DNA of 63,295 nucleotides, the filler included, from Dugesia japonica (taxonomy: Eukaryota): assembly GCA_001938525.1 (NCBI GenBank). It is 6 parts of 6 records of this genome, joined end to end, with 100 filler letters (N's around TTAATTAATTAA, not from the genome) between each part and the next. Parts side by side here need not be neighbours in the genome. Positions count along the whole stretch, not along the records: positions 49,987 to 63,295 come from MQRL01635326.1; 5 more parts are not named here. One strand, written 5' to 3'. The translations under genes were made by a program, and so were the position numbers. Position 1 is the stretch's first letter, and every line of letters starts with the position of its first letter. Of the stretch, positions 1 to 63,295 are shown piece by piece. The notes beneath the pieces were generated by a model. It searched no databases. It worked only from the letters and a program-made list of their open reading frames with translations, and was not told the DNA's origin.

Positions 1-13250: not shown

Positions 13251-16200
13251 TATATATATATAATAATAATAATGAATAATATTAATAATCAATAATACCT
13301 TTAATTGTTACTATATAAATCGACTGACTAGTTTTGCAGTTATATTTACTAAATATATTTGGTGTGAACATACTCGAACATAAATAAATAATAATTCTAT
13401 TTCTAATGTTCATATAATAACATCATTTCTGTTTAAAAATATTTTTATTTGTTATGAATATATTGAATAAATATTATTAAAATATTTTATGTGCCTCGTG
13501 ATATTGAGTTTATTTTTTCGATTATTTAATAAATAAATCAAATACTGAAGATAATATTAAATTGTCTGATATAATAAAAAATTCTTTTAATTCGAATAAT
13601 AATTACATTTATAGTTTACATAAAAATACATGTAATTTGGATATTTTGTATAATGAGAAAATATCTAAGATCTCTTCTAGTAGGATGAATGGACATTCTC
13701 TTGATTTAAAATGCATTTTTCGACTATCAAAAAGTGAGAAAAAAACAGCTTTCTCACTCATTTTCTATGTTTTCAAAATTAATCAAACTGAAAGAGTCTT
13801 TTCATTAATACAAGATAATTAACGATGAAATTTTGAAATTTAAATGATTTTTTTTAATTGATAATCTTCATCATTTATTCTATAGAAATAGTATTCTTTA
13901 TGCCGTAATTAAAATGTCTCATGTTTATTAAGACTAATAAACCCAAAACTGTAAAAAAATATTTATCCTGTTGTAAAAACTTTGTTGAAATAATTATTAT
14001 CATGCTCCTCAATAAGAGATTTTTATTTTCTTTGTAGAGTAGAATTCAAAACCCAAAGCATAAATCAAATAATATTCTTAAATTGGTAAAGTGGTAAATT
14101 ACAAGATTTTTTAATTAAATCCAATATTAAATTTGAGAATGATAACTTTGTTTATTTTTATTTATTAGATAGATAATCCATTAGTTATAATATTTCAACC
14201 GATAATAAATTAGTACTCTTATCTAGATCTGAATGAATTCAATCTATTTATAGAATTATTATTAATTGAAAATAAAGAAACTCAAAATTTACCTATGGTT
14301 AAATTGGTTGAAACACTTTAATAAAAGAATCAGTTTTTAAATGATATTTCTTTTGAAAATGTTAACTTGTTCGTATATCAAAATCTTTATTTCTGTCCGT
14401 TGTTTTTCTGGAAGGTTTTAAAGACATTATGTATGAACTAGGACAATTTAATTTAATCGAAATGCATAAAAAGGATGATGAATTAAAATCAATTGTATTT
14501 ATTTCGAAATATGATAAAATTGTTTAAAATTAAATCGAATTGTTTCAACTGAAAAAATTTCATAAAGTTTTGTATTCATCAATTTTTGGGAGAATATATT
14601 TTAAATTGCTTAGGAAACTGTTTTCTTATTAACTCAATAATAATATTTTAAGAAGCAGAAAAATGTATCTTGATAATTTTTTTTTGTTCCGTCAATAATT
14701 TTATTAATAAACTATCTAAACAATCTTTCTATTGGAAAATGTGTTTAGATTTTAAAAAAAAGGAAATTGTCTTCTGATATTGATTGTAAAATTGTTTAAG
14801 ATATATAATAATTGTCGTAAGATTTGTAGCTATGAAACATAACATGTTGTTTTAAAATTCTTAATAAATTAAAATTATCAATGGATAACGAAATTAAAAT
14901 GAATGTGATATCGGAAACCATAAATTCATTAAATCTCCCAAAATTACAATAATACTCTGTAAAATTTATACTCTGGAGAAATTTATGAATAGCAAATAGC
15001 GTTCCGAGAAAAGCTGTAAAATATCGCTTCATTTGTTTATAAAGAAGAGGTCATAACTAAACAAAATCGTACACAGTTCATAGAAACAGTTCATTTTCGC
15101 TTCTTCTGTATCAAAATTCTGATGTTCATTCAGGCCTCCTGCATTTTTCTGTTGTTTTAATTTCAGATGGCACTTTCTAATTAAACTCTTGAATTTTTTT
15201 TACTCCAAATCTATCTTTTTATTATATTCTTTTTCTTTAATCTTCCCGCTTAGATATAATATATAATTTTAATTAGTTAATTATTATTTTATTCATTTAG
15301 ATTTGCTCATATACTAACCACATAGGTAATTATTAATAATTACCAATGAATAATAATAATTACTAATTATTATTTATATTTACCAAAGACTCAGTTATAA
15401 TAGATAAATGACAGAGTTATAACATTAACTTTAATGTACAAATATCCCACAGGAGATGAATAACAATAAATTTAAAGGAAAAAGTGTAACGATTTTACTA
15501 GAGGAGACTGGATTCCTTGAATTAAATCTGTCCGCATACAAGTGATGAGCGAGAACCATAGATATTAATTTGTTAACAAAAATTGCTACGTGTATGCCCT
15601 CTCTGAACTTGTTATAACTATCCATCTTTCTAAATCCAAATAAACTAACAATTGATTTAATTCTGACAGGTGTCTAAAAGCCCTGTGATCATACAAAGCT
15701 TTGAATCAATGATGATACTTCACAGAACTTCAACAGTTTTTGCTAATAACTTCTATGAATAATTTTGTATAAATATTGAATCAAGTAATACAAGTTATAT
15801 GTAACCTTATCAATCATTCAAATTTTATTATTTCATTAAATTATCAATTAGTTAACAGCCAGGTCTTACTTTATTGTATAANTACTTGAAAATATATAAA
15901 TATATAAAATATATAAATAAATATAAAATAAAATAATAATTAATATAATATATGCATAAAACGATGGCAAATGTTTAATAAAAACCGTCATCATTTTGTT
16001 TAACCGTCATTATCAGACAAAATTGAAATAAATGAGTTTATTCGGTCTGTATTATTCAAACAAATATTAATTCGATTATACTGAATATAAGACGGCTAAA
16101 ATTCTTATTTTTATTTAAAATAAAATTCTTAATTTTTTTATTTGATAAATATTATTATTGGTATTATTGTTATGATTATATTATAAAATTACTACATCAA

Positions 16201-19142
16201 TTATTTGAAATATTATTTATTATTTATTTATAAATAAATCCACTACGATCTAATTGACACAGGAAACAATAAGAATTGTCAATTATTGAAACTGAAATCA
16301 GAACACGTAATTAAATATAAAAGGATATTTGTCCAGTATTTTACACTCATATAAATGTTCAATAAACAGAATATTGAATAAATAAATATTTTAAAAACAA
16401 ATTTAAATAAAATTTATTTTCAATTGCAAAGATCAAAACGATGTTTTCTATTTTTATAGAGTTCAATATTTCGGCTATGCCTTCTTCAGGAACTATTTAA
16501 ATTGGTTTTTCAAAATATTTGTTTAATACACACAGATCAATGATAAAATTAATTTTTATGAAATTATATATTAAAACGAAANTTTTAAGATTAAAAATTG
16601 TAAAAANAAATTTATTGAATAAATATATAAATAAATAGCGTTTGCACTTTAAATACAACAATTTTCACTTTTTAATATAGAAAAAATATGACCACAAAAG
16701 TAAATTGAGCTTTTAGAAACTAATTATTATTCATGTTTATTTTACTTTTATTTTGAGACTACTAAAAATTATTTGTCCTATCAATGAAATGATCTGAGAA
16801 AATTCCATAATATTTCAATGCAAACAAAGAGCAATCGTTACTAAGCAACGAATGTTTTTGATAAATTATTTANNNNNNNNNTATTAAATTCCATTAAAAT
16901 TAAATCTTTGTTTGATCATTCATTTTTCAAAATCCGAAATAGTAATTAATTTCTAAAAAATATAATAAATTTAAATTCCAAATGAATTAAATTTTCAAGC
17001 ATTTTTTTTCAATAGAAATCTAAATAAATAGAAAACCTCATTCTATAATAATAGTATTGAAATAATCTTAGCTTTCTTATCTATCTTTCTGCTGAATCGC
17101 ATAGATTGAATCAATAATGTGAAACCTCAACCAAATTTGAGTGTTAAGTAAAATGTAATCTGGAAAATTAATTATTTTCTTAATCCGCAATCAGTAGTTG
17201 CCAACGTGTGTGATTTCAGAAATAGGCTTTTCATTTTATTATTTAAGTATTTTCTCTTTAATAAAAGTCAGTAAAAAAAAGTATTACATTTTAAACATTA
17301 AAAAAAAATTTATTTTATTATACAAAGTGTGACAATAAAGTTCTAGAACTTTAGTAATAAAAACTATAAAAAGAACCTTAAAGTAACAATGTATTATATT
17401 TTATCCTTCAATATAGTCCACCATGACTTGAATACATTTTATATATTCAAAACTGTTTTTAAAAATTTTATTTTAGAATTTCTTTCAGTTTATATGTCTA
17501 ACATCTTCCTGATTATTTTCTACGTCATGAAAATTTTTTCCTTTCATAATAATTTTCAGCATGTGAATAAAAAGAAAAGTCTGTTGGTGCCAAATCCAAT
17601 GAAAAGATGAATGATCGATCATTTCTGCCACACTGAACTCAATCAACATTTTTCTTCTGATTCCTGTTTAATCATTCATAATTCTTTAAGTGAACAATCG
17701 GTTTCAAAAATTTCTTCAAATTCTTTTAAAACCAAGTTTCATCATTTCTGGCCTCAGAAAGACCTCCACTATTCTCATTATCAGTAGTATCTATACCACT
17801 AAGAAACAGTTGATCTTGATAATGTATTTATCTCATGCTTTGCTTTCAACATTTCATTGGTCTCCGCAGCCGTTTGAGATATTTAAAAAAAATTCATGTT
17901 TATTATGGAAAAGCATTTAAAATATTAGTTGATAAAAAAACTTACTTTAAATAAACAAACAGTTAATTCAAATAAACTTTTTAAAAATATCAATAAACCT
18001 AACTTGCTGACAACATCAACAAATATTCTCATAATTGTACAGTCCTGGAACTTTATTGTAATATCTTCTATAATAAATAATATATGATTTTTTTTATATC
18101 GCTTATTGTTATCTTTTCTAAGAGACTTCATCGTGTTATCCACAGTGAACGTTTAATCAAACCAACTGAAACCACTCGGGAAATGATAGCCATTGTTCGA
18201 AATAGAGAATTTCACAAAATTTTTTTCAAAGAAAATATGGTAAAAACAGAATTTTGTGTTTTTTTATTTTTGTTTTTTGAAAATATATTGTAAAAAAGAT
18301 AATTATTTTTTCATATTTAGCATAAACCTGTCCAATCAAAAATTATTTCTCCAACAAAAATTTCTGTGTTCGATATCAGCTCAGAAATGGTAAAGTAAGT
18401 TTTTGAAAAAAAACAGTTCTTCTTTCTTATAATGAAGTTATGAAAATTATCTATTGAAATCAGTTAAATTGCCAAACAGTATAAGACATTTGTAGAATTT
18501 CTAAAAAATAAAATTCTCACTACAAATGAAATAGGAATTTAAATAAAATTAAATAAAATTGAATAAATTATAAAATACTTTGTTTAAAAGAGTAAAATAT
18601 AAAGTAAAATGAAATTAAGCAAATCAAATATNNNNNNNNNNNNNNNNNNNNNNNNNNNNNNNNNNNNNNNNNNNNTTAATTAATTAANNNNNNNNNNNNN
18701 NNNNNNNNNNNNNNNNNNNNNNNNNNNNNNNTTTTGCATGCATGGCTCGCGAGATTGATTTAAACTGATGATACGACCCATCTAGCAAAAGGTTGTACAA
18801 AACTGAATTAAAGCATTCAAAATTATAAACGAAGGATCAATTATCAGAAACGCAAATATTCTTCAGTGAAAAATCCCAAAGTTTTTTAAAAAAAGATTCT
18901 ATACATTTAAATTGCGACATATTGTTAAATTAACTTCAAAATTTCAACTTGTACTCCATAGAAATCGATTTAAACAAGAATCGTATAACATAAATAGAAT
19001 TAATTAATAATTTGTCAAATCTAATAGTTACTTCATGAAAGGTAAATAAAATAATTATATTCTTTCCTGTCATAATTTCCAGAATTTTGAATTTAAAAAT
19101 ATTTATGACAAAGAATTTACCTTCAAAATAATTAATTAAACC

Positions 19143-19425
19143 ATTAGTCCCCAACCCTCGGTCCGTGGAGCAAGTTTCACCCGTCCGCAGGGATATTTCA
19201 ATTTAATTCATTTATATACTTGAGAAATTCACCTACTGTTTTTCCGCGAAAATAAGGACGTTGAAAAAACGCATATTTTGACTTTTTTAAATCCCAAAAA
19301 ATTTAAAAAGTATCTCGAATAAATTTTTCAAATTTATTTAAATCTCGAATAAATAAATTAAGTTGGTCATTAAACTAATATCAAAAAATCTCAGTGGTCC
19401 GCGACAAAAAATTGGAACGCTGACC
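19143..19425. mobile_element. hAT (Charlie-like) MITE remnant
   Basis: GC-rich ends CCCCAACCCTCGGTCCGTGGA ... GTGGTCCGCGACAAAAAATTGGAACGCTG around an AT-rich interior. Confidence 0.45.
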
Positions 19426-20027
19426 ATTACGTGGTCGAATAANNNNNNNNNNNNNNNNNNNNNNNNNNNNNNNNNNNNNNNNNNNNNNNNNNNNNAAAAA
19501 TTTTCTTTATAAAAATATCACTTAGTAAACTATAAACAGTATAACAGAATTGATATATTTAAGAAATTACGATACCTTCCTAAAATAACTCCAAAATTTC
19601 CATTTGTACGCCATAGAAATTGATTAAAACGAGAATCGTGTTATTTAAATTGAATTAATTAATAATTTGTGATATTTAATAATTATTTCATTAACTAAAG
19701 CTAAATAAATTAATTAATTAATGCTCAAGTTTGAAAACAAAATCTAAGCTTATTTCAAAATCCAACCAATTAAAATCACGATAAAAATGAAAATCGGCAC
19801 AATCACGACGAAGCACGAGCATTAGTTGAAATCAAATAAATACTCACGAGTAGAAAATTGAAATTAACATATTAAAAATTTTATATTCACCGATTCTCAA
19901 TTTAATAAATACCATGCAGCAGAAAGACACCATATGTTTGATACTGAGTGATGTTCACAGAGAAAGAAAAGAGAAAATTTGCTTTTTTTCGATAAGATAA
20001 ATAGAAAACAATATATCCAATAGATTT

Positions 20028-21152
20028 TCATAAGCAATTTTCATTATAATAATTGACCTGTCCTAAATTATTGAAACCGTATTCGTTATTATTAACCATA
20101 GATCGGTTGGAATTATCATTTTCTGTGGAAATATTTAGACTTGCAAAATTAAGAAGATTTGATGATTCAGAAATTGTGGAAAAAGGTTTCCCGGAAATTG
20201 CAGTTAATTCGTAATTTTTACATTCAGCTTCCAACCGAGTAACAGTCGCAGTGTGACTAGATGTTGATAAATCAAGTTTTTCATTAATTCTCAAACTACA
20301 ACCATCATTTATCATCGTTTCAGTGATTCGTAAAATATTTTCGGCATCATTTAATCCACTATGTTGTCGACCTTCAAATTCTAATCCAAGACTACTCAGC
20401 ATTTTTTGCATATTTAACTTGATGTCAACAGAAACTGAATAAAACTGTCGAAAACTTTTCATTATATTAATCCACTGCTTACACCAAGGTGGAAACTCGA
20501 TATTACTGATTTCACATTGGATTCTCATAAATTTAGCCATATCAGCATTACAGTCGCATACAACAGCAAAAGATTTCGCAAACATGTGATGTTTATTCAA
20601 CCATTGCTCAACTTCTGTTAAAACTTCTGGAAACGACTTTGCTTTATCTATTGTGCATTGGTTAATATTAGTTAAATCCATACAAAATCGAGATAACGAC
20701 GGATTAATATACGGTTTACAATATGCATGAAAAACATCTACTTTACGTTTCAAAACAACATCATACAGTATAATTGGAAATTCAATGATTTCATGTTGAA
20801 AATTTGAACCATTGATTTCATCACAGGTGGCTTCGAAGTCGATTATGAGGAAGTAAGCATATATTCTAGAATCATTTTGATTTGTGATTTCACTGATATC
20901 TGGATTCATTTGAATTTTCATATACTCTTTAAGGCGTTTTCTGAGAATTTCGGGGCTTCCTTTACTATTTAATCCATGATATTTTAATGTTCCAACTAAT
21001 TGTTCATCGGGCATTTTGTTGATACGATTAGTGTTCAAAATAAATTGTTTATTATTACGTTTATTATCGTCATTTTTTGACGATTTATTATAATGGCTAT
21101 TATTACTTCTTTGATCAGTATTTGATTGAGATGTGCTTGGATACTGATTCAT
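20028..21152 (-). CDS. eri1: 3'-5' exoribonuclease ERI-1 / 3'hExo (SAP domain + DEDDh exonuclease), intronless
   Basis: 374-aa intact ORF. SAP-like LKYHGLNSKGSPEILRKRLK; Exo I IIDFEATC; HEIIEFP; LSRFCMDLTNI; Exo III FEGRQHSGLNDAENI. Confidence 0.93.
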   Translation of the reverse strand: MNQYPSTSQSNTDQRSNNSHYNKSSKNDDNKRNNKQFILNTNRINKMPDEQLVGTLKYHGLNSKGSPEILRKRLKEYMKIQMNPDISEITNQNDSRIYAYFLIIDFEATCDEINGSNFQHEIIEFPIILYDVVLKRKVDVFHAYCKPYINPSLSRFCMDLTNINQCTIDKAKSFPEVLTEVEQWLNKHHMFAKSFAVVCDCNADMAKFMRIQCEISNIEFPPWCKQWINIMKSFRQFYSVSVDIKLNMQKMLSSLGLEFEGRQHSGLNDAENILRITETMINDGCSLRINEKLDLSTSSHTATVTRLEAECKNYELTAISGKPFSTISESSNLLNFASLNISTENDNSNRSMVNNNEYGFNNLGQVNYYNENCL

Positions 21153-21603
21153 TATCTAAATATTTAAAATGTATTATGTGAAAATTAAAAATATTGCAAT
21201 TATATTTAATTATAAATATAAAAATTATCTTGTAACACATACAAAACAATATCTCTGCTAACTATTAGCAGTATTATGAACAAATTTAAAATAAAATTTT
21301 TGTTAATTAATTTTATAGACAATTTAAACATTAGATACTGTGAGTTAATTAACCATCAATGTTAAAAAAATTAGTTTTAAATTTTAAAATCAAAATCAGT
21401 TAAAATAAAGTTAATTAATTATTTTAAATTATAATAAAATGTTATTCGCAAAGATAATTTTTTATTAATCAATTCTATTTAATTTTGAGATTTTTATTTG
21501 AACGCTCAAAATTTTTTTAAATTTATGAGTGATTGTTAACAGAATAATTAACATCTACTGACAATAAAAAATTATTTCTTTATTTTAATTATTTATCTAA
21601 ATN

Positions 21604-21822
21604 AGAGGTTTTCAATCTTTTTAGCAGCGGAGCACTATTTTATACTCCTCACAAATTAAAAATAAGTTATAAATAATAGATTAAAAATTATTTCTCAAAT
21701 TGAGAGAAATCAATGTATAACTTAAGAAACAAAAAATTTTAGAAATTTTAAAATTTCACAGCGTCCATGTAATTCTTCTGAGGAGCCTTTGAGATCCATG
21801 GAGCACACATTGAAAACAATTA
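21604..21822. mobile_element. Short hAT-type MITE
   Basis: Ends AGAGGTTTTCAATC...GCGGAGCAC and CCATGGAGCACACATTGAAAAC are imperfect inverted repeats. Confidence 0.45.
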
Positions 21823-23599
21823 ATCTACATTAATAAATTATAGATAAATGTATTTGAATGCTTAAAGGGTTATATAAATTAGTTATGAAGAGATAAATAT
21901 AAGTAATTAAATGAAAAACCACGAAAAAAAATTAGTTAGATAATTTATTGAATTTAATATAAGACTGCCCAATCTTTTTGTAATGTTACTTCTCAAAGAA
22001 TTGCATAAATCCAAATAAAAACTGATTTAAGAGAATCAATGTAAACTACAAATATGCATTTTTAGATAAATTATAATGAAAATAAATTTGGATATCTAAT
22101 AAATTGTTAAAACAGAAAAGTAAATGAAGGTCTAATAATGATATGAGAAAGTTATCATTGCATTAACTCTCCTATTTTAGTCACAGTTTCAAAACAACGT
22201 TTATCCATTTAAAATTGAAGTTAATCAACATAGAATCACCAGACTTTTTTTTGTATATTTTAAATTTTGTATAAAAGTCCTTCAGAATAATTATTGTTTT
22301 TGCTATTTATCCATAAAACGTTTTATTATCCTAGAACATTATCAGACAATGCAACGATATAATTAGTTGTGCCTTTCACTGACACTCACTATGCTTTGAG
22401 GTCCTTAATTTAATGCACGTGGATTTTTCATAATTTTAGTTATGTTGTTAAGTGAACCCGTTTTGTCTCAATCGCTTTTTATTCTGCATTTACACCTCCA
22501 TTGTAGTAGAAACTATAAACTCTCATGCACGTAACTTTTGATAATGAGGTTTTTGATTTTTTATAGCATTTATATAATATCCATAAATATGTATTTATAA
22601 GATTTCAGAAATAATTCACTACTTTTTACTTGGATGTTAGAAATTAACATTAGATATTATCGTCTTTAGGGCATACACATGCCAGTAAAATAAATCTCAA
22701 ACTTGAGAGCCTAAAAATAAGAAATAAATATTGCACTACAAATGAAATAAATATGTTAATTATATGTTAGTAAACTGCCCGCTTATTTTATATAAACAGA
22801 AATATCTTAGAACTATAAATTTTATTTATCATTTTCAGCTGCTATATTTTCACAAATTTTTCTAGTGATTAACCATAACTCGTCAATTATTATTGTGAGT
22901 ATGTTTTGAGCTAGTTGAAATTTTTGTGTGATTGGTGATCGTTTTTCTTGAAATTTTTTTTAAAAAAGATTTAAAATGAAATGAAAAATTAAATGACGAA
23001 AAAGTAATTGTTTTTAAATTTTAATAAGTAAACAGAAAATTTATTTTAAAAAACTCTGTTTTAAAAAATCAAATGACTAATAAGTAATTTTTTTAAATTT
23101 TAAAATTAAAAAGAAAATTTATTTTAATAGAAAATTTATTTTAAAAATCTCAATAAAAAATCAAATGGCTTTAAATAAAATTTTTAAAAAATCTTAAGAA
23201 AAGATCAATTTAAAACAGGAATTAATTTGTTTTTAAACTCAATTAGTGTTATTAGAGTTTTTTATATTAATAAATCGTTGTAATGAATTTGAATTCTGAT
23301 GTTAATGATTAGATGAGTTTTCAAAACCCAACTAACAATTATGATTACCAAATTTCTAGTAATCTTCTGAATCAATTATATATAATCGTAATCAGATTGG
23401 TTCATCAGGCATTCAATACAACAACGTGTCCGTTTGATTCCATGTTGCTGAATGTGGTTGCAATCGCTTTATTATTGAGTNGCCCGAAAAGGCGAGACGG
23501 ACGTTTGTTGTTTTAAGTCAATTATTTATATAACAAACAAATATAAATTAATTATATATTTCCAATTTTATCTGATAACCCTTTTCTTTCTTTCTTTAT

Positions 23600-24310
23600 A
23601 TTTCAACAAACCTCACAATTTCTTGTTCATAGAAAGACCTGTTTTCATTATCGAAGAAAATAGACAAAGAGTAATTGGGTTTTTCAGTAAAACTTTTCCA
23701 GTATCAGAAAAGAATTTTAGCGAAACAGATGAGAAATTTTGGCAACGGTAAAGGCCGTAATACCTTTAAATTAATTGGTACTTGGGCATAAAGTAGTAAT
23801 TTATACAGACCATCAACTGCTAGCAATGATTGGACAAAATTCATAACAGATTTATTGAATGGTATTACAAAAGTACTAACCAGTAGTTGAATTTAAATCT
23901 AGAAAAGCCAACGCAAATGCGGATTATATGTCAAGAATAAAGTTTACCGATCGTAAAAAATGAGGTAAAGACTAGTAAGGTGATCAACTTACATCAACTG
24001 ATGAATCGATAACTGATGAAACTACATGAGATAATAAATATGAACATGCTATCATAGTGGCAGTGGTTAAGGACGATATTACAGATCGGTTAATGTCAGA
24101 GACTTTTGGAAGAAATGGAGAAAAAGAAAAATTTATAAGAAAAAGCGAGTTATATTTTGGGGTGAAAGGAATCATAAACAAGAAAACAAGAAAGAATATT
24201 ACCATGCATGATTGGTGAAAGTTTAGAAGTGAAATGTGTAGACACATTTGAAAAAGAAGAAGGATTCCATGCACCAATAATGTTAGCTATTGACAAAGAA
24301 AGAGATAGTT
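23600..24310 (+). mobile_element. Older gypsy remnants, the target of the nested insertion
   Basis: VEFKSRKANANADYMSRI (~23885-23940) matches the gypsy RNase H-terminal motif K.G..N..AD.LSR. Confidence 0.5.
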
Positions 24311-24316
24311 TATGAT

Positions 24317-27300
24317 TGTTGGATATAATATTTAAGCATATTTGTTTAAATATTATTGATTTATTTAATTTTTAATAAACTTTCAAAATGTCTACTTTTG
24401 AATTACAAAATCTAACTGGCGACCACGTAGAAGTTAGTGCCATTACTAGACAGAAAAAAGAAGAGCGACAAAATATTTTAAAAATGTTACACAAGCTACT
24501 CAAGAAATGCTTTTTCCGAAGCCTATATAGTTTGATGGTTCTTTAGATACTGCAGAAGACTGGATTCAAACTACCAAGGAATTTTCCATCTTTCATCAAA
24601 TGGGAATTTTTTAGTATTTGATATGCTATTACGAGGTGATGCCAAGGCATCATGGCAAGAAACGAACACAAATGAGGACTTCAATACAAATGAAAAGTGC
24701 GAATCAGGGTTTTGATCAACATTTATTATTAATAGATTCCTAGTTGAAAAGATTATAGATCTATTAATGATGAAAAATATCGAAATTTTGAGATAAGAGT
24801 AAAAACACTTGTCCAANATATATTTTAAAACAAATGATCACCAGAGTAAATATCAAGAGTTTTATTTTGAATGAATTAAGAAGTGAAAAGCTAAAAGAAT
24901 CCTTTGCACTCCAACCAGAGTTAAATGACGAAAAACGTCGAAAATTGGCTGCAAGCCTCGATAAATTTGTAGCAAAAAGTAATGTCAATGTTATCAACGA
25001 AAGCTACGCAAGTGCAGTTAAGTAATCAACTTTTGAAAAAAATTCAATAAAATGGAAAGTGATTACAGGGGAGAATATTTTCATCACAAAGAAAATACTA
25101 CAAAATATTCTACCATTTCAAGAAAACCGACAAACGATTCAAGAATTGNNNNNNNNNNNNNNNNNNNNNNNNNNNNNNNNNNNNNAAATCTTCCAAAACA
25201 TTCTCTGGAATACGTAGCAACAAAAATTTACAATAGAATTCATGGTAAAGCTTCTCCAAGAGTCGAATTCCTACAGCCAGGTGCTTGATTTTGCTGTGGA
25301 GAAACAATACATAGACTAATAAACTGTCCTTTAAAAAATAGGTGTTTAATATGCGGTAAAGAAGGCCACGCTTTCAGAAATTTTACATTATTACAAAGAG
25401 GGCACACTAATCAAAGAATATTATGTTTAGCAGAACCAGATAGTGAAGAATCTTTAAATGAATGTAACTCATTAATTGATTTTAAACATGATGCAATAAA
25501 TATCTTAGAAAATAATGCAAAAATTGTCCAGCAACCCGATGTGTCCATCTCGTCAGTGAGGTTGCATTAAAGAATTTTAAAGAGAAAAATCGAGATATTG
25601 ATAGGAGACCTGATGTTAAACTGATGTATCAAAAACGTGATGGTAGAAATTGGAGCAGTGTAAATTGTAATGGAATTTGTATAAAAAGGTTAGGGAATTT
25701 TGGAGCGTCTGTCTCAGTGATGAGTGAAGGAATTTGGAAGAATATTGGTTCATCTAAAGTTCAATTTTCAAATGTAATGCTAGCTGGAGTATTTTCTGAG
25801 TAAAGTGAAAAATGCATAGTAAAAGCCAGAATTAAATTATTTTAGAATAAAAAGCATATAGAGAAAGAAATAATTATTGTTAAAGANACTTGTCCAAATT
25901 NTATTGGTGGTATCGATATAATGGAAGCGTTTGGAATGGGAATAAAAGAAATCAATTTCATAGATTCAAAAGATTTTATATGCAAAAATAAGAAACATAG
26001 TAATTAAAAAATTAATACATTTAAGCTAAATGTCAACAATAGAACAATTGAATTACTTGATAAATATGAACACATTTTCATGAATTCTAAATATGATGTA
26101 GGGTTAAAAAATATGACAANNNNNNNNNNNNNNNNNNNNNNNNNNNNNNNNNNNNNNNNNNNNNNNNNNNNNNNNNNNNNNNNNNNNNNNNNNNNNNNNN
26201 NNNNNNNNNNNNNNNNNNNNNNNNNNNNNNNNNNNNNNNNNNNNNNNNNNNNNNNNNNNNNNNNNNNNNNNNNNNNNNNNNAAAAAGATGGTTCTCTAAG
26301 AATGTGCCTTGATTTTAGGAAATTGAATTCGGTAACTGAAAAATTTCATTTCCTGTTCCAGATATAAATATGTTATTGGATACATTAAATGGGTCTATGT
26401 TTTTCTCGACAATTGATCTTGGACAGACATACTACCAAATTGAATTAACCGATAACTGAAAATTAAAAACAGGTTTCAGAACAAAAATAGCTTAATTTTG
26501 TTTCAATCGCATACCATTCGTATTATGCACTGCTCCTGCAAAATTTCAAAAGTTAATGCATAAATTTTTCACAAGACGTTATTTACTAGAGTGCTCGTTT
26601 ATTTTGATGACATTTTAATTTTTGGTCAGACACAAGAAATTCATGATAAACATTTACAAAATGTGTTAGAACTAAATGAGCAATTTGGCCTCAAAATTGA
26701 TCCTGAAAAATGTATATTTAGTGTATCAAAACTCAAGTTTCTTGGTCATACAATCAGTTCTAAAGATGTTGAAAAAATTATGATATTATGAATAAAGTAA
26801 AAGAGGCTGTTATACCAAAATGTGCAACCAAAATTCGAACCTTCTTAGGATTGACAAATTAATAAAGATTATGTAACAATTGCGAGTCCATTCAGCAATA
26901 ATTGGATCAAAAGAAGTCGTAGAGTGGACTGAGGAATGTGACAGCAGCTTTAAACTACTGAAAGAAAAATTATGTAGTTCTCCAATTTCGGCATTTCCAA
27001 ATCCTCAAAGTAAAATGATATTAGATACAGATGCAAGTTTCAATGCAATTGATGTTGTTTTGAGTCAATTGTCGAGAGATAGTGTGGAAACTGTTATTGC
27101 TTATGCATCTCGTAACTTGAATGATCATGAAAAAGGCTATTGTGTGACCCAAAAAGAACTATTGGCGTTACACGAATTTATGATTCATTTTAAGCATTAT
27201 CTTTACGGAAAAAAATTTATAGCCAGAACTGACCACAAGGCATTAGTGTTTATGAAGAAACAAGTAAACCAATTAGTTCACAGTTCCAGACGTGGCATAC

Positions 27301-28767
27301 AAACTTAGCAGAATTTTAATTTGATCTTCAATTTCGTCAAGGCATTGATCAGGGAAATGATGATGGATTATTAAGAATAAAAAAAAGTTTATGCGCCCAA
27401 TGTTTGACTACACATCACGATACAAAAGGTGAAAAATCTAGAGTTAGAAGAATAACTTTTGCAGAAAGGTCAAATTATGATAAAGAAAAAATCATAAAAA
27501 TAAAGTAATGATCAAATTACCAAAGAGATAATTAAAAATATTAAAGATAAAATTTTTCAAGTTAGTAAAAATTTTAATAAATGTAAATACTTTAAAGATA
27601 TTGATAAATTCGTTATTGAAGATATATTGCTGTTTGCTGATAAGAATACGAGGAATATTGTTTTAGCAGGTAAATCAGTGGTTCATTTAATAAATTACAT
27701 TCATGAAGAATTATGTCACTTGGGAACTAGAAAATTAACTAAATATATTCAAACAACTTATTTTTGGCCTGATNNNNNNNNNNNNNNNNNNNNNNNNNNN
27801 NNNNNNNNNNNNNNNNNNNNNNNNNNNNNNNNNNNNNNNNNNNNNNNNNNNNNNTTTTATTACCTCGAACCGAATTTGGAGAGAACAGATTGTCATTGAT
27901 ATAGCTTATTTTGATGAATCAAAGTTAAAGAAGTATGTTTTAGTCAATATAAATCGATACAGCAAACTTGTTAGCCTGTCAGCCATGGCAAAACAAGACG
28001 AAAAATCTGTAATTGAATCAATAAAAGAGAATCGGATATATAGATTTAGCAAGCCCAAATCTATACCGACAATAGGCAATATATGTGAAGGAAAATTGAT
28101 GAAAGGAATGACTCAGAAATTTCGAATTACCCAAGAATTTTCGTCTCCATACCCACATCAATCAAACGGATTGGCAGAAAAAACAATCTGGACTCTATGT
28201 GATATGGTTGTCACTGCAATAAAAAGTGAATGTGAAGAAGTTAGTTGGGATAAGCAAGTACCTCGAATTCAATTTTCAATTAATGCAACCCAACAAAATT
28301 CAACTGGAGTATCACCGTTTGAAATAATTTATGGAAAAAAATTATGATTTATGGACCACTACTAAATGAAAATACAAGTAGAAGTTAGAGAATTAGTTGA
28401 TAAAAATTTCAAAAATGCGGCACTGAAATTAAATGAATATGAATCAGATAAAAGAGTCAACCGGAATTTATTTGAAGGGAAAGAAGTTCTAGTAAAGGTA
28501 GAACCTCACAATGTAAAGAAAAATGGATACAGATATGAAGGTCTTTTTAAAATATTAAAATTTCTAAGCTCACATCAAGTGCTTTTAATTTTTTCTGGAA
28601 TCCCGAAACCACGAAGGATCGAGTGGCTAAAAAAGACAAATGTTCAAAAGGATTTAGAATGAGGGATGTTAGATATAATATTTAAAAATACTTGTTTAAA
28701 TATTATTGATTTATTTAATTTTTAATAAACTTTCAAAATGTCAACTTTTGGAATCCAAAATCTAACT
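24317..28767 (+). mobile_element. Full-length decayed Ty3/gypsy retrotransposon with 101-bp LTRs
   Basis: Similar LTRs at 24317-24417 and 28667-28767; TSD ATGAT (24312-16, 28768-72); PBS TGGCGACCAC; PPT ...GAGGGA. Order gag (CCHC), protease, RT (KDGSLRMCLDFRKLN, YFDDILIF), RNase H (DTDAS, TDHKAL), integrase (HEELCHLG, HQSNGLAE). Confidence 0.93.
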
Positions 28768-30612
28768 ATGATATTTACTGAATGTATTGGAATTCAAATG
28801 TTAGATGAAGAGATTGGTTTATAAATGAATAAAATAGAAGTTCTAGTGGGTGGTTTGTTTCAAAATAAGATATTTTCATAAGAGAATATAAAAGGAAATT
28901 TGATATTCATTTTTATAACAATAATTTTTGTAAAAATAATTGTTGAACTTAATCATTGTTCGCATTTTATATTTCAATAAAATAAAGAAAAAGCTTCATT
29001 CAAATTTTTGACACTTGTCTTCTTCATCAATGATCACTTTTGATAGATTCAATAGGACAATAGATCTTTGCAACAAAAGATAAAGAATTTTACAAATCCA
29101 AAAAATTGTAATTATTATCAAATTGTTTTGTTTATTCATTGATTTAATTTAATAAAGTTTTTAAATACTACTCATTATCTTAATTATTTATTGATATTAT
29201 CATTTTAATTATTTGTAAAAAATTACCTTCATGCATTATATTAATTAAGTTAGAGTCAGCAAATGAAATTGTTGTTTCTTACCCACGAAATCTAACACAC
29301 ACACACACACATATATATATCTTTTAAGGAATCAGCACTTCAAATTATACACACACTCATATATTCAATTCCAAATTCATCTAATATCAAAAACATATAT
29401 CAATTTACTCTTTCAAAGGTCACTATATAAATATTATGCAGTTCTTAGTCATATCTTACAAAACAAATGCAAGCAAATCAATTGAATCACAAAACAAAAT
29501 TTTCGAGTGAATTAACAATAGATTTCGAAAAAAAGACTCATAATAATTATATGTAAATAATTTAATAAAACTTAATGATTTCATTCTTTTATTTACGTAT
29601 AAGAAATGTAGTAAATCTCAAGAAATGAAAAATTTTAATTTATCAATATAGAAGCTTTTATCAATTTAAGGAATATAACCTAAACTTGAAAATATTTTAT
29701 ATGAGTCACGAACGTTGCTGAAAAAACGGGCCAAAGTAAACCGGGTAAATCATTAGGGGGTATGGTAAAACTCCTTAAATAACCAGCTAATTGCATTATA
29801 AAATCAAGACCATACCCAAACAAATTATCCAGAAATCCAACAATCAAACAAGCTAATAAAGGTCATTCTCCATGTTCCTAGTTTTGAGGAAGGTTTTTGC
29901 AACTTCGTAGATCAATATGTTGAAAGCAGCTTGAAAAGAAGCTGTGCACTTGGATATGTCATGTTACTGGCATAATCATTAAATTTAACTTAAATATTAA
30001 TATTAAATATTGAATGAAACAGTTTTTTTTATATCACCAATAATATTTTTGGTATTGACCTAATAATTTTTAATAATACACAAAGCAGCCTTATTACTTT
30101 CTTTTATTACTTGTTTTACNNNNNNNNNNNNNNNNNNNNNNNNNNNNNNNNNNNNNNNNNTAATTTAGACCTGTCATTCTTTTACAAGGGATTTTTAAAA
30201 ATGTATACCTTTACTGCATATTTTTATTTATTTTATTTAAATTTAACATGCAATTTAACTATTCTGTTATTAACCAATTTTGACAAGAGAAAATTATCAA
30301 AAAATATTATTGACCAATAGATATTTTAAAGTTCTTTTTTCAAAAAAAAATTCAAGACTAAATAAATTAGGACTATAAAAAAGCAAAATTGTTAAAATTT
30401 GATATTGGATTGTTTAAAATAAGATTTTAAAAAATATCTTTTATATCTTAGAAGTTATTTAAAGTACTTGAAGCAAATTTCAATCGATAAAATAATTTCG
30501 TGTTTTGTTTTTCTGATTAAAATTTAATTATAATTAGTGCGGAAAATACGAATTTTCGAAAAATAATTGTTCAACTCTATTTGAAAGAATATTAGCAGAT
30601 TGATTATATCAA

Positions 30613-31198
30613 ATGGTGCTTCTAAAATTTTTTATTAAAATTTTATGTAAATTATCTATTTTTAGAAATTTGGTTTGTATATTAAAGCAAATCTTGAAAA
30701 TGTTACCAATTTGAGACCAGATCGAAATGAATTTCGTTGGTATTTTAAAGTAGTATTTTTTCTGTGGTAAAACTAACCTTTTTTATTTAATAGATAAAAT
30801 GTGGAACATGTAATGAAGTTACTTCTGATTTTATTTATTTTACCGAAAATGTAATAACTTATTAATAAATTAACAAATTAACAAATTATTGGACAGGAAT
30901 GTTTTGAACTAAAAGGCAGTCGTGGTAATGCAAATTTTGTGTATAAGTGTAAGTTTTGTAAATTAGAAAGTAATATAGGTATATTTTTATACGAGTAATT
31001 TAAATGGTATAAAAGTTATTAGATATCATTAAATCTTCAATATCATCTTATAAAATTGAAAATAATGAAAAGTTTCAATTACTTGCAGAATTTGATTGTC
31101 GTGGTATTCAACCGATTGAATTTGAACCAAGACTTTGTTGGTTGGTTGATAGCACATGTTCCAGCACTAAATTTGTTGATGTTAACTTGTCTGAAAAG
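30613..31198 (+). CDS. czib: CXXC-motif zinc-binding protein (C1orf123/DUF866); five exons, last exon lost at the scaffold join
   Basis: Exons 30613-15 (ATG), 30666-30749, 30794-30850, 30897-30978 and 31023-31198, with GT-AG introns of 44-50 nt. Product M-KFGLYIKANLENVTNLRP..FRWYFK-IKCGTCNE..-..KGSRGNANFVYKCKFCK..-..FDCRGIQPIEFEP..VDVNLSEK. The first exon is less certain. Confidence 0.9.
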
Positions 31199-34100
31199 GT
31201 AATTACTAAAATACTCTCAACTATGACTCAAATGTAATTAAAATAATCATATATGCTTTTTAAAATTTTATATAATTCATTAATTAAATTTAAAATTTTT
31301 TAATTAGATGGCTATTTNNNNNNNNNNNNNNNNNNNNNNNNNNNNNNNNNNNNNNNNNNNNTTAATTAATTAANNNNNNNNNNNNNNNNNNNNNNNNNNN
31401 NNNNNNNNNNNNNNNNNAAAAAATTGCAACACTGAAACCTTTAAACCGAAATTATTTAACACATCACTGTAACCAACAGGAACATTTTTGTTAAAAGTTA
31501 ATCAATTACATCATCAAAACCTAATAAAAAATAAAAAATAAAATAAAAAAGAAGAAAAAAAATAAAAGATAAAGAAAAGAAAAAGAAAAAGAAAAAAAAT
31601 TTTATTTCCCGCAAAAAAAAATTTTTAAAATTTGAATTTCCCATCAAAATATTTTTGAAATTTGAACCAAAAACATATGCGCAATAACCACAGAAACAGC
31701 GCGATAACCACCAAAACAGAATCTGATCCGATCAGAAATCCGATAGAAGTTTTTCAATCTAAGAGGATTAGTAACATATACGGTTGATGTGAGCGCAACA
31801 GAGCAGGATCTACTAATCTTACCCTTGTCAACCATGTCTTCCTAGCCGTTCCTCTCATCATCAAGCACTCAAAAAAAATCAATCACCACTTAAAATAAAT
31901 AATCAATCAATAATTAATTAAATCAAAAATCAATAATTTCGAAAATCAATAATCAATAACCGATGATCAATTACCAGTGGAGGGGAGGGGGCCCTCGCGG
32001 TAACTAATCTTATTCTCGTGCACTCACATCTACTTACTTTCATCTTTTATAGTGCGCACAATCTGGATCTCTAAGTAATTAGCAAGTCTCTTCTTGTTAA
32101 GATCATTCAACCACAGTTCACATGTCTCCCTCATACCATCTCTTTGCCTCGTGATCACTTGCAGAGTGCCTTCCTGGATTGCCAGCTGAAGCTGCTTCTT
32201 CTTTAATTTCTTTTTTATATAGAGATTTCCAGTTCTCTTTCTTTCGAGATCATGTCTCGGATCTCGGTCCATTCAATTTAATAATTACTCGAGTCATTGT
32301 AATCGTATATCTTCAACTTCCCGTATTTTCTGTTTAATCTGTTCATTTAGGATTAGTAAAAGTTAATTTACGATTCATTATCACAATACATTAATTAATC
32401 AAAACACGATTATCTGTAAAATTATTAAAGATAAATTTTTCCTCACTTCGGCCTACGGCCCATCAGATTTTCGTTCCCACTACTAGGATCCAAACGAGAG
32501 AAGATCAGATAGTTCCCTCATCACTTCTCATTTGAACCCCTACGGAGTTCTCACAAGAATGTCATTAACAATCCACCTATTTCTAAACATGATCAACGTC
32601 ATTTTATAACCAAATTTGTTGAACTTTAAAATAGAAGTCGTGGTATTAAAATCGATAAAGTTTTAAGGATTTTATATAACAAACAAAATTTAGATGGATG
32701 AAATTCTTTCATTATTATCTTATTAATTTTTTTGCTCTTTCAATCAATAGATTCAGTGTCAGATTATGTTTCGTTCACCCTCCAATTTAACCAATTTATT
32801 TTACAAATTATTTTAATTATTTAATTTAAATTTTTAAAAAATCTGATTTTAATAAATTTTATTTTCAAAACACAAAAATTTAAATCTGCTTTTAAAAATT
32901 ATCTTACAAATTAATTACCACCAATGAAAATTAAAGAGATTTTGAACTCAAGATAAAACGTAGTTCAATAATTTCAATAAGAGAATTATTTTTTACAAAA
33001 ACTTACAGATTATAATAGGTCGTGTAGCAACTATAAAACTTGCCACGTTTTCCAATTTATTATTTATTCAAAACAATCAGTTTCAGACCTTATGTTTATT
33101 AATTAATAATATTAACTTAAAGAGTTTTAAAAATTTTGTAGAACAATTGATTAATAACTAATCATTTAATATAATAAGAATTGTTATCCAATATCAATAA
33201 AAAAATCAAAATTTTGATCAAAGCTTTTATATTAAATGAATTCTAAAAAANNNNNNNNNNNNNNNNNNNNNNNNNNNNNNNNNNNNNNNNNNNNNNNNNN
33301 NNNNNNNNNNNNGTTTATATTTTTAAAATTGTGCATTGCTTTTTTAAAATTATGTTTATATATTTCATAAAATCGTCATTTTTCAAACTTAAAAAAATGG
33401 ATGACTTTTATATTTTTTTATTATATATTAGTTTATAAATTTTAATAATAGACTATCCAAAAACGAGCACACCAAAATGTTTCGAATGAAAAACGAAATT
33501 GTCTAATTGAGATGTATTTTGAAAAATCAAACAATGCGGATGTACATCTGCAATAAGATCTTCATGAAATTGCGACAGAATTTGGCTACAATTTTAAATT
33601 CGGTTATTTCTGCAGTAGTCTTACAATATGTATACAGCGGGGTAGTTAGTGTATGTGCCGCCCAGGGCGAACCTTAAAATTGTCACCCCATATACATTTT
33701 TAAGACAAAATCTGGTCTTTCTTACAATTAATTTAATAACCAATTTTTTCTGTTCCGTCCTTTAATTAATGAACCTTCACGAATGGTTTCCCCGAAATCT
33801 GAATCTAGGTATTGGATCACAGACGCACCTTGATTTACCAGTAAGATGCTTGTGTGATCACTAATTTTGCTTAGCCATTGCTCACACGCATATGATTATC
33901 CAAACATAGTTAATGTTGCTATTTTTTTCCTTGCACCAAATGTACTCGGTAAAGAATATCATTCCTCTAATATGAATTTTCAGTTTAATCTTCTACTGAT
34001 ATTCTCAGTCGAAATTTTATGTCTTTATTACTAATTTAGTAATTAGTTCTTCAAAGTTTTTTCTACATAGAAAACTATTTGGAACTCTATACCCAGCGAA

Positions 34101-34469
34101 CTAAATAAATTTAGACAAATTCAATTTAATTTTCCTCGTTTAATTTAAACATAAATATTCACTGGTGCATAAATGCTCATAGATACACTCTCAAACGAAG
34201 ACTCTTATTGAATATTATAATTTTCAATGAATAATATGACGCATTTTCTTCAGTAATAAACAATCAAGAATTTATGCTTATATCTGCAATGACTTCTTCA
34301 TAATATTTATACATAAAAACTAAGACTAAAAATGCTTGTTATGACAAGATTTACTGACACTATCGAGAGAACTGGTTACAGAACAATCATATAAAGCATG
34401 AAAGATATCATAAGTATTAATTATTCCCTAAAATCAAAGTTTTAATTAAAATTAATACCATGCTCCAAC

Positions 34470-34497
34470 ATTATAATGATTATTATTATTACTATTA

Positions 34498-34533
<36 letters not shown>

Positions 34534-34699
34534 NNNNNNNNNNNNNNNNNNNNNNNNNNNNNNNNNNNNNNNNNNNNNNNNNNNNNNNNNNNNNNNNNNN
34601 NNNNNNNNNNNNNNNNNNNNNNNNNNNNNNNNNNNNNNNNNNNNNNNNNNNNNNNNNNNNNNNNNNNNNNNNNNNNNNNNNNNNNNNNNNNNNNNNNNN

Positions 34700-34753
<54 letters not shown>

Positions 34754-34755
34754 GT
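34470..34755. repeat. (ATT)n microsatellite
   Basis: Long ATT runs flanking a gap; others at 36700-36870, 40040-40215, 40940-41007 and 49815-49886. These explain the poly-I/N/Y ORFs. Confidence 0.95.
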
Positions 34756-35059
34756 TAGATGAGTTTTGAGAATTCAGATTATCAACATCAACATTAAACT
34801 CTGTAAAAAATTTTTCAAACAAAAAGTATATCCAACACTATTTGTGTATTTAAACAAATCAAAATCCCGTGTTTTAATTATCATTTTTCAAATTATTTAA
34901 AATTTATTTTAAGTTATTTTAAAAAAATTTAACTAAATTTTCGTTTATTTCAAAATCCTAATTTTTAATTAATTGTCATTTAAAATTTATAACTAAATTT
35001 TCGATATTTAAAATTTCCATCTCTAATTTAAATCTTTTTTTAAATAAAAGATTTATTTC

Positions 35060-36075
35060 AAAAAAATGATCACCAATCACACAAATATTTTAACCCGCTT
35101 TTCAAAACATACTCACATCCCTCTTTTTTAGAATTTTTTTTGATTTTCTCAATGTTTATTTCGAGACGTTTTCCGTTTATATCTTCCAGAATGTAACGTC
35201 TGTCAGGAACCTTCCTATTGATTTTATAGGGTCCTTCATAACGATCTTGGTTCTTGTTTCTTGTTTTAGCTTTCACTAAGACTTCATCACCGATCTCGAA
35301 TTGTTTTTTGGTTAATATTTCTTCCTCTTATTCTTTGTACACTCTTTGAGTATTTGTTTCATAACATTTCTCTGCTTATTCTCTTTCCAAATACGATTTC
35401 AACAGAGCTTTTCCCGATAGTTTTCTGTTTTGTAGCGTTTAATGTAAATTCTATCTCTGGCAATACATCCGCCTAATCTGAGGTTTTCCTTTCTTTGAAT
35501 GCTGAATTAATTAGATCGCTCATAGTTCTAAACTATCTCTCGATTTTCTCATTTGTGTTATGATGATATGGACTCGAAAACCTGAGGGTAATTCCATGTT
35601 CGGCTACAAAATCTTTCATTGATTTAAACTCAAATGATCTTCCACAATAAACTCGAATTTTTCCCCGACACCCGAGCTTTAATATCCACTTCTCCAATAT
35701 TGTTTTCCGTATGGTTTCTTCATCTTGTCGTGTCATTGGTATCAAGGCTACATGCTCACTGCATTGGTCTATTATAACGAGAACATTTTTTTCTACCTCT
35801 TGTCTCCGGCAGTGTTCCACACACATCTATAAATAAAAGTTCAAACATTTTGGCTGGTGGCGTCTTTTTTGTTTCTTCCTTCGTTTTTGTTGTCAACACT
35901 TTAGCTTTCTGGCATGTTATACAGCTTCAAACAACCTTTTGTACTTTGCTTCACAAATGTTTTGCGTTATAATTATGCTTCATACACGCTGTTACCTTTT
36001 CTGTCCCAGTATGACACAAAAGAAGGTGTATCCTCATTATAATCTCTTCTACTTTATCATCAGGTATCCATCTTA
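35060..36075 (-). mobile_element. Ty3/gypsy integrase remnant with PPT and start of 3' LTR
   Basis: HLLLCHTG zinc finger, SSPYHHNTNEKIER and RYEGPYKI (GPY/F); PPT AAAAAAGAGGGA followed by TGTGAG at 35117. Confidence 0.8.
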
Positions 36076-36139
36076 GAAGGTGTTTACGCAGGGACCCGAC
36101 CAGAAGTCACGCAATCTTCGTCCACGCTTCTTTATATAA

Positions 36140-36600
36140 ACAACAATAGGTGTGAAATTTTACACCTTTGAGGTCAATTTTCACACTTTAATGTAAACAA
36201 TGGAAATTGATATCAATGTGTGAAAATTCACACCTTTAAAATAAACAATGACCGTAGGTGTGAAATTTCACACTTCAGTTGACCTCAATCTATTTTTTTG
36301 TTATAATTAACAAGAAAACATTTCAAACATTATTTATTTTATTAAAAAATTAAAAGCATTGAGCATTATAAAATTCAAATTAATATTTTTATTGTTTTAA
36401 TTAACATGAAAAATTTCACACCTTTTTAATTTTTTATTAAAAATTGAGCGTTACTTTATAAAATACACAATATTATTATTAATATTTATATTATTATTTA
36501 ATTTTGGTTTTTTGAATATGGGAAATTTCACACATTTGGCTTGAACTTTCACATCCAAATCTAAATATTTTTTTATGGCTTAAACTTTCACACCTTAATG
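36140..36600. repeat. Cluster of about ten (A)GGTGTGAAA / TTTCACAC(C)T motifs, often as palindromes
   Basis: For example AGGTGTGAAATTTTACACCT (36148), TGTGTGAAAATTCACACCT (36217), AGGTGTGAAATTTCACACT (36256). Confidence 0.8.
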
Positions 36601-36699
36601 TAACTAACTTTAACTTTTAAAATATTTTCATGAAATGATGAGCCTCGAAATATTTATTTGTTTTTTAATCGTAAAGTTTTATTTTCTCACATAATTCAC

Positions 36700-36754
<55 letters not shown>

Positions 36755-36804
36755 NNNNNNNNNNNNNNNNNNNNNNNNNNNNNNNNNNNNNNNNNNNNNN
36801 NNNN

Positions 36805-36869
<65 letters not shown>

Positions 36870-36899
36870 CAATATCAAGAACCGAAAGAAATATTTATT

Positions 36900-39800
36900 T
36901 ACATGACGACACAGTTTTAAACATTTTTTATAAGCACCATGATCTTCATGATTATAATATTGACAGAAAATATTATCAGGTATATTTAATTGAGGAGAGT
37001 TATAATATAATTCATCAGAGTTTTTAATTGACAATTCGAAGATTTGGGAAAAATTTCTTGAGAGTATTTATTTTCTTTCCATTCACTTGATCATTCACAT
37101 AAAAAAGCGCATTGTTTGGAATTACTTGTAAATCATTGATTATTCTAAATGGATCAACGTTTAAATATTCATCAATCCACATGAGATGATGACGCTAGAG
37201 CCGTAAGTACTCATTAGTTGTTCGAGCAGACTTTTATAAACTACCTATTGATTCCGTGATGGCTAACATGTAATAAAACGGTTGAAGAATATTATCAACA
37301 TCCATTAAACAAAATTCTTTAATTAGATAGTCATCATTATTATTCTGAAAGGCTTCATAATCAATAAAAAACACAGACATTTTAAATATTTATTGATAAT
37401 CACATCAAGATTGTTTATACTGGGTTTTAAGCTATTCAATACAATATTGTTCACATAGAAACGTCAATGGATTCTTGATTCATCTGGAAAATCAATCAAT
37501 CTTACCGCATCATCACGTATGTTTACTTAAATTTTGTTGATGGAAGATGATGATACAAGCAAATACATTGGATTTTCAGGTCCTTCATGCACAACATCAC
37601 CAAATGAATTCTTGTTACTATCAATCCATATACTCCTCAAAAGTGGCACGCGTACATCACCAACCAGAATTAGATTGACTATTGATGACTAAGTGTATAG
37701 TTGCCTGATATCACCATGTAATAACGGTTTATGTAAACCTTTTACTTGTTCTATAGACTTGTAGAACTTTGCAGAAGGAAGACCGAATATTAGCGAATGA
37801 CTCTCGTCAAATGATACATATTCAACATTATCAAGTAATTTAAACATGACCAGTCCAAAATTTGANTCTATAACAAATTCTTTAAATATTTTATGGGATA
37901 ATTTTATAAATAATGTAACCAGATTATCCAGATCCGTAACCATTCAATCACTTTCAAATTCAAAATAATTGATTTTTGTTTTGATTTCAGTAAATTTTAA
38001 TTTAACATCAGTTTTGGCAATATTATCCAACATTTGAGTATCTGATTCGATAAATGAATCCATCGGTTTGTTTTTCATCTTTTGCGAATTAAACCCCAGA
38101 AACCGAGCATCAAACAATGAATTAAACTCTAATTGCATATTGCAATCAGATTTGATAATTATTTTCTTTTCAACATTAATACTGATTTCGCCATTCTTTT
38201 TATTTTTCAATCCAGAAACAACAGGTTTTCCATTTTTAATCTCAACATTTACATTTTCTTCAATTTCTTTTATTTTAGCCTTTCCTTTATCAATAGTATT
38301 AAACTTTAATTTTAAATATATTGATGGAATATTTTCCAGAATCAACTGCTCGTCAGATTCAATAACTGAAACTAATGGCTTTTTATTTTTGGTATTGATT
38401 AATTGAATCCAAAATATTTAGCATCTGATAACGATTTAAACTCCATTTCTACTTGAAAAACTGATTTTAATATTACTTTCTTTTCATAGGAAAATATATA
38501 CAATACTTAATTGAAATTTATCTTCAATTTCCATCACCTGGCTTATTTTAAATTCAATTTTTGAACATTTCCGTACAGTTTGTGGACAATAATTTAAAAC
38601 AAATTCTGTCATGGAAATTTCCCAATAGTTATCTTTTAAATCGATGGCATTCTCATTGTCAACCAAATACTTGCTCGCATTATTATCAGGACTAGTTCTA
38701 GGACAACTATTGCTTGGTAAACCATATAGAAAGTTATTATTGGATTTGAAATGCTTTAATTCACGTAGGCTTTGAATAGCCATGCTATTCAACTAGATAT
38801 TGTTTATATTGTCTTTGACCTTTGGTTTGGAGAATTGATTCGATTTGATATATACTTAATTTTTCAGGCAGCACTTGTGATTCCTGCTCATAAAATTTGC
38901 CTTGAATAATATTACCATCTTCATCACGTATTACATACATGACTGGGATTTGTCTCATATTGATTTCCGATATTTGAAAGACTTCATAACTCTAATTATT
39001 ATCAAAGTTTTTAATGAATAGTGTAGTACTAATTCGGGAAATACGTACATGTTGTCTAATTTTATATTTTGGTTTTGGTTTTTATTGATAAAATATTGTG
39101 TATAATCATCATCGTCTGTAACATAAACTGGTTTATTTCCTCCTTATCCAATACCTCTGTGCTCAGAATGCTTGTATGCATAAATCATTTTTGGTAAAAC
39201 ATGTATCCATTTTTTGTTACCTTTTTTCGTAAAGAACTTGTTTAATCATGTACGTAGTGTTCGATTTAAATCGCTCTACTAGACCAGTCTTGTACTGAGA
39301 CAATACTGAACTGCTCGTGCATATTGACTTAATTTATCAACACATGTTAAAAATTATCGATAATCATTATTTATGCTTGTGTATGGAATCATTTCCATTA
39401 AATGCATTTGCAATAGTCTATTAACCTCAGCAAAAATGTATTTGCGTGTTGGAAACCATTTTCGCCTTTTTTATTCAAACTATACGCTAACTGATTACCT
39501 AACCATTTCTTTGTCTCTTATACCGAAACCTTTGCAGCCGGTGTATCCAACCGGATCCATTAGATTGTATAATAGTTCTTCCATCAACCTGACTACGTGA
39601 AATACAACGACTAATATTTATTGAAATATCTAGAATATTAGAAGGTGCAATACCCATTTATATTGCAATATCAAAACGAATTTAAATTGTTTATAAAGAA
39701 TCAATAATTTTTTTTGTAGCATATCCTGTAGCAGCACCAACTGCGCCGGTTGCAGCCTCTTTACCCAACAAACTTCGAATAGTTAAAAGTGCGGTCCAAA

Positions 39801-39990
39801 CAAATCCATTTCCATTTTGTCCATAATAAACTTGATTCTTGCACTTCTTCTTGTTTTCATTTTGTACGGAAAAATGTCTTTCAAGTATTTGATAAAGCCC
39901 TTAAAATTGCTTTAAAGTATGGAATACTTCGAGAGAATCGTCTCAAACTACCAGCAGCACCATCACCCTTTTGTTTGATGACAACTTTTT
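36900..39990 (-). mobile_element. Decayed Polinton/adintovirus gene block: small Gly/Ala-rich protein, integrase, minor capsid, small conserved ORF
   Basis: Integrase ~38830-39584 (LYNLMDPVGYTG, VERF-NRTLR, KKWIHVLP). Minor capsid/PX ~37400-38790 (FLYGLPSNS..PDNNASKY..IDLKDNYWEISMTE; ILVGDVRVPLLRSI). ORF starting at 37380 MSVFFIDYEAFQ..YLIKEFCL. Many stops. Confidence 0.8.
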
Positions 39991-40057
39991 AAAATCAATT
40001 CATTTTTTGCTTTGTTTTTAATAAGTACTAATTTTGTTAATAATAATAATAATAATG

Positions 40058-40107
<50 letters not shown>

Positions 40108-40157
40108 NNNNNNNNNNNNNNNNNNNNNNNNNNNNNNNNNNNNNNNNNNNNNNNNNN

Positions 40158-40214
<57 letters not shown>

Positions 40215-40760
40215 TGTTAGATGATAGTGTATTACTTGACATTATATAGTGGAGAGATTAATAAAACAATTCTAAATAATAATAAATTATAATAACTAAT
40301 CGTAGTTTATTAATAATTTATTTAATAATAATTATCTATTTATGGAAAAGAAATTATCAATTATTACTAAAAGATTTATTAATTATTTGTCAACGTTCTA
40401 AATTTACAATAAAATAATAAACGTTACAATACGCAAAACAAACAAATATACATATAATATATATATATACATATACATATACATATATATATATACATAT
40501 ATATACATATATACATATAATTCCAATCACAGTACCAAATTAAACTGTTAATAAACTGATAATCACTCCTAGACAATGTGCGACTGATAAGACAACAAAA
40601 ATAGTTCTACAGATAATTCCGATATAAATATAAAGTTTTAATAAATTGATAATTAATTTTCTATATTTGAATTATTTTAACCAGCGGTATTTTATTATTC
40701 ACCTTGTTTTTTAATATTTAAACCACATTATTATTATTAATCTTTCCTCACAATAATAAA

Positions 40761-40794
<34 letters not shown>

Positions 40795-40941
40795 GTAATA
40801 ATGAATAATGATGATGGGAAACCATTTAGACTTTGGACTTTGATCGCTTTTCTAATGGTATTCTATCATAAGATTTGCAAATACAATTCATAAAAAAAAT
40901 TTCATTTGCAAAATATGTGAAAATATTAAAGTAAGAATTTA

Positions 40942-41007
<66 letters not shown>

Positions 41008-41261
41008 NNNNNNNNNNNNNNNNNNNNNNNNNNNNNNNNNNNNNNNNNNNNTTAATTAATTAANNNNNNNNNNNNNNNNNNNNNNNNNNNNNNNNNNNNN
41101 NNNNNNNGTATTTCAGAATTCATTTAAAATAAAAGCTTCGATCAACATTTGTAAAATAACGTATTTAAGTTAATATCTATTATGGACCAAAGACAATTAT
41201 CTCGTTTGTGTTTATTATAATTCATGATTGATGCAAAGCAGATATATTGTTGTATTATTGA

Positions 41262-41513
41262 AGGAGTATCAAACTAATTTGAAAAATTAGTCATTTAATC
41301 GACAGATAAGATTCTAGCGGGCCACATTACATTTACAAAATTTATTAAAATACTATTTTGAAGTAATAAAAATTAAGTTACTAAAAAAAATAAAGTGATA
41401 TTTTATAAAATAAGTTAATTATAGTAATACCTTTTTTAAAAATTAATGTTGAATGGTATTGCACACACGAGCCGCATCAAAGCAAAAGACGAGTCACAAG
41501 TTTGACACCCCTG
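41262..41513. mobile_element. hAT (Charlie-like) MITE
   Basis: AGGAGTATCAAAC ... GCGGGCCACAT ... GAGCCGCAT ... GTTTGACACCCCTG, typical Charlie-type ends. Confidence 0.55.
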
Positions 41514-42363
41514 TTTATTGTAAATTGGTCATAAGTAACACTTGATGACATTATTTATGACTTGTTGACTAAGACAATCTGAACATTTTAGATTATGATC
41601 TTAAATTAATTTAATTAATCAGAAAAAACAGTAGTTAATTTCCACAAAACTTTGTAGAGAGTTATGTAGATAAATTCAGCAAATTGAAATCAATAGGAAG
41701 AACTTTAAAATATTGTGTGAAATAAAAATAATACAATAAAAAATTATAAAATAGATAAAACAAAAATCTATTTGAAAAAGTTTATTTTTAAAAAATATTT
41801 TAAAAACTTTTTCCTCAGTGTTACATAATAAACTTCAAAAAAATGTTAGTGAAAATAAATTAAAAGAGAAATAACAATTGACAGTATCATAATTCGAGCG
41901 ATAACCTACACCCGTGGATAGTCTGTGCCCACTGATAAGCCATGAAAAGAACTATTTTCGTTTGTAAATTTCATAATTCGTATAACTTGCGCCCATAGAT
42001 AACCGGAAAATAGGATTTTTTGTAAAGTTTTGTAAAATATTTAGATTATTTGCGTGAAAATACGATGAATTAAAATTGGCTTTTATTGGTGACGATTTAA
42101 ATAAAAGTACAATTTAAATCCNNNNNNNNNTTAAGTGGAGTATTGATTTAGACAATTATTGGATCAATCATTGGACTTGACTATTGATTTTTTACAATTA
42201 CAATTATTACTAGAATAATTGTTGGACTTGAACATTGATCTCAATTTTAAGTTTCAATAAATTAAAAAGCATAGATCGAAAAGATGTTCTTTAATTTCTT
42301 GTTAAATATCCGGATTTTCGACAATAACTTTCTTCATGAATTCACTTCAAAGTCATAGTAAAT

Positions 42364-42779
42364 CAGAGCCGTCGCTAGGTAGGTTCAGTGCGTATATCGG
42401 AACTCAGCCTCGTGTTTATTGAAGCTCCGTTCACCGGACCTTTAATAATTAAAAACAATCTTTGGTCACATATGAGCCAGGATCAATTGAGTTCTTTGGA
42501 AATTTTGTCAAAAGAAAAGAAATTAGCAAATTATATGAGTTTTGAAAATATTTTAAAGATTTTGCCGCCAAAAAGGCGAGAAAATATTTTATATTTTTAT
42601 ATAATAAATACCTTTCGAATATTTTTTAAACGTGAATTTGTTATTAAGAATATTTTATTATTGCATTATTATTGTAAAAATCATATTATTTTATTAAATT
42701 CATTTTGAATAATACATTTTTATGAAAGTGTAAAGTGCTTTTTCATACAAAAAAAACCGCAAAAGCTGCACCGGCTTTG
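42364..42779. mobile_element. Non-autonomous hAT element with 8-bp TSD
   Basis: Ends CAGAGCCGTCGC / GCACCGGCTTTG; flanks TAGTAAAT and CAGTAAAT (7/8 identical). Confidence 0.7.
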
Positions 42780-42952
42780 CAGTAAATCCATTGTCGAAAA
42801 TTTAGATATTCGATAAGAAATTAGAAAAGTTCTTTTTGATCTACAATTTTAAATTTATTCAAACTATTGATTTTCAATCGGACTTAAAATTATTTAAATT
42901 CTTTGCGTTATCAATTTTACTTTACTTTATGAAATTATTCTGCATATATAGT

Positions 42953-44361
42953 CAGGCCCCAATTAACCAGATGAGGGACACTATCAACCCGAGGGCGCCA
43001 AAAAACCAAGGCGGTGAAAATTTGATTGGTTTTTATTCAATAAAAAAACTTTATTTTAATTTACTTTACATTTAGCGTATCTGCAATTTAAGTTAGTACT
43101 ATGTTCTATGTTATATTTGTTAACATCCATACAAACCATGTATGTAAAATTTACGTAAGTAATAGTCAAGAAATTTTTTCGCTGCTTCAACTGGCTGTTG
43201 GGAAATATTGAAACGTAGCTTATCTGTAAAATGAAAGATGCCAAAAGTACTGAGCACCAATCGATGGTCAGAACTTTCTGAATCAGTTTATGCTTTAGTT
43301 GTCGGATATGGATATTTTAAGAATGATCTTAATGATATATCTACAGATTTAACACAGAAATGTTCCATTAGAATTGAAGCAATAGGTTTGGAAAAGCAGT
43401 TTAATTTTCTCGAAATTTTGCTTTCTTTTTAGAATGATATTCTGAAAACTATGAATAAAATTGAAATTGAAATTGAAACAGTCGTTAAATTATACGCTTC
43501 GTTAGAGGTATATATTGAAGAACGTGGAAATGTAGATTCATTTAATTATTACAAAAAGAAAGAAGAGCTATCGGGATATTTTGAATTTAAAACTGCAAGA
43601 ACTGTTAAAAGAAAAAATCAGTTCTGTGAAGGGACATCAGTCGACACATAATTTTATAAAAATAGTAATTTCCGTATAAATATTTTTTATGTTATAAACT
43701 TTTGTCAGAAATAAAAAAACGGAAATCTGTACATTATCGTATTGCCACTAAATTTGGAATTTTAATGAATTTTAAAATGTCCGACGAAAATATGATACGA
43801 AAAAAAGCAATTATTTTATATAAAGATTACACAAATGATCTTGAAANNNNNNNNNNNNNNNNNNNNNNNNNNNNNNNNNNNNNNNNNNNNNNNNNNNNNN
43901 TGAGCAAATTTGAAAAACAATAATTGAAACGGAAGTTGAATACACTTTTCCCAACATAACAACAGCTCTACGAATATATTTAAGCATCGTCTGCATAAAT
44001 TGTAGTGGAGAAAGGTCGTTTTCAACTCTCAAGCGAATAATAAATAATTTAAGATCATCTTTAGGACAATACAAATTAAATAATTTAAGTATTTTATCAA
44101 TAGAATCGGTTGTCACAGAGAAACTAGATCACAAGGAAATTATAGATAAATTTGCCCATAATAAATGCCACAAAAGAAATATTTAAATTAAAATTTATTA
44201 TTTAATTTACACATTTATAAAATGTTTTGAATAATTCTCTAGGATAAATACATATTTCAGTTTTGAATTAAAGAATATTTTAAAAAATAAAATTGAGTTT
44301 TTATAATTGAGCGCAAAATTTTATTCAGCCCAGAGCGCATAAACTTGTTAATACGGCTCTG
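42953..44361 (+). mobile_element. Internally deleted hAT transposon with transposase C-terminal pseudogene
   Basis: Imperfect TIRs CAGGCCCCAATTAACCAG / CAGAGCCGTATTAACAAG; TSD TATATAGT / TATACAGT. LSTNRWS and the hATC dimerisation motif FPNITTALRIYLSI...SGERSFSTLKRI..LRSSLGQ..LNNLSILSIE. Confidence 0.85.
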
Positions 44362-46839
44362 TATACAGTAGATTCCAAAATAAACCCAAACTAAAAAAAG
44401 AAATATCGATAACATTTCCAAAAAATTCAAGTATATACATGGGGCTGTTAATGTACATAGCGTACAGTGTAAAATTTTGACAAATGTAACAAATATTAGT
44501 GCAAATATACTGGTGAAAAATAGGGTGGGTCGGTTCAAACCAGTTTTCATTTGTCCCGATTTACTTATTTCTTAGTTAATTGAAAATTTTATCATTTAAT
44601 AACTTTAAAATAAATCTTCAATATTTTTTCAAATTAAAAATTTTAAAGAAAATTTTGTCAGAATTTTTTGGATTTAAATCCATTCAAGCACACTACTGAT
44701 TTCTTTAAATTAGATTTACTACATAACATTATTAAGATTAATTATTAAATTGATTTGTAGTCAATCAATAAATTTAATATGAAATCAGTTGATCAATAAT
44801 TATTGTCAAAATGAAAACATTGAAATAAATTTGGCAGATTTGTAAATCGTTTTAAAAAAAATATTGATTTATAATGGAATTTTTCAAATCAATCAATCAT
44901 TTCACACTTTATTAATGGTAAAAACAATTTGTTGAAACAAATAAAATNNNNNNNNNNNNNNNNNNNNNNNNNNNNNNNNNNNNNNNNNNNNNNNNNNNNN
45001 NNNNNNNNNNNNNNNNNNNNNNNNNNNNNNNNNNNNNNNNNNNNNNNNNNNNNNNNNNNNNNNNNNNNNNNNNNNNNNNNNNNNTAGTTAAGGAGAGAAA
45101 AACTTGTCAAAACACATTCTAGAAATTGAGTATTAATTTTCAATATCAATTCTCTAAATATTGATATCTTTAAACGTTATTTCTAAAAACATTAAACATA
45201 AATTCCATACCCTTTTAAATCATTAAAATTAATTTAATTCTTTAATATTTTTTAATCAGTTCTCACATCTTTTCTCTGAGTATTTTCGTTCTTTATAAAC
45301 CGGTAAATTTCATTATTAAATTAAATTATAATTATCAAATTGCCGATTTCTAACCAAATTATTAAAAAAAAANNNNNNNNNNNNNNNNNNNNNNNNNNNN
45401 NNNNNNNNNNNNNNNNNNNTTTTTTTTAAAAAAACCCGTTTTTTCATTTTTTTCAATTCAACGAAAAAAAAATCAACCTACAATTATAAAATGATACACA
45501 AATTACGTTGGCATAAAATTTAATAAGGGTAAAACTAGGAAAAGGCGCCACTAAGCGAATCATGAAAACAAACGTGAAATATTGAAATTTATACTACTTA
45601 TTATATTACTGTTATCGTTCAACCATGAAACTACTGCATCAATGATTTGGTTTTATCGATAAAAATCGTTGTTTTTCTTCAGCACAGATTCATAACCGTT
45701 ATTGATTGTGGATTATTAATAATCAATGAGTTGAGTTGCCACCTGTAAATGATAGATAAATCTTTACTAATCCCATATGATGTTGTAGTGTAAGATTCGT
45801 CTATTAAAACACCTGCACTGACATGTTAAAAATTGTTATTTAATAGTATTTTTTTTTGTTAAATATTTCAATTTTAAATCGATTTAAATTTTAAGAGAGA
45901 AAAAAATAAACTAACAATTACAAAAAAAAAGATTGAAAACAAGTAATCACTTAGATAATTACTCTAACAGCTAATGAAAATAAACAAACAAACAAACATG
46001 GTGCCCACCAGAAAAAACATAAGACTATTTGATCGATTTAGTTACCAATCGACAAAATGTTTAATTAATAATCATTTGAAAATATTCATTTCCGGAAATT
46101 TTCAATAGTTAAAGAGAATTTATTTTGTAATTTTCTTATTAAATTTTGCTATTTTCAACAAAGTTCATGTAGAAAGAAAATAAATTGATAAAAATCAAAA
46201 AATAAATTTTCAGTATCGTGTTATTGCGTAATGGGTTGTCTTCAGTCGTTGAGTTGTTTTTTTGAATTCGCCACGTGTTTTAGTCACTAGATTGTTTAAT
46301 AAAATATTTTGAGTAAATTACATAATTTCAATTATCGACACTAATTTGTAGGGATATGAAACATTTAAATTAAATACTACTTATGAATAATACTACTTAT
46401 TAATTTACAATTTTTTTAAAAAAATTAATTAATTTATCGACGTTTTTTTACAACGTATCCAAGCTTAATAAATAAAGGATTTGCGATAAATTTTTAAATC
46501 CTCAATCAGTATTCACCATATTCGAGTTAATTGTGGTAATTTAATGCATGAAAATTATTAATTGTATACACTGTACACTACCAGTCTAAAAATTTGTACG
46601 CTGCAACACCAGTGTGTATGTATTATGCGGACACATTAATACAACCAAGTGTGAATGTATGTAATTAATTTTCTTCTAAATCACACCGCTCACTCAAACT
46701 ACAATAGATTTGATAAAAATCGCTATGGTCTTGAATTTTATTGGTCATTATCAAATTGACGAATCAAAGTAACTTGTTATTTTAAAACCATTTTTAACAA
46801 ATTTTTACAACATTTTTACAAACTATTGTTATTATTGCT

Positions 46840-49379
46840 ATGACTGTCGACGAACGAATTATGAATCGATATTCTCTTTCAAATTATGGTTCAACACCAT
46901 TTCAGAAATTATTTGATGTTTCCCAACCGTATCTTCAAAATCCAACTGATCTATTATCAACAAAACGATTCCCATTTCAATTCAGTACATATCCTTTAAA
47001 TTTCAATAATGTAACAACAGATTTATCAAAAGTCAATAATAATAACAATAATAATAATCAATTATGGAAATCACCAAATTCGTACCAGCAAAATGGATTG
47101 CCGTATTTTCCTCTTACTCATCACCAACTTTATCCATCAATAAAATATTTCCCCCCTCCCTCAAATTCCATGGAATTATTGAACAATTATTTACAAGGCC
47201 CCAGTCCAGATATGCTTAAATATATAGAAAAAATTCGTGAAGACGAAATCGCTACAAAAATGAAAGACAGTATTGAAGCAAAATTATGCGAAGAAGATTT
47301 GTGGAAACGATTCAACAACTTAACTACAGAAATGGTAATCACAAAATCGGGAAGGTTGGTTTCTGTAATTTTTAATTGATTTTCAGTTATTTCAATTCAA
47401 ATTTTTAATAAAGTTGTTCATTACTAACGAAAAATAAAACTTTGAAATTTATTGACTTAATCAGAAAAAACAAATTGTTTGTTTGCAAACATTAATACGT
47501 TGATTATTAACCGCTTTACTTTTAATCGTAAAATGCCATTTATGTTTAGCAAGATTGATCTGGTGTTAGCGGGTCATGAAATTTGATAGTCTTTATCATA
47601 TGTTTTCAGTTATCACACTGAGATTCTATAAATTGAGTTTTTTTATTAACTTATGCGGGGTAGGTTTGACATGGATATTTATTGATTATCTTTATATAGT
47701 ATAATTATGTTTATTTTAACGATTTTTATTTATTATTTTTCATTATTAATATTTTAATATCATTTCTATTATTATTATTTTTATTATTATTATTTATTTT
47801 ACTTTAGAAAATTTATATCGTTATAAAATTATTTACAAAATTTAAATAAATGAAAAATATTTCACGAAATGTATATATATATATATACACTTTATAATTC
47901 CTAAATTTTACCAAAAAAATTCAGAATTTTTGCTTTGATTTAACAATTTTTTAAAATCAAAATTTTTGGTTTTCTTTCATTTCTAATAAATTCTTAAAAT
48001 CATTTTCATTTAATATTAGATTCGATTTATTTTTCATTCTAAAAAAAANNNNNNNNNNNNNNNNNNNNNNNNNNNNNNNNNNNNNNNNNNNNNNNNNNNT
48101 CAACAGTCAAATTTAAACCATTTTAAATTGTGATGTTTGTTTTTAACTATCTTTTTCGATTGGATGTTATAAAATCACAAAAAAAGTTGACATAATTGAT
48201 TCATAACAAAGGGGTAAATCGATACTATAATTATCAATTGAAAAAGTTTAATTAAATATTTTTTTTAATATTATTTCTGTAGAAAAATATTTACAAACGA
48301 AACATTTCTATCATTTTAAATTATGACATATAATTATTAATAATCGATTTATCAATTCTATAATATACTCGATGTTATCTTTGGCTATTGAAATATTAAT
48401 TTTTCTTTATTAATCCGATATCCAATTTATTCCTCCAACTAATCAGTTAAATCGATCATAATAGATAATAAATGGCTATCTAAATTAAAATAATTTAATT
48501 AATCCAAATTGGAAAAAAATTTCCAAAAAAAAAGACAAAAAAAACACAATTATAATTAATTATTTAATAAAAATACATGAAATTTTATCAATAAATTTTA
48601 ATTAAAATTTTCAGACGAATGTTTCCTGCATTTAAGGTGCAACTATCAGGACTGGATCCAAAATCAAAATACGTTTTAGCTCTCGAAGTGATGCCATGCG
48701 ATGACAATCGATTCAAATTTCACAATGGCAAGTGGACGCTTGCTGGAAAAGCCGATCCGGAATCTAATCGACTCGTTTATTTTCATTGTGAATCTCCAGC
48801 TTCAGGTGAAAGTTGGATGCAAAAAGCTGTTTGGTTTAATAAAGTGAAATTAACAAACAATCCTACCGATAAAGATCCACAAGTAAAATTAAAATTTTAT
48901 TTTACTAAATTAAAATCAAATGTATTTTGATTGGATAGCACCTACAATTTGTCGTAATTTCTCTCGTCAGCATATAGAGATATATATACATATATGTATA
49001 AATAATCTCTTTAACTGTCATTGAATTAAGTGACAAATATCACACCTTCACTGAAATTTTCACACCTAATTTACCATATCAACCAATCACTATCATCCAT
49101 TGCCCGTTTGAAATTTCCTTTCCGTTTATTTTATATTTTATTTAACTGAATTTGCTATTCAATTAATTTACATTAATAATTATTTTTCAATGAATAATTA
49201 TTTTGATATTATTAATTACTTTACAGCATCTCGTGTTAAATTCCATGCATAAATACGTGATGAGATTGCATATATTTCGCACTGATGATACGAGTAAAAT
49301 TCGGTTTTGTCTCTGTCCAGAAGTGTTTCTATTCAAAACTACCGAATTCATTGCAGTTACAGCTTATCAAAATGATAAG
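46840..49379 (+). CDS. tbx2/3: T-box transcription factor, Tbx2/3 subfamily; exons 1-3, 3' end beyond the join
   Basis: Exons 46840-47354, 48615-48882 and 49227-49379 with GT-AG junctions. Spliced product LWKRF..TTEMVITKSGRRMFP..KFHNGKWTLAGKADP..KVKLTNN..LNSMHKY..TEFIAVTAYQNDK. Confidence 0.92.
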
Positions 49380-49820
49380 GTAATATTGTGTGTTCGATTA
49401 TTTATATATAATTGTTATTTTATATCATAATTAGTCAATATTATTATTATTACTATTATTTTTATAATTATTTTTATTGGTAATGATGATATCGATTCTG
49501 AAAATTGGGTCATCAAATTAGGCTGATTATTATTTTATGCCATCCTTATCTTTATTACCTGGTCGTATCGAATTTTTATCCAGATGATTTTGTATAAATT
49601 TGTTTTAACAAATATTGACTTTTGAAAATCTATAATTTTATCAATACCAATTATTTAATCGATAATATGATAATCATTATTTAATAATCCGTATGGATTT
49701 ATTGATTTCTCTTCGATTTTATAATTTACCAAGACAGATTTAAATCAAATTAAACTTTAAAAAATATTTTTATTTCAATTTTATTTTTTTTTCTAGAAAT
49801 TTATTTCCAGAGTATCATTA

Positions 49821-49886
<66 letters not shown>

Positions 49887-51907
49887 NNNNNNNNNNNNNN
49901 NNNNNNNNNNNNNNNNNNNNNNNNNNNNNNTTAATTAATTAANNNNNNNNNNNNNNNNNNNNNNNNNNNNNNNNNNNNNNNNNNNNATAAATAAGTAAAA
50001 AATTAAGTTTGAGAAATTTTAAAAATCATTTTAAAAAATTTTATTCAAAAAATGAATTTCAATTAAAATTATTTAATATAAACCAAAACGAGTGAAATAA
50101 AATTAAAAATATGATGAAAACAGAATTTATATATTTGTTTATCTTTATTAATGATTTATGATTTAGCTATCATTCTTTGTCAATCAATGGTGTATGTTGT
50201 TTTCCAGTGTTTAGTAAAAGTTGGGATAAATCGATATGTGGTAATTTGGATGACATCATTAATTTTATTATCTCATCCACATTATCATTTATCAAAATAT
50301 TCTAACGCAGTCATCATTATTTTAGATTTTTGGTACTTTTTAGCTTTTCATTATTTAGTCGTTTGACGAAGAAACGGGAAAATTGATTATTTCTTAGAAA
50401 TTTTATAAAAATACAAACTAGTTCATTTTTTTAAACATAAAATATGAAATCTAATTGAAAAGTTTCTTTTTATGATTAGATAAAGTATAAATGGATTTAT
50501 AATTATGGCTGTATTAGTATTTAAGTAAATATGATTTTATTGGATTGTATTTATTTTAAATGCTTTGTCAAATTTATGTTTTTTTAATATATTTGAATTA
50601 TTATGGCTTATCTAAGTTNGTAACTTAGAAATTTCAAATCAAATAATTTTACTGTTATGTGTAGGTGATTGTGGTTACGGTAATGTTAATTTTTATAAAT
50701 GGGTTAAAATATTCCACTGGCCTTGAAGATTTAGTCTGAGGATTTTTAAAATTAAAAATGAACTTTTAGTGCTTTTGAGACTAGACATTTTTTAGTTAGT
50801 TTGCAAAGAATTGAAATTGAATAAATTGTAAAGTAATTTGGTTTGAATAAACTGTTCAGACTGAATATTCAAATACGTTGGCTAATTATATATACTCTTG
50901 AAAAACAATGATAGACAATTAAACATCCTGTCTGATTAAAAAATTGTACAAAATAATTAAGGCGGTTAAAAATTCCCTAAATGTTTTATTGAAAATATTA
51001 AACATTAACTCTATGATAGCGGTAGTAAGCGTGATTACGATTGTTTAGTTATAAGTTGGTTTCGTGATAGTAGGTAATCATTTAATAGTGTGTACAGCTT
51101 CATAAATTTTTGCGATTCACGATAACTCGTGTAGATAAATAATTCTCGTAATCTTTTAGGTATTCTACATCTTGAAGTCGTTTCCAAATTAGTAAATTGT
51201 GATCACTTGATTTTCATCTTAGTTATCGGTAACTGACAAATAATGGTTCTAATACTAACAGGATTTGCGTCGTATGTGTAATTCCTTAAATTTAGGAGCA
51301 AAACACCCATGAAACTATTTGTATTTAAATGCACTGTTATTAATGTTATTTTATTCACATTATAATGAGCACTCGTGATTTGAAGTATCTATTGATTATT
51401 AAAAGCTTTAAAATTTTATCACCAGATTCATTACTACATAATAAGTAACGTCATTTGATCTTTAGATGCTTTGAAACCTGCAAATTATTCTAATTACACT
51501 ATAAAAGTATTGGAAAACGTTTTTTCGAAATTAAACCAATTTAATTGTTATAAAATATTTTATCTGGTGTATCATTTATAAAATTGTTTGTGCTGGACAC
51601 ATCAATTTATTGTACGAAGTCATACCCAAAATAATATTCAAAATTACCGAAGTAGTGAAGGTACAAGAAAATCATAAGGTAGTTTACAAGCAATTCAAAG
51701 AAAGCAAGCACCCAAAAATTTATGCTCGATTTATATTAAAATGAAAACCAATTGGGGGGAAAGAAAATTTTTAACAGGATTTTATTGTAAATTCTACACA
51801 ATACAAATGATTCGACAGCAATTCCAATGAAATTCGACTTAAGGCATGAATTATTAATTAAATAATCAAATTCGTAGTAAAATCAAGTAATTCGCATTAA
51901 ATGAAAG

Positions 51908-51987
51908 TATAGGGTGTTCCAAAAATAATTTCGTTTTTTATAATTTAGGAACTTGTAAAAAACGAAATTTTTTTGGAACACCCTATA
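51908..51987. mobile_element. ~80-bp hairpin MITE, Tc1/mariner type
   Basis: TATAGGGTGTTCCAAAAA..TTTCGTTTTTT / AAAAAACGAAA..TTTTTGGAACACCCTATA inverted arms with TA at both ends. Confidence 0.75.
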
Positions 51988-54431
51988 AATTGTTATAATT
52001 AGAACTAAATTTAAATTTAATTGAACCAATAAAAAATCAGATTTCAATAAAAGAGTATAAATACCCTGGATTAAAATCAACGATCGATCCGGAATTCGTG
52101 CACTTGAAGGACAAAATATTTCCTCTTAGAAAATCAGAATTCAATCTAAGTAAAAAATCAAATAACTATCTCTCCTCGTCAAGGTAGAAAATAAATCATT
52201 TAAATTATCAATTCCCTTAGAACGAAATTAAACAATATTCAATCAGACCACAATTTTCATTAAGAATAAAAAATTAATTCCCGAAAATCCAACAAACAGT
52301 TTCTCATTCAATTGATTAAATCGGATTCCATATAACGAAATCTCGTGCAAGTTAGCAATGTCCCCTCCAGTTAAATAAGTATTGCAATTAACAAGGAAAA
52401 TCAGATCCCAGTTCGCGTGTTAAAATTTATATTCTATCCCGAATAATTTAGAAATCATTTCTCCACGCCAATCGAGTGCAAGAACAGAAAAAGATTTTAG
52501 AAGTTCGTGTGCGGAAATAAAATATAAAATTCCTCCCATATTGGATTTAATTCACTTTTTCGTTCTGAAAATAATTGCAATCGACAACCAAATTCCTAAT
52601 TCATCGAGAAGAGAAAAGAATCCGCCATAATGGTCGCCATTTTAATTTTTGTTAAGAATTTGTCTATTTTAATTTATTGTAGCTTGGTTCGATCTCACGA
52701 TTACTAAATTAAGATTATCCTTTGAAGAAATTAGAAGAGTTTTTATTACAATATTCCAGATCTTCCATTAATTAATGAAGCAGTGGCCATGAAAATTAAG
52801 TGTCAGCTAGAATGGTTACGAGCTACGCCGATACTATTATCAAGTACTGCTTACCGAAAATATGCCTAAAGAAAACAATATTCGGAAGCTTCACTTCTAG
52901 ATAATTTATTATACAACCTCTCAAAAAGAAGATGGGACACTCTATAGTCTGATATACAACCACGATTTGTAGCTAATTATTTTGACCTTGAATGAACAAT
53001 ATTGTCATCTTATATTTATCATTCAATAAACATATTGATTTATCGACGTCTATTTTTCTTGCATATGAATATAGGAGAGCACCGGTTAGGCATGAGAGAT
53101 TCTATCGCTATATGTCTATTTATTTATTTCTTTTATGCTAGTACCACAGAGCGTGGTCAAAATAACAGTTCGAATCTTTCAACTATTGCGAATACCACAT
53201 AGTGTCGGAATAATTTACAAACTTTTAGTCAAATTATTAAAAAGAATTTAAAAAGCAACTTTCAAACTGTTTAGATACCAAAATGCTTTCAAAATAATGA
53301 AGACAAAATCAATTGGTTGAACTTTCTTGCTAATTCCGTACCTGTTATAGATAAAAAATAAATGAAAATTAAGACTTGAAATAAAAATTTTAAAAATTGA
53401 AGAAAATAAAGTAAAATATCAGGCAAAATATGAAATATTTTTGAAAAAATACATCACGACAAATAACTTCTTATCCAGAAAAGTTATTAAAGCTTCAGAA
53501 GGAAAGAATTTTGAATGGTTTCATATTAAAAATACCAATGAAAGATATTTTGCCATCTTAATGACTTCATTTGGAGCGAGTATAATCCATTCATGTATCT
53601 ATTTAATGGACTAGATGTAAGATTCCAAATAGCTAAAAATGGGCATGTTAGATCTAAAGCTTCTTATTTGACTCAGAATAATGGAGAAGCATCAGAAAAC
53701 TCGACTTCTTTAAAATGGTGCTTGAAACATCTAAATACTCGCCGATTGATAGTATTGTTGGGGTGAAACACCCGATAAAGGACCAAGGTTAATAATGGAG
53801 AAGAAAGAAGAAGAAAGGAAACCAAGAAAGAGCGATAGTCCTAGAAGAATCAATCACGACAAATCTTGTTTAAAAAAATTGAAGTGGATAATTGCTAAAT
53901 ATCAAAATAAGAAAAAAAGCAGCAAAATAAAGATGTTGGTAGAACAATTTGAAGAACAACAATAAAAATAATTAAAAGGAATTATTAAATTATTAAAAAG
54001 GATAAAGAAAAATACTCAGGAAAAAACAATTAATTATGCCAGAATACCAATTAATTATAAACAAAAAATAAATGTAAATTAGTTATAAAACAGTTTTCTA
54101 GCAATATCTCTACTCCAATTAATCCTGGAATTAAGGGATAAGAAAAACTGTACAGGATTTGTATCAGGCTATCCGATTTTTGACAATAAAAAATAATGCC
54201 ATAATCCAGAGGGTCGTCACGAAGATTTTAAGATCGATCCAATAGTATCCTAGAAATAAAAAATAAGATAAAGAACAAAAACTCACCTGATGATCCAAAA
54301 ATAGCTGCCAACAGAATTACAGAAAAATCTGCAAAATTCCAGAATAGTGACACCACCACCAATAGAAATGGGCTATTTCAAATTAAAAATAACCAACCAA
54401 CAAAAACAAAGTCAAGTTGCATCGGAAAACC

Positions 54432-54437
54432 TATAAA
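54432..54437 (+). promoter_or_regulatory. TATA box conserved between elements A and B
   Basis: A: AAGTCAAGTTGCATCGGAAAACCTATAAAGG. B (minus strand, TATAAA at 62353-58): AAGTCGGGTTGTATAGAGAAAGCTATAAAAG. Both lie ~670 bp from the 5' terminus. Confidence 0.6.
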
Positions 54438-56444
54438 GGCACCCGAATTTTAGCAAAAATAGACAACATTTTACTACGTTTTGCTTGTAATGTTATATCA
54501 TATTAGAGAAAAAACAAACTCATTACGGAAAATTATTGAATATAGTACGGTAAGATTACCATTTCTATTCAACAAATTCATTGTGTCTCAATTGAAATTC
54601 CAGAGAAGAAATGTTCTACTATCTACGGAAGAAGACTGAATAGGAGAAATAACCCACTACGTGTAATCGAAATTATTTCGCATTTCCTTTTTGAAATCCT
54701 ACCGTTGCAGAAATTCTTAGCTGGCTAGTAAGTATTGTTTTGTTATTTTACGTTTTTAAATGGTTATGTATTACAATAGCAATAAATCTGTTTATGATTT
54801 AATTTATGTGATGTAGTATTAAAATAAAATTAATTAATTAATCGAATTCAAGATAAATACACCGAATAAATAACTTTATATATTCAATAAATTAAAATTG
54901 ACTAGTAACCAAGACAACCGCGGATTTCATGATTAATTTATTGCTGGCATTAGGATATCATATTCGATAGACACACCATCCCGCAAACTGGTAATTATGA
55001 ATGCAATGAAACCTACCCCAAGCATCTCTCTGTGTGTGCATTAATCTCGAGAGAGTAGTCACGATAAAAGTAATCAAAATTCATTGACCCCATTGGCATA
55101 CAGGTGAATCAATTTGTAATAGATGAACCAGTCTAGGGTGTGTGACCATGTCAATTGCATGCTAATCTATAAGCAAATCACTAATATGCGAGTCAGGAAA
55201 AATTATGAAATTCACCTAACGATTTCTCCAACTGGCTGGAATAATCCGAGACTGTTATAATAATTTGAAATTGTACTACCCTCCTATGGATATATCGAGA
55301 TACATATGCCAAATAGTTAATTCTTTAAGAAAATGGTGGATATTGAATCGTCACAAATCCACAGTTATCAGGCTGTCTAGTGCAAAAAGTGGTACAACTC
55401 CTCCAAGTAGACTAACTTATGATCTCTACTTTCGCGGTGAATCGGAAACTAATTACTTAAAGTTATGTCAAATGAACATCGTGTCGCTACTAACAAGAAA
55501 GTCTGGTGATTTTATTTCCTTCTATCCCCTGCATCGAATTTAGTGTTTCCATCAATTATGTAAACGCCAAGTGTTCTCAAATCAAATGTCGTTTTTTAAC
55601 AATATAATTGTTTTAATCATTATTGTATTTATAATTCATTTGATTTGCCGATAATGCTTTGAGTATATTTATTATGAGTAGTATGAGCAAGGTCTGTTTT
55701 CCCAACATTAAAAAATGCAGCGACCTTGTTGGGTTTTAATTTTTTTTCAGGTTTAACTGATAATTATCCGGTAACAAAGAATCGTAAGTTTATTATCATT
55801 ATGAACAATAATCACCACTCGCATAGTCATTAGATGTATTGTTGTCCTTATTATTGGCTATATCGGTAGGAGTATCGACCCAAGTTGGCAAAATAGTTGA
55901 TATGGCTCCAATTCCGATTGAATACGAATGTTGTGACTGACCGCCTCAAGGTTTAGGTTAATAATTTTGCCCCATTAATCTTCACCTGTCTTATTATTAT
56001 TACCACTACCAATGCTATTATTATTATACTTATTATTAGTTATCGATATTCCTATAATAATTGCCAATTATTGCTATTATTATAGTTATCCGGATTGATT
56101 TAAGAACTGATATTAGCTTTGTTAATTATCATCAAAGGTCACTACGGTTAAGATGATTAAGATTCTTATCAGTATTCCTGCATGTCGTAAATGATTAATA
56201 ACGAGATTCTCACTGTCCATAATTTTGCTAGGTCAGGCATCGACTCCAACGCTGGGGTAATACATTGCAGTAAATAAGNNNNNNNNNNNNNNNNNNNNNN
56301 NNNNNNNNNNNNNNNNNNNNNNNNNNNNNNNNNNNNNNNNNNNNNNNNNNNNNNNNNNNNNNNNNNNNNNNNNNNNNNNNNNNNNNNNNNNNNNNNNNNN
56401 NNNNNNNNNNNNNNNNNNNNNNNNNNNNNNNNNNNNNNNNNNNA

Positions 56445-56579
56445 GAACGCGCGCGTCTCCGAAAACTTATAGGCCATTCTTTATTTCCTGAGCTAGTAGA
56501 ACACCCCGACGAAACTGATCTACAATGTTTCGTCGAGCTATTCCCGTTGTCAACGACAATCCATACAGAGGAGGAATAG
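56445..56579 (+). CDS. Cassette ORF0-A (5' end in gap), small orphan protein
   Basis: ERARLRKLIGHSLFPELVEHPDETDLQCFVELFPLSTTIHTEEE*; homologous to ORF0-B; AATAAA ~30 nt downstream. Not in the ORF track. Confidence 0.75.
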   Translation, partial: ERARLRKLIGHSLFPELVEHPDETDLQCFVELFPLSTTIHTEEE

Positions 56580-56698
56580 CATTCGTTTTGATAAAACTTT
56601 ATAATTGAAATAAAACATAGACTTGTCTAATCCTTAATTTAAAATTTTATAAATGATTNTATTAACCTTTTGGATTTAAATCAAATTTCTATTGCAGA

Positions 56699-57043
56699 AT
56701 GGAGTCCATATGGGAACGGGTGATTGATCGGAGGACCCACCGTATAATTTTTAGGCGCCACCATAACCCTCATAATCGCGATGTGAGTATCTTGGTGGAT
56801 CAATCAAATTTACCACCCGTTGAAGCTACAGTCTCTCGCATACGTAACTTCGGCGAACGGCTTGATTATCAACAATGGAGTGGGCCAGTGCCTAATCACG
56901 CCACGCCTTTTAATTACCAACCTCCGGCCCCACCCCCAGTCGTGCAAGCCTTTATCACAAATTTACTCTGGGGTGTTCGGGAACCCACCGGGGTTGAAGA
57001 CTCTGAAAATACGGCTCGTGTGTCTGCCGTATCCACAAACTAA
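56699..57043 (+). CDS. Cassette ORF1-A, 114-aa orphan protein
   Basis: Acceptor TTGCAG|A-ATG; shares DRRT, NPHNRD, LVD..NLP, W.GP and AF....LW..R with ORF1-B; AATAAA downstream. Confidence 0.8.
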   Translation: MESIWERVIDRRTHRIIFRRHHNPHNRDVSILVDQSNLPPVEATVSRIRNFGERLDYQQWSGPVPNHATPFNYQPPAPPPVVQAFITNLLWGVREPTGVEDSENTARVSAVSTN

Positions 57044-57237
57044 TAGTTTTTATACTATTTGATGTTTAATTTAATAAATAAATGCGTGTCTTTAGTTAGT
57101 AGTAATCGGCTTCGCTCTTGTCATTATTTTAATAAAGGAAAATTTCTTGTACAATTATTAAGATTTTCTTTTTAAGGTTTTGAGTACTTCAGTAATTTCA
57201 ATAATGAGACCTTTAGTAAATAACTTCTATTTTGCAG

Positions 57238-57596
57238 TGTATTCCTCTCTGAACCGTCTTCCAGCTCCTACTAAGAAGATAAGAGACGCCAGCGAGGACC
57301 AAGAAATAACTTGGGACCTCTATCGCCTGACAAAGAGACGCTGGGAGTCCGAGATAGCCACTGCCAAAAGTAAAGTGAGCCGGTACAAAAGAAAATGTCT
57401 AGCCTTTAAGGCAGAAGCAGAAGCTTCACACAAACAGTAAAGAGTTTGGAAAGCTCAACTTGAATCTTTCACGGAAATTATCCGGTCTCTCCAAGACCGA
57501 GAGAATAAACTGGTCCAGGATATCCATAAATTGAAACTTGCAATGCCCCTCGAACCATTGATGGTCGACAAGGGTATCCAGGCTCCGAGAGCTTGA
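57238..57596 (+). pseudogene. Cassette ORF2-A, coiled-coil orphan, one nonsense codon (TAA 57438-40)
   Basis: Acceptor TTTTGCAG|TG TAT TCC. The frame continues after TAA as RVWKAQLESFTEIIRSLQDRENKLV...PLEPLMVDKGIQAPRA*, colinear with ORF2-B. Confidence 0.8.
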
Positions 57597-57751
57597 TATC
57601 TACCATTGTATAAATAAATGTTCTGTTATTAAAATTCATTTCATCACTGTTAATGTTCTGATATTAACATTTATTTTATTTTTGTTGCTTTTGCTTGGGT
57701 AATTGGTCAATTTGTCAACAAACGAATAAACTAATGTTATATCTTGTTTAG

Positions 57752-58157
57752 TGCGTTTCTTTATTTTTTATCACGTTTTTTTATCACGTTTCCAAACAGC
57801 TTAAGAAGATGTCACCATATTATGCGACGACTCTTAATCGAGCGACAACTTAAGCGAAAAACCGACCAAGCACTTCTGAAACACCTCAATCAGAGAGATC
57901 GATTAATAAAAAGGATGGACTTAATAGTCAAACGACAGGGCAGTTTGGCCGAGCAAACTAAGGTCCTGGCCCAAGAAACTCATTTACTATCGCAGCGAAA
58001 AATCGATTTCTTGAAACAATATATTGCAGATCTCTCCCATCAACTAGGAAACCCTACATGAGTCCAATGGGACGATAATTATGATTCGGCGTCGTTCAAT
58101 TTTTTGACGACCGATCCAGCCCAGTGGTTAGACTCGGGGGCATTGGATCTGATATAA
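57752..58157 (+). CDS. Cassette ORF3-A, coiled-coil orphan with TGA at 58059-61 and a conserved 31-aa in-frame extension
   Basis: Acceptor TTGTTTAG|TGC; LRRCH..RLIKRMDLIVKRQGSLAEQ..IDFLKQYIADLSHQLGN is homologous to ORF3-B. The 5' end is disturbed by a local TTTTTTATCACG duplication. Confidence 0.7.
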
Positions 58158-58654
58158 TTATTGTGTAAAATAAAGTGTGTCTAGTTTAACCTTTTCTCAC
58201 CTTTAATAAATTCGTAGTAATAGGGAAAATGGTGAACCCAAATCCAAAGGATTATGGGTGCGCACCTCTCATTAAGCGAGAGGTCAACCACCATAAACTG
58301 AATACCTAACCTAGGGGCGTTAGGTTAAAATTCTTGAAAGGGTCCCTTGAGGGCTGTTTTTTCCCCAGCCACGTTTTCTTCATCCCACTCAGGTGGAACC
58401 CCAACAGTATTGTTGGGGTCCTACCTGAGTTTGTGGTAGAAAAAATGTAGCTGGGGAAAAGACAGCCCTCAGGTGACCCTTTCAAAAATTNAATCTAAAG
58501 TCCCTATTTAGATTTTCGGCATAGATTGGTTGACCTCCAACACTTATTTGAGGTGCACACACGTATAGCTTTAGTTCCGTTCAACATTTTCCTTAATTAA
58601 CATTAACCAAAATCAATTAATAAATTATTAAAAACTGAGATTTATTTGGTGAAA

Positions 58655-59016
58655 TTACATATAACCAAAAGCACCCGGGTCTAACCACCGGGTTGGCTCA
58701 TCGTCTAAAAAGCCGAAGGCCGCTTCACCGTCGTTGTCATTCCAACGAATTCACGCCTCGTTTCCTAGTTGTCTAGATAGATCTGCTATATATAGTTGTA
58801 GGAAATCAATTATATGTTGTAACACTTGCTTCGCTTGTTCGGCCAACTCACCTTGTTTTTTAACTATCAGATCGGGTTTTTTGATCAATCGATTTCTTTG
58901 AGTGAGGTGTCTTAAGAGGGCGCGTTCATTCTGGAGCTTAATATGTCTTTCTTAAAGTAACTTCTGTATTAAACGATGACATCTGAGCAGACTAGTAGGT
59001 AGTTGGATACGAGGCA
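58655..59016 (-). pseudogene. Cassette ORF3-B (nonsense TAA 58952-54; conserved TGA 58751-53 plus 31-aa extension)
   Basis: TTGTTTAG|TG CCT; PRIQLPTSLLRCHRLIQKLL*ERHIK..RLIKKPDLIVKKQGELAEQ..IDFLQLYIADLSRQLGNEA*IRWNDNDGEAAFGFLDDEPTRWLDPGAFGYM*. Not in the ORF track. Confidence 0.78.
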
Positions 59017-59162
59017 CTAAACAAATAATAACCGTTAAGATAAAAGTTAAATTGAATATATCATAGTTTCAATTATGTCAATAAAGCCATCAAATCAAGA
59101 CAAAATAAATTAGCACAAATTCATGGAGTGTTTTATTTACAAATGAACAACATATGCAGAGC

Positions 59163-59518
59163 TCAGGGCCGCGATTTTTGAGTACCCTTATCTATCATAA
59201 GTGTCTCAAGTGGTATTCTCCTTCTTAATTCAAGAATGTCATTCACCAGTTTATTCTGACGGTTATGGAGGGACCGGATGATTTCCGCGAACGATTCTAC
59301 TTGTGTTTTCCACATTCTTTCCGCATAAGATGCCTCTGTTTCCGTCCTAAAGGCTATGCATTTCGACTTGTAACGTTTAACCTTGCTTTCTGCAGTAGAA
59401 GTGTCAGCTTCCCAACGGCGTTTGGCCAGCTTATACAGATCCCACTTCATTTCGAGATCTTCGCTAGATTACCGCACCTTTTTGATAGGGACCACTAACC
59501 AGTTAAGAGAGGAATGCA
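59163..59518 (-). pseudogene. Cassette ORF2-B (nonsense TAA 59469-71)
   Basis: TTTATAG|TG CAT TCC TCT; WDLYKLAKRRWE..SKVKRYKSKCIAF..ESFAEIIRSL..NKLV..PLETLMIDKGTQ. Confidence 0.8.
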
Positions 59519-59680
59519 CTATAAACGATAACAGTATTAATATACATGAACCTTAGTGATTTAAACAACGCATTAAAGATTATTATTTATTGTATAGTTA
59601 TAAAACAGAAGGAAGTAAAAATCAATACGCAACACTAATACAGAATTTTAATATTCATTATTTATAGACACAGAGATTAA

Positions 59681-60112
59681 TCAGAGAATAGATTCATTGC
59701 CGTCGTCAATATTAGAGTTTTCGGAACTACACCCTTCTTCACTATTACGGATGTTCCAAAGGTGATCTTGCACAAAGGCAGTTAAGTTTGAGGGCGGAGG
59801 AATTTGGTCGGTGATAAAGCCCACGACTGAAGGACCTTCCTGTCATGTCCGGATGGTTAGCGATTCACCATTCGTACCTATCCGTGTGGTAGTAGTTGCG
59901 TGGAAGACTACATGGGTACGGTCTGGTCCGTTCCATGAATAATACGCTGCTCGTTCGTTTGCATCCCATTCTCTCTCGTCGTTTCTCTCTTCCACTGGTA
60001 AATTAGTTCGGTCTACGAGGACCCCGGCATCGCGATTGTGCGGGTTCCTGAAGAGCTTAAAAACTGTGATCCCGGTTCTCCGATCTAGTACAACTTCCCT
60101 TTTATACTCCAT
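59681..60112 (-). pseudogene. Cassette ORF1-B (internal TGA 59843-45)
   Basis: TTTAG|A-ATG GAG. After the TGA the frame continues QEGPSVVGFITDQIPPPSNLTAFVQDHLWNIRN, matching ORF1-A PPPVVQAFITNLLWGVRE. Confidence 0.78.
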
Positions 60113-60263
60113 TCTAAATTCATAGTGAAACAATGAAACAGTGTGAAATAATCTATATTTACTAATATTGTTAGTGATAGAATAAGAGAGTCAAGAGATA
60201 TAAATTTGAAACTAGAAACTTTTATTATATCAACACAAAAATGACAAAAATGACAATAGAAAA

Positions 60264-60449
60264 TTATGGTTCAAGGTCTAAGTCCACCTCACAAGGAAGG
60301 GGGTACATTTCCTTGAAACATTGGAGGTCTAATTCATCCAGGGAGGGGACCATGTTGGGAAAGAGTAAATGAGCAATTAATTGCTTTTGCCGAGCTCGTT
60401 CTCGTTCTCGTCAAATAATTCTTAACGCCCGTACCAAAACGTCGGTCAT
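60264..60449 (-). pseudogene. Cassette ORF0-B, 61 codons (internal TGA 60411-13)
   Basis: TTGCAG|ATG; MTDVLVRALRII*RERERARQKQLIAHLLFPNMVPSLDELDLQCFKEMYPLPCEVDLDLEP*; AATAAA downstream. Confidence 0.75.
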
Positions 60450-63295
60450 CTGCAATAGATTTCTTATTAATTATGGATTTAGACATAAAAATGAGAGTAT
60501 GAAATTGATTGACCCACAACTTATTCAACCCTGAAAATTGATTTATTAACTAAAAAGAGTTGGAAATATAGTGAATATATAACAGGGCGCTAGAACTAAT
60601 ATCAGAAGTCAGAGTCATCGGGCGGTGTTGGTAACCATGGAAACGACAGGATAAGTAAACTTAAAAGTCAGCAATTACCACACTCGGAACCATTTTAATC
60701 GTAATAATGGTACATCAACCAGCTAGCATTAATAGATTTTATAGTAATAAAAAAACAACATCACATAGGTTTCCTAATAAAATTCCAGATGGGCTTATTG
60801 TGAAAAAACCTGTTCTGATAATCATGGTGATGGAAAACCAAATGTCCGTCCTTAACGGAAATTACCTATGATTACCCATGAAGTAATAATTGAATGTATT
60901 GCATAACTGAGAGACCTACGATTAGCATGAATCGAGATCAACTTATACTAAATAGTCGTTTAAAAATCATAATACGGATACCAATGTCGATAACATAACT
61001 GTCTCTACACAGAGGTAATAGCGATTGCTACTTACACGAAGTAATAATAAACACAATTCACCAATCTTAAATCTTGATATTAATTTTACCAATAATATTT
61101 ATTCCAACAATATTGATGTTAATGATGCAAGCACAGCTTGTCAACGCAGTGTGATCATGCGACCTTATTCGAGAAAACAACTTGAGTAAATNGTCTCCTT
61201 ACTTAATGCATGTGTTCTGATAATATATCCGGCATGTTGGTAAGTAATATTTTGCTTGTGTTCATAGCACTGTTAATGGAAAGCGCGTGAGTAATAGTTA
61301 AAAAATAATATGCCTGACTATGTTGTCTATATTTATATGACGTCGATTAGGAGAGGACAGCAATCCTCAACGATTGCGATTCATCATTCACCTTACTGTA
61401 CGACACATCTACTCGATTAACTAGTGTGCAGGCAATGCTAGTGAGTTCATCATGCAGTCATGAATTTGATCTGCAGATGTCGTGGGTGATTTTAGAGAAA
61501 AAAGGAAATATTGTTTTCTCCGTCTGTGTTGGATTTTAAATGATCGAGTTGGAGAAATCTCTACGACATGCCTTGGATTTATACTTGGAGGTTTATTCAT
61601 AAGTTGCTGGCTGGTTTGGAGTTGTTATAAAACGAAAAATCGAATTCAGTCATGGGATTTAAATCAGAGAGTATTATTTGGATGGAATTTTCTGCAACAG
61701 GAAAAATAATTTTCTATCTATCAATCTATCACTCAATGTGGCTAATTTTGTTTATAAATGGTTCAGCGTTGTAGGTGGAAAGAAGATGAATTTGAACTGT
61801 GCACTCAGCATTGTGACATAATGAATATCTGACTGAAATGTTAATAAAAATACATATTTAATCCTTGGCTTCTCATTTATACTTAAAAGTGGATTTAATG
61901 GTAATGTAATTTTACTTATAACAATATTTTAAACAAAATTTAAATTGATTTATAATAACATGTAATATAAAGTAACATGAGTTATATTTAATACATGGTT
62001 ATGATTATGACATAAAACCTGACTTTGTCAAATTTAGTTTCGGCTTTCTGTAACGGGTTTTTCTCCTTTAATTGCTATAATCTCAGTAAGTTCGTACGGG
62101 AATGAATTTTGTATTCCTTTTCTTAGTTTTCCTTTTAAATGAAATTAATTTTGACTGAACCAACGATAGGTTTACTTTCGAGCTTTCCAATCAATGTAAA
62201 AAATTCGGCTTATGAGTAATATGTAGATCCGTTTATTAGGTAATTACTGAACGGTAGTAAGTCTCTCTTTCTTTTCTTTAAACTAGTGATTAATCCTCTG
62301 ATACTTAGAGTTTTATGAAACGTTTGTTTTTTTGACTAAATATTTGCAGGCTTTTATAGCTTTCTCTATACAACCCGACTTCTTTCTTGTTGGCTGACTA
62401 CTTTTAGTTTGAATTTCTTGATTTTCATTGGGTTTTGGTCTAAGATTCTGAATTTTTTTTAACATTTTCTGCTACACCATTGGTGCCTATTTTTGAGGCA
62501 CCTTGTGATTTTTCTGTCTTTGTTTTATTTTTCTTTTCTGGCTCCTTATTGGCCCATTCTTCATATCCTTGTAGGTCTTCCTGATGATGATAAAATTTTC
62601 TTTTTCGACAATCCTATTGCCCCGTATTATTTTCTTTTCAGATTTTCTTATTACAGATCTCCATGATTTTCCTTGGCTGAGATAATCGACCAAAACTGCT
62701 TTTTGACTAATTTTGATTCTTTTTGGTTTAAAATTAATTAATATTTTCTTGTTAATTAATTGTTTTTTCNATAACAATTTTCTTGTTTTTTCTTAATACA
62801 TTCTAATTTTCTTTAATTATTGTGATTGAGTAGGGTTGAATTTATTTGTCTGATTTTTTCTTTCTGTCGTTTATTTTTCTTTCTGGTCTTTTTTCTTGTT
62901 ATAGCTCTAAACTGTTTATCCAACTGATTCGTATTTCTTTTCAAGCCTCTTCTGCATTATTTTTATATTTCGAGCTCTTGTCCCTCACTTTTTCTTTACT
63001 AGTCAGGTGTTTCACCCCAACAGTATTAACCAATCTCGTCAAATGTAGAACTTTGTACTCAACCAAAAACAACATCAAGTCTGAATATGAGAGACTATAA
63101 AGAAAATACTACATTGCAAGTAGAAGAAAGTTTGTCAAAATATCCTTCAAAAATTCAAAATGATACCATATTGAATTATGAATCCACATCGAATTTAGAT
63201 GAGACAATTGTAAATGTTGTTGAAATTTCTGAATTGAATAACAATGAATCGGAACATGAAAATAATGCTGAACTGCCACAAACTGTCACAGATAT

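What the first reader, a model, noticed from the sequence alone, without database searches (positions are those of the whole stretch)
53756..63022. Candidate undescribed family of ~4.6-kb, enzyme-less mobile elements carrying a conserved four-gene orphan cassette
Seen: two elements (4651 and 4612 bp) bounded by TGTTGGGGT...ACCCCAACA with 4-bp TSDs. They share a 17-bp 5' end, a TATA box ~670 bp in, four homologous small ORFs in the same order and a conserved ~180-bp 3' end. Intergenic DNA is strongly diverged while the proteins stay alignable, so the ORFs were under selection. I can recognise no transposase, integrase, RT or capsid. Established: TG...CA ends with short TSDs are made by retroviral-type integrases (Ty3/gypsy LTRs, Ginger transposons), and planarians are reported to have giant gypsy elements (Burro) with very long LTRs. 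Inference: either a gene-bearing solo LTR of a giant retroelement, or a satellite-like element mobilised in trans. Either way a multi-gene cargo unit of unknown function.
Basis: partly seen in the sequence, partly recalled or inferred. Interest (0 to 1): 0.93.

Follow-up and report, generated by a model that had tools for sequence, protein, structure and literature searches.

The report
Two inverted gene-bearing LTR-like units
Two diverged 4.6-kb copies of a mobile-looking DNA unit sit tail to tail in one insertion site and carry three small orphan genes kept by selection; they are most likely solo LTRs of a giant retrovirus-like element, but this piece alone cannot prove it.

Summary
The core observation holds. 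Unit A (53756-58406) and unit B (58411-63022) each run TGTTGGGGT...ACCCCAACA. The same 4-bp GTAT lies left, between and right of them.

The finding does not say that B is the reverse complement of A. The two units lie tail to tail, with their reading frames converging on the central GTAT.

A and the reverse complement of B are collinear. The first ~700 bp and last ~1.2 kb align at about 62-63% identity. The middle ~2.1 kb, which holds the assembly gap, cannot be aligned.

Three small ORFs are shared, not four. Their differences concentrate at third codon positions (pooled dN/dS about 0.1). Both copies carry a few in-frame stops.

No ORF in the piece matches any Pfam family. The three proteins have no relative in the protein, PDB or fold libraries, and no further copies were found.

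Conservation is asymmetric: 19 of 20 bases at the 5' end, then near background, against about 80% over the last 80-110 bases. That pattern fits an LTR (U3...U5) better than a terminal-inverted-repeat transposon.

Best reading (about 0.5): two solo LTRs of a giant gypsy-like element with accessory ORFs, inserted independently at one target. The main rival is a non-autonomous cassette moved in trans by an integrase. Whether the family is undescribed could not be tested, because no host genome, Repbase or Dfam was at hand.

The parts
53752..53755 (.). Left copy of the 4-bp target-site duplication, GTAT
   Evidence: Read directly.
53756..58406 (+). Unit A, 4651 bp including the 165-N gap. Runs TGTTGGGGT...ACCCCAACA, sense strand +.
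53756..53772 (+). 5' terminal block of A. 17/17 identical to the 5' end of B (63006-63022, minus strand).
   Evidence: Inverted repeat I11.
54431..54437 (+). Conserved CTATAAA (TATA-like) at unit position 676-682. The B counterpart is 62353-62359 (-).
   Evidence: Its function is inferred.
56279..56443 (.). Assembly gap inside A, in the middle region that does not align with B. Left unfilled.
56699..57043 (+). ORF1 of A: 114 codons from ATG, open. The N-terminal ~63 aa are conserved with B.
57238..57596 (+). ORF2 of A. Basic helical protein, broken by one in-frame stop. Its stop codon is at the position homologous to B's.
57822..58061 (+). ORF3 of A: 79 codons from ATG, open, basic and helical.
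58169..58174 (+). Conserved AATAAA about 235 bp before A's 3' end. The B counterpart is 58641-58646 (-).
   Evidence: Its function is inferred.
58297..58406 (+). Best-conserved 3' block of A (85/110 identical to B). It holds a terminal stem-loop and a 7-bp hairpin kept through two-sided changes.
58407..58410 (.). Central GTAT, shared by both units.
58411..63022 (-). Unit B, 4612 bp, the reverse complement of A's arrangement. Sense strand -.
58411..58520 (-). 3' conserved block of B.
58751..59008 (-). ORF3 of B. One in-frame stop in the N-terminal part, and no ATG in the open 66-codon stretch.
59163..59518 (-). ORF2 of B. One in-frame stop in the N-terminal extension, with an ATG-initiated 95-codon ORF remaining. 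Modelled as a single 83-residue helix.
59843..60112 (-). ORF1 of B: 89 codons from ATG, open.
63023..63026 (.). Right copy of the target-site duplication, GTAT.

Best explanation
A and B are two diverged members of one family of long terminal repeats. The family most likely belongs to a giant Ty3/gypsy-like endogenous retrovirus-type element. Each unit is present here as a solo LTR.

Proposed history (inferred): two full elements integrated independently, in opposite orientation, into the same 4-bp target GTAT. Their integrase prefers a short AT-rich alternating purine-pyrimidine site. Each element later collapsed to one LTR by LTR-LTR recombination.

Proposed anatomy (inferred):
- The first ~4.4 kb is U3. 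Only its first ~20 bases, the integrase attachment site, are strictly kept.
- The 3' third of U3 carries three small accessory ORFs, read in the LTR's sense direction.
- Each ORF follows a conserved pyrimidine-AG that looks like a splice acceptor.
- The ORFs would therefore be expressed from spliced subgenomic transcripts of the full element, as accessory genes overlapping U3 are in complex retroviruses.
- A TATA-like box and AATAAA follow ORF3.
- The last ~220 bp would be R-U5, the best-conserved and hairpin-rich part.

Shown: the ends, the TSDs, the orientation, collinearity, selection on the ORFs, absence of enzymes, and asymmetric conservation.

Inferred: the LTR identity, the U3-R-U5 assignment, splicing, and the order of events.
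For: - TG...CA ends with a 9-bp terminal inverted repeat, a TGTTG start and a 4-bp TSD. This is the gypsy LTR signature, TGTNR, per PMC2836005.
- No direct or inverted repeat inside either unit. A unit is therefore neither a small LTR element nor a terminal-inverted-repeat element.
- Asymmetric conservation between the two lineages. The 5' end is 19/20 identical, and the next 20 columns only 4/20. The 3' end is 65/80 and 85/110 identical.
- The 3' ~300 nt share four hairpins with 8-10 two-sided changes.
- The ORFs and the conserved AATAAA lie in one sense, with the signal about 235 bp from the 3' end in both units.
- No RT, integrase or gag anywhere in the 13.3-kb piece. No PBS- or PPT-like sequence abuts the units (read). 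Both points fit solo copies.
- The termini and all three TSDs are perfect while the bodies align at only about 62% identity, and the ORFs show purifying selection. The divergence therefore arose in an evolving family before insertion.
- LTRs of 1.9-6.5 kb (Ogre) and giant gypsy elements over 30 kb with accessory ORFs (Burro) are on record (PMC6431247).
- Drosophila gypsy has an AT-rich YRYRYR target preference (PMC9427105). GTAT is RYRY.
Against: - No full-length element, direct LTR pair, PBS or PPT has been seen. Only two copies exist in the data.
- Exact reuse of one 4-bp target by two insertions is a strong coincidence even with a target preference.
- Protein-coding ORFs under selection inside an LTR are unusual.
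- The strongly conserved CTATAAA at position ~677 is unexplained by this U3 model. It could instead mark a promoter for a self-contained transcription unit.
- The solo-LTR reading needs four events (two insertions, two deletions) where the rival needs two.
- The source organism is not identified.
Confidence: 0.5

Rival explanations
1. Each 4.6-kb unit is a complete, non-autonomous mobile cassette with no LTR partner. It would be cut or copied and inserted in trans by a retroviral-type DDE integrase (a Ginger-like transposase or a resident gypsy integrase) that recognises only the short TGTTGGGGT ends. It would carry its own promoter (the CTATAAA at ~677), three small genes and a poly(A) signal. 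The basic coiled-coil proteins would serve the cassette's own spread.
For: - The ends and the 4-bp TSD fit integrase chemistry.
- Ginger1 and Ginger2 have TGTNR ends, 4-bp TSDs and strongly sequence-specific targets (PMC2836005). That would make reuse of GTAT less surprising.
- Only two events are needed.
- A conserved TATA-like box lies upstream and AATAAA downstream of the ORFs.
- The ORFs are under purifying selection.
- Unit length is nearly the same in both lineages even though the middle cannot be aligned.
Against: - Ginger terminal inverted repeats are 40-270 bp. A unit's own two ends share only 9 bases, at most ~16 imperfectly.
- The target is neither CCGG/CCGT nor RTATAY.
- The two ends are conserved very unequally, unlike transposase-bound inverted ends.
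- No transposase and no autonomous partner has been seen.
Confidence: 0.25
2. The mobile entity is the whole 9267-bp inverted pair. It would be a composite or foldback-type transposon that moves by its two outer ends, a perfect 17-bp terminal inverted repeat, and made the outer GTAT duplication. The inner junction would be a relic of how the composite first formed.
For: - The outer ends are 17/17 identical, and 23/26 as an inverted repeat, with a matching flanking GTAT (I11).
- About 700 bp of subterminal inverted similarity.
Against: - The centre reproduces both unit ends and the TSD exactly. Two unit insertions are needed in any case, and the identical central GTAT still needs a target preference.
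- The arms are only about 62% alike where they align, and 2.1 kb of each cannot be aligned. Foldback arms normally stay alike.
Confidence: 0.1
3. The structure is not mobile. It would be an old inverted segmental duplication of a host three-gene cluster, or a mis-assembly.
For: - The inverted arrangement itself.
- A scaffold gap inside A and single N's near the centre.
Against: - An inverted duplication that took the flank along would leave ATAC, not GTAT, on one side. All three GTAT copies lie on the same strand.
- 48 terminal and TSD bases are perfect although the alignable parts differ at about 37% of sites.
- The arms are too different to be one sequence read twice.
- The sequence is continuous across the junction; the nearest N is 80 bp away.
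Confidence: 0.04

Closest known systems
Solo LTRs of giant Ty3/gypsy-like elements (Burro/GYPSM1 of planarians; Ogre of plants)
   Same: - TG...CA ends with a TGTNR start and a short terminal inverted repeat.
- A 4-bp TSD.
- Kilobase-scale LTRs (Ogre 1.9-6.5 kb).
- Accessory ORFs of unknown function in the element (PMC6431247).
   Different: - Three selected ORFs would lie inside the LTR itself.
- No internal region, PBS or PPT is seen.
- Sequence relatedness to Burro could not be tested, because no Burro sequence was at hand.
- The host is unidentified.
Ginger1 / Ginger2 (TDD) cut-and-paste transposons
   Same: - TGTNR ends.
- A 4-bp TSD.
- Integrase-type chemistry.
- A sequence-specific target (PMC2836005).
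   Different: - No 40-270-bp terminal inverted repeats within a unit.
- The target is GTAT, not CCGG/CCGT or RTATAY.
- No integrase-like transposase.
- The two ends are conserved unequally.
Accessory genes overlapping U3 in complex retroviruses (for example the MMTV sag ORF in the LTR). This comparison is from my own knowledge, not a tool result.
   Same: - Small ORFs in the sense direction in the 3' part of U3.
- Each ORF is preceded by an acceptor-like site and followed by the LTR's poly(A) signal.
   Different: - Three ORFs rather than one.
- No sequence or fold relative.
- Expression by splicing is inferred only.
Non-autonomous LTR derivatives (LARD, TRIM)
   Same: - No enzymes.
- Would be mobilised in trans.
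- TG...CA ends and a short TSD.
   Different: - LARD and TRIM keep two direct LTRs around a non-coding core.
- Neither unit has internal direct repeats, and both code for proteins.

Membership tests
LTR of a Ty3/gypsy (Metaviridae-type) retroelement | 5'-TG...CA-3' ends with a short terminal inverted repeat and a TGTNR start | tested here: met
   TGTTGGGGT...ACCCCAACA in both units. The pattern is as described in PMC2836005.
LTR of a Ty3/gypsy (Metaviridae-type) retroelement | 4-6-bp target-site duplication | tested here: met
   GTAT on both sides of each unit.
LTR of a Ty3/gypsy (Metaviridae-type) retroelement | Occurs as two direct copies around gag-pol, with a PBS after the 5' LTR and a PPT before the 3' LTR | not testable with these tools
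   At this locus there is no RT, integrase or gag and no PBS or PPT next to the units. No other copy was found in any searchable collection. The host genome is not available.
LTR of a Ty3/gypsy (Metaviridae-type) retroelement | U3-R-U5 layout: promoter and poly(A) signal near the 3' part, with a conserved U5 | tested here: inconclusive
   A TATA-like box and a conserved AATAAA lie about 235 bp from the 3' end. The last 110 nt are 77% identical. No transcript data. A second conserved TATA at ~677 is unexplained.
Burro (giant planarian gypsy-like elements) | Sequence relatedness to Burro LTRs, and a planarian host | not testable with these tools
   No Burro or Repbase sequence was at hand. The source organism could not be identified.
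Ginger1 / Ginger2 DNA transposons | Terminal inverted repeats of about 40-270 bp | tested here: not met
   The two ends of one unit share 9 bases. No inverted repeat was found within a unit.
Ginger1 / Ginger2 DNA transposons | 4-bp TSD at CCGG/CCGT (Ginger1) or within RTATAY (Ginger2) | tested here: not met
   The TSD length is met (4 bp), but the sequence is GTAT in the context TAGTATTA.
Ginger1 / Ginger2 DNA transposons | Gypsy-integrase-like transposase (absent in non-autonomous copies) | tested here: not met
   No Pfam domain in any ORF of 48 aa or more. This does not exclude a non-autonomous derivative.
Maverick/Polinton | 6-bp TSD, long terminal inverted repeats, polymerase, integrase and capsid genes | tested here: not met
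   4-bp TSD, TG...CA ends and no such genes. Family features as given in PMC6839031.

The most novel reading that the evidence does not exclude
The units are not LTRs. They are a free-standing class of integrase-dependent gene cassettes, a 'satellite' of an endogenous retrovirus or Ginger-type element. Each has only 9-bp matching ends, its own promoter and poly(A) signal, and three orphan small proteins (two of them basic coiled coils) that are kept by selection because they promote the cassette's spread.
Probability: 0.2. Interest if true: 0.75.

Novelty: new variant of a known kind. Interest (0 to 1): 0.45.

Why it matters
If these are LTRs, they would show that a giant retrovirus-like element keeps three protein genes inside its terminal repeat. 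Every solo LTR left in the genome would then be a potential small gene cassette with its own signals.

If they are free-standing cassettes, they would be a gene-carrying parasite of an integrase, which is a rare kind of mobile element.

Either way, the three proteins are true orphans: no relative among 1.84 billion representative proteins (ORF2) or in the 5.8-billion-cluster word search (all three). Two independent lineages nevertheless show them under selection.

Tried and rejected
Searches that found nothing:
- Pfam on the eight ORF pieces, and on all 67 ORFs of 48 aa or more.
- PDB sequence search with profiles of ORF1, ORF2 and ORF3. The best hit was E 0.15, a coiled coil.
- Word-indexed protein search for ORF1, ORF2 and ORF3.
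- Exhaustive HMMER search with the ORF2 profile.
- Exact-protein look-ups for the source contig.
- An IUPAC pattern of the conserved 3' block in viral, prokaryote-genome and metagenome contigs.
- Back-translated ORF3 patterns in viral and metagenome contigs.
- tRNA scan: none.
- Rfam: only sub-threshold hits, none explaining the units.

Uninformative:
- The ORF1 model has pLDDT 42 and was not searched.
- The ORF2 model is one long helix, with no meaningful Foldseek match.
- The bacterial promoter and terminator scan.

Rejected readings:
- A direct tandem arrangement.
- A unit with small internal LTRs or long terminal inverted repeats.
- The fourth ORF as a gene.
- ORF2 and ORF3 as exons of one protein. 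Both end at homologous stop codons in A and B, so each has its own C-terminus.
- An RNA-strand assignment for the 3' hairpins. Both strands fold equally well (-42.6 vs -45.8 kcal/mol).

The Grohme et al. 2018 genome paper is not held.
Full report
**Scope and gap**

I worked only on the piece 49987-63295. The long gap (56279-56443, 165 N) lies inside unit A, in the part that cannot be aligned with unit B. There are also single N's at 50619, 56659, 58491, 61192 and 62770.

No reading frame crosses the gap. The 102-aa frame listed there is an artefact of the N's. Continuity across the gap cannot be proven from A itself.

Unit B has no long gap and joins the same 5' and 3' modules in the same order. 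Its spacing agrees with A's within about 40-100 bp (alignment offsets 0, +38 and -22). The scaffold join is therefore plausible.

**What is there**

- Unit A is 53756-58406 (4651 bp).
- Unit B is 58411-63022 (4612 bp).
- Each begins TGTTGGGGT and ends ACCCCAACA.
- GTAT lies at 53752-53755, 58407-58410 and 63023-63026.
- GTAT+TGTTGGGGT, with up to two mismatches, occurs four times in the window. All four are at the unit ends. 0.27 matches are expected by chance.

The finding does not mention orientation. Every significant A/B match is on the minus strand, so B is the reverse complement of A. The pair is tail to tail.

The '17-bp shared 5' end' joins A's left end and B's right end (inverted repeat I11). 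The two 3' ends face each other across the central GTAT (inverted repeats I3, I5 and I16).

All three GTAT copies lie on the same strand whatever the orientation of the unit. They are therefore target-site duplications and not part of the element.

**Collinearity and conservation**

A and the reverse complement of B are collinear:

| Unit positions in A | Unit positions in B | Identity | E-value |
|---|---|---|---|
| 1-716 | 1-705 | 63% | 4e-56 |
| 2836-3060 | 2798-3027 | 63% | 4e-13 |
| 3476-4651 | 3498-4612 | 62% | 3e-92 |

The ~2.1 kb between the first two blocks shows no significant similarity.

Conservation at the two ends is very unequal:

- At the 5' end, 19 of the first 20 columns are identical, then only 4 of the next 20.
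- At the 3' end, 65 of the last 80 and 85 of the last 110 columns are identical.

Neither unit has any internal direct or inverted repeat. The flanks hold no fragment of the family.

**Genes**

Three ORF pairs are shared, all on the sense strand of their unit and converging on the centre.

| ORF | Length | Amino-acid identity A vs B | Aligned span |
|---|---|---|---|
| ORF1 | 114 codons in A, 89 in B | 45% | 69 aa |
| ORF2 | about 100-120 codons | about 61% | about 100 aa |
| ORF3 | 79 codons from ATG in A | 56%, or 66% over ungapped columns | 73 aa |

Evidence that they code for protein:

- Pooled over 232 codons, the copies differ at 31%, 24% and 54% of first, second and third positions. pN is 0.26 against pS 0.74, a ratio of about 0.1 with dS saturated.
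- By ORF, dN/dS is 0.35 for ORF1, about 0.15 for ORF2 and 0.09 for ORF3.
- The stop codons of ORF2 and ORF3 fall at homologous positions in both copies. These are therefore separate proteins, not exons of one.
- The ORFs are GC-richer (0.39-0.50) than the background (0.27-0.33).
- One caveat applies: the frames were chosen because they align, which inflates the signal somewhat.

The fourth pair, in the A-rich 5' region, differs equally at all three codon positions. I read it as non-coding.

- A: ORF2 has one in-frame stop.
- B: ORF2 has one in-frame stop in its N-terminal extension, and ORF3 has one in its N-terminal part.
- ORF1 is open in both copies.

Signals read (their function is inferred):

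- Each ORF is preceded in both copies by a pyrimidine run ending in AG.
- An AATAAA is conserved about 235 bp from the 3' end.
- A CTATAAA is conserved about 670 bp from the 5' end.

**What the proteins are**

- No Pfam family matches the ORFs, or any of the 67 ORFs of 48 aa or more in the whole piece. The piece therefore holds no recognisable RT, integrase, transposase, gag or capsid.
- There is no PDB relative by sequence.
- There is no homologue in the 5.8-billion-cluster word search for any of the three.
- There is none for the ORF2 profile among 1.84 billion representatives.
- ORF2 is modelled as one 83-residue helix (pLDDT 88). It has no meaningful structural match.
- ORF1 could not be modelled (pLDDT 42).
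- ORF2 and ORF3 are basic (pI 10-10.7).

Small basic coiled-coil proteins would suit oligomerisation and nucleic-acid binding. That is inference only.

**The 3' end**

In both copies the last ~300 nt fold into the same four local hairpins. One is a stem-loop that includes the very terminus.

- 8-10 pairs are kept through changes on both sides.
- The controls, in which each pairing partner is shifted by 1-3 columns, gave 0-1 such pairs.
- With two sequences, and a structure derived from them, this is suggestive at best.
- Both strands fold equally well, so it cannot be said whether RNA or DNA is the relevant form.

**How the pair arose**

An inverted duplication in place, or an assembly error, does not fit.

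- The flanking 4-mers are direct, not inverted.
- The arms are too different to be one sequence read twice.
- The sequence is continuous across the junction.

If the alignable parts, which now differ at about 37% of sites, had diverged in place, the 48 terminal and TSD bases would not all be intact. The ORFs would also not show purifying selection. The divergence therefore arose within an evolving family.

A and B are two separate insertions of different lineages into the same GTAT. The second insertion went into one TSD copy of the first. That calls for a target preference.

The host site is a near-palindrome, GATTG...GTAT...CAATC. GTAT alternates purine and pyrimidine, like the AT-rich YRYRYR preference reported for Drosophila gypsy (PMC9427105). 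Ginger elements also have sequence-specific 4-bp TSDs (PMC2836005).

Exact reuse of the same site is still a notable coincidence, and I cannot explain it fully.

**LTR or cassette**

Points in favour of solo LTRs:

- The gypsy-type TGTNR/CA ends and the 4-bp TSD.
- Only a 9-bp match between a unit's own two ends.
- The asymmetric conservation: a short attachment site at the U3 end and a long, structured, conserved block at the U5 end.
- The sense-oriented ORFs followed by a poly(A) signal near the 3' end.
- Kilobase LTRs and accessory ORFs are known in giant gypsy-like elements (PMC6431247).

Points against:

- No full-length element, PBS or PPT has been seen.
- ORFs under selection inside an LTR are unusual.
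- The conserved TATA at ~677 would fit a self-contained transcription unit better.
- Four events are needed rather than two.

I put solo LTRs at about 0.5, an integrase-dependent free-standing cassette at about 0.25, a composite moving by the outer 17-bp inverted ends at about 0.1, and not mobile or artefact at about 0.04. The remainder is unassigned.

Membership in Ginger fails on the length of the terminal inverted repeats and on the target sequence. Membership in Burro could not be tested.

**Limits**

- The source organism was not identified.
- Neither the host genome nor Repbase or Dfam was at hand.
- 'Undescribed' and 'family' both rest on two copies.

2. The ORF tables printed by my scripts and the piece references I gave to tools show stop-to-stop bounds. 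The places of the in-frame stops can be inferred from them. In my working I also compared the two copies at those codons.
3. For the collection scans I wrote a 27-36-base IUPAC pattern that matches both copies of the non-coding 3' block as they stand.
4. I used the consensus lines that the alignment tools print for nothing.

Noticed in passing
window 51888-52007: A ~120-bp hairpin with arms of about 51 nt, 75-89% complementary. It matches Rfam mir-548 and mir-9261 on both strands, below their gathering scores (53.6 bits against 90). It looks like a small MITE-type palindrome in the left flank. It is not human sequence by composition or score.
   Followed up: partly
window 50220-50306: A second self-complementary stretch (87 nt, 71%) in the AT-rich left flank, with a faint MIR1444-like Rfam hit (E 0.38).
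   Followed up: no
window 53740-53755 with 63027-63035: The host target around the shared GTAT is a near-palindrome (GATTG...GTAT...CAATC). This would suit a symmetric integrase complex. It is a single observation.
   Followed up: partly
window 58059-58406 and 58411-58753: The 3' ends of both units share four local hairpins with 8-10 two-sided (compensatory) changes. Both strands fold equally well, so the strand, and RNA versus DNA, cannot be decided.
   Followed up: yes
window 58329-58490: Because the units are tail to tail, their conserved 3' ends form a 49-nt, 88% complementary inverted repeat around the central GTAT. The genes are convergent, so read-through transcripts would be complementary. 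Whether this triggers small-RNA silencing is unknown.
   Followed up: no
window 57764-57791: A 13-nt unit repeated 2.2 times just upstream of ORF3 in unit A only.
   Followed up: no
window 63030-63293: An open frame of 88 codons on the + strand runs off the edge of the piece. It may be a host exon next to the insertion site. No Pfam match.
   Followed up: no
window 53756-54471 and 62318-63022: The first ~700 bp of each unit are strongly A-rich on the sense strand (AT skew up to +0.31). They align at about 60% mostly through low-complexity A runs. Apart from the first 20 bases and the CTATAAA block, their conservation may be compositional.
   Followed up: partly
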